The notes beneath the pieces were generated by a model that was given only the letters and a program-made list of their open reading frames with translations, was not told the origin of the DNA and searched no databases. Position numbers and translations under genes: made by a program. A DNA stretch of 54,175 bases from Candidatus Thalassarchaeum sp. (lineage in GTDB: Archaea > Thermoplasmatota > Poseidoniia > Poseidoniales > Thalassarchaeaceae). The stretch is taken from NCBI GenBank assembly GCA_030748335.1, contig JASMMD010000005.1:1-54175 (forward strand), read 5' to 3'. Positions 1-54,175 of the stretch are shown here, one piece after another. How positions within the stretch are numbered: position 1 is the stretch's first letter; every line of letters begins with the position of its first letter.

Positions 1-1
1 C

Positions 2-187
2 AAGCTCGGTGCAGGTATTGCGCTAGCTGGTTGTGGGATAGGAACCGGTCTTGCGCAAGGACCAATCGGCGCAGCCGCTGTTGGCATGATTGCCGAGGAC
101 GACAGTAAGTTCGGTTTGGCACTTCTGTTCACCGTACTGCCTGAGACCATTGTTCTGTTCGGTTTCCTTTCGATCTACCTACTGTAG
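2..187 (+). CDS. atpK: A/V-type ATP synthase proteolipid subunit K (c), 5'-truncated by the window
   Basis: Translated by hand in frame 2: KLGAGIALAGCGIGTGLAQGPIGAAAVGMIAEDDSKFGLALLFTVLPETIVLFGFLSIYLL*. Two hydrophobic helices with the essential Glu (PET); lies directly before atpE. Not in the ORF track. Confidence 0.95.
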   Translation, partial: KLGAGIALAGCGIGTGLAQGPIGAAAVGMIAEDDSKFGLALLFTVLPETIVLFGFLSIYLL

Positions 188-223
188 GTCGTTTGGGACT
201 AGGCAGATATTGGAGAGTCACAT

Positions 224-790
224 ATGTCATTGGACAAGCTTGCAAGCGAGATTGAGTCTATGGCCAAGGCCGAGGCTAAGAAGATCGCCGACGACGCGAA
301 GGCCGAGGCCAAGCGCATCAGCGGCGAGGCTAAGGCATCGGTCAAAGAGTACCGCGGAGCGGCCATCGGACAGGCCGAGAGGACGAGCGAACAGGTCGCC
401 ATCGAAAGCATCGCCGCCGCTCGCCAGAGGAACCAGAAACGACTCCTCGTAGCGCGCAGGGCGGAGCTCGACGCGGCATGGGAGGAAGTTGTATCCCAGG
501 TCGGCTCTGCCGATCTTAAGGGCAGGGAGGACATACTGGACTCCCTGTTGGAGAAGGCAGCTGAAGAAGCAGGCGAGGGCATGGTCCTCCGCCCGGTCTC
601 GGTGGATCGCGAAGCCCTGTCCGGCAACTCAGACGGCTTCCAGATGGGCGAGGACATCGATGGAATCGGCGGCTTCGTACTCGAGAGTGCGGACGGCTCG
701 GTCCTGATGGACTACCGCTTCGAGGGCAGGTTGCGCGACGCTTGGGACGCGAGCCTCGGTGAAGTCAGTAGCATATTGTTTGGAGAGTGA
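224..790 (+). CDS. atpE: A/V-type ATP synthase subunit E
   Basis: Coiled-coil N-terminus (AKAEAKKI..A..EA..I), C-terminal IGGFVLES.DG motif, operon position. Confidence 0.9.
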   Translation: MSLDKLASEIESMAKAEAKKIADDAKAEAKRISGEAKASVKEYRGAAIGQAERTSEQVAIESIAAARQRNQKRLLVARRAELDAAWEEVVSQVGSADLKGREDILDSLLEKAAEEAGEGMVLRPVSVDREALSGNSDGFQMGEDIDGIGGFVLESADGSVLMDYRFEGRLRDAWDASLGEVSSILFGE

Positions 791-798
791 GTTTGAGC

Positions 799-1854
799 AT
801 GGCGGAGATAGCAGTCGGGAAGGGTAACTGGGCTAACGCCTCGGCCCGCAGCAAGGCTAGGAAGGCCAAGTTGCTCGACGAGACCAGACTCCGCCAACTG
901 ATGAAGAGCGGCCCGGACACTATCGCCGCCAGCATAGGCGAGCTCGACTACCGCAGGGAACTCGACATCTACTCGGCCCGCCTCAGCGGGGCGGACCTCG
1001 TCGAGGCGGCCCTGAGCCACAATCTGGATCGTGAACTCACAGAGGTGATGGGCTTCTGTCAGGGCCGACTGAAGAGGATAGTCTCGGTCTTCGCCCTCCG
1101 CTTCTCGTACAGCAACGCCAAGGCGGTACTCCGTGCCGTCAATGGAGGGGCCTCTGTCGAGAGCCTAGCCAACTCGGTGTTGCCCGACGAGAACGACCTC
1201 AACGTGGACTGGCTCGAAATCGCCCGCCAGAGCGAGACCCTGCATGACGCAGCCACGGCGATGGGCGGAACACCTTGGGGATCTGCCGTTTCTGATATCG
1301 ACTCCGACGCGACGCTGCAGGAGTACGAGGACGCTCTGGACCGCCACTACTACCACGAGGCGATTTCAGCGCTCAGGACCAGTGGTCAGAGCCACAGCCT
1401 CCTATTGGGGTACCTACGCTCCGAAATCGACCATCGAAACATCGTGAACCTGCTACGAGCTCTACGTCAGAAACTGCCCGTAGAGCAGCGCTCAGGCCTG
1501 ATACTGGAAGGAGGCAGATTCCTCAAGGGAAATCTACTGCGAAGTGCCGCACAGGCGGATTCGGAGGACGCCCTGATGGAGGTCCTGCGTAGGACCAGCA
1601 TGGAGACCGCCGAGCTTGAGGATGCCCTGAAGGAGTCGCACGAACACGGTGGCCTAGACCCCGTGGTCAGCTACTTTGCATCCGAGAGGAGAGCCGACCT
1701 GAGGCGGATGAGCCATCTGAATCCCCTGTCGGCCTTCCCCCTAATTTACTACCTCGAGAGCAAGGTGCTCGAAGTCCAGAATCTCCGCCTGCTGGTGCGC
1801 GGCAAGGCGGTTGGGCTATCCGACGAGGTAATCGAAGCGCACATGGCGTTCTGA
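799..1854 (+). CDS. atpC: A/V-type ATP synthase subunit C
   Basis: ARSKARKAKLL, EIDHRNI.NLLR, EVQNLRLLVRGK motifs; ATG at 799 preferred over GTG at 787. Confidence 0.92.
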   Translation: MAEIAVGKGNWANASARSKARKAKLLDETRLRQLMKSGPDTIAASIGELDYRRELDIYSARLSGADLVEAALSHNLDRELTEVMGFCQGRLKRIVSVFALRFSYSNAKAVLRAVNGGASVESLANSVLPDENDLNVDWLEIARQSETLHDAATAMGGTPWGSAVSDIDSDATLQEYEDALDRHYYHEAISALRTSGQSHSLLLGYLRSEIDHRNIVNLLRALRQKLPVEQRSGLILEGGRFLKGNLLRSAAQADSEDALMEVLRRTSMETAELEDALKESHEHGGLDPVVSYFASERRADLRRMSHLNPLSAFPLIYYLESKVLEVQNLRLLVRGKAVGLSDEVIEAHMAF

Positions 1855-1863
1855 GGTGATGAT

Positions 1864-2163
1864 ATGGAGATAGCAATAGTAGGCACTACCGAATTCACCC
1901 TCGGATTCCAGTTAGCAGGCATAATGCGCCTGCACAACCCACACGGCGACGAGGAGATGCGCGACACCCTCAGCTCGTTGCTCGATGAGAAAGAGGTCGG
2001 TATCATCGTAGTCGATTCAGCCGATCTCACGCGCATGCCGGACAAACTCAGACAGCGAATGTCCGACAGCATTTCGCCCACAGTGTTGGGCATAGGGACA
2101 GAGGAGGACAATACCCTCCGTGAGTCCATCAAGTCGGCGCTCGGCGTCGACCTTTGGAAGTAG
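1864..2163 (+). CDS. atpF: A/V-type ATP synthase subunit F
   Basis: IAIVG...TLGFQLAGI and C-terminal ALGVDL; GAGGTGA Shine-Dalgarno upstream. Confidence 0.95.
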   Translation: MEIAIVGTTEFTLGFQLAGIMRLHNPHGDEEMRDTLSSLLDEKEVGIIVVDSADLTRMPDKLRQRMSDSISPTVLGIGTEEDNTLRESIKSALGVDLWK

Positions 2164-2196
2164 ATTCCTCGAATACAAGGATAAGGAAGTGAAGAA

Positions 2197-3939
2197 ATGA
2201 GTGAAGAAAACGGATTGATTTACAGAATCTCAGGACCGGTCGTCACGGCCGTCGGCATCTCGCCGAGAATGTACGAAGTGGTACGAGTCGGTGACGAAGG
2301 ACTGATGGGAGAAGTGATTGAGTTGCACGGTGACCAGTCGGTCATCCAGGTCTATGAGGAGACCTCGGGCATCAGGCCAGGCGAGCCGGTGATCAGGACA
2401 GGTCAGACCCTGTCCGTGAAGTTGGGCCCCGGTCTGCTGACACAGATCTACGACGGGATACAGCGGCCTCTGGAGGACCTTGAGGAGACCATGGGCGTGT
2501 TCATCACGCGTGGTGTCGATGCCGATGGACTCGACCTCACGAAGAAGTGGGAGTTCAACGCCACCGCCTCGGTCGGCGACGAGGTCTCAGGCGGCTCTAT
2601 AATCGGATTCGTTCAGGAGACCGAGACCGTTGAGCACAGGATCATGGTCCCCCCGGGACCCGGTGGCAAGATTGCTAGCATCGAGTCTGGCGAGTTCGAC
2701 ATTACGACCACGGTGTGCACTCTCGAAGACGGCACTGAGGTTGCGATGATGCAGGAGTGGCCGGTCAGGACCCCGCGCCCGTTCATCCAGAAGAACGCCC
2801 CGGACGTGCCGTTGGTGACTGGCCAGAGGATTCTCGACTTCCTGTTCCCCCTAGCTAAGGGCGGAACCGCTGGCATCCCCGGACCGTTCGGTGCTGGGAA
2901 GACAGTGACCCAACAGCAGTTGGCTAGGTGGTCGGACGCTCAAATCGTCGTCTACATCGGCTGCGGTGAGCGTGGCAACGAGATGACAGAGGTTCTCACA
3001 GAATTCCCTCATCTGATGGATCCCAACACCGGCAAGCCGCTGATGAACAGGACCACGATGATAGCTAACACCTCCAACATGCCGGTCGCCGCACGTGAGG
3101 CATCCGTGTACACCGGCATCACAATCGCCGAGTACTTCAGGGACATGGGATACGATGTCGCCCTCATGGCCGACTCCACCAGCAGGTGGGCCGAGGCCAT
3201 GCGAGAGATATCTTCCCGTCTCGAGGAGATGCCCGGCGAGGAGGGATACCCTGCCTATCTGTCAAGCCGACTGGCCGAGTTCTACGAGCGCGCAGGACGA
3301 GTCCAGACTCTGGGCGGAGATGACGGGTCGGTATCGGTCATCGGTGCCGTTTCTCCTCCAGGAGGGGACATCTCGGAACCGGTCAGCCAGGGTACCTTGA
3401 GAATCGTCAAAGTGTTCTGGGGCCTCGATGCGGGTCTGGCTAGGCAGCGACACTTCCCCGCAATCAACTGGCTGAGTTCCTACAGCTTGTATCCACAGGC
3501 ACTGGACCAGTGGTACCGGGATAACATCGCTAGCGATTTCCCTGAGGTCAGAACGAAGATCAGCAGCCTGCTGCAAGTCGAGGCCGAGCTTCAGGAGATT
3601 GTGCAACTGGTCGGCTCTGACGCCCTCCCCATGGACCAACAGCTTACACTAGAGGTCGCACGGATGATTCGCGAATTCTTCCTGCAGCAGAACGCTTTCC
3701 ACGATGTAGACACTTTCAGCCAGTTGGGACTCCAGTATGAGATGGCCAAGGCAATCTTGACCTTCCAAGAGGAGTCCGAGAAGGCAATGGCCGGTGGAGC
3801 CGGTCTGGAGGAAGTTGTCAACGTCCCTGCACGTACCGACCTGATGAGAGGTCGATTCGAAGAGGGCTATGCTGAGCGCATTGGGAAATTACTCGGTGAG
3901 ATGTCTAAGCAGATTGCTGGGACTATGGAGGACAACTAA
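2197..3939 (+). CDS. atpA: A/V-type ATP synthase catalytic subunit A
   Basis: Walker [36 protein letters not shown]; no intein. Confidence 0.99.
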
Positions 3940-3952
3940 GGGGGTGCCATGA

Positions 3953-5338
3953 ATGAGCGGAAAGGAATACAGAACAATTACTGATGTCAAAGGACCATTG
4001 GTCTTCCTCGAGAAGACGGAACCCGTATCCTACGGTGAGATCGTGCAGTTACGACTCTCTGACGGGACGATGAAGAACGGACAGGTGCTCGATACCAGCG
4101 ATGATCAGGTCATCGTACAGGTCTTCGAGGGAACCGCGTCCGTAGACAGACAGACCGGGGTCAAGTTCCTCGGAGACGTCTTCAGGCTCCCTGTCAGCAA
4201 GGGACTGATTGGACGTATCCTAGACGGTGCAGGGAAGCCAAGAGACGGCGGACCAGAGATCGTTGCCGAGGAGATGGCGGACATCATCGGTGCCGCCATC
4301 AACCCCTACAGCCGCGAGAGCCCGGAACAGTTCATCCAGACTGGGATCTCGGCAATCGACGCCTGCACGAGTCTTGTGCGTGGGCAGAAGCTGCCAATCT
4401 TCTCAGCATCCGGCCTACCTCACAACGACATAGCCTTACAGATCGCGAGACAAGCTAAGCTGGTAGGCAGCGATGACGACTTCGTCGTCGTCTTCTGCGC
4501 AATGGGAATCACAGCCGAGGAGTACAACTTCTTCGTGCACGATCTAGAGAGGACTGGTGCACTGGAGAACGCCGCGCTGTTCGTCAATCTAGCGGACGAC
4601 CCTGCCGTCGAGCGACTGATTACTCCGAGACTGGCCCTGACGGCCGCCGAGTACCTAGCGTTCGAACACGATTACCACGTGCTCGTCATCTACACTGACA
4701 TGACCAACTATTGCGAGTCCTTGCGTCAGATTGGGGCTGCCCGCGAGGAAGTCCCCGGAAGGCGTGGGTACCCCGGATACATGTACACTGATCTGGCGAT
4801 GCTGTACGAGAGAGCAGGCATGGTCAAGGGCAAGAAGGGAAGCATCACCCAGTTCCCCATCCTTACAATGCCAGGAGACGACATCACGCATCCGATCCCC
4901 GACCTATCGGGATACATCACCGAGGGACAGATCGTGATTTCCAGAGAGCTGCATCAGAAGGGGATATACCCTCCAATCAACGTACTGCCGTCCCTGTCAA
5001 GGCTGATGAACGCAGGAATCGGAGAGGGTAAGACGCGAGAGGACCACAAGTCGGTCTCCGACCAGCTCTATGCCGCCTATGCAGGAGGCAGAGAATTGAG
5101 GGGATTGGTGGCAATCGTCGGAGAGGACGCACTCAATGAGCGTGACCTGCAGTTGCTGAAGTTCGCAGACATCTTTGAGGACCAGTTCCTCAGGCAGAGT
5201 CGGGACGAGGACCGCTCGATATCGGAGGGCACGCTCGACCTAGCGTGGGATCTTCTGACTAACATCGACACGAAGTACCTAGTCAGGCTGGACCAGAAGT
5301 GGATAGACAAGTACCACCCCACTGAGAGCAAGTCGTGA
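3953..5338 (+). CDS. atpB: A/V-type ATP synthase subunit B
   Basis: [46 protein letters not shown]. Confidence 0.99.
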
Positions 5339-5368
5339 AACATCCAGAGGGCGCTTAGGAGGTAGAAC

Positions 5369-5986
5369 ATGGCTCTCGACATCAAGCCAACTAGATCTGA
5401 ACTGATCAACCTCAAGCGGCGCATCAAGCAAACTCAGAACGGCTACAACCTGCTCAAGATGAAGCGTGACGGACTGTTCCACGAATTCAGGACCCTGCTC
5501 TCGGAGATGATCGAGGCCCGTGAGGGGCTGGTCGGGACCTACCGCGAGGCAGTCCAGTCGATCAGCCTAGCCAGTGCCATCGAGGGCGGACTGGCCGTCA
5601 AGAGCGCCGCCATAGCTATCTCTCGCCATCCGGAGGTCACGGTCACGCGGCGCAACATCATGGGAGTAGTAGTACCGAGCGTTGTCGGCACTAACCTGAC
5701 CACCTCGATCGACGAGAGGGGAACGGGACTGATAGGTGGCTCGGCGTACATCGACGAGGCATCTGACGCATACTCAAATCTGGTCGAGAAGATCGTCAAG
5801 GCCGCCGAGATGGAAGCGACGCTGAAGCGACTCCTCGTCGAGATTGAGGCCACCAAGCGCCGAGTCAACGCGCTGGAGTACGTCGTCATCCCTCAGATGG
5901 AGGAGGCTCGGAACTTCATCCAACTCCGTCTAGAAGAGATGGAACGCGAGGAGACGTTCCGCCTGAAACGCTTCAAGAATAAGTGA
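5369..5986 (+). CDS. atpD: A/V-type ATP synthase subunit D
   Basis: PTRSEL..LK, LLKMKRD, TKRRVNALEYV.IP, EREETFRLK. Confidence 0.98.
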   Translation: MALDIKPTRSELINLKRRIKQTQNGYNLLKMKRDGLFHEFRTLLSEMIEAREGLVGTYREAVQSISLASAIEGGLAVKSAAIAISRHPEVTVTRRNIMGVVVPSVVGTNLTTSIDERGTGLIGGSAYIDEASDAYSNLVEKIVKAAEMEATLKRLLVEIEATKRRVNALEYVVIPQMEEARNFIQLRLEEMEREETFRLKRFKNK

Positions 5987-5987
5987 A

Positions 5988-6008
5988 ACGGCGAACTGCG
6001 TTCGCCGT
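5988..6008. terminator. Perfect 9-bp inverted repeat after the atpD stop (possible terminator or regulatory hairpin)
   Basis: ACGGCGAAC-TGC-GTTCGCCGT, 1 nt after the stop codon; no U-tract, so the function is inferred. Confidence 0.45.
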
Positions 6009-6065
6009 GCGTACGTGCGAGGGGTCAAAACCCACCTCCCCAGCCCAATATCGGGAGGAGTCAAC

Positions 6066-8480
6066 ATGACCGAGGCCGAAACTCATCTGCTAGACACCGA
6101 GACGTGGAGTCAGCATGAACTGCTCGAGGTAATCTGCTCGAGGTACTTCGTCCTCGGAAGTCAGGGCTTGGCCGAGCACTCGTGGGAGGTCAACGGCAGG
6201 GACGGCAGAAGCCCCAGTTCCTGCCTCCGCTCGCTGAATAGGCACCTCAAGGACCTCGGGCTGATTGCGGTGCTCGACGAGGGCGACCCGCCTCTGCTCA
6301 GTGTAGGCGGCTTGCCGGTCCAGATGATGGTGATGCCAGCTTGGCAACAGGCTCTGGTATGGGCTTTGGTTACAGGGTTCGCGACTATGGCAGGTGCCCT
6401 CTGGGTCACCCATCTGGACCCATCTCTAGCTGTCCTCGAAACTGCTGTTCTGCAGACCGCCTTCGCCTTCTTCGCCCTCCCCGTGGTCGGTTCCGTGTTA
6501 CTAGCGAGCTACGCCCGGATCTTCGTCTCGGAAGCATTGGAAGCCGAGTCGAGTCACCTAATCCCGCTCGCCTTCCCGGTGATGTCAGCGGAATGGCCGT
6601 TCAGCCTGATTTCGGCGATTGGTCAGTTGAGGCCAGACCTGCACCCAGTGCCCAATCGACGCGCGCTAGGGTTGATCGAGTTGACCACACCGACAGTAAT
6701 GTTCGTCTGCGGCTCGATTCTGACCATACTAGGGCTGGGCATGACGCATGACCAGCCACCGGCGTTCGAGGCGGCTCCAATAGTAGTCGACACCAACTCC
6801 TTAGTGGACATTCTAGGTTCCTTGATGCAATCCTCTGACGTGGCCATGAAACTCCAATGGATACACCCGACCGGACTGGCCGGCATTGCTCTCTCACTAG
6901 CTGGGTGGGCTCTGCTACTGCCAATCCCAGGATTCCCTGGGGACCGCATACTGCATGCTCTAATCGGTCCCGAGGACATGGAGGAGGGCGGCAATCAGAC
7001 GTCAATATTCATCATCACGCTCGGATTCACACTGTTCGTATTCATGAGCACGGACTACTGGCCGTGGCTGCTTCTGGTGGCAATTGCCGCGTGGCGCAGG
7101 TTCAGCCCCGAGCAGATGCCCTCGCCTTACGTCGTGGACGAGTACGCGGGACTCGACGAGATCCCGATGCGCCAGATTGCATCGTTGACTCTGGCAATCC
7201 TATTGCTGGGGTACCCCGGCCTCGAGCCCAGTTATGAGATGGAGGGATGGGACGCTGGCCTGTCGACCGAGTCGTGGCCCGGGTTTGTGGCCTTCGAGGA
7301 CGGGCAGGCTTCAGTTGAATTGGTGCTAGAGCCTGCCGGAGTTATGCCGGTCTCTGGCTGGTTGCAGATGCGCGTCGAAGGGGCCCCTTACGGAGGCTGG
7401 CAAATTGATTCGGAGTGCTTGGATGAGAGGGGGACCTGCCGATTCGAAGACATCACTCAGGCCTCTCCGGGAAGCGTGTCGATTAGTCTGTCTCGTGAGC
7501 AGATGGAGGCTACAGAGCAGGCTTTCAGGCTGGTCGTCCTAGTCGATGTGGCCAATCACGTGACCGAGCACGCAATTGTGTTCCAGCCGATTGGGACAAC
7601 CACGCCGATAGACCCTCTGTGGGTGATGGTCGAGGACACGAGCACCCCAAGGATCTGCGTAGAACTCCTAGTAGTCGAGGATGACCACGTCAACCTGTCC
7701 AACTACAACCCGTTCTGGTCATTCGAGAACGAGACTTCGCTGGGTCCCGATCTGCACACTCTTTGCATGCGCGGTCACGAGGGAGCGATAAACTCCCTGT
7801 CACTGCAGGACGAGCAGTTCCGGAGAATAGGCCCCTCTATCGTGGTGTCCAGAGGAGATCTGAACAATGATATCCTGTTCATGCCGATCGAGGGCACTCA
7901 GCCGAAGATTCAGGTCTCTGAGAGCGAGTGGCTGATTCCCGAGTCGTTCGAGACGGGATCCGAGTACACCATCGCCCGAGGCGACTCCGGCTCGGCGTTC
8001 TGCCCGTCTTCCGAGGTAATCGCAGAGGTCAACGCGACCGGCGACTGGCAGAGGGACCTCTCTGACCACTCGGCAATCCTCGTCCCAGCCGGGCAGACGG
8101 GCAACGCAACCCTGAGATTCCCGCCTTCTGGCTGGTTGGCTCTGTGTAATGGCACCAACATGCTCGCCTCATACAAGGTGGTAGAGGGTCCGGATGTCAT
8201 GGTCGACCCGGGAACACTCGGATCGAGAATGCCTAGTGGCGAGTTCAGCATAGTGAACCGCGAGAACACATCAATGCCAATCTCTCTGGATTGGACCGGG
8301 GATGCGGTCGCGTGGGACAACTGGGAGTCATGGGCCCCGGCCGAAGTGGCCGCGATGTCATCAGTCACGGCCAACGCTTCCGTTCACGGGAGCCCGCCTG
8401 CTTGGTGGGCAGCCTGGGTCACGGCTGAGGAGGACAGCATCACCCTACACTTCGCAGCTCGTTCTTGGGAGGGGGCATGA
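6066..8480 (+). CDS. Site-2 protease (M50)-like polytopic membrane protein lacking catalytic motifs, with a large C-terminal soluble domain
   Basis: GGAGGAG before ATG 6066. S2P-like segments (LIPLAFP..., PVPNRRALGLIEL..P, IHPTGLAG...LLPIPGFPGDRILHAL), but no HExxH and no NxxPxxxxDG. Confidence 0.65.
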   Translation: MTEAETHLLDTETWSQHELLEVICSRYFVLGSQGLAEHSWEVNGRDGRSPSSCLRSLNRHLKDLGLIAVLDEGDPPLLSVGGLPVQMMVMPAWQQALVWALVTGFATMAGALWVTHLDPSLAVLETAVLQTAFAFFALPVVGSVLLASYARIFVSEALEAESSHLIPLAFPVMSAEWPFSLISAIGQLRPDLHPVPNRRALGLIELTTPTVMFVCGSILTILGLGMTHDQPPAFEAAPIVVDTNSLVDILGSLMQSSDVAMKLQWIHPTGLAGIALSLAGWALLLPIPGFPGDRILHALIGPEDMEEGGNQTSIFIITLGFTLFVFMSTDYWPWLLLVAIAAWRRFSPEQMPSPYVVDEYAGLDEIPMRQIASLTLAILLLGYPGLEPSYEMEGWDAGLSTESWPGFVAFEDGQASVELVLEPAGVMPVSGWLQMRVEGAPYGGWQIDSECLDERGTCRFEDITQASPGSVSISLSREQMEATEQAFRLVVLVDVANHVTEHAIVFQPIGTTTPIDPLWVMVEDTSTPRICVELLVVEDDHVNLSNYNPFWSFENETSLGPDLHTLCMRGHEGAINSLSLQDEQFRRIGPSIVVSRGDLNNDILFMPIEGTQPKIQVSESEWLIPESFETGSEYTIARGDSGSAFCPSSEVIAEVNATGDWQRDLSDHSAILVPAGQTGNATLRFPPSGWLALCNGTNMLASYKVVEGPDVMVDPGTLGSRMPSGEFSIVNRENTSMPISLDWTGDAVAWDNWESWAPAEVAAMSSVTANASVHGSPPAWWAAWVTAEEDSITLHFAARSWEGA

Positions 8481-9430
8481 TGCAGATAGCCATCCTCGGC
8501 GTCGGCTCGATAGGAGGGGTTCTCCTAGGCGCCCTCTCTGACACCGACGCAGAGCTGGTGGCCATCGCTCGCGGCGAGAGTGCTAGGATGCTGTCCCAGT
8601 TCGGATTGGTCCTGCACACACCCGAGGGATCCATCGAGACCATCCCTGCAGAGCGCTTTGTCACGGTGGACAGCGAAGCGGGCCCGCTGCCCGCAGGACT
8701 CCGCGGCTCGTGCGACGTCACTCTTATTTGCGGCAAGGCGGACTCGACGCCGATACTAGCTCAGATAGCCGAGGAGCTGCTGAGCGAGGATGGAATCGCC
8801 GCCAGCCTGCAGAACGGCATGGGCCACGCCGAGATAATCGTAAACAGGCTGGGTAGGGAGAGGGTCCTCGGCGGGACTACGACCCATGGGGCGTGGCGAG
8901 GAGAGGATGGAGTCCACTGGGTCGGTCGAGGTAACATCAGGCTGGGCAGGTTCGACGGCACCGACGCCGAGGGCACTACAGCTTCTCTGCTGACCAAGCT
9001 CCACGAAGCGAACCTGGATCCGGAGTGGACCGAGGATATCCAACGCACCATCTGGATCAAGATACTCCTCAATGTGGCAATCAACCCGGTCTGCGCCATC
9101 GCCGGGGTCCGGAACGGAGCCCTGTTGGAGGTGCCCGAGTTGTGGGAGCAGGCGTACTCCGCCATGCTGGAGGCAGCGAAAGTCGCAGAGGCCAGTGGCA
9201 CAGATCTCTCCGAGATTGATTTGGAAGGCACCCTGAGCAAGGTGGCAGGGGCGACTGCGCAGAACCGCTGCTCGATGCTCCAGGACGTGATGGCGGGACG
9301 CAAGACAGAGATCGACGAGCTGTGCGGGGCGATGGTCTCGCTGGGAAAGTCTCTGGGCGTTGAAACTCCGAGGAACGAAATGCTCCATGCACTGGTCCGG
9401 GGAATTCACATCTCGTCCAGTCTGGAGTGA
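8477..9430 (+). CDS. panE: 2-dehydropantoate 2-reductase (ketopantoate reductase)
   Basis: GVGSIGG Rossmann motif, SLQNGMG, WIKILLNVAINP, SMLQDV..GRKTEID. Confidence 0.93.
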   Translation: MMQIAILGVGSIGGVLLGALSDTDAELVAIARGESARMLSQFGLVLHTPEGSIETIPAERFVTVDSEAGPLPAGLRGSCDVTLICGKADSTPILAQIAEELLSEDGIAASLQNGMGHAEIIVNRLGRERVLGGTTTHGAWRGEDGVHWVGRGNIRLGRFDGTDAEGTTASLLTKLHEANLDPEWTEDIQRTIWIKILLNVAINPVCAIAGVRNGALLEVPELWEQAYSAMLEAAKVAEASGTDLSEIDLEGTLSKVAGATAQNRCSMLQDVMAGRKTEIDELCGAMVSLGKSLGVETPRNEMLHALVRGIHISSSLE

Positions 9431-9436
9431 TTCCCC

Positions 9437-9542
9437 CGGCGATTTTTCGGCCCATCCGTAATCGTTGTGCTGCGCCTATGGAAGCCTCAACATTCATTAG
9501 CAGACAGGAGGGGAGCGCGCGATTGTCGTCGGCGATTTTTCG
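9437..9542 (+). repeat. 13-bp direct repeat CGGCGATTTTTCG (two copies) upstream of smc
   Basis: Exact copies at 9437-9449 and 9530-9542; a degenerate GCGATTGTCG at 9519-9528. Confidence 0.7.
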
Positions 9543-9562
9543 CTTGGCGAATGGGTGAGGGG

Positions 9563-12500
9563 ATGCATCTACTACGAATGGAACTGGAGAATTTCAAATC
9601 GTTCGGTGGCGAAGTTACCATCCCCCTCGAAGAGGGTTTCACAGCGATAACCGGACCAAATGGCTCAGGCAAGTCAAACACCTTAGACGCCCTGGAGTTC
9701 GTCCTCGGTCCGAAGTCTACCAAGTCCCTCAGGGCGGCCAACGTCACCCAGTTAATCTTCAACGGCGGCAAGCGAGGCAGGCCGGCCAAGCACATGTCAG
9801 CCAGTCTGGTCTTCGACAACACTCCTGAGGTCGACAGCCGGAGGAGGCTAAGGGTCGAGACCGACGAGGTGCGATTCACTAGAACGGTCAAGCTGGGCAG
9901 GAAGGGAGACCCGATCTCATCATACCGGATCAACGACGAACCCTCCTCGGCCACCGAGATGCGCAGGGTCCTAGCTGAGGCCGGTCTCCGGGCTGGTGGC
10001 TACAACATCGTGAAGCAGGGCGATGTTACTACGCTCGCCACGATGACCCCTCACAAGAGGAGAGGGGTCCTGGAGGAGGTCGCCGGGGTCACCGCCTACG
10101 ACGACGAGATCCGCAGGGCCGGCACCCAGCGCAAACACGTCGAGGCCAACATCGAGACCATCGACCTGTTCGAGGTCGAGCAGAAGAAGCGGCTCAAGGA
10201 CCTCGGCAAGGAACGCGAGCAGGCCCTCAAGTTCAAGCAACTCAAGGATGAGCTTGACATTGCTAGGGTATCGCTGCACCAGTCGAGGCACAGGAACCGC
10301 TCCGACGAGGTGCGGTTGTTGGGCGAGGAACGCTCGCGCTACCTAGAGGAAATTGACGGCATAGGAGGGAAGATCACCGATGGCAAGAAGGGAGTCTTGG
10401 CTCTTGACGAAGAACTGGTCAAGGTCGACTCCGACATCAACGAGATCACAAGCGGGGAGGCCCGAGGGCTGTTCGAGCAGATTCGCCAATACCAGATCGA
10501 CATCGAGACAGGCGGAGACAGGATTGGCGACCAGCGTAGCATCATCGAGGAGGCAGAAGAGGAGGCCGAGGTTTTCCGTACCGAGCTGCAGGGGGCACAA
10601 TCCGCCCACGAGGATGCGCAGGGCGCGCTCGACAGCGCCAGCCAAGCACTGGAGGAGGCGAAGGCGACACTCAAGAGCGCGTCAGCCGAGGAACTTGAAG
10701 CTAGGAACGCAATCGAGTCCGGCGACAAGGCAGGTAGGGACCTCAAGCGAACTCTGGGTCGGGCTTCCGAAGCCATGGACGAGGCACAAACCATTCACGC
10801 AGAGGCCAGCCTGAAGGCCGATCTTGCAGACCAGAAGGCCCAGATTGCCTCAAGCAAGCTGGCCGACTTGGAGGGGGAGTTCGAGGAGGCCACCATGGTC
10901 CGCGACGACCTCGAGCTGGTCGGCGAGGATCTGCAGGGAGACCAACCCGAGAAGGACCGCGGCTCGCTTGCCGAAGAACTGCGCAGGTTGCAGAAGCAGG
11001 AGGCGGAACTGGCCGGTGACAGAGACCGTTCGGAGCTCAGGGTCAGAGACGCCGAGAGAGAGTTGAACAAGGCCCGAGCCCGCCAAGAGGGCCGCTCTGG
11101 ATCACCTGGGTCTGCAGTTACCCTAGCAGCGCTCACCAAGCTCCGTCAGAGCGGTGACGTGAAGGGCATCCTCGGCTCGCTCGGCGAGCTCACAGCGCCG
11201 AAGGATCCATCTCACGAGGAAGCGCTCGCGAACGCCCTAGGGGCGGGACTGAGGAGCATCGTGGTCACCGACGACGACGTCGCAGCCAAGTGCATAGCAT
11301 GGCTCAGACAGAACGGAGGCGGTAGAGCCACCTTCCTGCCCCTCAGCAAATTGACCACCAGCCGCCCCGGGGGCCGCTCCCTGATAGTCACCAACAACCC
11401 GGGGGTCATCGGCTTCGCCCACGACTTGCTGGACTACGACTCAGAAATCGAGACCGCCGTGAGATACGCCGGGCGTAACACCCTCGTCGTGGAGACCATG
11501 GAAGTGGCCAGACGAAACATGGGTGGAGTACGACTCGTTACCCTAGACGGCTCCGTCATCGAGAGCTCGGGCGCCATGACCGGGGGCTCTAAAGCCACTT
11601 CAACTCGCAACGCCTTCGGAGGCGGCTCGGTTTCATCCAGCCTCGACAGACTGGAAGCAGCCGTTGAGGATGCAAATCTCCTCTACTCGACCGTCGAGGC
11701 CGCTCTCAGGGAACTGCGAGCCAACCAGCAGAGTCTACGCGACAGCATACACGGCCTCGACGGAGACGACCACTCGGTCAGACTGCGTAACTGGAAGGCA
11801 GACATCGAGCGAGCCCAGAAGAACGTTGACGAGGCCCGCAAGAAGGTCGTGGCCGCTACTCGGGAGTTCGAGCGCTGTGAGGAGGCGCAGGTTGCTGCTA
11901 GAGCCGCTGCCGACGAGGCCAGCGGAAATTTCGAGTCCGCAGCCGCCGTCAGAGCCGAAGCCGCTCAAGCCCTCCAGGACCACGCTCCAGACCATCTCTC
12001 GCAGAAGCTACGGGAGGCCGAGAGGCAAATGACCGAGGCAGAGCGCACTAAACTGGCTTCAGAATCGGCGATCTCCAGCAGCAACGAGCGCTTGCATATC
12101 CTATCCGGGCGAGTCGTGGAGATACAGAGGCAAATCGACAAGAAGCTCGAGGCCATATCGACCGCGGAGGCACGGATCTCCGAGTTGGAGAAGGCGATTG
12201 CAGAGGCCAACGACAACCTCGAGGACCTCAGGGTCCAAGCCTCCCAGTTCGACGAGGAGCAGCAAGCCCTCAAGGAACGGAGGGACGAGATTGTCGACGA
12301 GAGGGCAAGCCTGAAAGCCTCGGTCGAGACTATGTCGCAGAAGAGGGAAACCCTAGCGGCTCGCATAGAGGACCTGAATATACAAATCCAGCAGAAGCGC
12401 GAGGCTGTCGACGAGATTGCAGCCGAGTTGGAGGAAGCGGGAATCTCGATTCCGACAGCCGAGGCGCAGCTGCCGACCGTGGCCGAGGCGGAGAAGAGCG

Positions 12501-13480
12501 TGCAGGGGCTCGAGCGCCGCCTCGGTCATCTCGGCAATGTGAACATGCTAGCCATAGAGCAGTACGACAGCACAGCCGAGCGCATCGACGGGCTGGTCGA
12601 GGACGGCAAGCTATTGCGTAGCCGGCGTGAGCAGTTAGTTTCGCTGGTGGATCAGTTGGAGACTGAGCGCAAGACTAGGCTGATGACTGTGTTCGATCAC
12701 GTCAACAAGAACTTCTCGAGGGTCTACGAGATACTGCAGCCGGGCGGAAGCGGTAAACTGCGCATGGAGAACCTTAGGAATCCCTTCGATGGGGGCTTGG
12801 AAATGGACTGCGTACCTCCGGGCAAGAGCAAGAACACCCGCCGAAACCAGCTTTCTGGCGGCGAGAAGTCGATGGCCGCGCTGGCCCTGATATTCTCGAT
12901 TCAAGATTACGAGCCGAGCCCGTTCTACTATCTCGACGAAGTCGACCAGAACCTCGACCCATTCAACGCCGAGCGCATTGCCACTCTATGCAGAATACGC
13001 AGCCAACAAGCACAGTTCCTCATGGTGACCCTGCGCAAGATCAGTCTGACCCTAGCTGACCACCACGTTGGTGTCACCCACGCTGGTGATGGCCGCAGCC
13101 GACTCATCACTGACTTCGATAGGGTGGCCGCCATTGAGATGGGCGAGAAGTTCGAGGCCGAGCGGAAGGCCCAGACTCAGATCAAGGCAGATCGACAGGC
13201 TATGCCCGAATTGCCTGAACCCGAGGACATGCCGAGGACTCCCGATCCTCTGGGAACTCCGAAGAGCTTGGGTGGGCTAGCCGAGCGAGCCGGGGCGGAA
13301 ATCGAAGCCAGTGAGACGGAAGACAGGGTTGAGGCAGAAGGAGGAACCATCGAGTCATTGCGCGATCGCACCGAGGACTGGACCGAGGACATGGGCGAGC
13401 GCGAGGAGGTCGAGCAGGTCCTCGTAGAATCGGAGGAAGACGAGGTCGACTCCGAGGCTGAACAGAAGGAGGCTGAATAA
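9563..13480 (+). CDS. smc: Chromosome segregation protein SMC
   Basis: NFKSF, GPNGSGKSN, hinge GRATFLPL / G..TGG, LSGGEKS, YYLDEVD; GGTGAGG before ATG 9563. Confidence 0.98.
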   Translation: MHLLRMELENFKSFGGEVTIPLEEGFTAITGPNGSGKSNTLDALEFVLGPKSTKSLRAANVTQLIFNGGKRGRPAKHMSASLVFDNTPEVDSRRRLRVETDEVRFTRTVKLGRKGDPISSYRINDEPSSATEMRRVLAEAGLRAGGYNIVKQGDVTTLATMTPHKRRGVLEEVAGVTAYDDEIRRAGTQRKHVEANIETIDLFEVEQKKRLKDLGKEREQALKFKQLKDELDIARVSLHQSRHRNRSDEVRLLGEERSRYLEEIDGIGGKITDGKKGVLALDEELVKVDSDINEITSGEARGLFEQIRQYQIDIETGGDRIGDQRSIIEEAEEEAEVFRTELQGAQSAHEDAQGALDSASQALEEAKATLKSASAEELEARNAIESGDKAGRDLKRTLGRASEAMDEAQTIHAEASLKADLADQKAQIASSKLADLEGEFEEATMVRDDLELVGEDLQGDQPEKDRGSLAEELRRLQKQEAELAGDRDRSELRVRDAERELNKARARQEGRSGSPGSAVTLAALTKLRQSGDVKGILGSLGELTAPKDPSHEEALANALGAGLRSIVVTDDDVAAKCIAWLRQNGGGRATFLPLSKLTTSRPGGRSLIVTNNPGVIGFAHDLLDYDSEIETAVRYAGRNTLVVETMEVARRNMGGVRLVTLDGSVIESSGAMTGGSKATSTRNAFGGGSVSSSLDRLEAAVEDANLLYSTVEAALRELRANQQSLRDSIHGLDGDDHSVRLRNWKADIERAQKNVDEARKKVVAATREFERCEEAQVAARAAADEASGNFESAAAVRAEAAQALQDHAPDHLSQKLREAERQMTEAERTKLASESAISSSNERLHILSGRVVEIQRQIDKKLEAISTAEARISELEKAIAEANDNLEDLRVQASQFDEEQQALKERRDEIVDERASLKASVETMSQKRETLAARIEDLNIQIQQKREAVDEIAAELEEAGISIPTAEAQLPTVAEAEKSVQGLERRLGHLGNVNMLAIEQYDSTAERIDGLVEDGKLLRSRREQLVSLVDQLETERKTRLMTVFDHVNKNFSRVYEILQPGGSGKLRMENLRNPFDGGLEMDCVPPGKSKNTRRNQLSGGEKSMAALALIFSIQDYEPSPFYYLDEVDQNLDPFNAERIATLCRIRSQQAQFLMVTLRKISLTLADHHVGVTHAGDGRSRLITDFDRVAAIEMGEKFEAERKAQTQIKADRQAMPELPEPEDMPRTPDPLGTPKSLGGLAERAGAEIEASETEDRVEAEGGTIESLRDRTEDWTEDMGEREEVEQVLVESEEDEVDSEAEQKEAE

Positions 13481-14487
13481 TGGCGGTGTTCGATGGTAAG
13501 GCACTGCGTGACGATATCGTGGAGACGATGCTCGGTGGCGAAACCGACCTCGAGACTAGCAGGTATCTCGACAGGCTCGTCGAGCTGGCCACCCTCGAGC
13601 AGGCTGAGCACCAGTTCCTCATCGACCCGTTCGACCGCTCGGTAGCTCTGGTACTACAGCTCTTCCAGTCCAGCGACCTAGATCCCTGGGACGTCGACCT
13701 CAGTTCCTTCCTCGTTATGTTCAACGAGAGGATAAAGGAGTCTGAGAACATCGACCTGCCGACTTGCGGCAGGCTGGTCAGGATGACCTGGTGCATCCTG
13801 CGAGGTCAAGCATCCACTTTGCTGGAGAGGCAGGAACGCGCCTTCGACTTCGAGGAGGAGGAAGTGTGGGAATTCGACGGCGGCTGGGAGTCAGAGTTCG
13901 ACGATGCCGACTACAACTTCTCCGTAGGAGTCATGTCCGGTGCTGCCGACGAGGCCCTACCGCAGATGTTCGAAGGCAGGATCCATCGTGACGAGAGTAG
14001 ACCAGTCACCCTCGGCGAACTTCTACTAGGACTCAAGGACGCCGGCAGACTCGCAGCCGAGCAGCGGCTGCGTGAGGAGATAGCTAAGGAGCGCCGTGAA
14101 GCCAACGCCCGTGCTAGGGAGAGATTCAGCGGCAGCCTCCATGTGGAAGACCTCGAGGGCGATCTGCAGCGAACTTGGGAATCTCTCAAGGCCCGCTCGA
14201 AGGGGGCCGGAAAGCCCATCGTTTTGCAGGACCTGGTGCACGACATCTCATCGAAGTCAATTGAGTCCGGCATCGACAAGGAGGAAGCAGAGGCCGAGGC
14301 GCAAGTCACAGCCTTGGTTTCCGCTCTTTTCCTGACCAACAGGGGCTACGTCGACCTGAAGCAGGAGAAGGGACGCAATGGAAAAATCACTCTCAAGGAC
14401 CTGTGGGCCAAGGAAGATGACTTCTCGGTACTCTCCCAGAAGCTCCACCCCAACACGATGACCATGGAGGTAGTCACGGATGTCTGA
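13480..14487 (+). CDS. scpA: Segregation/condensation protein A (kleisin)
   Basis: LDPWDVDL, RPVTLGELL, C-terminal LVSALFL...G.VDLKQE; start overlaps the smc stop. Confidence 0.9.
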   Translation: MAVFDGKALRDDIVETMLGGETDLETSRYLDRLVELATLEQAEHQFLIDPFDRSVALVLQLFQSSDLDPWDVDLSSFLVMFNERIKESENIDLPTCGRLVRMTWCILRGQASTLLERQERAFDFEEEEVWEFDGGWESEFDDADYNFSVGVMSGAADEALPQMFEGRIHRDESRPVTLGELLLGLKDAGRLAAEQRLREEIAKERREANARARERFSGSLHVEDLEGDLQRTWESLKARSKGAGKPIVLQDLVHDISSKSIESGIDKEEAEAEAQVTALVSALFLTNRGYVDLKQEKGRNGKITLKDLWAKEDDFSVLSQKLHPNTMTMEVVTDV

Positions 14488-15103
14488 CCCTAGCCTTTCC
14501 ACGGTTCTCGAGGCGATACTCTTCGGAGCCGGCCGCTCGATGTCGGTCGAAGAGCTCTCCGAGCTCCTAGAGATGCCGCAGGGAAATGTCCAATCCGCCC
14601 TGCGCGATCTCCAGGCCACCATCCGTCGGCGCCGCGACTCTGCCCTCCAACTCACCGACGTTGCCGGCCGCTGGATCTTCGAGGTCCGGCCCAGTCTATC
14701 TCCACATCTGCCCGAGTCCTTCCGAGCCGATATCCCGCAGAGGCTTCTACCGGCTGCCGCACTGGTCGCATATCACCAGCCTATGGCCCAATCGCAGTTG
14801 GTTGACATGCTTGGTCAGAGGGCTTACGACCACGTGCGCGACCTCGCCAAGATGGGGCTAATCGACCGCAGGAGGGACGGCCTGACCCGCCGGCTGACGA
14901 CCACTCGGAGGTTCGCCGAGTACTTCGGATGCCCAGAAGTGGAGTATCGAAAGGTCAGAACCTGGTTCAGGGAGGAAGCCTCGAAAATGGGACTCACGAG
15001 CGCTCAGTTGGCGGCTTCCCTAGCTCCGGAGGAGCAACTCACCATCAACGAGTTCTCCGATGACTCCGAAACATCCGAAGAGCCCTTGGAAGCCGAGGAG
15101 TAG
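14480..15103 (+). CDS. scpB: Segregation/condensation protein B
   Basis: LEAILF, VAYHQP, AYDHVRDL, TTRRFAEYFG. Confidence 0.93.
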   Translation: MSDPSLSTVLEAILFGAGRSMSVEELSELLEMPQGNVQSALRDLQATIRRRRDSALQLTDVAGRWIFEVRPSLSPHLPESFRADIPQRLLPAAALVAYHQPMAQSQLVDMLGQRAYDHVRDLAKMGLIDRRRDGLTRRLTTTRRFAEYFGCPEVEYRKVRTWFREEASKMGLTSAQLAASLAPEEQLTINEFSDDSETSEEPLEAEE

Positions 15104-15104
15104 G

Positions 15105-16400
15105 TTACTCCGCTCGCACCCTCTCAAGCTCCTCTTCGACTGCCCTCTGGGTGATTCTGCCGCCCCTCTCGCGCAGTCGGGATGCTACGATGTCCACCTC
15201 GGCCCCCTCAGCGCCTGCGGTCACGGCCATGTTCCTAACGTGCAGCTTCATGTGACCGGCTTGGATTCCCACTGTGGCCAGTGCCCTCAGGGCCCCTAGG
15301 TTCTGGGCCAGTCCTGCCGCTGCCATCACCTTGGCAAGGTCGTCGGCGGAAGTAATTCCGAGCAGGGCCACATTGGCCTGGGCCGCAGGGTGGACTCTCA
15401 CGGCCCCCCCAACGAGGCCCACGGCCATCGGCAGCTCGATCGATCCCACCAGATTACCACCATCATCCTTCTCCCAGTGCGTAAGTGAGCCGTAGACCCT
15501 CTCGTGGGCAGCGTAGCTGTGGGCACCTGATTCAACGGCCCGCCAGTCTTGTCCACATGCGATTGCTATGGGAGAAATTGCGTTCATGATACCCTTGTTG
15601 TGAGTGGTTGCGCGGAACGGGTCGGCCTTGGCGAAGTGATAGGCCTGCAGCACCCCGTCAATCACCTCGGAGCCCTGTGCAGCATCGCCCTTTTCGGACA
15701 TTTCCTCAGGAGTGAATACCGCACTCACCCTAGCGAGCCTGTGCACAGCCAGATTGCTGATTATTCGCAGTATCACGGTCCCACCAGTCAATCCCTCTAC
15801 CTTCGGCGCAATCGTCTCGGCCATGGTGTTGACAGCGTTCGCCCCCATGGCGTCCCTGCAGTCAACGAGGATGTGTACTATCACCATCGGCCCGGAGTCG
15901 GTTTCGATGATTCTGGCTTGGATGTCCCTGCAGCCACCGCCGAACTTGACTAGAATCGGGTCCACAGAGTTGCATGATTCCACTAATTCGGCACTATTCT
16001 GCAGAATTGAAGCTATAGCAGCTTCCGGGTCCTTGCAGCCCACCACCTGAATCTGCCCAATCATCACAGGATCGTCGTTGTCGGAAGTAAATCCCCCTTT
16101 GGAATGGCATCGCTTCGCCATGTTGCTGGCCGCAGCAACCACACTAGGCTCCTCAAGCACGAAGGGAATCAGGTAGTGATCACCATCGATGATGAAGTTG
16201 GTAGCGACCCCTATTGGAAGCGAGTAGGTCCCAATCACATTTTCTATCATCCTATCGGCCGAATCCTCCGAGAGCTCCCCTGAGGATGACCACGCCTCGA
16301 CCTGCTCGGGGGTGAGTTTGGCTATGTCAGCCAGCATCTCCCTCCGTTCTGAAACCGAGAGCTTGTAGAATCCCTCTAGCCGGCTGCTGTCGACTGGCAT
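15105..16400 (-). CDS. hmgA: Class II HMG-CoA reductase
   Basis: SRLEGFYKLS, IENVIG, EEPSVVAAAS, DAMGAN, THNKG, GIQAGHMKLH; ATG at 16400 fits the family N-terminus. Confidence 0.95.
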   Translation of the reverse strand: MPVDSSRLEGFYKLSVSERREMLADIAKLTPEQVEAWSSSGELSEDSADRMIENVIGTYSLPIGVATNFIIDGDHYLIPFVLEEPSVVAAASNMAKRCHSKGGFTSDNDDPVMIGQIQVVGCKDPEAAIASILQNSAELVESCNSVDPILVKFGGGCRDIQARIIETDSGPMVIVHILVDCRDAMGANAVNTMAETIAPKVEGLTGGTVILRIISNLAVHRLARVSAVFTPEEMSEKGDAAQGSEVIDGVLQAYHFAKADPFRATTHNKGIMNAISPIAIACGQDWRAVESGAHSYAAHERVYGSLTHWEKDDGGNLVGSIELPMAVGLVGGAVRVHPAAQANVALLGITSADDLAKVMAAAGLAQNLGALRALATVGIQAGHMKLHVRNMAVTAGAEGAEVDIVASRLRERGGRITQRAVEEELERVRAE

Positions 16401-16488
16401 CCGTATCGGTTGAAGCCCGGTGGAATTGGCTTCTAACTGTTTGCGAGTGGCTTCGATATTCCTCCGAATCCGGGCTAAGGTCATGCGG

Positions 16489-16673
16489 AGCGTTTAGGAA
16501 AACACGTTAATTCGGCTATTAACGGGTCATTAACGCATCAATAAAGCGTTAGTGAAGCGTTAACGCCTAGGAATCACATTCGATTTACTGAGCGGAATCC
16601 CCCTGCCTAATGCACTTCGGAAATTCGCCAGAACGCGTTAAATCGGCTTCTAGGAAGCGTGAGGATGCGTGAA
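16489..16673. repeat. AT-rich intergenic array of CGTTAA-like repeats, including the palindrome GCGTTAACGC
   Basis: CGTTAA 16505; TTAACG 16519 and 16530; GCGTTAG 16546; GCGTTAACGC 16557-16566; GCGTTAA 16635; GCGTGA 16657 and 16667. Hand count gives 40 G+C in 16491-16590. Confidence 0.7.
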
Positions 16674-16705
16674 TATTAAGAATGATAGAAATCGCTGCTC
16701 GGGCA

Positions 16706-18484
16706 ATGATTGGAGAGGCAGTCTCGTTACTGGACCTACCTCCATTAAGGGGCAACCCATTCGACCACAGGCCGATTGACTCCACACGCGCTCAGGATCT
16801 AGTGGGACGCGATTCGCTGATGACCCGACTCAGGGAACACATCATCTCGGAATCCCCTAGGATGATACTCTTGGTAGGAGAGGGAGGCAGCGGTAGGACA
16901 TCCCTGGTGAACGCACTCTCCTCCCAGGTGAGCAAGAGGTTCGTCGGCAAGATATGGCCCCAAGACGAGACAGTAGTCTCGGTCATCAGCGAGGTCGCGG
17001 TCGGGTTAACTGGAAGCTTCGACGTTCCAGCCTCGACCGAGCAGATGTGCGAGAGGTTGATTGACACCCTCGAGCAAGGCACCGGACCACTCCCTCTGAT
17101 AGCCCTCGATTATCCGGATACGGTGCCGATGAATGACTTTCTGGCACGAATGTCACCTGTTTTGCAGAGTTTGAGAGCCTTGGTCATCGTGACATTGACG
17201 CCCGGACAGCTCGCCTCACTCGAAGAGGAGGTGCTTGAGGCGTTCGACCCCCCCGAGCACCTCGGGGGGCTGTCAGAGAGTCAGATACAGCGACTTGTGG
17301 ACAACCTCATGCGTAGGAAGGCGCGCGAGCGTTGGATACTCAAATCCGATCTGCTGTCTGCCATCCACGACAACACCGGGGGCAATCCACGGGCGGTCGT
17401 TCGCACATGCAGGAATCTAGTAGACGAGAGGAGGGGCGTCGGCTCGGAGGGGGCCCTTGAAAGGCTTGTTGGGTGGCAGAGGATTGTCGAAGAGGCGGAC
17501 GATGCAATCGAGGAAATCCCTAGGTCGAGAACGGAGCCGGAGCAGACCTCCGAGCCCGAGGTGGAGGATGACGAAGAGGACTGGGACACCGAGCCTGAGG
17601 ACCTATGGGGGGACGAACCGGAGCCCGTTGAAGAGCCCGAGGAGCTCGATTGGGACGAGGAGATTCCGGATCCAGAGGAGATTTGGGAAGACGAGCCCGA
17701 GCAGTCAGCCCCCGCCCCACAGCAAGGCCAGGAAACACTCGACTCCTTCGTCGTCGCGGAAGAGGTACCCGGGCCGGCGCCACAGCATCACCGGGTCGGA
17801 GGACTCAGTGGTCTGGCCGACAGATCGCAGAGAATCAGCGCGGCCCTGCCCGAGGGTCCTGACGAGACTCCAATCACCGTAGCTGAGAACCGACCGCAAC
17901 TCACGCCTGCACCAATTAGGCCACCCTCCAGCCCCGACCCCGAGTCAGCCTTCGTCACCGAGGCCAAGCCAGACACATCGGTCTCACCAACCGAGGACCA
18001 GCCTGTCATGGCCGCCGAGGGCGCCCTCTGGACCGTGGATCCCAGCCTCGGCTCATCTCTTCCCGAACTCGATGAAGGGGCTAAGGCCACGCCTGAACCA
18101 GTCTTCGACATCGAGCACTCCCCTCCTCCTCCGGCTCCGGAGCCCGAGCCTGTGTTCGAGGAGCCAGAGGCCGAACCCTCTCATCCCCTCCCACCACGTA
18201 TCCCAATTCCTCTAGGCCCCTCTTGGGACCCCGACGAGCCCCTAGACAGATCTAGGGCTGCAAACGTCTCTGAGACTGAGCGAGTAGTTCTGGCTGAGGC
18301 TAGGGAGCGTGAAGTATCGCCCTCCGATCCCGCCCTCCAGGCTGTCCTCGAGGTCGGCCGGACTAGGCTCTCCCAGATCTTCAACGGACTGCGTAAGGCC
18401 GGATTGCTCTCAGTCAGGAAGCAGGGTCGTACGAGGCTGTTCAAATTGAGCAGGGCAGCCTCGCTGGAGCTCGAGATGACCTAG
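16706..18484 (+). CDS. Uncharacterised AAA/P-loop protein with degenerate Walker motifs, a long acidic Pro-rich linker and a C-terminal ArsR-like winged helix
   Basis: NPF..P...LVGR, GEGGSGRTS, LIALDY, TGGNPR; C-terminal RTRLSQIFNGLRKAGLLSVRKQGRTRLFKL. The start could instead be 16682. Confidence 0.8.
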   Translation: MIGEAVSLLDLPPLRGNPFDHRPIDSTRAQDLVGRDSLMTRLREHIISESPRMILLVGEGGSGRTSLVNALSSQVSKRFVGKIWPQDETVVSVISEVAVGLTGSFDVPASTEQMCERLIDTLEQGTGPLPLIALDYPDTVPMNDFLARMSPVLQSLRALVIVTLTPGQLASLEEEVLEAFDPPEHLGGLSESQIQRLVDNLMRRKARERWILKSDLLSAIHDNTGGNPRAVVRTCRNLVDERRGVGSEGALERLVGWQRIVEEADDAIEEIPRSRTEPEQTSEPEVEDDEEDWDTEPEDLWGDEPEPVEEPEELDWDEEIPDPEEIWEDEPEQSAPAPQQGQETLDSFVVAEEVPGPAPQHHRVGGLSGLADRSQRISAALPEGPDETPITVAENRPQLTPAPIRPPSSPDPESAFVTEAKPDTSVSPTEDQPVMAAEGALWTVDPSLGSSLPELDEGAKATPEPVFDIEHSPPPPAPEPEPVFEEPEAEPSHPLPPRIPIPLGPSWDPDEPLDRSRAANVSETERVVLAEAREREVSPSDPALQAVLEVGRTRLSQIFNGLRKAGLLSVRKQGRTRLFKLSRAASLELEMT

Positions 18485-18492
18485 GTGCTGGG

Positions 18493-18783
18493 ATGTCAGG
18501 GTCGATAGTCACTAGGGGCAGGGTTGAGGAGTACCTAGCTCTGACCTCGGAGGCTAGGTCGAAGGCGACCCCATGCGCCGAGGGTGAGGCCGACGAGGCC
18601 CGGTTGGCTTCGATGCTCAGGATGTGTGATGATTACGCCTCTGATGCGAGGCATTTCATGGAGGAAGGGGACCTAGTCAGAGCCTTTGGAGCAATCAATT
18701 ACTCACACGCATGGTTGGACGCAGCGGTCCGAATCGGACTACTAGACGGGCACGGCGACGACCGGCTGTTCACACTGCCCTAG
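18493..18783 (+). CDS. DUF357 family protein
   Basis: Y.SDARHF.E.GD.V.AF.AINY.HAWLDA..R.G, typical of archaeal DUF357. Confidence 0.85.
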   Translation: MSGSIVTRGRVEEYLALTSEARSKATPCAEGEADEARLASMLRMCDDYASDARHFMEEGDLVRAFGAINYSHAWLDAAVRIGLLDGHGDDRLFTLP

Positions 18784-19148
18784 GTCTCGACCAGTCGTAG
18801 GAAGCGGCCGGAGGTAACTTCGATGTACGAGCCACCGGAGGATACTAACTTCTCCTTCAGAACCCGGTCCACCGTCAGCACAGGCCAGCCCCTTGAGCCA
18901 GACAACGCAATCAGCATCTCGTCTGGGTGGGAAAAGCCATCTAGGTCCGAAATCATCTCACAACGACTCTCTAGCAGGCTGAGCAGAAAACCTCTCCTGG
19001 TCTGTGAAAGTTGAGACAGTTCGAGGTGAACGCATTCGAGCAGTTTCAGGTCGGCTTGCCCTACGACCCCACTCATCGCATCATCGAGATTGAGTTCGGC
19101 ATCCATCAAAGCGACCCAACCGCAGGCGTCTACTAGGACGCCGACCAA
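18780..19148 (-). CDS. PIN-domain protein (Fcf1/DUF188-like)
   Basis: VLVDAC, V..EL, PDE.LI, VLTVDR.LK; conserved position downstream of aIF2-gamma. Confidence 0.75.
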   Translation of the reverse strand: MVGVLVDACGWVALMDAELNLDDAMSGVVGQADLKLLECVHLELSQLSQTRRGFLLSLLESRCEMISDLDGFSHPDEMLIALSGSRGWPVLTVDRVLKEKLVSSGGSYIEVTSGRFLRLVET

Positions 19149-19152
19149 ACTT

Positions 19153-20412
19153 TCACCCCGCTATCGAACCGTGGCCGATGAGTCGCCAGCGCGAACCGAT
19201 TCGTCTTGACAGTGTGATTCGACTGCCCCGCTTGGCGCAGATAGGCAGCCTGAGTTGTAGCGTCGCCGACGCCCCCTTAATCGACGAGACGGTGCCTACG
19301 CTAGTGGCCGTGGCCGAGTTCACCATCAGCATCTCGTTGGGCTGCAGAGGGCGCACCTTCCCAGCATCGTCCTCGTCGGAAGAGACCATTTTCTCAAGCA
19401 GTTTGAGGTCGAGGTCGAGAGACTCCCAGACCGGAGGCAACTCGCCCTCGCGAGCCATTACCTGCCCGGAGAGTTCGTCCGCCTTGGTCGAGACCGGGTC
19501 CATCGGAGTGGCTATCCCGCACAACCCACCGGCATGCACCGACTGCAGGCCGATTCCACCCCCCTTCACGCTCTCGATGGTCGTCCGAATGGGCTCCCAT
19601 GTGGCCTTACCTCCCGACTGCACCCTGCGGCCCGGTGCTATCAGTATCGAATCTCCAACGCTGAAGGATCCCTCTACGATACTTCCTCCGATGATGCCTC
19701 CTTGGAGCTTGTCCGGGCGAGAGCCCGGGCGGTTTACGTCGAACGAGCGGGCCACGTACATCAGCCCCGGCTGACTCGTAGACCTGTCAGGGGTGGGGAT
19801 AATGTCCTCGATAGCCTGAATCAGGACATCGAGGTTAACGTCGTGGTGTGCCGATACCGGGATTATGGGCGCGTCCTCGGCTATGGTCCCCTCAAGGAAG
19901 TCCCTGATCTCGGTGTGGGACTCGACAGCCCTCTCACGACTGACTATGTCGATTTTGTTCTGCACTACCACGATATTCTCGATTCCTGCTATCTGCAGTG
20001 CTGCCAGATGCTCTCTGGTTTGGGGTTGCGGACACTTCTCGGTGGCTGAGATGAGCAGCATTGCACCATCCATTATCGATGCGCCTGATATCATCACCGC
20101 CATCAGGGTCTCGTGTCCGGGAGCGTCTACGAAGGAAACCACTCGCAACAGATCCTGACGCGAGTCCTCCTTGCCGTCAGGGTGCTTACCTCTGGCGTAG
20201 TACCTGCCATCAGGAGTCCTGTAGAAGGCGGTGTCGGCGTAGCCCAACTTGATGCTGATGCCCCGCTTCATCTCCTCCGAGTGGGTATCCGTCCAGATTC
20301 CGGAGAGGGCTTGAGTCAGGGTGGTCTTGCCATGGTCTACGTGACCGACCATGCCGATGTTGACTACAGGCTGTCCAGGCAGACTCTCAGTCAGTTCAAT
20401 CACTCCCGCCAA
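19153..20412 (-). CDS. eif2g: Translation initiation factor 2 subunit gamma
   Basis: NIGMVGHVDHGKTT, RGISIKLGY, DAPGHE, QNKID, RWRLIGHG. Confidence 0.98.
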   Translation of the reverse strand: MAGVIELTESLPGQPVVNIGMVGHVDHGKTTLTQALSGIWTDTHSEEMKRGISIKLGYADTAFYRTPDGRYYARGKHPDGKEDSRQDLLRVVSFVDAPGHETLMAVMISGASIMDGAMLLISATEKCPQPQTREHLAALQIAGIENIVVVQNKIDIVSRERAVESHTEIRDFLEGTIAEDAPIIPVSAHHDVNLDVLIQAIEDIIPTPDRSTSQPGLMYVARSFDVNRPGSRPDKLQGGIIGGSIVEGSFSVGDSILIAPGRRVQSGGKATWEPIRTTIESVKGGGIGLQSVHAGGLCGIATPMDPVSTKADELSGQVMAREGELPPVWESLDLDLKLLEKMVSSDEDDAGKVRPLQPNEMLMVNSATATSVGTVSSIKGASATLQLRLPICAKRGSRITLSRRIGSRWRLIGHGSIAG

Positions 20413-20413
20413 T

Positions 20414-20911
20414 TCACTCCTCTTCTCCAGAGGGCTCCTCGACAGGTGCGGCCTCCTCGACGAGGCCGAAGATGGCGTCGAGGGAGCGATTGCCCGCCTC
20501 GGTGATTTTCAGATTGATTTGGCGAGTGTCCTGGCTGATGACGTTGCCCCGCAGTTTTCGACGCCTCCTTAGACCGTCGTACTTGTAGCGGTACACCTTC
20601 CCTCTCTTCTTGACGTAGCGCTTGCCCTTGTAGCCTACTCCGGCGGTGATGAGCACCGGCTTGATTCCACCGCCGTTCAGCTCCGGTCTCATGGGACGCC
20701 CCGTGAGATCTGAGCCACCGGTGATTTGCAGTTTGTATCCGGACAGGCTCTTGTCACCTTCGCCGACGAACATGCCGTCCACCGCGTCACCTATCTTCTT
20801 GCCGAGGAAGTGGTTGTAGTTCGAGCCCGTGACCTCGATTCCAAAGGCCCTTCCACCCGATGCGGGATTGGTGTCGTTGATGACCACCTTGAACGCCTGC
20901 TCTGCTGCCAT
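20414..20911 (-). CDS. rps6e: Ribosomal protein S6e (eS6)
   Basis: FKVVIND, GYKLQITGGSD..G.PM, G.RRRRKLRGN.I...QINLKI; GAGGTGA Shine-Dalgarno. Confidence 0.95.
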   Translation of the reverse strand: MAAEQAFKVVINDTNPASGGRAFGIEVTGSNYNHFLGKKIGDAVDGMFVGEGDKSLSGYKLQITGGSDLTGRPMRPELNGGGIKPVLITAGVGYKGKRYVKKRGKVYRYKYDGLRRRRKLRGNVISQDTRQINLKITEAGNRSLDAIFGLVEEAAPVEEPSGEEE

Positions 20912-20963
20912 CTGGTCACCTCGGACGGCCTCCCGACTAAAGGCCCCTATAAGAGCGGTTCGG

Positions 20964-20980
20964 AAGCGCCGTAGGCGCTT
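20964..20980. terminator. Perfect 7-bp inverted repeat between the cdc6 stop and the rps6e promoter region
   Basis: AAGCGCC-GTA-GGCGCTT; no U-tract. Confidence 0.4.
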
Positions 20981-20986
20981 GGCGAA

Positions 20987-22189
20987 TCACCCCAATTCCC
21001 TCTCGATGCGACTCTCCAGAGCCGCCGGCGAGACATTAGTCATGGTGATGTGTTGGGTTCTTCCACGGCCGACGGTCGCGTTCGCCGTACGGGACTCGAT
21101 TAGTCCGACCCTCTCCAACTCCTTGAGGTGCTTCCAGAAGGTCGTGTAGCTGCGCGGACCAACGCCATGTTCCTCGCACACCAGATTGTACAACTTCTGG
21201 GCATCGCCGCTGGATATCTCGTCCGCCTTCTTCAAGCGCCTGCAGATGCCTAGTAGGACGAGTTTCTGGTGTTTACCCAACCCATCGACCTGACTGGGCT
21301 CGATTGAGGACTTCCTCAGGGTACTCGGCCTCACGTCCTCGACCAGAACGTCGCCCCTACCGTCCTTCTCGGTGCGACGGATTGCAGCCTCCAGCAGCTC
21401 GATGGCCAGACGCGCGTCACCACTCTCGGCTGCGAACCTGCCGATTTTGGCCAACGTCCCTTCTCCGACAGAGCCCGGCCTGCAGGCCTCCTCGTAGCGC
21501 TGCTTGGCAATCCCGGCGAGCGCATGTTCGTCGTACCCGCTCAGTGACAGCATACTACTCTCGCCGAGGCGAGATATGATGGCCGGCTCAAACAGCCTGA
21601 TTAGGGAAGCGTCTTGGCTCACTAGGATTATCGACAGTGAACCCTGCTGATCCTGTCCCTCGTCGATGCGCAGAAGTTTGTAGATTAGGTCTCCCTTGTC
21701 ATTCCTAATCAGCACGTCGACCTCGTCCAGAACCAGGAGGAGATGCGTCTGGTGGGCCCTGAGGTTGCGACGAATTGATTGGATAATCTCGCTCGAGCTG
21801 AATCCTCTCTCGGGGTGCCCCGAGTCGAGCGAGCGAGCGATCTCCTGCAGGACCTGCGAGGCGGTAGGATGGTTGCGGCAGTTGACGTGAGCGAGGACTA
21901 TCTTCCTGCGCCCGTCCAGCATCCGCTGCAGGTCCTCGCCGAAGCGACGCGTCATCACCGTCTTGCCCGAGCCCACCGGCCCAGTGATGACGGCTCTGCC
22001 ACTCACCCCGTGACCCTCCATACCGACGAACATCGAAGCAAGTTCACTCAGTTCCGCATCGCGGCCGATTAGGGTGGGCGGAGTCCAGTCGAACGAGAAT
22101 GGCGCCCTGTCAAGCAGGACCTTGCCCGCTCCTATTCTGTCGAGGTAGTCGGCCATCATGTGACTCGTGCTCACATCGTTATTAGACAT
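20987..22189 (-). CDS. cdc6: Orc1/Cdc6 replication initiation protein
   Basis: P..LIGRD.E, GPVGSGKT, VNCR, VLDEVD, GDARLAI, C-terminal wHTH (L...GLI....GRGRT); ATG 22189 avoids overlap with dph2. Confidence 0.95.
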   Translation of the reverse strand: MSNNDVSTSHMMADYLDRIGAGKVLLDRAPFSFDWTPPTLIGRDAELSELASMFVGMEGHGVSGRAVITGPVGSGKTVMTRRFGEDLQRMLDGRRKIVLAHVNCRNHPTASQVLQEIARSLDSGHPERGFSSSEIIQSIRRNLRAHQTHLLLVLDEVDVLIRNDKGDLIYKLLRIDEGQDQQGSLSIILVSQDASLIRLFEPAIISRLGESSMLSLSGYDEHALAGIAKQRYEEACRPGSVGEGTLAKIGRFAAESGDARLAIELLEAAIRRTEKDGRGDVLVEDVRPSTLRKSSIEPSQVDGLGKHQKLVLLGICRRLKKADEISSGDAQKLYNLVCEEHGVGPRSYTTFWKHLKELERVGLIESRTANATVGRGRTQHITMTNVSPAALESRIERELG

Positions 22190-22236
22190 ATTTGGAGCAG
22201 CGCGTACGCATACGCACGTCTGTAGCGTGCGCGGAG

Positions 22237-23346
22237 TCAGGGTATCTCGTCGAACTGGTAACCCGTTTCCCACTTCTTCTCGCCCAGCGCGACCTCAAGC
22301 TCGTACGGAGTGATTAGCGGCTTGGAGTATCTCACAGAGTCGTCGATCGCTATTCGTGGGCAGGCCGTGTTCACGTAGGCGTCCACAGGGTAGAAGTCGA
22401 TTAGGTCAGGACTGATGTGGTCTAGCGCCAGCAGGTAGCCCTTGCGCTCGTGCTTCTCGAGTAGGCGCTTCATGCGTATGGCGAGGTTCCGGCGCATCTG
22501 CCCGGGCTTCTCGCCGATTAGGATGCCGAACGAGGTCGCATTGTCCACGGAGTTGATGAGCCCGAAGCGCTGGCGGAGAATCCTCTCGATTCGCTCCAGC
22601 GACATCTCGGTGGCATCTCCCGAATAGGGGTCGAGCATGGCCAGTGGCTTGCCCGTGTGCAGGACCAGCCCGATGGGGTGGAAGTCACCCGAGCCTAGGA
22701 ACAGGTAGTGGCCTATGGAAGGGTCGTCACCCGAGTAGTTGCACCCCAATACTTGGCCCGGGAAAGTCAACCTGTCGCCGCCGACCGGAATCTCGACCTC
22801 GAACCCGACCTTCTCCAACCTGCCCTTGAACTCTTCAAGCAGATGGAGGTGCTGTATCGAGCCGACCAGCCCCAGCCTAGTTCCCGTAAGAGGGGCCACG
22901 CGACCAACGGCGTCTAGAAACCTCTCCTTGGCATCCTCCTCATCGATGTCGGACTGATCTCCGACCGACTCGAGCCGAGACTGCGCAATCGCCCGGTGAC
23001 TCTCGAGCAAGGGCAGGACCGGAGCCAACTCCGGGTCGCCGTCGTATGTGACTGGGATGAAGTGAGTGGGCATGCCAGAGTCGATGTTCATCTGGCTATG
23101 GCCCATGTGGGCGACCAACTCAACACCCATCATCTGCATCTTGTCGTGCACGAGGTCGCACGCCCCGTAGCAGGGATCCGCGGCTAGGACGACCTTCGCT
23201 CCCGACTCATCCTCTATCGAGTCCATCATCTCCAGAGCCTGCATCTTCAACCCCTCGGGGACTTGCAGAGCTACCAATCGGTTGTCGTTGGCCTTGATCC
23301 TCTCGACCAACTCTTCCAACTCGAAGTCATGGCGTTTCATGTCCAT
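22237..23346 (-). CDS. dph2: Diphthamide biosynthesis enzyme Dph2
   Basis: QVPEGLK, PCYGACD, GQVLGC, G.G.FH, TACPRIAIDD, FDEI. Confidence 0.95.
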   Translation of the reverse strand: MDMKRHDFELEELVERIKANDNRLVALQVPEGLKMQALEMMDSIEDESGAKVVLAADPCYGACDLVHDKMQMMGVELVAHMGHSQMNIDSGMPTHFIPVTYDGDPELAPVLPLLESHRAIAQSRLESVGDQSDIDEEDAKERFLDAVGRVAPLTGTRLGLVGSIQHLHLLEEFKGRLEKVGFEVEIPVGGDRLTFPGQVLGCNYSGDDPSIGHYLFLGSGDFHPIGLVLHTGKPLAMLDPYSGDATEMSLERIERILRQRFGLINSVDNATSFGILIGEKPGQMRRNLAIRMKRLLEKHERKGYLLALDHISPDLIDFYPVDAYVNTACPRIAIDDSVRYSKPLITPYELEVALGEKKWETGYQFDEIP

Positions 23347-23350
23347 GCAA

Positions 23351-23929
23351 TCACTCGAGAATCTCGACCCTACCGTCGATTATGTCTATGCGTGCCAGAG
23401 TTCGGATTGGCCACTCCGGGCGCTCCTTGGCGAGCCTCTCGCGACCCTCTCCCTTCTCGATGGCTATCACGATGTCCTGCAGGATGACTCCCATATCTTC
23501 GAGAGTGGCTAGAATAGGCTCGAGAGTCCCTCCGGTCGAAATCACGTCATCGACAATCAGTATCCTCTCACCCGGGGCGATGTCGTTGATGTAGGTAGTG
23601 GACTGCGAGTATCCCGTCGCTACATCAACCCGAACCTCGCCCTCCATACCGTATTGGCGCTTGCGAATCACCACCGTTGGCTTGCCAGTGGCATCCCCGA
23701 CCGCCGCCAAAAGCGGCAGTCCCATGGCCTCCACACTGACAATCAGGTCGATGTTCGACCAGTCGACCATCTCTACAATCAGGTCCCGGGTGGCACGCAG
23801 AACGTCTGCATCCATCCGGGGAATCCCGTCAGATATAGGGTGGATGAAATATGGGTACTTGCCCTTCCAGATAATCGGTGAGCCACGTAGCGAGTCCTGC
23901 AGCACCGTCAGCGGATCAGAGGGCGACAT
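23351..23929 (-). CDS. hpt: Archaeal purine (hypoxanthine/guanine) phosphoribosyltransferase
   Basis: YPYFIHPISDGIP, EAMGLP, RKRQYG, TGYS, PRPP loop IVDDVISTGGT. Confidence 0.88.
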   Translation of the reverse strand: MSPSDPLTVLQDSLRGSPIIWKGKYPYFIHPISDGIPRMDADVLRATRDLIVEMVDWSNIDLIVSVEAMGLPLLAAVGDATGKPTVVIRKRQYGMEGEVRVDVATGYSQSTTYINDIAPGERILIVDDVISTGGTLEPILATLEDMGVILQDIVIAIEKGEGRERLAKERPEWPIRTLARIDIIDGRVEILE

Positions 23930-23941
23930 GGCCCTGCAACC

Positions 23942-24481
23942 TCAGACAAGGCCCTTCAAATGCTCGGCGCCCTTGATTAGCCTAATCGTGCAAGGCGTCG
24001 GGAACTTACAACTCGCCTTCCTCAGCGCATCACGAGCCACTAGGTAGTTGTCCGGATCGGTCTGGATGGAGACCAGAGTCTGGTCTCGCTGGACGCGGGC
24101 AGCGGTGCCGACGTTCTTGCCAAAGGACTGCCTCATTCCCAGAGAGACACGGTCAGCTCCAGCACCGGTGGCCTGTTTGTTCTCACGTAGGATCTGGTGA
24201 GGGTAGGTGTGCATGCGGAGCGCATATCCCATTTCGCCAGCGCTCTTCCTGATGGTCGCGTTGGCTGCTTGCCGGGCCGACTCGAGGGCTGAGTCCCGAA
24301 CTTGGCAGGGATTGTCAGCAGTGAGCTCCACAACCACTTCGAACTGACCTGCTTCGGCAGCCTTCCTGTTGCCCATGAAGTAGCGCAGGATGCGGTTGTT
24401 GGGCACTCCTCCCGAGTACTCTCGGCGGGTGTACGCCTGACCCTTAATCTGGCGATACATCTTCGCTGGCTTGCGCGCCAT
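23942..24481 (-). CDS. rpl10e: Ribosomal protein L10e (uL16)
   Basis: MARKPAKMYR, YTRREY, ALESAR, YPHQILRENK.ATGAGADRVS.GMR.SFGK..G.AARV. Confidence 0.97.
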   Translation of the reverse strand: MARKPAKMYRQIKGQAYTRREYSGGVPNNRILRYFMGNRKAAEAGQFEVVVELTADNPCQVRDSALESARQAANATIRKSAGEMGYALRMHTYPHQILRENKQATGAGADRVSLGMRQSFGKNVGTAARVQRDQTLVSIQTDPDNYLVARDALRKASCKFPTPCTIRLIKGAEHLKGLV

Positions 24482-24515
24482 TACACTACCTCGTTGGCGG
24501 CCCACCGACCGTCTC

Positions 24516-24522
24516 TATTTAA
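24516..24522 (-). promoter_or_regulatory. TATA-box candidate for rpl10e
   Basis: TTAAATA on the minus strand about 35 nt upstream of the ATG; GAGGT Shine-Dalgarno in between. Confidence 0.55.
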
Positions 24523-24525
24523 CCA

Positions 24526-24551
24526 TGAGGCAACGCCGAAGGCGTTCCTCA
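24526..24551. terminator. Inverted repeat at the EamA stop
   Basis: TGAGG(C)AACGCC-GAA-GGCGTTCCTCA; no U-tract. Confidence 0.4.
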
Positions 24552-25505
24552 ATTGTCGGCCAGCCTCTCGCTCTCTCTCTGGACCTGCCTGACTCCAATC
24601 ACTATCAGCGCGAAGCCGACGAGCATCGATGCCCCGATGTTCTCGCCCAGCAGGACCCATCCGCTCAGGACCCCGAATACAGGGACAAGGAAGACGTAGG
24701 AGGCAGCTGCAGTGGGGCCAATTCTGTCGATGCCCCTAGCGAACCACACGTAAGTCAGGACGGTTGAGAACAACCCTAGATAGGCGACCGAGATCCACTC
24801 CGTTGAACTGGGACTTGGGATGCCCGAGGCCCAGACCTCGGCCAGCATCCAGGGAGTGAGCATAGCCCAACCGACTATCGAGTACCAAATCACCAGTTCC
24901 TCAGTGGTGCCAACGCCACCCTCTTTCAGAGCCATCTTGGTCAGGTTGCTGTTCGTCGCCCACGCAAGGGCGGCCAGCACAATCATCGAATCTCCGAGCA
25001 GCCGATGTTCAAACGGGATGCCGGCGTTCGGGCTCCAGCCCACAACAGTACCTACCCCGAACATCCCCAGTAACAGACCAAGTGCCATCCTCCCTGTCAA
25101 CCTCTGACCCAGCATCGGTGCGGCTAGAAGGACAGTGAATACCGGATTGATAGGGATGATGAGTGAACCGTCTCCCGCTGCGGTCCACCTCATCCCATGC
25201 ATGAACAGGAGCTGGTACGCCATTGTCCCGAGCAGTCCGAGCCAAACCGTGTATCGCCATGACCGCGAGTCGTGGGGAAGTAGCCTCGGACCTCCACGGT
25301 TCCTGTATGCCCACCACCAGGCAACAAACGCCATTACGGCAACGACGTATCTCAGCCAGGCTGCGGTCGCCGGCCCGAGATTGGCCCCTGTAGATTCGCC
25401 CAGACCGTAGCTGAGAAACCTGCCCACGGCCCATGTCGAGCCCCATATCACGGCGACTAGGAGCAGCAGCAGATGCGTCCATAGGTTGCCTTCAGACCTA
25501 GACAT
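24549..25505 (-). CDS. EamA/DMT family transporter
   Basis: IWGSTW, about 10 hydrophobic helices, PVFT.LLA, YLGLFST...Y..F, PVFG......LLGE. Confidence 0.93.
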   Translation of the reverse strand: MSRSEGNLWTHLLLLLVAVIWGSTWAVGRFLSYGLGESTGANLGPATAAWLRYVVAVMAFVAWWWAYRNRGGPRLLPHDSRSWRYTVWLGLLGTMAYQLLFMHGMRWTAAGDGSLIIPINPVFTVLLAAPMLGQRLTGRMALGLLLGMFGVGTVVGWSPNAGIPFEHRLLGDSMIVLAALAWATNSNLTKMALKEGGVGTTEELVIWYSIVGWAMLTPWMLAEVWASGIPSPSSTEWISVAYLGLFSTVLTYVWFARGIDRIGPTAAASYVFLVPVFGVLSGWVLLGENIGASMLVGFALIVIGVRQVQRESERLADN

Positions 25506-26691
25506 CCCCGCCCCCTATCGCCATCAGCCTATCTATGAACCCGGGGTCGCTGACCTTACACACCTCGGACCCGTTCACGATGCCCCCACATTTGCTGGCC
25601 AGAGCCATCGCGGTCATCGCCAGTCGATGGTCCTCCATCGAGTCCACGGGAAGCTCGGGCCTGAGGGGGACCTGCCCTCCTGCTACCTCGACTCCGTCCT
25701 CGCTCTCGCTGGCTTCCATTCCGAAGCAGCGTAGTAGGCTCACAGTGCTTCTAATCCTGTCCGACTCCTTGCCTCTGGCGTGGGCTACCCCGGTGATTCT
25801 TCCACCCCCACCCAGCGCCATCAGGGCTGCAGCAGGGGCAATGATATCACTCTCATCGCGTAGATCCAGCACCTCGGCCCACTCGGCCAACTCCCTCATC
25901 GCTACAGACAGTTCTAGGTTTCCTCCCATGACCACGACCTCGACGCTGTGCAGTTCTGCGAGCAGCATCGCGATTGGAAGTAGGCTGAGTTCGACTGGGA
26001 TATCAACCTCTCTCGGAGTATCGTGCGGCCATGGTTCCAAGGTCAAGCCGTCGTACAGCATCTCATTGCTGGAACCGCATCTGGCTGTCAGTTCGTACGA
26101 CAGCTCGGAGTACCCCTTGCTTACTCGGTGCGACGAGGTCTCGAGGCTGATTACTCCCGAGTAGTTCGGCGATGCAATCAGGAGGGCGGACAGGGGTTGG
26201 CTGGAGTCGCTGAGGTCTAGTCGGGCATGTCCAGAGGCGATTGGTCCGGTCACGGTGAGAGGGAGCCTGTCCGAAGTGACCTCGCAGCCGAGATCCCTCA
26301 ACACTCCAGCCAGAACGGACATATCTCGCCGTCTCAATGACCTGTCCCCATCTAGGATGATTGGCTCACTCATGCCAGCGGCCATTGCCATCAGGAAGCG
26401 GGCCGTGGTGGCCGAGTTGCCGCAGTCGAGGACTCCTTCAGGCACCGAGAACTCATTCCTACTGACGCCGCGCACGATCCAACTGGAATCGCGCTCCTCT
26501 ATCCCAATACCGAGTTGCCTGAGGCATCCGGCCATGGAGCGAACGTCCTCACCAACGCTGCCGGAGAAACTCAGGGTCGTCTCGTCTTCGGCCTGCGCTG
26601 CTAGTGCCAGCCAGCGGATCATGTGGCTCTTGGAGGGCGGCAGCGACCACTGAATGGCCGCTTCAGGACGCATCGGCTCGATGCTCAGCAC
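25498..26691 (-). CDS. aroA: 3-phosphoshikimate 1-carboxyvinyltransferase (EPSP synthase)
   Basis: LPPSKSH..R, DCGNS.TTARF, SSQ..SALL, RGKESDRI, DHRLAM; GTG start at 26691 inferred. Confidence 0.92.
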   Translation of the reverse strand: MLSIEPMRPEAAIQWSLPPSKSHMIRWLALAAQAEDETTLSFSGSVGEDVRSMAGCLRQLGIGIEERDSSWIVRGVSRNEFSVPEGVLDCGNSATTARFLMAMAAGMSEPIILDGDRSLRRRDMSVLAGVLRDLGCEVTSDRLPLTVTGPIASGHARLDLSDSSQPLSALLIASPNYSGVISLETSSHRVSKGYSELSYELTARCGSSNEMLYDGLTLEPWPHDTPREVDIPVELSLLPIAMLLAELHSVEVVVMGGNLELSVAMRELAEWAEVLDLRDESDIIAPAAALMALGGGGRITGVAHARGKESDRIRSTVSLLRCFGMEASESEDGVEVAGGQVPLRPELPVDSMEDHRLAMTAMALASKCGGIVNGSEVCKVSDPGFIDRLMAIGGGDV

Positions 26692-26735
26692 GACGATGCC
26701 AAGGCCGCCGTTGTGTTGAATCCTCTCATGCCCGA

Positions 26736-27560
26736 CTAAGTCCTTATCCAGTCGCCGAAGTCGCTCTCCCCGTCCCACTCCGCCGACCTTTGGTCTATCA
26801 GACTCGACTCGAGGGTTTGCTCGAGCGAGTCATCAATCCTGATTAGGTTGTTACGCTTTAGCAGCCCCGGGCTGAGTCCCGGTAGCAGGATTGACACGGC
26901 CCTAGGGACTCTACCGGGGTAGACCTCGTTGACGTGCCTGACGATGTTGGTGGTGCAGGTGTTGGTGATGCTGTGGTACCACTCGGGGCGGTCGTGCAGG
27001 TCGTTGGTCCTGCGCAGGAACGACTCGAGCAGCCTGCGGTGGTTGTCCTCACCGAGCACTATGCCCTCGAACAGGTGGGTCTTGGATTTCCTCCTACACT
27101 TGGCTCTGACCCCTATGGAATCGCTCTCGGTAGCCCAGACGTAGAGCAGTTCGTACTGCCTCAACATCCCCTTGATGGGGTGATAAGTCTCACCGATCTC
27201 CCTCCTGACCTCAATCGAGCAGGAAAGCCTCCTCCCATCCTCGAACTCGAAACTCATCAGCGTGTGGGCTATCGGCTTTCGCTTCGGGTCAAAGTACTCC
27301 AGCACCAGCCAGATTGCAGTCACCTCGCTAGGGCGAAACGTCCAGTCAGTCCAACGCTCGTCGAAGTCCCTCGTCGTCCTCCAGTGAAAGTCCCTAATAT
27401 TGCGCAGAGTGACCTCGTCGCCGTCGAAATTGGCGTACGCCATCCTACGATTCTCCACCACCCAATCGCGTTCGTTGGAGGGCTTTAGGCTAAGGTGTCT
27501 GAGTGTGAGGACAAGTATCGCGGCGAGCCCAGCGAGCCATGCGTAATCCGCCGGTTCCAC
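26736..27560 (-). CDS. DUF4105 (Lnb N-terminal-like) domain protein with N-terminal membrane anchor
   Basis: PSN.RDW, IAHTLMSFEF.DG..L..SIEVR, YEL.YV.A.E.D, WY....NTCTT; start at GTG 27560 (GAGGA upstream) or ATG 27587. Confidence 0.8.
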   Translation of the reverse strand: MEPADYAWLAGLAAILVLTLRHLSLKPSNERDWVVENRRMAYANFDGDEVTLRNIRDFHWRTTRDFDERWTDWTFRPSEVTAIWLVLEYFDPKRKPIAHTLMSFEFEDGRRLSCSIEVRREIGETYHPIKGMLRQYELLYVWATESDSIGVRAKCRRKSKTHLFEGIVLGEDNHRRLLESFLRRTNDLHDRPEWYHSITNTCTTNIVRHVNEVYPGRVPRAVSILLPGLSPGLLKRNNLIRIDDSLEQTLESSLIDQRSAEWDGESDFGDWIRT

Positions 27561-27606
27561 GTTCCTCTGTGGTGCGGCCGAGCGCATCAAACTGCCTAGG
27601 AGAAGG

Positions 27607-27693
27607 TGGCGCGGCAGGGGAGATTCGAACTCCCGAGGTGAAACACCACTGGATTAGCAATCCAGCGCAATGGCCAGGCTATGCGACTGCCGC
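27607..27693 (-). tRNA. tRNA-Ser (anticodon GCT), CCA encoded
   Basis: Minus strand GCGGCAG...CTGGA-TTGCTAA-TCCAG...variable arm...GGGAGTTCGAATCTCCC-CTGCCGC-G-CCA; acceptor, anticodon and T stems all pair. Confidence 0.97.
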
Positions 27694-27735
27694 AGTGGTT
27701 GTTCCACCCGCGTCAATCGCTTAAGCCGAGCGGTT

Positions 27736-30432
27736 TTACTCCTCTTCGAGCGTCGGCTCGTCCGCATCGGAGGAGTCCACTAGGTCAGCTGGCAGCCTAG
27801 CGACGAAGATGATCTCGTCAGCGTAGCCTGACCGGTCGGCGTTGCGCAATTCCATGATTCGGGTGCCCTTGGTCACCTTGCCTAGGGTCTCCTTAGTCTG
27901 TCCAGACACCATCCTAATCATCATGCCAGTTCCTGTCAGCATGAACAGCTGGTCGTCGAGGTCAGGAATCTGCCGCACGCTGACGATACGGTCGTCGTCA
28001 CGCAGAGACATTGTTCGAACGCCCTTCGTTCCTCTGTTCGTGCGCCTGTAACCATCCCTCACCATGATGGCCCCTCCATCTTCGTCAACCATCTCTTTGC
28101 CTTCATCGTCAAGCGCCACGACCATCTCACCGGAGCCGAGTCTGCTACGCTTGGCCATTCCATACTTGGAGATCGTCAGTACGCTGGTGTCGAAGTCATC
28201 GGTCACAATCATCCCAATCACCCTGTCACCCTTTCGTAGCTTCATCCCCGAAACGCCTTGACTGACCCTGCCTTGGGCCCGCACTAGGTGTGTGGTCATC
28301 GTCTCGCCTGAGTTCGGGTCTACTCTCGACTTCTCCTCGGCTGGCATGAACCTACAGGCGTTGCCTTGGGAGGACACGAGAACGACGTGATCGGCATCAC
28401 TCGCCGACCTGACGGTCACCAACGAATCCTTCTCTCCCTCCGCAAAGCGGAGGGCGTACTTCCCGTTGCGGTTGATCTTGACGTACTCGGAGAGGCGACT
28501 CTTCTTGATGCGACCATTGGTGGTTGCGAACATCAAGTAGTTGTCCTCTGGATTCTCGATGAGTTCCCTGCTGAGGGGAAGTATTGAGATTACCTTCTCA
28601 TCGTCGCGGATGCCGCCGAGCAGATTGCGGATATGCGAGCCCCTGCCGTGGCGACTGGCGGATGGTGTCTCCCATGCTCTGAGTCCGTATACGCGACCCA
28701 TGTCGGTGAAGATTAGCAGCCTATCCTTTGAGAAGCAGGTTACAATCTTGGAGGGAGCATCCTCCTCCTTCGTCGCCACTCCCTTGAGCCCCTTCCCACC
28801 TCTGTTCTGCAGTCGGAAAGCCTCTACTGGGAGGTGGCGGATGTAGTTGTCCTGAGTCAACGAGATGACAAAGGCCTCCTCGGCGACAAGGTCCTCGCGA
28901 TCCATGGAGAGCGGAGTCGGGTCGATGCTGGAGCGACGCTCGTCACCATGCCTCTCGACTACCTCTTCGAGCTCGGAGATGATAATCTCCAGACGTTGGA
29001 TGCGACTCCCGAGGATGCCCTTCAGGTCCTTGATGGCCTGCTTCAGCTTCTCCAGCTCATCAGAGACCTCCTGCACGTTCATCTTGGTGAGTTGGTAGAG
29101 GCGCCGCTCTGCTATCGCCTTGGCCTGCTTCTCCGAGAAGTCGAAGCGCTTCACCTTGGGGTACTTTTCCTCACCTCTCAGGTACTGCTCAAACTGTTCT
29201 CTGGAGTCGGAATTCCGACCGACCTCGATAATCTCGGCCATCCTCTTCTGGGCCTTCATCAGGCCCTCTAGGATGTGCGCCCGGGCCTGCGCCTTGTCGA
29301 GATCGAACTGAGTGCGCCTCTCAATGACTGTCTCGCGATGCCTGACGTGTGTGTGCAGAATAGTGCACAGGTCGAGCTGGACCGGCTCCCCCTTCAGTAT
29401 GCCCATCATGTTGGCCGAGTAGGATTCCTGCAGCCTGCTTGACTGGTAGAGCTGATTCAGTACGGCGTGCGGGTCCGCGTTCTGCTTGATCTCTATGACT
29501 ACCCTGATACCCTCTTTGCTGGACTCATCCCTGATGTCCCTGATTCCCTTGATCGTCTCCTTCTGGACCAGTTCGGCGATACCTTGCAGCATCCCGGCCT
29601 TCTTGACCTGGTAGGGGATAGAGTGGATGATCAGCCGCTTACCCGACGAGTCGTCTAGGACCTCGACGTCAGAGCGGATGTGGAAGCGGCCGTTACCGGT
29701 TCTGTACATATCGACTATTCCGTCGATTCCGTGGATTGTCGCACCGGTTGGGAAGTCCGGCCCTCTGAGGAACTCCATGTACTCCAGAGCATCTATCTTT
29801 GGAGGGTTGTCGAGTCCAATCTTCCGATTCTGCTCGATAACCTTCTCGACGTGGAATTTGATGGCGGCAGCCACCTCGTTGAGGTTGTGCGGAGGTATCT
29901 TTGTGGCCATTCCGACAGCAATCCCATCGCTACCGTTGAGCAGCAGGTTGGGTAGGCGAGACGGCAGCACGGCCGGTTCGGTCTCAGTGTCGTCGAAGTT
30001 GGGCTCCATGTCGATGGTGTTCTTGTTGATGTCATCTAGCATGTGCTGTGACATGCGATCGAGCCGACTCTCGGTGTAGCGCATTGCAGCAGGAGGGTCG
30101 CCGTCAATCGAGCCGAAGTTGCCCTGTCCATCTATCAACGGGTACCTGAGGGAGAAGTCCTGAGCCATCCTGACCATAGTGTCGTACAGGGCTTGGTCGC
30201 CGTGAGGGTGATACTTCCCCATCACTTCACCGACCGACCGTGCCGATTTGCTGTACCCCTTCTCGTGGGTGTGTCCGGCCTGATGCATGCCCCACAGGAT
30301 GCGACGATGTACGGGCTTCAAACCGTCTCTCACATCAGGCAACGCACGTCCGATGATGACGCTCATCGCGTAATTGATGTAACTCTCCTTCATCTCGTCG
30401 GAGATGTCTCTTCTAAGCAGATCCTCAGCCAT
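27736..30432 (-). CDS. gyrA: DNA gyrase subunit A
   Basis: [24 protein letters not shown], catalytic AAMRYTE, GyrA-box QNRGGKG. Confidence 0.99.
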
Positions 30433-30441
30433 ACAGATACC

Positions 30442-32433
<1,992 letters not shown>

Positions 32434-32523
32434 GCGTACCTGTATTTTGGCACCAATGGGGAGTTATCAACCCTCCCAAGGGCGACCCCCAAAATCGCCG
32501 AAACTGAAACCCTGGTGAACCTT

Positions 32524-32541
32524 TCAGGCCTATAGGCCTGA
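32524..32541. promoter_or_regulatory. Perfect 18-bp palindrome upstream of aroD
   Basis: TCAGGCCTATAGGCCTGA, ending 15 nt before ATG 32556. Confidence 0.55.
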
Positions 32542-32555
32542 GAAATTCCCTCGAC

Positions 32556-33398
32556 ATGGTTATACAGGCCGCCAAGGTGGAGCGGCCGATGCCTCGACCT
32601 CTCATCTGCGTGACGCTGAGTGGGTGTACCGTCGACGAGATGCTCAAGGACGCTGCCATGGCCACTGCAGCCGGAGCAGACATGGTCGAGGTCCGCTTCG
32701 ACAAGCTCTGGGTCGTAGAGCAGATGCCTGAGCCGGAACCCGAAAAGGAGGGTGATGGAGACAGCAGACGCCCCAAGTACGTCGAACCGGATCTCATCTC
32801 ACAGCCACTAGATTCAGTGGACGTGCAGGGAGCGCTTGAGTCCCTCAAGCAGGGGATTGACCTACCTGTGGTGTTTGCATGCCGTCCAGAGCGACAGCAG
32901 GGCCATTATCCGGGTGAAGAGGAACAACGTCTCGAGATTCTAAGGGGCGCTATCGAGAGCGGAGTGAGTTGGATCGACTTGGAGGTCGATATCGAATCGT
33001 CTAGTCGGACCTCGCTGATAGAGGGGGCCTCGGGGAGCACGAGGATTGTGGCTTCGTTCCACTCCGCCGAATCCCCGCCCTCGGCTTCTGAGATTATCCA
33101 GGATGTCGAGGACGGTTCAGATGACGGCGACATCGTCAAGGTGTGCTACAAGTCATCAGGTCGTGGTGACGGCTTGCGTCTGTTCGAGGCGGCATGGGGC
33201 CTCAGGGGCTCCGGGTCGAGTTATGCAATCATGGGTTCGGGTTGGGGCGGCGACTGGACTAGGATTCACGCCCCGCTTCTCGAGCAGACTTTGGTTTACA
33301 CCACGACTGAAAAGGGCCTACACCTCTCTAGGCAGGGTAGAATTAACGCATCAGACCTGCAGACTGCATGGCGGTTGCTTGAGTACGAGACGAACTAG
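32556..33398 (+). CDS. aroD: Type I 3-dehydroquinate dehydratase
   Basis: ICVTL, ADMVEVRFD, FACR....G, WIDLE, catalytic SFH and IVKV, AIMG. Confidence 0.88.
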   Translation: MVIQAAKVERPMPRPLICVTLSGCTVDEMLKDAAMATAAGADMVEVRFDKLWVVEQMPEPEPEKEGDGDSRRPKYVEPDLISQPLDSVDVQGALESLKQGIDLPVVFACRPERQQGHYPGEEEQRLEILRGAIESGVSWIDLEVDIESSSRTSLIEGASGSTRIVASFHSAESPPSASEIIQDVEDGSDDGDIVKVCYKSSGRGDGLRLFEAAWGLRGSGSSYAIMGSGWGGDWTRIHAPLLEQTLVYTTTEKGLHLSRQGRINASDLQTAWRLLEYETN

Positions 33399-34294
33399 TC
33401 TTCTCCGCTGCGCTCGTCACTCTCACTCTCCAAGTAGGGGACCTGTCGCAGGTCCTCCTCGTCACCCAGGCCTACCGACATGTACCTGCTGTGGATTATG
33501 AGAGGCCCTACTATGCAGGCTATCGGTAGTGCTGCGATGAGGATGTAGGCGATGAAGGTGGGAAGGGTAGTCCTCTCTTCGACGTCCACCAAGATCTCCA
33601 CATTCATGACTCCGCCAGCAGCCTTCCTGTCCGAACCCCTCGCGTTGTCCCAGCCGTCCACCACTAGGTAGTACTGCGGGTCTCCCTCCTCAAACCAGGG
33701 TGTCGAGGACCACGCCGAACCCGTCGAGTCTATGGCCACCGAGAACACCTGGCTGGAGACTCCCTCGTAGTAATGGACATCCCTGAACGGCAACCACATG
33801 ACCATGTCCCTCCATTCCACTGGTAACTCCTCCACCGCCGACTCGAGCTCTTCCCACTCTCTCGATTCGTAGCTGGAGACGTAACGGTCCCAGTTCGCCG
33901 AGTCCATCAGATACACATCGCCTACCGCGCCCATGGTGGGAGTCGACTGTGAGTCGGGGCTGAGGTAGACGCAGAATGTGTACTGGTAACCTGGGACCAG
34001 CTCCATTCTGATGGCGTTCGCACTGTCGTTGTAGACTGTCATGTCGGTGCTGAAGTCACGATCTAGGGGCCTCGTAGAATCAGAGTTGCTCTCCCAGCCC
34101 CAGAACCCACCGTCGTCGACTGAGGTCTCTTCGAAGTACAGGCCTATGTTTGAGGGGTTGCTGGCGGGTACATCACAGTCCACCTCAGCTGATGCGACAG
34201 GGGCCGCTACCACGGCGTAGAGCATCGCTACGACAGGTAGGACAAGGCAGAGGTTGAAGGCGCCGGCAACGAACTTACGGGAACTGTTCTCCAC
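33395..34294 (-). CDS. Hypothetical surface protein with signal peptide and C-terminal TM anchor
   Basis: N-terminal hydrophobic segment ending ASA-E, acidic ectodomain, TM FIAYILIAALPIACIVGPLII, acidic tail. Confidence 0.75.
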   Translation of the reverse strand: MENSSRKFVAGAFNLCLVLPVVAMLYAVVAAPVASAEVDCDVPASNPSNIGLYFEETSVDDGGFWGWESNSDSTRPLDRDFSTDMTVYNDSANAIRMELVPGYQYTFCVYLSPDSQSTPTMGAVGDVYLMDSANWDRYVSSYESREWEELESAVEELPVEWRDMVMWLPFRDVHYYEGVSSQVFSVAIDSTGSAWSSTPWFEEGDPQYYLVVDGWDNARGSDRKAAGGVMNVEILVDVEERTTLPTFIAYILIAALPIACIVGPLIIHSRYMSVGLGDEEDLRQVPYLESESDERSGED

Positions 34295-34296
34295 GC

Positions 34297-37200
34297 TCAG
34301 CGCCTCCTCGTCCTAATGGGTCGGACATATCCTGACTCCTTGTTCCTTCGCTCCTGGACCGTCAGATACTTCGGCTGAGGAGGGGGCTTGTGCTGGTCCA
34401 TGCCGGGAAGGCCACCTTCGACTTCCACCTCGGTGACGTCGTAGGTCTCCAGCATCTCCTCAGCATCCATCTCGTCCTCGTCCTTCTCTCGCATGATGAG
34501 CCAACCCAGTAGGAGGACGGCAGCAATCAGGGCGAGTAGACCCGCGCTCTCCCGGTTGGGAACGAGGTCTTCCCATGTCAGGTCGGAGAGTGACTTTGGC
34601 TTGTCATCCTCCTGTTCGGCTAGGACCGTGATGACGTACTCCTCAGTTGAGCAGACCCCAACCCCGTCGCACACCTGCATCAGGATCCTGATTTCTCCTG
34701 GCTGATTCCAGGTCTGGTTCCCCCAGAGCCAGTCGTTGCGCGAGTCTCCGTCGAGGTCGGTGTCCTGCAACGCGTTGAGGTCCCACCTGACAACCAGTGG
34801 GCCCGTCAGCGGCCGGTCACGGTCATTGGCAGGGTCTCCGTCGCCATCGCTGTCGTCAGATTGGTCTAGATCCATCCAGGCCTCAATCCCATCAATGAGG
34901 TCGGCATCATAGGCGCTGGAGTTCAGCAGCACCACGTCATCCATTGAGACGTAGTCGGCTGAGATAGGGTCTTCCGTTGTTATCACCGGCGCTCTAGAGA
35001 CGTGCACAGTCAGGGTCGTACTGTTGGTCTCTCCACCTTCGAAACCGTCGACCACGGTCAGAGTCACCTCATAGGTCCCAGGTATCTGGTAGGCGTGCCA
35101 CACGACTGGTCCGCTGACCGGAGAACTGGCATCGCCGAAATCCCAAATCCATGAGACGATGCCATTCCACTCCGATGACTCGGAATCTGTGGAGGTCCGG
35201 CCCACGAACAGAGGGTCGGCGTCGTAGCTGCCGGAACCGTCGAACCTGATTGGATCTCCTGGGGCCACGAAGGCAGCCCCAGTCGATGTATGGGGGACCT
35301 GCCAGACCACCCCGTCCTCGGTCGAGGGGATTTCGCCCAGAATGGTTCCATTGATGCTCGGGCAACTGAATTCGAGTTCGGGCACGGGCAGAGGGTTAGC
35401 TATCCGAATCGAGTATGATTTGGTGGCTGAGGAGAGTCCCCTCTCGTCAATCACGGTGAGGCTAACAGTGTACAGTCCGGGCTCTAGGAACGTGTGGCTT
35501 ACCGAGGAGACGTTGTACACTGGGTCGCCGAGATCCGAGATCTCCCAGATTGTCTGCAGCAGCGCCGTATCGCCGTCGGGGTCGAACGACTCACTGACGA
35601 ACGTGTATGACGTGTCCACCTCTCCATCGAGGGGCCTTGAGAAGACGGCTACCGGCCTCTGGTTGAGCACCTGAACCTGCAGTATGGCCACCGAGGTGTT
35701 TCCATCATCATCGGTGACTTCGAGTGTGACGTTCTTCATCCCAGGCTCGAGCCACCCTACCTGAGGATTCTGCTCTATTGACTCCGTGGATGAGAAGTCG
35801 GAAGTCAAAGTCATTCCGGAACCGTCCAGATTGACTCCGCCCTCAAAGAACCAGTAGTACTCGACTATCATCCCGTCTGAGTCTTCGAAGACCGTCGGCA
35901 TGGTTAGAGGTGTCAGGGTGTCGGTCTGCAATGGCTCGTCGAAAATTTGCTTGGGCAGTCGATTCAGGACCTTGATGTAGATCGAATGCCCGACGCTATG
36001 TAATCCGTCGTCGACGGTCAGGGTCAGCGTGTACACTATTCCGTCCGCGCTACCATCGACCCACGAGTGCCCTGCTTCGGCAGCACCACGGCCGCCCTCG
36101 GTCTGCCCGTCACCCCAGTCCCACGTAAAGAACAGCTCCTCGAGCGGGACGTTGTCGGTGGTCCCTCTGGCTGAGAACTGAACCCTTTGGTCTGTGAGCA
36201 AAACCAGTTCGTCGGTGATTACGACGCCGTCTACGGAGATTTCTGGCACAGGGTCCGAGTCATCGCTCACCGAGATGTTCCACGACTGTGGCTCAGAGTA
36301 GTACCCTCCCTGATCCTCCACCACGAGGATGACTTGGTAGTCCCCTCCATTGAGGTACGAGTGGGTCGGGTTCTTCAGCCCGGAGGAGTTGTTGTCACCG
36401 AGGTCCCAGACGTAACCCACGGGGGTGTCGTTGTGGCTGAACGTACCGTTGAGCTGTCCGAATCCCCACGAGTCGTACCCCGAGCCGAACATATCTACGG
36501 GCAGCCATGTCTGGGTCACCGAGGTGGAGACCGATCCGGATGCCACTGGCTCCATGTTGGTCAGTGACATCGGGAGGGAGAACGCTTGGTCCACGATCTC
36601 TCCGGTGACGTCGCGGATACGTATGCCGAAGGACCAATCTCCCGACGAGGGCGGTGTAAACCACACAGTCCTCGGTGACGGGATGCTGTTGCCTGCGGTG
36701 ATGTCGAACACCACCGAGTCCGAGATTGTGTTGTTGACGAAGGCCTCGACAGTCACTTCGAGGATTTCGAAGAATGCGTTAGACTCCACCTCTAGATCGA
36801 TCTGCACGCTATCGTCCAGATTATCATCGTCCCGGTCAAAGGGAGTTATCGTGTCTATGGAGACTTCCGCGGGGTCGGTAATCAGGCCTGCGTGCACAGT
36901 CAGCGATGCGGTAGGATATGACCCCGTGGTGATACCGCATGACACGTAGTTGTAGTCGCAGTCAGCAACCATGGACTCGTACCATGTGAGGAGCCAGACC
37001 TCGTCAGTGGTATTTCCGAAACCGTGCACCAGCCCGGTCCCAGCCCCACTCCCTGAATCGATTCGCATGCTGCTCATGGACCAGGTCCCAGTGACCGCGT
37101 CACGCGACATGATGGCCCCTTTGAAGCCGAACTGGGTCGGTTGCACCATGAGGTTCAGTGGGGCCCCCGAGCCCTGCGAGAACTTGTACGCCCTCATACC

Positions 37201-38412
37201 CCAGCCCTCTATGTCCTGACTGGAGCTGTTCCAGTCGTTGACCCACTGGTCGTTGTATCCGCTCATCTGGGCCTTGCAAATGTAGGCGGCTATGCATCCG
37301 GAGGTGAGATCCAGATTAGAGAACCCAAAGGCTCCTTGGGCGCTGTCGAGGGAAACCGCCGCACTGAAGTTGGCAAATATCTCGCTCATCGTGGTGCCGA
37401 TGGCGGTCGCGCCCGTCTCCGGATTCTGAGCCAGATTCTCCACTGCAGTCCCTCCGGTGGCAGTGTCGGCGACTAGCCTCTGAATTGCCGCCCCTCCACC
37501 GAGTTTGTCTGCGAGGTACATCAGGAACATGAATCCGGCCCCGTAGTCGGCGATTCTGCCATTCCACCACCTGACGCTGAGGCTGCTGTCCTCCGACCAC
37601 GAGTTGGCGTGCCCGGTCAGGGTGCTGGTGACACCGAAGCACAGGTATGCCGCCATGTCCGCCGCACCCTCGTCGATCCACAGATACTCGAACGGGTCTC
37701 TTGAGTTGTGCAGCAGATGCTCAAACTCGTGAGCAAGGATGGTGTTCCTCCAACTCATGTCATCGACGTCCACGAAGACCGATTCCCTGACTGAGGAGAT
37801 TCCCGGCGAGAAATATCCACCGGTCCCCCCCGCGCCGTCAATAGAGATTAGGACGATCTCGATCTGGCAGTTGTCGTCGAGATCTGGCGGACTGCCGAAA
37901 TAAGTCGTGTCCGTCGGGTAAATCGTCGATTCCCATGTTGAGGCGATGTCGTTGAGGGTGGTCGAGGGGATTATCTGACCGTTTTCGACCAGTATCGCGG
38001 AATTGGCCGAGGTCTTCTGTACAGTGACGGATACGGTGCCACCGGCCGTGGATATGTTGCCTGTATCACCCTGGCTCCACTCGTTGGTGCAGGAACGAGT
38101 AGTGGATTTCGAATTCAGGTAGCCAGCAGAGAACGGCAGCACCAATCCTGGGTAGCCAGCTCCCTTCCATTCCATCTTGAGGTGTCCGGTGGCCGAGAAA
38201 ACAGGCTCGGATTCGTTCGTGAACATGTACTGCTTGCCCTCAATAAAGGGGTCGAACTCCGATAGGTCGCCTGACATGACCTCTGCCGCCGACGCATCAG
38301 AATCCGGCTCAGCCACAGCCAACGGAGACAAACTGGCGAACAACATTGTCAGAACCAGCATGACAGAAGCTCTGCGGGACCCAGTCGAATTGATTGCTGA
38401 CACGTTCAACAC
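34297..38412 (-). CDS. Membrane-anchored zinc metallopeptidase (gluzincin) with multiple PKD domains
   Basis: Signal peptide; AHEFEHLLH plus WIDEG; PKD motifs (WDLGD, WDWGDG, WDFGD, G.Y.V.LTV.D); DxDGDG loops; C-terminal TM. Confidence 0.88.
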   Translation of the reverse strand: MLNVSAINSTGSRRASVMLVLTMLFASLSPLAVAEPDSDASAAEVMSGDLSEFDPFIEGKQYMFTNESEPVFSATGHLKMEWKGAGYPGLVLPFSAGYLNSKSTTRSCTNEWSQGDTGNISTAGGTVSVTVQKTSANSAILVENGQIIPSTTLNDIASTWESTIYPTDTTYFGSPPDLDDNCQIEIVLISIDGAGGTGGYFSPGISSVRESVFVDVDDMSWRNTILAHEFEHLLHNSRDPFEYLWIDEGAADMAAYLCFGVTSTLTGHANSWSEDSSLSVRWWNGRIADYGAGFMFLMYLADKLGGGAAIQRLVADTATGGTAVENLAQNPETGATAIGTTMSEIFANFSAAVSLDSAQGAFGFSNLDLTSGCIAAYICKAQMSGYNDQWVNDWNSSSQDIEGWGMRAYKFSQGSGAPLNLMVQPTQFGFKGAIMSRDAVTGTWSMSSMRIDSGSGAGTGLVHGFGNTTDEVWLLTWYESMVADCDYNYVSCGITTGSYPTASLTVHAGLITDPAEVSIDTITPFDRDDDNLDDSVQIDLEVESNAFFEILEVTVEAFVNNTISDSVVFDITAGNSIPSPRTVWFTPPSSGDWSFGIRIRDVTGEIVDQAFSLPMSLTNMEPVASGSVSTSVTQTWLPVDMFGSGYDSWGFGQLNGTFSHNDTPVGYVWDLGDNNSSGLKNPTHSYLNGGDYQVILVVEDQGGYYSEPQSWNISVSDDSDPVPEISVDGVVITDELVLLTDQRVQFSARGTTDNVPLEELFFTWDWGDGQTEGGRGAAEAGHSWVDGSADGIVYTLTLTVDDGLHSVGHSIYIKVLNRLPKQIFDEPLQTDTLTPLTMPTVFEDSDGMIVEYYWFFEGGVNLDGSGMTLTSDFSSTESIEQNPQVGWLEPGMKNVTLEVTDDDGNTSVAILQVQVLNQRPVAVFSRPLDGEVDTSYTFVSESFDPDGDTALLQTIWEISDLGDPVYNVSSVSHTFLEPGLYTVSLTVIDERGLSSATKSYSIRIANPLPVPELEFSCPSINGTILGEIPSTEDGVVWQVPHTSTGAAFVAPGDPIRFDGSGSYDADPLFVGRTSTDSESSEWNGIVSWIWDFGDASSPVSGPVVWHAYQIPGTYEVTLTVVDGFEGGETNSTTLTVHVSRAPVITTEDPISADYVSMDDVVLLNSSAYDADLIDGIEAWMDLDQSDDSDGDGDPANDRDRPLTGPLVVRWDLNALQDTDLDGDSRNDWLWGNQTWNQPGEIRILMQVCDGVGVCSTEEYVITVLAEQEDDKPKSLSDLTWEDLVPNRESAGLLALIAAVLLLGWLIMREKDEDEMDAEEMLETYDVTEVEVEGGLPGMDQHKPPPQPKYLTVQERRNKESGYVRPIRTRRR

Positions 38413-38461
38413 TCCGTGTTGTTTTCAGTCCCAATCCGCTAAAAGACCTATTTTAACATCG

Positions 38462-39472
38462 ATGGAGCATCGTTCGTACATGTCTTGTCGCGGCACGGCT
38501 CATACGACGCTCGTCGCAGTGCTGCTTACAGCTCTCGTATGCAGTCACCCGGTGGCAGCCCAAGAGCAGTCGGAAACTATCGATCTGATTCTGATTTCCT
38601 CGCACCAGCACGATTCGCAAGCCTTCACCCAAGGGCTTGAGATGCACGACGGCTCGCTCTACGAGAGCACCGGGTTGTACGGCCACTCCAGCCTCAGGGA
38701 GGTGGACCCCACGACCGGGGAGGTGGTCCGACAGGTCAATCTCGACGAGTCGCTTTTCGCAGAAGGAATCACCGTCGTAGGAGAGACCCTCGTTATGCTA
38801 ACTTGGAGGGAAGGGTTGGCGCTGGTTTTCGACATCGAGTCCCTCGACGTTGTCGCAAACCACACCTATGCAGGTGAGGGCTGGGGACTGTGCTACGACG
38901 GCACCCACTTGGTGATGTCCAACGGGACCTCGGAGCTGGCATTCAGAGACCCCGACGACTTCTCCGTGGTTTCGACCCTACAGGTTACCGACCAACTCGG
39001 CGAGGTGAGTCTGCTGAACGAGCTTGAGTGCGTTGGGGACAGGGTGTATGCGAACGTCTGGGGTAGTGACTCAATTATCGCCATAGACAAGGCCACTGGT
39101 GAGGTGAATCTGACCATCGACGCCTCGATACTCGCAGAGAACGAGTCAAACGAGTACAACGACGTGATGAATGGAATCGCCTATGTCCCGGAGCAGGATG
39201 CCTTCCTAGTCACGGGCAAGAACTGGACCTCCATGCACCTCGTGTCTTTCGGAGTCACTCAGGCCCCTCAAGAGGAGACCCCGGAATCAATCCCCCTTTC
39301 CATCCTGAAGACGATTTGGCCCGTACTGCTGATTGCCGTACTGGTAGTATTCCTGAGTTCGATGCGCCTTCTGAGCGCGATTATGCAGTTCCTGATGATA
39401 TTGCTGTTCAAGCGGCAGGCTGAACAGCCGCCGCTGCCCAGCGAGGGGGAGCAAGAGGCGGGTGATGGGTAG
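38462..39472 (+). CDS. Glutaminyl-peptide cyclotransferase (type I, beta-propeller) with C-terminal TM
   Basis: FTQGLE, LYESTGLYG, FAEGIT, LTW, EGWGL, LNELE, ANVW, NGIA, VTGKNW; start at 38462 or 38480. Confidence 0.93.
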   Translation: MEHRSYMSCRGTAHTTLVAVLLTALVCSHPVAAQEQSETIDLILISSHQHDSQAFTQGLEMHDGSLYESTGLYGHSSLREVDPTTGEVVRQVNLDESLFAEGITVVGETLVMLTWREGLALVFDIESLDVVANHTYAGEGWGLCYDGTHLVMSNGTSELAFRDPDDFSVVSTLQVTDQLGEVSLLNELECVGDRVYANVWGSDSIIAIDKATGEVNLTIDASILAENESNEYNDVMNGIAYVPEQDAFLVTGKNWTSMHLVSFGVTQAPQEETPESIPLSILKTIWPVLLIAVLVVFLSSMRLLSAIMQFLMILLFKRQAEQPPLPSEGEQEAGDG

Positions 39473-40221
39473 TGAGCGAGGCGGACGGCGACGAGTTCGA
39501 CAATCACAGTGCGATGGAACTGTGGCTTCATGACCTCTCCGTTGACTCAGCCACGAGAGTGGCTGGCGCACTGATGATTTTCGTCGGCAGCCTTCTGGGG
39601 GTCCTTCTTGGGATAGCCCTCATCTCGACCAATGTTGGCGAGATCCTCGCAGGGCAGTTGGATGGATCGGACGGCGTTGCGGATGTCGATGGGATTGTCA
39701 GCACGGCTCTGGAGGACGGCACCACGGGAGGCGAGCCCGCAGAGGGAGTAAGGGTGAGCATACTCGATTCTGACGAGCTTGAGATCGGTCACGACTTCAC
39801 CAATTCGGGAGGCCGCTTCTCGATAGACGATGTCCCCAGACGCTCGTCCACGCTGCTGGTCGAGCATCCTGGAAACCGAACCGTCAGAATCACTCTAGTT
39901 CCTGGGGACTACGCCCAAATCCCAGTCACCCTGACTCCCGGTGATGGAATCGATGAGTACGACATGTCGGGCGAGAGTCACCTCGGAGAGTCCGTGTTAA
40001 TTGGCTCCACCATAGCGGCCCTGACTCTGCTGGCTGGGTTGGCTGGCATGGTGGGAGGACTTGAGTCATATCGGGGCGACCGCTACCGGCGAACATGGTG
40101 GCTGTCGTTCTTCGGATTGTGGAGCCGCGGCATGCTGTTCATTGGTCCCATGTTCATATTGCTGGGGATGGGGATGACTCATCTGACCAGAGACCAATTC
40201 ACCGACTACACAGAGGATTAG
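39472..40221 (+). CDS. Membrane protein with a carboxypeptidase-regulatory-like beta-sandwich
   Basis: N-terminal TM, then V.GIV...GEPAEGVRVSI...TNSGGRFSIDDVP....L.V..PG, then C-terminal TMs. Confidence 0.7.
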   Translation: MSEADGDEFDNHSAMELWLHDLSVDSATRVAGALMIFVGSLLGVLLGIALISTNVGEILAGQLDGSDGVADVDGIVSTALEDGTTGGEPAEGVRVSILDSDELEIGHDFTNSGGRFSIDDVPRRSSTLLVEHPGNRTVRITLVPGDYAQIPVTLTPGDGIDEYDMSGESHLGESVLIGSTIAALTLLAGLAGMVGGLESYRGDRYRRTWWLSFFGLWSRGMLFIGPMFILLGMGMTHLTRDQFTDYTED

Positions 40222-40234
40222 ACGAGGTTTACCC

Positions 40235-41575
40235 GTGTATCTGATTACCGTCGAAGGAGGTGATGGGAGTGGCAAAGGCCTCGCCACCAAAGTCATCTCG
40301 AAAGTTCTTGAGAAGGAGTTCTCGTTCACCTCCGTCGAGATTACGGGCGAGCCACGTAGGGAGCATCCGCTCGGACGGCTCGCCATAGAGTCGGTCCGTA
40401 AGCGCACCATGACTCCCGAGCAGGAGGCCGGGCTATTCGCCGCCGACAGGGTGGACCACTCTCATGGCTGGATACTACCACTTCTGGAGGAGGGCAGGGC
40501 AGTGGTAAGCGAGAGAAACATCCACTCCTCATTGGTCTACCAAGGAATAGTTGGGGGACTGGGTGTCGAGAGGGTCGCGCACATGAACTCGGCCGCCCTA
40601 GTTCCTGACCTCTGCGTCTGGGTGGACTGCGACCCCGAGGTGGCGTTGAGGAGAATCAAGGGAGGCACCCTCAGGGCGCTGACCGAGAAGGAGGAGTACT
40701 TCGAGACCTCCGAATTGCAACTGAGGATTAGGGAGGGCTACACATCGCTACTGTCGGGTGAAGAGGAGATGCCGACGCCATTCGACATGGGCGCAGTGAT
40801 TGGACCTATCCTGAACGAAGGAACGGAAAGGGAGTTCCGACGCGAACTGACCCGCAGAATCAGGAAGTTCGTACACTCGAAGCCCGAGCCGCTGAATGTG
40901 GGGACCGAAGTCGTGGAAAGACACTTCCTGCGAAGGCTGATGAGGGCCTCGAAGGGGCAGACCACGCTATCCGGGATCGGGGTGAGTCCCGCCAGCGAGG
41001 ACTCAGGCTGGCTCGATGGCTCGGCACCATGGCGAATACTCAAGGACGCACAATCCGAGCATGAGGTAGCGCTGGAGAGTGTGGGTGAAAAATTGAGAGT
41101 CGATGTCCCCCTTAACATCCTATCACACTCCATGTCTTCGATATGTGGAACCCTGTCCCTGCTGCCATCAGCCGACGTCTCCGAGCTTCGCCAGGCCCTA
41201 GGCCCAGTGAGGGCCGTGTCGGAGCGTCACACCCAGAGAATAGTCAAGTTCCTCCACGAGCACACCGATTGGGTGCACAAGCACAAGGCCCTCGTCGGAG
41301 GTGATGCCCCGAGGTCTCAATTGAAGCAGGACTATCGCGCACTGGGAATGACCATCCTAGCCATCTGGCCGCTTAGGGAATCCATAAGACGTTGGATTTC
41401 GGAAAACCCGGAGACCCATCTCAGGTTCGCGATGGGCCAGATCGTCAGGTCCGGCGAGCACCCTTCGGCAGTCAGAGACACTCTGGAGAGAATCGCGTTG
41501 TTGGGCTCAGGCAATGTTGACTCCCCACTCCCCGCAGGAGCCAGCGGTCTGGTTTCATGGTGGCAGGGCAAGTAG
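40235..41575 (+). CDS. tmk: Thymidylate kinase with a long C-terminal extension
   Basis: ITVEGGDGSGK, EP, LFAADR.DH, V.SER..HSSLVYQG, PDL; about 230 extra C-terminal residues. Confidence 0.85.
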   Translation: MYLITVEGGDGSGKGLATKVISKVLEKEFSFTSVEITGEPRREHPLGRLAIESVRKRTMTPEQEAGLFAADRVDHSHGWILPLLEEGRAVVSERNIHSSLVYQGIVGGLGVERVAHMNSAALVPDLCVWVDCDPEVALRRIKGGTLRALTEKEEYFETSELQLRIREGYTSLLSGEEEMPTPFDMGAVIGPILNEGTEREFRRELTRRIRKFVHSKPEPLNVGTEVVERHFLRRLMRASKGQTTLSGIGVSPASEDSGWLDGSAPWRILKDAQSEHEVALESVGEKLRVDVPLNILSHSMSSICGTLSLLPSADVSELRQALGPVRAVSERHTQRIVKFLHEHTDWVHKHKALVGGDAPRSQLKQDYRALGMTILAIWPLRESIRRWISENPETHLRFAMGQIVRSGEHPSAVRDTLERIALLGSGNVDSPLPAGASGLVSWWQGK

Positions 41576-41578
41576 AAC

Positions 41579-42328
41579 TCACTTTAGCGTAAGCCTCGCG
41601 TCTGCTGGCAGCAGGACTGAGGAAGGATCGTCCCCGAAGTACTTCGTCCTAGCACACAAGGCTGAGCAGAACCACCATCCTACCACCGTACCCGCCGCGA
41701 TTCCAGTCAAAATCCTCAGTGGATTATTCGACTCGTAGTCAGTCAGCATCTGGGTGAAACCGTCTACTGCCATCGGTCCGAGTCCGACGCCGATTACGAC
41801 AAGCATTGCGAACATCCTCCTGTCGGCTAGGTAAATCGACTCGAGGGAGTGGTCCGGAAAGACCGAGAGGAAACTGTCGCGAATGGTCCATCGGTTCAGC
41901 CCGCGCCAACCGAAAAGCAACGCCCCTGCGAACAGTCCGAAGAAAATCCCGATGTCTCTGGTGCATACCGGCATCTGGTTACCGTTGATCTCCCAGGACC
42001 TCTCATGCTTCTGATGGCAGTTCAGGTCTCCGAAGCCGTAGACGAATGCCCAGACAGGATTGAGTTCGGTCCAGACGAAAGTGCCTCCGTGAGCCGATTG
42101 GTCGTGACCGACGGGAGAATCCTCACCGTGGTCATGGTTGCCCCAGCTGCCTTCGGTTGCGTAGTCCATGGCGTTGGCCCTGCCGGACAACTCCGGGACG
42201 CTGCCCTCCGGCATCATCGCTGGGGCGATGAAGGACAGCAGCAGGTACCCTCCGGCAATTGCTGCCACCGTCTTGCATACGCTGACCTCCCTACTCCTGT
42301 CATCCAGCCCATTCGCAAGAGAAGCCAC
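41579..42328 (-). CDS. DUF2085 family membrane protein
   Basis: CHQ..ERS..ING.QMPVC.RD.GI, PMAVDGFTQ, YESNN.LR..TG. Confidence 0.88.
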   Translation of the reverse strand: MASLANGLDDRSREVSVCKTVAAIAGGYLLLSFIAPAMMPEGSVPELSGRANAMDYATEGSWGNHDHGEDSPVGHDQSAHGGTFVWTELNPVWAFVYGFGDLNCHQKHERSWEINGNQMPVCTRDIGIFFGLFAGALLFGWRGLNRWTIRDSFLSVFPDHSLESIYLADRRMFAMLVVIGVGLGPMAVDGFTQMLTDYESNNPLRILTGIAAGTVVGWWFCSALCARTKYFGDDPSSVLLPADARLTLK

Positions 42329-42421
42329 GCCAGTTGCAGATGTTGCATGCTGATTAACTATACCACATGGCCCGTTTCAACCCCTTCGCACCCTCTTTAG
42401 CCCGCACTCGCTGCGCCCATC

Positions 42422-43204
42422 ATGGGCGACCTGAACTACCGTGATGCCGCATGGCTCGGCATCGTGGTCGGCTCCATGGTCGCTGTGATGGCGACGTTCA
42501 TCGCTATCTTCCTCAGTGGGCTGGACGACCCCGAGGTGGCCGGTTCCTTGCGCTCCGGCATCGTGGCCGGGCTTGCGGCAGTCGTCGTCGTCACTACCTT
42601 CGCGTACTACAGACTGCGAGAGACGTCCCGATCCGGCAGAGATCTCGGTGCAATCAGAGAGGAAGAGGTCAAGAGAGTGAGGGCAATACTTGCTCAGATA
42701 GGAGAAAGAGATTCAGTTTGGGCCACTCAGTCTTGGTTGGTTGAGGAGAAGGTTAGGAGGGACAGAGGAGTCTTGGTGGTTGATCTGCACGGGCTCGATG
42801 CAGCCTCCGCGGCCGCTCTAGCCGACAAACTGCTTGAGCGCAGGTCGGATTTAGGTCGACTGAAGCTGATGACGGGCAGAGGGGATGACACTCGTCCCGG
42901 GTCGGCGGACCCCGGCATCCGACCCGCCGTGCTGCAGCGGCTGAAGGTGGGTGCTACCAATGCCGAGTGGCAAGTCATACAGAAGTCGAGCTCGATCACC
43001 CTCAGGCCAATGGGCAGGGCGCCCACCCCTAGGCAGTGGCTAGGACGATTCGTGGTTTTCGTTGTCCCGATGACAGGCTCCATGACACTCGCCTTCAGGG
43101 ATTTGGCAGGTCCAGGGATGGGAGAGCAGGGGATGACCTTCGGGGCAGCCGCCGGATTACTGATGACCGCGCTCCTGTCTGGTTACAGGGATCGCTCGGC
43201 CTAG
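42422..43204 (+). CDS. Four-TM membrane protein containing an Smr (small MutS-related) domain
   Basis: VDLHGL....A and L.LMTGRG, with two TMs on each side. Confidence 0.7.
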   Translation: MGDLNYRDAAWLGIVVGSMVAVMATFIAIFLSGLDDPEVAGSLRSGIVAGLAAVVVVTTFAYYRLRETSRSGRDLGAIREEEVKRVRAILAQIGERDSVWATQSWLVEEKVRRDRGVLVVDLHGLDAASAAALADKLLERRSDLGRLKLMTGRGDDTRPGSADPGIRPAVLQRLKVGATNAEWQVIQKSSSITLRPMGRAPTPRQWLGRFVVFVVPMTGSMTLAFRDLAGPGMGEQGMTFGAAAGLLMTALLSGYRDRSA

Positions 43205-44304
43205 GGGCCAGATTCTCTCAATTCGGAGGTCAGGAGCCGGACCAACCAATCATGCAGGGACTCGCTACCCATCTCCGAGAGTGTCGAGTTGAGGAACGCC
43301 GCGACGAGGGCCCCTCTGGCCTCAGACGGATCGAAGCCCCGGGATTCCAAGTAGAATACTTGGTCCTCGTCAATCGGACCATTGGCAGTCCCGTGTCCGC
43401 AACCGATGACTTCGTGCTCAAGGACCTCGAGCTCGGGAATCGAGTCCGCTTCCGCGTCTTCGGACAGAAGCAGGTTGTGGAACAGCTGTGAGGCATCTGC
43501 CCCGGTCGAACCGTCGGCTATTCTCAGCATACCAGTCCCGACGGTCCTGCTGTCGCCATCGCAAGCAGAGTGCCAAGACAGGCGACTGAAGGTCTCCGGG
43601 GCATCGTGGTGGATTTCCACATGATGGTCGAGGTGCATTGAGCCGGCCGAGAGGATTGAGCCTAGGACCCTCAGGTTCCCACCGGTCTCAGCCATCCTGT
43701 AGCGAAGGTCCGCCTTGGTCCTATCCGACCCCGACGACACCGTGCCAGCCCTTACCTGCGCATCTCTCCCCACGTTGATTGAATCCACTCTCAATAGAGT
43801 TCCTCTGTCCAGCAGCCCGACCACGACGTCGTTTAGAGAGCCGCCATCTCCGACGCCCCCCGTCCTGAGCATCCCGAACCACTCGCCCGAGCCCCTGACT
43901 CTCGTCACCAGCTCCAATTCAGAGAGCCTGCCCACATCGAGGCAGAGGTGCAGCACGGAAGCTGAATCGCCGACATCGACGTCGAGGATGACTGGATGCT
44001 CAGAGGAGAATCCCGGCTCTACCCTCAGGGTCCAGCTCGAGCCGGCCGCCACCGCCCTGAGGAAGCTGCCAGTCAATGCGTCTGACCCGGGCATAATCGC
44101 ATTGGACATGACCCCCTGCTCGATGCTAATCCCATTAGGTGCGGGGCCACCGTCGAAACCAATCAGCCCGATTACGGGTGAACCCATCTCGGGTATTCCT
44201 GAGACGTCCCCAGTGGGATGGACCCTGCGCCACGGGGTGTAGCGCCAGAGGTGACTGGACCTGTCTGGCTCATCCAATGATAGGTACTGCGTGGCAGGGT
44301 CCAT
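43201..44304 (-). CDS. sufD: Fe-S cluster assembly protein SufD
   Basis: WRYT, NLLLSEDAEADSIPELE, C.HG...G.IDEDQ.FYL.SRG. Confidence 0.92.
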   Translation of the reverse strand: MDPATQYLSLDEPDRSSHLWRYTPWRRVHPTGDVSGIPEMGSPVIGLIGFDGGPAPNGISIEQGVMSNAIMPGSDALTGSFLRAVAAGSSWTLRVEPGFSSEHPVILDVDVGDSASVLHLCLDVGRLSELELVTRVRGSGEWFGMLRTGGVGDGGSLNDVVVGLLDRGTLLRVDSINVGRDAQVRAGTVSSGSDRTKADLRYRMAETGGNLRVLGSILSAGSMHLDHHVEIHHDAPETFSRLSWHSACDGDSRTVGTGMLRIADGSTGADASQLFHNLLLSEDAEADSIPELEVLEHEVIGCGHGTANGPIDEDQVFYLESRGFDPSEARGALVAAFLNSTLSEMGSESLHDWLVRLLTSELRESGP

Positions 44305-44313
44305 GATGCCACC

Positions 44314-45726
44314 TCAGCCGATGCTGCCTTCCATCTCCAGCGCCATCAGCTGGTTTAGTTCGACGGCGTACTCCATAGGCAACTCGCGCGTGAACGGCTC
44401 AAAGAATCCGTTCACAATCATGGCTAGTGCCTCCTCCTCTGAATGCCCCCGACTCATCAGGTAGAACAGTTGGTTGTCGCTGACCTTGGAGACGCTGGCC
44501 TCGTGCTCGCAACGCGCGGTAGGATTCGCCACCTCCATGGTGGGGTAGGTGTCCGAGCGACTGCCCTCGTCGAGGATGAGGGCGTCGCACACGACGTTGA
44601 GCTTGCAGTTCTCCGCCTTCGGGGACACCTTGACTAGACCCCGGTATGAGCCCCTGCCGCCGTTCTTGCTGATGCTCTTGGAAAGAATTTTGCTGGTGGT
44701 GTTCGAGGCGAGGTGATGGATCTTTGCACCAGCGTCCTGATGCTGCCCCTCGCCCGAATAGGCCACTGAGATGACCTCGGCGTGAGAACCCTCTCCCTTG
44801 AGGATGACAGAGGGGTACTTCATCGTCAGCTTACTGCCGATGTTACCGTCTACCCATTCTATCTTGGAGTTCTCATGGGCGATCCCCCTCTTGGTTACTA
44901 GATTGTACACGTTGGCACTCCAATTCTGCACGGTGGAGTAGCGGATGTGAGCCCCGGGTAGGGCGATGAGTTCGACCACTGCAGAGTGTAGGGAATCGGT
45001 AGAGTAGGTGGGGGCGGTGCAACCCTCGACATAGTGGATGCTGCTGCCCTCGTCGGCGATGATCAGCGTACGCTCGAACTGCCCCATGTTCTTGGCGTTG
45101 ATGCGGAAATAGGCCTGCACCGGCATCTCCACGTGCACCCCCTTTGGCACGTAGATGAACGAGCCACCCGACCAGACCGCGGTGTTGAGCGCGGCGAATT
45201 TGTTGTCAGTCAGTGGGACCACGGAGCAGAACCACTCTTTGACTATCTCGGGGTGCTCGCGAAGTCCGCTGTCCATGTCAAGGAAGATGACGCCCTGCTT
45301 CTCCAGATCCTCGCGTATGCTGTGGTAGACAGCCTCGGACTCGTACTGTGCGGTAACTCCTGATAGCCACTTCTGCTCCGCCTCGGGTATGCCCAGTCTG
45401 TCGAATGTGTTGCGGATGTCGTCGGGGACTTCGTCCCAGTCCTTCTCGGTGGCCTTAGACGAGCGCAGGTAGTAGCATATGCTGTCGAAGTCTATCTCAT
45501 GCAGCATCGGGGTGTTACCCCAGGTCGGCATGGGGCGCTCGATGAAGTGCCTGTACGCCTTGATGCGGATGTCGGTCATCCACTCGGGCTCACCCTTGAG
45601 TGCAGAGATCTCCCGCACCACTTCCTCGGACAGTCCGAAATCAAATCTGATTGTGGAGTTCTCAGGGTCATGCCAGCCGGACTTGTAGTCGCCGACAGCC
45701 TCCATGGCGTCTTGGTTGGCAGGCAT
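44314..45726 (-). CDS. sufB: Fe-S cluster assembly protein SufB
   Basis: [51 protein letters not shown]. Confidence 0.98.
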
Positions 45727-46514
45727 CAGGCAACGCCCTCCGCCTCGCCCCTCTCCTCAATCCAGTCGTAGCCGTTGTTCTCCAACTCTGTGGCCAGCTC
45801 GGGACCCCCTGATGCGACAATCCTCCCATCGATCAGGACATGCACTTTGTCAGGCTTGACGTGCTCCAGTATGCGTGAGTAGTGAGTAATAATCAGCGCG
45901 GCCGACTCGCCCCCCCTAATCGCTGCGTTGACACCTGCTGCCACCGTCTTGATTCCGTCTATGTCGAGGCCGCTGTCGGTCTCGTCCAATATGGCCAGTC
46001 GAGGCTTCAGCAGCAGCATCTGAAGTATCTCAAAACGCTTCTTCTCACCTCCGCTGAACCCGTCGTTGACGTATCTAGAGAGGAAGCTGCGGGGAATGCC
46101 GAGGGCATCCATGGCCTCGTTCAATTCGTTCCTGAAGTCCGCCCCTTTGGCGGACTCCTCCCCTCGTATGCTCGCGACAGACTTCCTGAGAAAGTTCCCC
46201 ACTTGCAGCCCCGGGACGGCCTGAGGGTACTGGAAGGACAGGAATACGCCCTCGCGTGCCCTCTCCCAGGTCTCCAACTCCAACAGATCCTCTCCCGAGA
46301 GCATGACCCGACCTGACTCGACCTCGAAATCAGGATGGCCCATGATGATATTCGCAGCGGTGGTCTTGCCGCTGCCGTTTCTCCCCATTATGGCGTGGAT
46401 TTCGCCCGGCTCTATGCTGAGGTCGATCCCTCTCAGAATCTGCTTATCCTCGATTCCAGCATGCAGATTGCTAATCTCCAGCAGGGTGCCTCCGCCGGAT
46501 TCACCATGTACCAT
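45726..46514 (-). CDS. sufC: Fe-S cluster assembly ATPase SufC
   Basis: [46 protein letters not shown]. Confidence 0.98.
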
Positions 46515-46556
46515 GGGCAGGTGTCAATTCAGACCCCTTTTGAATGTCTGCCTTGC

Positions 46557-46574
46557 TTTTAGGTCACCCTAAAA
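46557..46574. promoter_or_regulatory. Putative DtxR/SirR-family metal-responsive operator
   Basis: TTTTAGG-TCAC-CCTAAAA between divergent sufC and nfu; fits the TTAGG-N4-CCTAA pattern. Confidence 0.65.
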
Positions 46575-46597
46575 TCACAGTCCCTCTACGGATTCCC

Positions 46598-47095
46598 ATG
46601 GTGGATGGCGCAGACTCTACTTCTCCCGCCTCCGAAGACTTGGAGGAGGCCTACCGCGCACAGATAGCTGCGACGATGGAGAAGGAGGCGCAGAGAAGGG
46701 TGGCTGAGTCACACGACCCGGATGAGATATCACGTCTGGAGGCGCTGTCACTGGTCGAGTTGTTTGAGAACGAGAACGCTGATCTAATACCTGCGCTGAT
46801 GGCACGACTCGGTCCAGTCAGGGCGGCCTTGGACGGACACGGCGGTGCCCTCGTGGTGGCGCTAGCCACAATCGAGGAGACTAACAGCGGTCGCAGAGCA
46901 CTGTCGCTTGTCATCGATCTAGACGGTGCCTGCGTGTCTTGCGGGGCGGCGCCAGGCACCCTGAAGGGTATCCAAGACGATCTGCTGATAGACTCGGAAA
47001 TCATCGAGGTGCGCTTCAGCTCGGCGATGCTGGAGTGGTTCGACGAGCTTCAGCGAGACTTCGTCCTAAAGCACGGCGGCGTGGTATTCGTCTAG
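46598..47095 (+). CDS. NifU/Nfu-type Fe-S carrier protein
   Basis: VR.AL..HGG....., L.GACVSC.....TLKGI (Nfu CxxC); divergent from sufCBD. Confidence 0.85.
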   Translation: MVDGADSTSPASEDLEEAYRAQIAATMEKEAQRRVAESHDPDEISRLEALSLVELFENENADLIPALMARLGPVRAALDGHGGALVVALATIEETNSGRRALSLVIDLDGACVSCGAAPGTLKGIQDDLLIDSEIIEVRFSSAMLEWFDELQRDFVLKHGGVVFV

Positions 47096-47730
47096 TCCAA
47101 CTCGCCCAGAACCTCGTTCATGGCCGTGGAAGCGAACCCCAAGACAGTGACCTCGTACCCCTCGACGAGCGTTGCGTGGGCACCAGCCTGACCGGCTAGG
47201 TCGTAGGCCCCTGCCTTGCCGACCCAAGAGTCACTTAGTATCAGTTCGGCAAGTGAGTCTGCGGGAAGGTCATCAAACTCCACGATGGCGGACTCCGTCC
47301 AGATATCAGCACTCCATCCTCCGTGCAGGGCCTCGGCCCCATCTCTGACTGCTTCAGGTGGCCAAAGGATGGCAGTCGATGACCACACGCGGTGCCTGCG
47401 TCCGGACAGCCTGAGCAGCATTGCAGTGGCAGCGACGACGTCATCCGGCTTGCCCATCGCCACAAGCGGGTCCTCCGGGTCTTCAACCAAGGTGTCGGCT
47501 ACTACTATCATATCGTGGATGGTCCCCGAGATCACCATCTCGCTTGCCGCCGACTCTGCCTTCGCAACGCATGTGACCTCGGCCTGCATTCCCACGCCTA
47601 GGCCTCCGGGTGGTTTGGGTTCAGGCGAGGCTAGGGCGCACGACTCCACCTCGCAACCACTGCCTTCCAGTAGTTCGCTCAGCCACAGGTATCGGCGCTG
47701 TGAGGCCGAAGCGAGGAGGATCGATGCCAT
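47092..47730 (-). CDS. maf: Maf family nucleoside triphosphate pyrophosphatase
   Basis: ILLASAS.RR, A KA, VVADTLV, GKP, LSGR.H.V, KAGAY, V.G. Confidence 0.88.
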   Translation of the reverse strand: MASILLASASQRRYLWLSELLEGSGCEVESCALASPEPKPPGGLGVGMQAEVTCVAKAESAASEMVISGTIHDMIVVADTLVEDPEDPLVAMGKPDDVVAATAMLLRLSGRRHRVWSSTAILWPPEAVRDGAEALHGGWSADIWTESAIVEFDDLPADSLAELILSDSWVGKAGAYDLAGQAGAHATLVEGYEVTVLGFASTAMNEVLGELD

Positions 47731-47738
47731 CTGAGACC

Positions 47739-50700
47739 TCAGAGTGCGATGTTCTCTCCGCACACAGGGCACTTGGCCGCATTGACATCCACCAGCGTTT
47801 CAAACCTGCAATCGCACCCCGGACACACCACTGGCTTGTTCAGTTGCGGCTCATCCGAATCCGGAGTTGTCTCAGGCGCGTCTGTACTTGGCTCGGGGAG
47901 ATGGACGGGCATAGGGGGCATCTCCGGGACCGGGGCAGCCTGACTTCTCCTACGGCGACGGCCCCGGCGTAATTCGCCCCCTCCGTCCAGCTCCACTAAC
48001 TCAACTAGGTTGGAACCTTCGTCTTCGCTGGTACTCACTGCTATGTCGTCCTCGTCGACCACGTCGACCACGTCCTCTTCAAGCAGTACGTTGCCAGACG
48101 CCTCGAAGCTCCTGCGTTTCCTCATCCACCTGATTCCCCTTGCGGACATAGTGGCCAGTATAACCGTGCACAGCAGCAGGACGATGACGGCAATTCCGCC
48201 TAGGAGGATGTTGAAGTTCTGCTCGTCCAGACCGAGGGCGTGTCTGAGTTGGTCGAGCATTCCGCCGCCATTGCTGGGGCCGTGGTCGTCGACAATCGAT
48301 CTAATCAACCAACCACTGGCCGAGGTGTGGACGAGCAGCGTTTCGCTGCTCGCGGGAGAACGGTCGATTAGGTGTAGGTTCCCAAGGTTGAGGCGGTTGG
48401 ATAGACCCAGCCAGCCCGCGTCGGCATCGATGATTCCGTACCTGACTTGGGGGCCGGTGGGTCCGACGACGTCGAAGAAGACCTGCACCCCCCTCTCGAC
48501 CTCCTTCATCATGATGGAGCTCAGACCCCTGGACGGATAGGTACGAGTCAGGTTGTCAATCGGCTCGAATGACGAGTCCGCCACCATCGCGACCATCACC
48601 GATTCGTGACCATCGCCCTCCCTCCATGCGGCGGTAATTCTCTCATCCCCATCGATGACGTGGACCTTCATCACAGCGAGGGAGGCCTCGTCCCCAACCG
48701 CTTTCTTGTATGTCCATGAGGACTGCTCGATGAGGCCGTGTGCGTACCACAGCCCGTGCCTCTCTATCCCGGTCGAATCGCTCCTTGTGGACTGGTACAG
48801 GAGGTGCGCCCCTTCTTCCTCTCCGAACTCGACATCTAGCGAACTAGCCGTTCCGGGAATGAGATCTATCTCCCCAATCACGTTCGGGGTAAGCGTCCAG
48901 TCCGAGGACTTGGTTGGATTGTCCGCGTGCAGCAGGAAGACGCTGGTCTCATCGCCGAACGTGCCTCCGGTGAACATGTCCCTGTGGTAACCAGAAATCA
49001 GGACCTCCTCACCATCGACGTCGATGTCGATTCCCCAGTACTTTCCATCCGACAGTGAGATTGGGTCCATCAGATCCTGGATTGGTGACATCTGACAGGT
49101 CGCGTCTATCGCGGAGTAACTTAGGGTCTGCAGGAAGTATCCGGAGGAATCTAGGAACCTCCTAGTCCAGACTATGTGGGCCCAACCGTCCTCCGTGCTC
49201 CAGGTCGCGATGTCGCCGGCCCACATCTCGTCCAGCACGTTGGTGCAGGGCGTGGTGCCCTTGTTTGAGTTCAGTCGGTACAGGGAGAGCACCCCACCCT
49301 TCTCCGTAATTACTATGCCCTCGCCGTCGAGATCGATGACTCTGATTGGCAACTCCCCGGCATCGAAGTTCAGCGCACGTCCGCCAGAGAGGGTCGACTC
49401 ATCCACTAGGACCGTCGACTCGACCTGATTATTGCTCCAGTCGAGGTCGGCTAATCCAGAGCCACTCAGGGTGATTCTGACTTCGAGAGGGCCTGATTGA
49501 TTGGCCCTATGGGCAAAAGAGAGCTGCGATGCGCCTTGCCCCATCACGAGCGAAATTGCAGTGGATGAAACCAACTCCCAGCCGAGTTCGTTGCGGATCT
49601 CAAGCGTGCCTTCGACGCTGGTGGCGTCGCTGGAGCCGAGGTTGTCTACCCTAGCTGTGATTAGGAACTGTTCGTTGGGGCGTGGGATGACGGGCTCGGT
49701 CCGCACCGCCCCATCGCGGAAGGCCAAATCGATCCCCTGAGGCCTCGTGATGACAGGGAAGGTGATTGACTGTTCGTTGTCATCTTCGTTCAACTCTTCT
49801 ATTGAGTTCGATGGGTCTAGGGACACCGTCACGGTTTTCTCACCAACGGTAGTTGGATTCCAGTAGAGCACCACCTCGACGATGTCTCCACTGTCGATGC
49901 TCGGCAGGACCATCTCGTCCTTACGCGAACCGTCCTCGTACAGGGCTATGGCGAGGTTCGATGCTCCGAGGTCGCCGTCGTTCCGAATCTCGGTGCGAAT
50001 CTCGAGGAAGGTGTTGACGTAGGTCTCAGTGAGTGGGATGCCGTACTCTTCAACAGACAGACCGGTCCTGAACATCAAGTTCGCTGCTGGAGGGTAGTTG
50101 TCCACTTCGACTGTCCGGCGTATCTCCTCGGAGTAGATTCCGTCCCCGCTAACCATCCTCGCAGAGAGGCGGTAGAATCCGTCGTCCACTTCTTCGGTGT
50201 CCCAAGTGACCGACCAGTCACCTTCGCCGCTGCCGCTGCCTCCGAAGGTCTGCGCCACCTCCCATGGATCGGTACCTAACCTCCACTGCATGGCCCCTCC
50301 GTTCACTGATTCCCAGGTACCGTACACGTTGACGTTCCCGGAGACGGGGTTCTGCCCACTGGGCCCCCCCATAGTGACGGCGACAAGACCGACCTCGTGT
50401 TTCTGCTCGACCACTTCACTCCACTGTTCGAACTCGTTCCTCGCCTGTGCCTCGATGATGACCTCGATGATGTTGATCTCATCCTCGGTGAACTCGGGCA
50501 GGGTGAACGGAGTCGTCCAGTTGGAAGTCCCCTGAGCGGCGTGCCAGTCGAGTAGGACGACCTCCCTCTTGGGTTCACCCTCGGGCCTGTGAGTGTATGA
50601 GATTCTGACTGCCACTTCGTTTATCGTGCCGTTGGTTTCGGCATCCTCGTCTATGTGACCTCTAGCGCTGTAGGTCTCTCCCTCGACCAGCCACGAACCC

Positions 50701-52511
50701 TCCTCAGGGTTCTCCATAACAACCCAGTCGCCCGAGCCGGGTGGAGGAGGTTCGGTGCTGTTGTTGCCGGGATCCGGGTCGACCCCACCTCCTAGCATCG
50801 CCTCGAGAATCAGGTTACCGTCGATGATACCGAATCCGTACTGCTCGTTCCACTTGTCCGTGATGTCGGGCTCCGAGGCCTGCCCTCGCCTCTCTGAGTT
50901 GTTCTGCAACAGGTCCTTTATCTCCTGAGGCTCCAAACTGTCATCTATCTGTAGCATCACTGCGACGAAGCCCGCGACAGCGGGGCAGGACATACTGGTT
51001 CCAGACATCTGGGTGTAACTGTCCTCGGCTAGGGGCTTGGGGGCACCCGGGATGCTACTGCTTGATGCAGCGTTCTGAGCTGACATGATGTTGGACCCCG
51101 GGGCCACTACCGTGGGTTTGAGCTCGTCCCATTTGTTATCGTCCCCATCATCCTCTCTAGGACCGGAGTTAGAGTAGGATGCAATCATATCATCGCCCCT
51201 CTCGATGGTGTTCTCGTCGTCTATGGCCCCGACGGTGATGGCACTGTCCGAGGACCCGACCGATGTAACCCTCCTCCTACCGTCGTTGCCTATGGCCGCG
51301 ACGGGAACTATGCCCGCCTCGGCTGCCTCGTCGACCGCCCTCGCCTCTGCACTGGTACCGTTGTCACCGGGGTCATCCCCCTGTGGGTCCGAGCCAGACC
51401 CGAATGACATGGACATCACGTCTATGCCCTCGCTCGACTCATTGTTGCCCCAGTCGTGATCGACGTTGTCCACCACCCACTGAATGCCCCTGAGCGTAGC
51501 AGCCGAGTTCGTCGCACCGGCATCTGTCATGACCTTGACGTCGACGAGGTAGGCACCCGGAGCGTAGCCCTGGTTAATGCGGCGCTCGTCGCCGGTTCCG
51601 AGGGCTATTCCAGAGACATGGGTTCCGTGCCCGTCACCGTCATCCGGGTCATGGCTGCCATCGTCGCAGTCCTGAGAGCTCCACGAAGTAGCATCGCAAC
51701 CGCCGACCCACTTTGGGTCAGCGAGCTCGTCGGGTTCCTTCTCGTTGTCGTTGTTCTCATCCGAGAAGTCGTCGAGGGAGAAGTGTTCGTTGTCGACACC
51801 GGTGTCGAGGATGGCGATCACAACCCCAGAGCCATCATAGCCGAAGTCTCGCATGGTCTCGTCAAAGATATCCGAGTCCCTGACCTTGGAACCCCGTGTG
51901 GCCTTGTCGAGGAGCGGCACTATCACGGTCTGCTCTTCAATCATCACGACCCCGTCCAGCGACCAGATGTCAATCAGTGAGCTGACTGGCACGTGGTCGA
52001 TGACTATCGAATCGAGAATCCTGAGTGGGTCGAACCACGACCCCTCTTCCTGCCAACCGTGCTCGTGGAGTACCGTTCTGATGGCATCTATGTCACTGGC
52101 TCCGGGATGCCACGAGTAGTCGACGACGATGGCAACGGTAGGCAGACCGTCGGCCCCGGTGATGGAGGTCGTGGAGACGGAGGTCCTCTGTCCGGCGATT
52201 ATCCTCTGTAGCCTGTCGTCCATCCCGTCCGAGTCCAAGTCGTACCAGTACCCTAACCACCAACCAGGCTCCTCGACGGCCTGTCCTGAATCCGCTGGAC
52301 GAGTGCCTGGCAGGAGACTCTTCTTGGGGCATTCGACATCTCCGCACATCAACGGAGGTGGCATGTTTGGCAACGGAGCAACGAGTTCCTCTCCACTATC
52401 TTCCACATCCTCTGGAACCTGCACCAAAGCGTTGGCAGCGAGCGAGAAGTCGGTCACGAGGAGCAGTGCTGCGACAATGAGGGGAAGTCTCAGATGCCCG
52501 CTGCTGCTCAT
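47739..52511 (-). CDS. Membrane-anchored S8 (subtilisin-like) protease with Ig/CARDB-like domains and a cytoplasmic Zn-ribbon tail
   Basis: Signal peptide; ILDTG, HGTHVSG, AIGN, SGTSMSCP; CARDB-like N.G...A and E..E.DN repeats; TM followed by RKRR; CPGC...CPVC. Confidence 0.92.
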   Translation of the reverse strand: MSSSGHLRLPLIVAALLLVTDFSLAANALVQVPEDVEDSGEELVAPLPNMPPPLMCGDVECPKKSLLPGTRPADSGQAVEEPGWWLGYWYDLDSDGMDDRLQRIIAGQRTSVSTTSITGADGLPTVAIVVDYSWHPGASDIDAIRTVLHEHGWQEEGSWFDPLRILDSIVIDHVPVSSLIDIWSLDGVVMIEEQTVIVPLLDKATRGSKVRDSDIFDETMRDFGYDGSGVVIAILDTGVDNEHFSLDDFSDENNDNEKEPDELADPKWVGGCDATSWSSQDCDDGSHDPDDGDGHGTHVSGIALGTGDERRINQGYAPGAYLVDVKVMTDAGATNSAATLRGIQWVVDNVDHDWGNNESSEGIDVMSMSFGSGSDPQGDDPGDNGTSAEARAVDEAAEAGIVPVAAIGNDGRRRVTSVGSSDSAITVGAIDDENTIERGDDMIASYSNSGPREDDGDDNKWDELKPTVVAPGSNIMSAQNAASSSSIPGAPKPLAEDSYTQMSGTSMSCPAVAGFVAVMLQIDDSLEPQEIKDLLQNNSERRGQASEPDITDKWNEQYGFGIIDGNLILEAMLGGGVDPDPGNNSTEPPPPGSGDWVVMENPEEGSWLVEGETYSARGHIDEDAETNGTINEVAVRISYTHRPEGEPKREVVLLDWHAAQGTSNWTTPFTLPEFTEDEINIIEVIIEAQARNEFEQWSEVVEQKHEVGLVAVTMGGPSGQNPVSGNVNVYGTWESVNGGAMQWRLGTDPWEVAQTFGGSGSGEGDWSVTWDTEEVDDGFYRLSARMVSGDGIYSEEIRRTVEVDNYPPAANLMFRTGLSVEEYGIPLTETYVNTFLEIRTEIRNDGDLGASNLAIALYEDGSRKDEMVLPSIDSGDIVEVVLYWNPTTVGEKTVTVSLDPSNSIEELNEDDNEQSITFPVITRPQGIDLAFRDGAVRTEPVIPRPNEQFLITARVDNLGSSDATSVEGTLEIRNELGWELVSSTAISLVMGQGASQLSFAHRANQSGPLEVRITLSGSGLADLDWSNNQVESTVLVDESTLSGGRALNFDAGELPIRVIDLDGEGIVITEKGGVLSLYRLNSNKGTTPCTNVLDEMWAGDIATWSTEDGWAHIVWTRRFLDSSGYFLQTLSYSAIDATCQMSPIQDLMDPISLSDGKYWGIDIDVDGEEVLISGYHRDMFTGGTFGDETSVFLLHADNPTKSSDWTLTPNVIGEIDLIPGTASSLDVEFGEEEGAHLLYQSTRSDSTGIERHGLWYAHGLIEQSSWTYKKAVGDEASLAVMKVHVIDGDERITAAWREGDGHESVMVAMVADSSFEPIDNLTRTYPSRGLSSIMMKEVERGVQVFFDVVGPTGPQVRYGIIDADAGWLGLSNRLNLGNLHLIDRSPASSETLLVHTSASGWLIRSIVDDHGPSNGGGMLDQLRHALGLDEQNFNILLGGIAVIVLLLCTVILATMSARGIRWMRKRRSFEASGNVLLEEDVVDVVDEDDIAVSTSEDEGSNLVELVELDGGGELRRGRRRRRSQAAPVPEMPPMPVHLPEPSTDAPETTPDSDEPQLNKPVVCPGCDCRFETLVDVNAAKCPVCGENIAL

Positions 52512-52529
52512 GGCTCTCTAGGAGAGCCA
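52511..52529. promoter_or_regulatory. 8-bp inverted repeat overlapping the S8 protease start codon
   Basis: TGGCTCTC-TAG-GAGAGCCA; an ATTAAA TATA-like element on the minus strand at about 52543-52548. Confidence 0.45.
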
Positions 52530-52581
52530 AACTCGGATGGGGTTTAATCCCAACCTGTCACGGTTAGTCCTCGAAACCGGT

Positions 52582-53616
52582 TCATGGCCACTTCACGTGA
52601 CTACCGGAGACCACGCAACACATTCGGCAGTTCTCCCCTCTCATCTCGGTTTTCATCTCGCCGTCGCAGACCGGACAGATGGTGTGCTCGGACAGTTCCT
52701 CCAGCCAAGCCCTCCTTGTTTCGAGCTCGTCGCCCTCCTCGCGAAGCCTCAGGAGAATCCTCGCAGCCTCGCCCTCAAGCGGCTTGTCGGCTGCGAACCA
52801 TGGGTCGTCATCGAGGCTGCCCATGCTCTGCTTGGCCTTCGACAACAGAGCCTGGGTTCGCTGCGATTGGGTAGCAGCCCCATCGATGGCGTCTAGCGAG
52901 CTCGGCGCACCTCGAGCAATCGGTCTGGCGAGGACATAGGCTAGGAAGAATCCGCCAACGTGGGCCATGTGAGCCACATCCGACTCGCCGGCGGTGTCCG
53001 ATTGCAAGGAGTACATCTGCCAGACCTCGAGGCCCAACCTCACAAACACGATCAGCCAAACCGGCCAAGCGCGGATGAAGAACAGCAGTGGAAACTCGAC
53101 CTTGTCCTCTGGCCAACATGCCATGTAGGCTCCCAGCAGACCGAAAGCAGCCCCGCTGGCGCCTATCGCCGGGTTCAACGAATCAGGATGGGAGAGAACC
53201 CAAGCCAGATTCCCACCGATGAACCCGAGGAAGTACACCGCTAGCCATCTATGCCCTCCCAGCCTCTGTTCCAGAGGAATTCCCACCAGCGCTATCACCA
53301 GTATGTTGCTCAGCACGTGAATCCAGTCAGCGTGCAGCCACGCAGCAGACAGCATCCTGTAGGATTCGACAGGATCTCCCATGACCCCGGGCTTGATGCC
53401 GAACAGGTCGATTATCCACGAGAACTGCATCGGCACGCCTTGGAGTATGGAGTACGCGAACTGAACGAACGCCACTAGCATCAGGGAGAGGACAGTGGCC
53501 AGAGCCAGGCTGGTCTCATCGCGGTATGCCGAGACGTACGGGCCCACGGCTAACGCAAACACGACCCCCAGTACCAGCAGGTCAGTGCCGGCCAAGTCAG
53601 CCCATTCGACGCCCAT
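52582..53616 (-). CDS. Rhomboid intramembrane serine protease with a C-terminal Cys/His-rich tail
   Basis: LHADWIHVLSN, GASGA, AHMAHVGG; tail CPVC...C...H; GGTGA before ATG 53616. Confidence 0.93.
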   Translation of the reverse strand: MGVEWADLAGTDLLVLGVVFALAVGPYVSAYRDETSLALATVLSLMLVAFVQFAYSILQGVPMQFSWIIDLFGIKPGVMGDPVESYRMLSAAWLHADWIHVLSNILVIALVGIPLEQRLGGHRWLAVYFLGFIGGNLAWVLSHPDSLNPAIGASGAAFGLLGAYMACWPEDKVEFPLLFFIRAWPVWLIVFVRLGLEVWQMYSLQSDTAGESDVAHMAHVGGFFLAYVLARPIARGAPSSLDAIDGAATQSQRTQALLSKAKQSMGSLDDDPWFAADKPLEGEAARILLRLREEGDELETRRAWLEELSEHTICPVCDGEMKTEMRGENCRMCCVVSGSHVKWP

Positions 53617-53683
53617 GTCACCCAACTAGGCCGCTAGGCATCAGCGCATAGGCGCTTCGTTGGCCGACGGAATTACTCAAACG

Positions 53684-54175
53684 ATGGCGCGCCCTCGGAA
53701 TCCCGTGGAGCAAGGCACCTTGATGCATGTCGCGGGCGTGGAAGTGCGACGAGGTCCTCGAACTGTGCTGAGAGATGTCGATTTCCAACTTCGAGAGGGC
53801 GAGGTCGTGGCTCTCGAGGGCCCGAATGGCTCGGGCAAGACCACTCTGCTGGAGAGCTGTGCGGGAATTCTGCCTCTGACATCTGGGAGCGTGACTTGGC
53901 GCGATGGCCAGGCAGAGGTAGTAGTGCGCGATTCGGAGGGACGCAGGAACGAACCACCTCCCATGGGCCTGACTTTGCAAAGCGATGGGATGTGCGGAGA
54001 GGAGACCGTCGAGGAGAGACTACTTCTCTCCCTAGCCGTCTCAGGCCGGGGCCAGAATGCCGGGGCCATATCGCAGATGCTGTCGGAATGGGGCCTCGAG
54101 CACCGGCGGGCCGATCGGATCTCCCATCTTTCGGGAGGCCAGCGGCGCCGTCTGGCGGTTCTGTGTGGGCTGGCT
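53684..54175 (+). CDS. ABC transporter ATP-binding protein, 3'-truncated by the window
   Basis: Translated by hand: ...VLRDVDFQLREGEVVALEGPNGSGKTTLL...LSGGQRRRLAV. Not in the ORF track because there is no stop in the window. Confidence 0.92.
   Translation, partial: MARPRNPVEQGTLMHVAGVEVRRGPRTVLRDVDFQLREGEVVALEGPNGSGKTTLLESCAGILPLTSGSVTWRDGQAEVVVRDSEGRRNEPPPMGLTLQSDGMCGEETVEERLLLSLAVSGRGQNAGAISQMLSEWGLEHRRADRISHLSGGQRRRLAVLCGLA

What the first reader, a model, noticed from the sequence alone, without database searches (positions are those of the whole stretch)
16706..18484. Orphan AAA-IDR-wHTH protein next to the array: candidate new initiator or chromosome-organising factor
Seen: an N-terminal P-loop domain with NPF/LVGR and GGNPR landmarks but Walker A GSGRT (Lys to Arg) and Walker B LIALDY (no catalytic Glu). 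This is followed by about 250 aa of acidic Pro-rich linker and an ArsR-like wHTH. Established: AAA plus wHTH is the architecture of Orc1/Cdc6 and of archaeal STAND-like ATPases, and these substitutions normally impair hydrolysis. Inference: a hydrolysis-poor oligomerising module tethered to a DNA reader, which could bind the adjacent phased repeats and bridge DNA or recruit SMC or Cdc6. Protein plus cis array is the best candidate for an undescribed system here.
Basis: partly seen in the sequence, partly recalled or inferred. Interest (0 to 1): 0.78.

Follow-up and report, generated by a model that had tools for sequence, protein, structure and literature searches.

The report
Degenerate Cdc6-like ATPase tethered to wHTH
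A conserved single-copy gene of the marine archaeal order Poseidoniales encodes a catalytically crippled Cdc6-like ATPase joined by a long acidic disordered linker to a DNA-binding winged helix, and it always sits beside a unique array of eight phased GCGTTAA boxes that it probably binds.

Summary
ORF 16706-18484 (592 aa) has an AAA+ domain with GSGRTS and LIALDYP, a linker of about 235 aa (28% Asp+Glu, 19% Pro) and an ArsR-type wHTH. It is not an orphan. It was found in 244 of 251 Poseidoniales genomes and in 0 of 10 sister-order genomes. Synteny is fixed: smc, scpB, hmgA, then this gene, DUF357 and, further on, cdc6.

The N-domain model is closest to Cdc6/Orc1 (Z 15-16). The C-domain model is closest to CzrA/HlyU (Z about 10). 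Both ends are homologous (hhalign 95-96%) to compact archaeal proteins of 360-430 aa that have the NPF motif, an AAA+ domain and a wHTH, with normal GKT and DE/DD motifs. This family is therefore a derivative with an inserted linker and a degenerate ATPase site.

The 221-bp region upstream carries eight (A/T)GCGTTA(A/G) boxes at 10-11 bp phasing. They are conserved order-wide, 42-fold enriched, and form the only such cluster in each genome examined. The recognition helix R.R(L/M/A)SQ is equally invariant.

Best reading (0.45): a non-hydrolysing AAA+ switch that occupies the boxes over the divergent hmgA and own promoters. An origin or SMC landmark role is not excluded (about 0.2). GC skew was inconclusive. 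No binding was tested.

The parts
16706..18484 (+). CDS of the AAA+-linker-wHTH protein, 592 aa plus stop. An in-frame ATG at 16682 would give 600 aa.
   Evidence: Orthologs are intact, with no internal stops in the listed matches of 244 genomes.
16706..17485 (+). N-terminal AAA+ domain (base plus lid), residues 1-260
   Evidence: AlphaFold model pLDDT 86.3, pTM 0.80. Best structural matches: Cdc6 7jgr_G Z 16.0, Orc1-3 2qby_B Z 15.7, ORC2 1w5s_A Z 15.0.
16748..16774 (+). N-terminal RGNPFDHRP motif (NPF landmark)
   Evidence: G-N-P-F and R-P are invariant in 52 of 52 aligned orthologs. NPF is shared with the compact relatives.
16877..16903 (+). Walker A GEGGSGRTS, with Arg in place of the canonical Lys
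   Evidence: Arg in 95, Lys in 5, not matched in 1 of 101 orthologs.
17090..17116 (+). Walker B LPLIALDYP, with Asp kept and Tyr in place of the catalytic Glu
   Evidence: Asp-Tyr-Pro in 69 of the 84 orthologs my pattern matched. None has Asp-Glu. Asp, Tyr and Pro are invariant in 52 of 52.
17375..17392 (+). TGGNPR in the lid helix, at the sensor-2 Arg position (position assigned by recall of Orc1/Cdc6 G-D-A-R)
   Evidence: Arg in 51 of 52. The motif lies in helix 228-243 of the model. The same G-N-P-R occurs in the compact relatives.
17492..18196 (+). Acidic, Pro-rich disordered linker, residues 263-497
   Evidence: Composition. The alignment is gap-rich with islands of conservation. Length and sequence vary across the order.
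17573..17608 (+). Acidic-aromatic motif EEDWDTEPEDLW. In the 20 further loci the counterpart is F-[DE]-L-D-[LM]-x-x-L.
17729..17752 (+). QETLDSFV, a PIP-box-like string. The resemblance is recalled and was not tested.
   Evidence: Q-x-T-L-D-S-[FY]-V in 12 of 20 rows of A1. The Gln is lost in the more distant rows.
17798..17833 (+). Order-wide linker motif GGLSGLADRSQR, consensus [GP]-F-[GS]-[GRK]-L-x-x-R-x-[RK]
   Evidence: L378 and R381 are invariant in A1. Seen by eye in 18 of 18 printed linkers of the further loci. A narrow pattern matched 66 of 101.
18017..18049 (+). Second order-wide linker motif EGALWTVDPSL, core x-L-W-x
   Evidence: V442 and W450 are invariant in A1. L/F/Y-W is visible in the further loci.
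18248..18481 (+). C-terminal ArsR/SmtB-type winged helix-turn-helix. Recognition helix VGRTRLSQIFNGLRKAG at 18353-18403, wing at 18407-18448.
   Evidence: Model pLDDT 91.4. CzrA Z 10.2, ArsR 6j05_B Z 10.0, HlyU Z 9.5. Foldseek top match is HlyU. SPSD in 100 of 101 and R.R[LMA]SQ in 100 of 101.
16504..16673 (.). Array of eight (A/T)GCGTTA(A/G)-type boxes, orientation given as > or <. Box starts: 16504 >, 16519 <, 16530 <, 16546 >, 16557 > (overlapped by a < copy at 16560), a spacer of about 70 bp, then 16635 >, 16657 >, 16667 >.
   Evidence: Boxes are >=90% conserved in 55 aligned intergenic regions. Spacings of 11, 10, 15-16 and 22 bp dominate.
16673..16680 (+). ATATTAAG, a TATA-box-like element directly after box 8 and 25 nt before ATG 16706. 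That it is a promoter for a leaderless mRNA is inferred.
   Evidence: The element ends 22-25 nt before the start codon in 47 of 52 orthologs.
15105..16484 (-). HMG-CoA reductase gene, divergent neighbour. Box 1 begins 20 nt from its start codon.
   Evidence: PF00368 E 7.5e-108. Adjacent and divergent in every locus that reaches it.
18493..18783 (+). DUF357 gene, 8 nt downstream on the same strand. Probably co-transcribed (inferred).
   Evidence: PF04010 E 1.6e-18. It follows the gene in all 80 loci. In L091 an extra 347-aa ORF lies between them.

Best explanation
The gene encodes a site-specific DNA-binding switch protein confined to, and nearly universal in, the order Poseidoniales (Marine Group II archaea).

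Origin of the family. It descends from compact archaeal proteins of 360-430 aa built as NPF motif, AAA+ domain, wHTH. Two changes set it apart. About 235 aa of acidic, Pro-rich disordered linker was inserted between the AAA+ lid and the wHTH. The ATPase site degenerated, with Walker A Lys to Arg, Walker B Glu to Tyr, and no Arg-finger candidate.

Proposed mechanism.
1. The ArsR-type wHTH reads the (A/T)GCGTTA(A/G) boxes. Several copies sit side by side on one face of the DNA at 10-11 bp phasing.
2. The boxes cover the divergent promoters of hmgA (HMG-CoA reductase) and of the gene's own operon. Occupancy would therefore autoregulate the gene and control hmgA.
3. The AAA+ module keeps a constrained nucleotide pocket but cannot hydrolyse. 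It acts as a nucleotide-dependent assembly or sensing module that couples the DNA-bound copies.
4. The conserved short motifs of the linker recruit one or more unknown partners.

Shown: the anatomy, the folds, the homology, the distribution, the synteny, and the conservation, phasing and uniqueness of the array.

Inferred: that this wHTH binds these boxes, that nucleotide is bound but not hydrolysed, that copies assemble, that transcription is the output, and that the mRNA is leaderless.
For: Anatomy and folds.

Descent from compact relatives:
- A profile of the N-domain against 1.84 billion representatives gave 94 clusters at E<=1e-10. These were almost all family members and fragments, plus about four giant proteins with several AAA stretches matched only around the P-loop. 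Next came proteins of 357-429 aa at E about 1e-7 to 1e-8.
- All 10 of these that I scanned carry AAA+ or P-loop families (AAA_16, AAA_22, ATPase_2 or KAP_NTPase). Seven of the 10 also have a C-terminal wHTH family: HTH_24, Penicillinase_R, MarR_2, HTH_5, TrmB or HTH_IclR.
- hhalign of the N-domain alignment against P0259 gave 95.5% over 226 columns. The C-domain alignment against the C-terminus of the same protein gave 95.9%.
- Six of the seven relatives fetched have NPF. All seven have G-x-G-K-[TS] and G-N/V/F-P/T-R. Their Walker B is D-E, D-D or D-N.

Protein-array pairing:
- GCGTTAA is present in 78 of 78 intergenic regions of the first set.
- All 98 regions hold at least 2 CGTTA cores, and 96 of 98 hold at least 3. 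Density is 26.1 per kb against 0.62 per kb in 1.1 Mb of flanking locus DNA.
- Same-strand neighbours are spaced 11 bp (116 cases), 10 bp (46) or 22 bp (28). Inverted neighbours are spaced 15-16 bp (97 cases).
- The array is the only cluster of at least 3 GCGTTA[AG] in the own genome (80.6% complete) and in the sampled half of closed genome G027. In closed genome G003 the strongest CGTTAA cluster also lies at the ortholog.
- The recognition helix R.R[LMA]SQ is present in 100 of 101 orthologs across families whose N-domains are 25-40% identical.

Promoter overlap: box 8 abuts a TATA-like element 25 nt before the ATG. Box 1 starts 20 nt from the hmgA ATG.

Selection: 244 of 251 genomes of the order have it, 63 of 65 high-quality genomes, all 25 genera, mostly as one match per genome. 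I examined five of the seven genomes without a match. In three hmgA was not found either, and in two hmgA is cut by a contig end at its 5' part.

Precedent for Orc1-type AAA+-wH proteins acting as regulators: Orc1-2 of Sulfolobales (PMC9738581, abstract seen in the listing).
Against: - No binding, ATP or transcription data exist, and none could be produced here.
- A 592-aa protein with a linker full of conserved motifs is heavier than a local repressor needs.
- The box layout does not look like the inverted-repeat operator I recall for ArsR/SmtB dimers. It has five boxes, a 70-bp spacer with a conserved ACTG, then three boxes, and it mixes direct and inverted copies.
- One site per genome with order-wide conservation also fits a structural chromosomal landmark.
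- Another factor could bind the boxes.
- The AAA+ fold is nearer to initiators (Z 15-16) than to generic AAA+ proteins (Z about 12).
- cdc6 stays linked within 2-4 kb even after inversions.
Confidence: 0.45

Rival explanations
1. Chromosomal landmark. The protein-array complex is a lineage-specific nucleoprotein site that acts in replication initiation or in chromosome organisation or segregation. It would be an archaeal functional analogue of DnaA/oriC, of iteron-Rep systems, or of ParB/parS. The linker motifs would recruit Cdc6/MCM, PCNA/RPA or SMC-ScpAB. Autoregulation would be a by-product.
For: - The N-domain is structurally closest to Cdc6/Orc1 (Z 16.0, 15.7 and 15.0, against about 12 for generic AAA+ proteins).
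- There is one array per genome examined.
- The boxes number eight and are helically phased.
- The block smc, the gene at the scpA position, scpB, hmgA, this gene, and cdc6 further on, is kept across the order. This holds for 20 of 20 further loci and about half of the 80 first loci, the rest lacking smc-scpAB.
- In four loci a rearrangement puts cdc6 directly after DUF357.
- The window's cdc6 has no sizeable intergenic region of its own. My reading of the coordinates and the alignment gives 75 bp and about 47 bp.
- In closed genome G003 the minimum of the cumulative GC skew (640-680 kb) lies next to the locus at 695 kb.
Against: - In closed genome G027 the skew minimum lies at about 280-440 kb, while the locus is at 614 kb. 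The local sign of the skew also differs between G003, G027 and the window, and the amplitudes are small.
- The spacer is not markedly AT-rich in this 59% GC genome.
- The boxes do not resemble ORB elements as I recall them.
- A better classical origin candidate exists upstream of the second cdc6. It is a 400-bp intergenic region with 38-47% GC on contig C33.
- The wHTH is of the ArsR type, not Cdc6_C (hhalign probability 0.3%).
- The ATPase site is degenerate.
Confidence: 0.2
2. Decoupled pair. The GCGTTAA boxes are operators or promoter elements for another factor, or composite BRE/TATA-like elements of the two divergent promoters. The AAA+-linker-wHTH protein binds other DNA or has mainly a scaffold role.
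For: - The boxes contain TTAA(T), which is TATA-like. Boxes 1 and 8 sit at promoter distance from the two start codons.
- No experiment links protein and boxes.
- The whole block of more than 13 kb is syntenic, so adjacency alone is weak evidence.
Against: - Eight copies in 170 bp at helical phasing are far more than two promoters need.
- Box sequence and recognition helix are both invariant across the order, while the rest of the intergenic region and the rest of the protein diverge.
- No other DNA-binding gene is kept in the block in the window's own family, apart from scpB.
Confidence: 0.15
3. STAND-like or defence-type sensor. The protein would be a signal-sensing NTPase of the ATPase_2/AAA_16/STAND world, whose compact relatives are patchy in DPANN archaea and bacteria. 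It would be kept for stress or virus sensing rather than housekeeping.
For: - The top Foldseek match is an NB-ARC domain (8bv0_A, E 2.5e-8).
- There are sub-threshold Pfam matches to nSTAND1, NB-ARC and NACHT.
- The compact relatives are sporadic, occurring in Woesearchaeota, Micrarchaeota and several bacterial lineages.
Against: - The gene is single-copy and near-universal, at a fixed housekeeping locus.
- There are no sensor repeats.
- No relative was confirmed in viral contigs: 26 pattern matches, none confirmed.
- The NTPase site is degenerate.
Confidence: 0.05

Closest known systems
Compact archaeal NPF-AAA+-wHTH proteins of 357-430 aa. Examples are P0259, P0255 and P0266. Their sources call them 'Cdc6-like AAA superfamily ATPase', 'AAA family ATPase' or 'ExeA/predicted transcriptional regulator'. 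Pfam families: AAA_16, AAA_22, ATPase_2, ORC-CDC6-like, plus a MarR, ArsR or TrmB HTH.
   Same: - The domain order is the same.
- Both ends are homologous (hhalign 95.5% and 95.9%).
- NPF, G-N-P-R and the G-R-P-R-x-S-Q-I-x-N recognition helix are shared.
   Different: - The relatives have no linker.
- Their Walker A is canonical (G-K-[TS]) and their Walker B is D-E, D-D or D-N.
- They are patchily distributed.
- Their function is unknown too, so the match gives ancestry but not mechanism.
Archaeal Orc1/Cdc6, both initiators and the non-initiator regulator Orc1-2
   Same: - An AAA+ base plus lid, followed by a C-terminal winged helix.
- They are the best structural neighbours (Z 15-16).
- The gene lies next to its presumed DNA sites.
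- Orc1-2 shows that such proteins can be transcription regulators (PMC9738581, abstract only).
   Different: - TIGR02928 scores 15.6 bits against a cut-off of 181.3.
- hhalign to the organism's own Cdc6 gives 68.6% over 62 columns around the P-loop only.
- The wHTH is not Cdc6_C (the PF09079 search of the own genome finds two other genes).
- The Walker motifs are degenerate.
- There is a 235-aa linker.
ArsR/SmtB family repressors (CzrA, HlyU, SmtB)
   Same: The fold of the last 80 residues or so (Z 9-10, rmsd about 2 A over 77 residues). There is also a weak sequence match to HlyU (E 0.0035).
   Different: - Those are stand-alone dimers of about 100 aa with inducer sites.
- Here the domain is the tail of a 592-aa protein.
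- NF033788 scores 20.5 bits against a cut-off of 55.
- Dimerisation was not tested.
DnaA with DnaA boxes, and MalT with MalT boxes (comparison from recall)
   Same: It works like them on paper. An AAA+ or STAND module is coupled to a DNA reader that recognises arrays of short, oriented, phased boxes. For DnaA this includes boxes in the gene's own promoter.
   Different: - There is no sequence relationship beyond the AAA+ fold (DnaA domain III Z about 11, MalT Z 13.3).
- Those proteins bind and use ATP with canonical motifs.
- Neither has a long acidic linker before its DNA-binding domain.
ParB/parS (comparison from recall)
   Same: One or a few specific sites per chromosome beside the gene. 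Flexible linkers. Genomic proximity to smc-scpAB in the ancestral arrangement.
   Different: The folds are different: ParB is a CTPase with an HTH. No homology was seen in any search. No link to SMC was shown.

Membership tests
Orc1/Cdc6 (TIGR02928; PF13401/PF22703/PF09079) | AAA+ fold of the initiator type (base plus lid, with an extra helix between beta2 and beta3) | tested here: met
   Z 16.0 to Cdc6 7jgr_G (rmsd 4.0 A, 234 aligned) and Z 15.7 to 2qby_B. The model has two helices, 89-102 and 111-124, between strands 78-81 and 131-134. That this is the initiator-specific motif is my reading and was not confirmed by superposition.
Orc1/Cdc6 (TIGR02928; PF13401/PF22703/PF09079) | Family-level sequence score | tested here: not met
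   TIGR02928 scores 15.6 bits against a cut-off of 181.3. hhalign against the organism's own Cdc6 alignment gives probability 68.6% over 62 columns only.
Orc1/Cdc6 (TIGR02928; PF13401/PF22703/PF09079) | Canonical Walker A (GKT) and Walker B (DE) | tested here: not met
   The window has GSGRTS and LIALDYP. Arg is found in 95 of 101 orthologs. No Asp-Glu occurs in the 84 matched.
Orc1/Cdc6 (TIGR02928; PF13401/PF22703/PF09079) | C-terminal Cdc6_C winged helix (PF09079) | tested here: not met
   hhalign of the C-domain against the Cdc6 alignment gives probability 0.3%. The PF09079 search of the own genome hits only C55:21020-21289 and C33:45844-46104.
Compact NPF-AAA+-wHTH proteins (AAA_16/AAA_22/ATPase_2/ORC-CDC6-like plus ArsR/MarR/TrmB HTH) | Homologous AAA+ domain with N-terminal NPF and lid G-N-P-R | tested here: met
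   hhalign 95.5%, E 1.6e-8, 226 columns against P0259. hmmsearch E about 1e-7 to 1e-8. The motifs are visible.
Compact NPF-AAA+-wHTH proteins (AAA_16/AAA_22/ATPase_2/ORC-CDC6-like plus ArsR/MarR/TrmB HTH) | Homologous C-terminal wHTH in the same order | tested here: met
   hhalign 95.9%, E 6.4e-9, 76 columns against residues 311-387 of P0259.
Compact NPF-AAA+-wHTH proteins (AAA_16/AAA_22/ATPase_2/ORC-CDC6-like plus ArsR/MarR/TrmB HTH) | Canonical P-loop Lys, an acidic pair in Walker B, and domains joined directly | tested here: not met
   The relatives have G-K-[TS] and D-E, D-D or D-N, and are 357-429 aa long. The window protein has G-R-T and D-Y, plus a 235-aa linker.
ArsR/SmtB transcription repressors (NF033788, PF01022) | wHTH fold alpha-alpha-alpha-alpha-beta-beta-alpha | tested here: met
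   CzrA Z 10.2, ArsR 6j05_B Z 10.0, SmtB Z 9.2. Secondary structure.
ArsR/SmtB transcription repressors (NF033788, PF01022) | Family-level sequence score | tested here: not met
   NF033788 scores 20.5 bits against a cut-off of 55. There is no Pfam HTH_5 match at E<=1.
ArsR/SmtB transcription repressors (NF033788, PF01022) | Homodimer that binds an inverted-repeat operator, with an inducer (metal or thiol) site | not tested
   No dimer prediction of the C-domain was run. The boxes occur both as direct and as inverted copies.
STAND NTPases (NB-ARC/NACHT/MalT type) | NTPase followed by a helical arm and sensor repeats (TPR, WD, LRR) | tested here: not met
   After the lid comes a low-complexity acidic linker without repeats. 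The Pfam STAND families are all below cut-off. At the fold level, NB-ARC 8bv0_A is the top Foldseek match.
Replication origin (archaeal oriC) for the adjacent array | Skew inflection or other replication signal at the site, with ORB-like repeats around an AT-rich unwinding element | tested here: inconclusive
   The G003 skew minimum at 640-680 kb lies near the locus at 695 kb. The G027 minimum at about 280-440 kb lies far from the locus at 614 kb. The spacer is not strongly AT-rich. No coverage-based test was possible.

The most novel reading that the evidence does not exclude
The protein and its eight-box array form a Poseidoniales-specific chromosomal organising centre. A non-hydrolysing Cdc6-like AAA+ hub is tethered by long acidic arms to one unique site next to smc-scpAB and cdc6. 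Its conserved linker motifs (the G-F-S-G-L-x-x-R motif, the L-W motif and the acidic-aromatic motif) recruit replication or condensin machinery. It would be an archaeal counterpart of DnaA/oriC or ParB/parS, built from unrelated parts.
Probability: 0.2. Interest if true: 0.85.

Novelty: new variant of a known kind. Interest (0 to 1): 0.55.

Why it matters
Poseidoniales (Marine Group II) are, as I recall, among the most abundant archaea of the surface ocean and have no cultured member. Their lineage-specific core genes are therefore the main clue to what sets their cell biology apart.

This is such a gene. It is present in nearly every genome of the order, was not found in the sister order, and is tied to a unique, deeply conserved cis element.

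If it is a regulator, it would be the first candidate controller of HMG-CoA reductase, the committed step of isoprenoid lipid synthesis, in this group. It would also be a natural example of an AAA+ initiator-type module turned into a non-hydrolysing switch.

If it is a chromosomal landmark, it bears on two open questions in archaea: what loads SMC-ScpAB, and how origins are marked beyond Orc1/Cdc6.

Either way the prediction is sharp and cheap to test in vitro: an 80-residue wHTH against an 11-bp box.

Tried and rejected
1. Homo-oligomer prediction of the N-domain, two copies. The verdict was 'no answer' (score 0.00, mark 0.42, controls not run). It is not evidence either way.

2. Expression. 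No listed holder of the stretch is on record as RNA. One run guessed to be RNA (X20) gave three contigs of 151-164 nt at 17212-17718. Three metatranscriptome runs gave nothing usable. This cannot show or deny transcription.

3. GC-skew mapping of origins, on 20-kb pieces taken every 40 kb from two closed genomes. The two genomes disagree and amplitudes are small. GC3 skew mostly mirrors gene strand (r -0.75 and -0.83).

4. Synteny in the sister order. DUF357 there has none of the window's neighbours within the fetched 11-20 kb. The ancestral occupant of the position could not be traced.

5. Sequence-only searches.
- Pfam and NCBIfam gave only sub-threshold hits.
- The PDB sequence search gave at best HlyU at E 0.0035.
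- The ESM Atlas returned mainly the family's own clusters.

6. Viral contigs: 26 pattern matches, none confirmed.

7. Rfam on 16300-16900 found nothing at E<=1. The bacterial-type promoter and terminator scan also found nothing, and it does not cover archaeal promoters.

8. Literature. Searches found no paper on this family or on the array. Search 74 and passages of PMC12680538 show only that DUF357 is one of 76 common archaeal marker genes. I saw passages of PMC3914693; they mention Marine Group II Cdc6/Orc1 copies but not this gene. Supplementary files were not consulted.

9. Earlier findings of this scan: three look-ups, nothing.

10. A PIP-box reading of QETLDSFV. The Gln is lost in the more distant orthologs, and no PCNA test was run.

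11. The 'scpA' label for 13480-14487. No family match was found. The name rests on position alone.

12. The search for homologous proteins was run only at 'near' lengths. Other lengths were covered by the search, which has no length limit.


Full report
**What is there.**
The window is archaeal, 57-63% GC. It comes from a Poseidoniales (Marine Group II) genome bin of 1.16 Mb, 80.6% complete.
- ORF 16682..18484 (+) encodes 600 aa.
Most close homologs are 592 aa.
- A conserved ATATTAAG element at 16673-16680 lies 25 nt upstream of that ATG. In 47 of 52 orthologs the matching element ends 22-25 nt before the assigned start.
- ATG 16682 lies only 1 nt after the element.
- From what is known of archaeal promoter geometry I infer a TATA box and a leaderless mRNA. 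This is an inference.

**Check of the observation.**
- RGNPFDHRP
- DLVGRD
- Walker A GEGGSGRTS
- Walker B LPLIALDYP
- TGGNPR

The linker, residues 263-497, is 28% Asp+Glu, 19% Pro and 3.8% Lys+Arg. Pfam and NCBIfam give only sub-threshold matches:
- AAA_16: 29.4 bits against a cut-off of 32.6.
- ArsR-type HTH: 20.5 bits against 55.
- Orc1/Cdc6 TIGR02928: 15.6 bits against 181.3.

**Folds.**
An AlphaFold model of residues 1-260, built on 50 orthologs, has pLDDT 86.3. In an all-against-representatives structural search its best matches are:
- Cdc6 of Drosophila (7jgr_G): Z 16.0, rmsd 4.0 A, 234 aligned.
- Orc1-3 of S. solfataricus on origin DNA (2qby_B): Z 15.7.
- A. pernix ORC2 (1w5s_A): Z 15.0.
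- MuB: Z 14.4.
- TnsC: Z 13.7.
- MalT: Z 13.3.
- Generic AAA+ proteins: Z about 12.

Foldseek ranks an NB-ARC domain and ORC1 first. The last 96 residues fold with pLDDT 91.4 into an ArsR/SmtB-type wHTH. The matches are CzrA at Z 10.2 with rmsd 1.9 A over 77 residues, ArsR at Z 10.0, and HlyU at Foldseek E 2.2e-4.

**Not an orphan.**
- A word-seeded search found 448 proteins at E<=0.001 among 7999 scored candidates. The listed hits run down to 40% identity, most of them over nearly the full length.
- In species-representative genomes, 174 of 197 pattern matches encode a relative. The 80 kept are titled as Poseidoniales, Marine Group II, Thalassarchaeaceae or unclassified archaea. One contig is filed under a bacterial bin.
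- A profile of the N-domain hits 244 of 251 genomes of the order. This includes 63 of 65 high-quality genomes and all 25 genera, mostly with one match per genome.
- Across the phylum it hits 38 of 40 and 65 of 65 genomes of the two large families of the order. It hits 0 of 10 genomes of the sister-order family. Elsewhere there are only matches at about E 1e-4 to 1e-5, mostly of 35-60 residues around the P-loop.
- I examined five of the seven genomes of the order without a match. Three show no hmgA either. In the other two hmgA is cut at its 5' part by a contig end. No true loss is shown.
- No internal stops were reported in the listed matches. The family is neither sporadic nor decaying.

**Where the family comes from.**
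A filter-only HMMER search of 1.84 billion representatives with the N-domain profile gave 94 clusters at E<=1e-10. These are almost all family members and fragments, plus about four giant proteins with several AAA stretches, matched only around the P-loop. After that come more such giants and a set of proteins of 357-429 aa at E about 1e-7 to 1e-8.
- All ten of these that I scanned carry AAA+ or P-loop families (AAA_16, AAA_22, ATPase_2 or KAP_NTPase).
- Seven of the ten also have a C-terminal wHTH family: HTH_24, Penicillinase_R, MarR_2, ArsR-type HTH_5, TrmB or IclR.
- Their sources name them 'Cdc6-like AAA superfamily ATPase' (a Bathyarchaeia member), 'AAA family ATPase [archaeon]' or 'ExeA/predicted transcriptional regulator'.
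- Profile-profile comparison shows both ends of the window protein to be homologous to the two ends of one such protein, P0259 (393 aa). The N-domain gives 95.5% over 226 columns and the wHTH gives 95.9% over 76 columns.
- Six of the seven relatives fetched share the NPF start. All seven share G-N-P-R in the lid, and some share an almost identical recognition helix (…GVGRPRASQIFNNL… in P0259).
- They have G-K-[TS] in Walker A and D-E, D-D or D-N in Walker B, and no linker.
- Against the organism's own canonical Cdc6 the N-domain reaches only 68.6% over 62 columns, and the wHTH 0.3%.

The Poseidoniales family is thus a derived branch of compact NPF-AAA+-wHTH proteins. It gained the linker and lost the catalytic residues.

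**The degenerate site is constrained.**
In 101 orthologs:
- Walker A carries Arg in 95 and Lys in 5.
- The Walker B Asp is followed by Tyr in 71 (69 as Asp-Tyr-Pro), by another residue in 13 (one Asp-Asp), and never by Glu. My pattern missed 17.

The lid Arg is kept in 51 of 52. I saw no Arg at the place where the window's own Cdc6 has IISRLG (the finger assignment is recalled). From what is known of P-loop ATPases this pattern predicts phosphate binding without hydrolysis. That is an inference.

**The linker is not featureless.**
Two short motifs survive across the whole order. One is [GP]-F-[GS]-[GRK]-L-x-x-R-x-[RK], at window residues 365-376. The other is an L-W core, at residues 438-448. 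An acidic-aromatic motif is also kept. It reads EEDWDTEPEDLW here and F-[DE]-L-D-[LM]-x-x-L in the more distant loci. A PIP-like QETLDSFV is confined to the nearer relatives. Partners are unknown.

**The array.**
The 221 bp between hmgA (15105-16484, minus strand) and ATG 16706 carry eight boxes. Their starts and orientations are 16504 >, 16519 <, 16530 <, 16546 > and 16557 >, then a spacer of about 70 bp, then 16635 >, 16657 > and 16667 >.
- From 556 instances the consensus is T-[AG]-A-[AT]-G-C-G-T-T-A-A-[TC].
- Same-strand neighbours are 11 bp apart in 116 cases, 10 bp in 46 and 22 bp in 28. Inverted neighbours are 15-16 bp apart in 97 cases.
- GCGTTAA is in 78 of 78 intergenic regions of the first set.
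- CGTTA cores occur at least twice in 98 of 98 regions and at least three times in 96 of 98. This includes the 20 loci of the other families.
- Core density is 26.1 per kb, against 0.62 per kb in 1.1 Mb of flanking locus DNA.
- In 55 aligned regions the boxes are at least 90% conserved, while the spacer varies except for an ACTG.
- In the own genome GCGTTAA occurs 21 times, four of them here, and this is the only cluster.
- In the sampled halves of closed genomes G027 and G003, the only clusters with four or more boxes lie directly upstream of the ortholog. Two three-box clusters occur elsewhere, one in each genome.
- The recognition helix R.R[LMA]SQ is present in 100 of 101 orthologs and SPSD in 100 of 101. 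The N-domains of the same proteins have diverged to 25-40% identity.

Box and reader are co-conserved. That is the strongest argument, though an indirect one, that this wHTH reads these boxes.

**Context.**
The order of genes is:
1. smc
2. an unnamed gene at the scpA position
3. scpB
4. hmgA (minus strand)
5. this gene
6. DUF357
7. a PIN-like gene
8. aIF2-gamma
9. S6e
10. cdc6

This order is seen in the window. It is seen in all 80 first loci as far as each reaches, about half of them lacking smc-scpAB. It is seen in 20 of 20 loci from the other families.
- Four loci carry a rearrangement that puts cdc6 directly after DUF357.
- DUF357 is one of 76 common archaeal marker genes (PMC12680538, passages). 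In the sister order it sits elsewhere.
- The genome has a second canonical cdc6 with a 400-bp, 38-47% GC upstream region.

**How it most likely works.**
I commit, at 0.45, to a DNA-bound switch. Several wHTH domains occupy the phased boxes on one face of the DNA, over both divergent promoters. Box 1 is 20 nt from the hmgA ATG, and box 8 abuts the TATA-like element. Occupancy autoregulates the gene and controls HMG-CoA reductase. The non-hydrolysing AAA+ modules couple the bound copies or sense nucleotide, and the linker motifs bring in partners. Orc1-2 of Sulfolobales is a precedent for an Orc1-type protein serving as a regulator (PMC9738581, abstract).

The main rival, at about 0.2, is a chromosomal landmark for replication or SMC loading.
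- For it: the initiator-like fold, the single site per genome, the eight phased boxes, the persistent linkage to cdc6 and smc-scpAB, and a GC-skew minimum next to the locus in G003.
- Against it: the skew minimum in G027 is 170-330 kb away and the skew signs are inconsistent. The spacer is not AT-rich. The wHTH is not of the Cdc6 type. A better classical origin candidate exists elsewhere.

Two lesser rivals remain. The boxes may belong to another factor (0.15). The protein may be a STAND-like sensor (0.05).

**Novelty.**
The parts are known kinds. The combination is new, as far as my searches show:
- an initiator-like AAA+ domain with an order-wide fixed Arg/Tyr site,
- a 235-aa linker bearing conserved motifs,
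- an ArsR-type reader,
- a unique eight-box array.

Searches found no description of it. I rate it a new variant of a known kind, with interest 0.55.

Noticed in passing
G000 contig C33:45751-47389 (locus L111): There is a second canonical cdc6 (412 aa, Cdc6_C 84.5 bits). Its upstream intergenic region is 400 bp long and drops to 38-47% GC in a 59% GC genome. This is a classical origin candidate, with several CTCCATT-like strings.
   Followed up: partly
window 6015-8480 (+): An 821-aa ORF lies between the A-type ATP synthase operon and panE. It has no Pfam or NCBIfam match at the thresholds used.
   Followed up: no
window 13480-14487 (+): The gene between smc and scpB overlaps the end of smc and the start of scpB, as a kleisin scpA would. 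It matches no ScpA model, only a weak HrpB7 coiled-coil hit. It may be a divergent kleisin.
   Followed up: partly
L091:6866-7909 (closed genome G003, other family of the order): An extra 347-aa ORF is wedged between the ortholog and DUF357, with overlapping stop and start. It has no Pfam family. Repeated D-G-x-L-W strings suggest a beta-propeller. A MarR-like 136-aa ORF follows DUF357 there.
   Followed up: partly
own genome G000, all contigs: GCGTTAA occurs 21 times in 1.16 Mb. Base composition predicts about 106. Scaling the dinucleotide-preserving shuffles of the window predicts about 31. Outside the array the word looks avoided.
   Followed up: no
L020 (PAQG01000020.1): This contig is filed under an 'Acidimicrobiaceae bacterium' bin but carries the complete Poseidoniales syntenic block, including the ortholog. 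It is probably a mis-binned contig.
   Followed up: no
L098, L099, L107, L108: The PIN-aIF2gamma-S6e-cdc6 block is rearranged, so that cdc6 lies directly after DUF357. In L108 cdc6 alone has the opposite orientation.
   Followed up: partly
L091 positions 4850-4865 region and, 45 notes: Part of the box array of closed genome G003 reads as N (withheld bases). Box counts for that genome are therefore lower bounds.
   Followed up: no
window 1854-2197: A 343-bp gap lies inside the A-type ATP synthase gene row, between the C and A subunit genes. It is the largest non-coding stretch I noticed in the window besides the array region.
   Followed up: no
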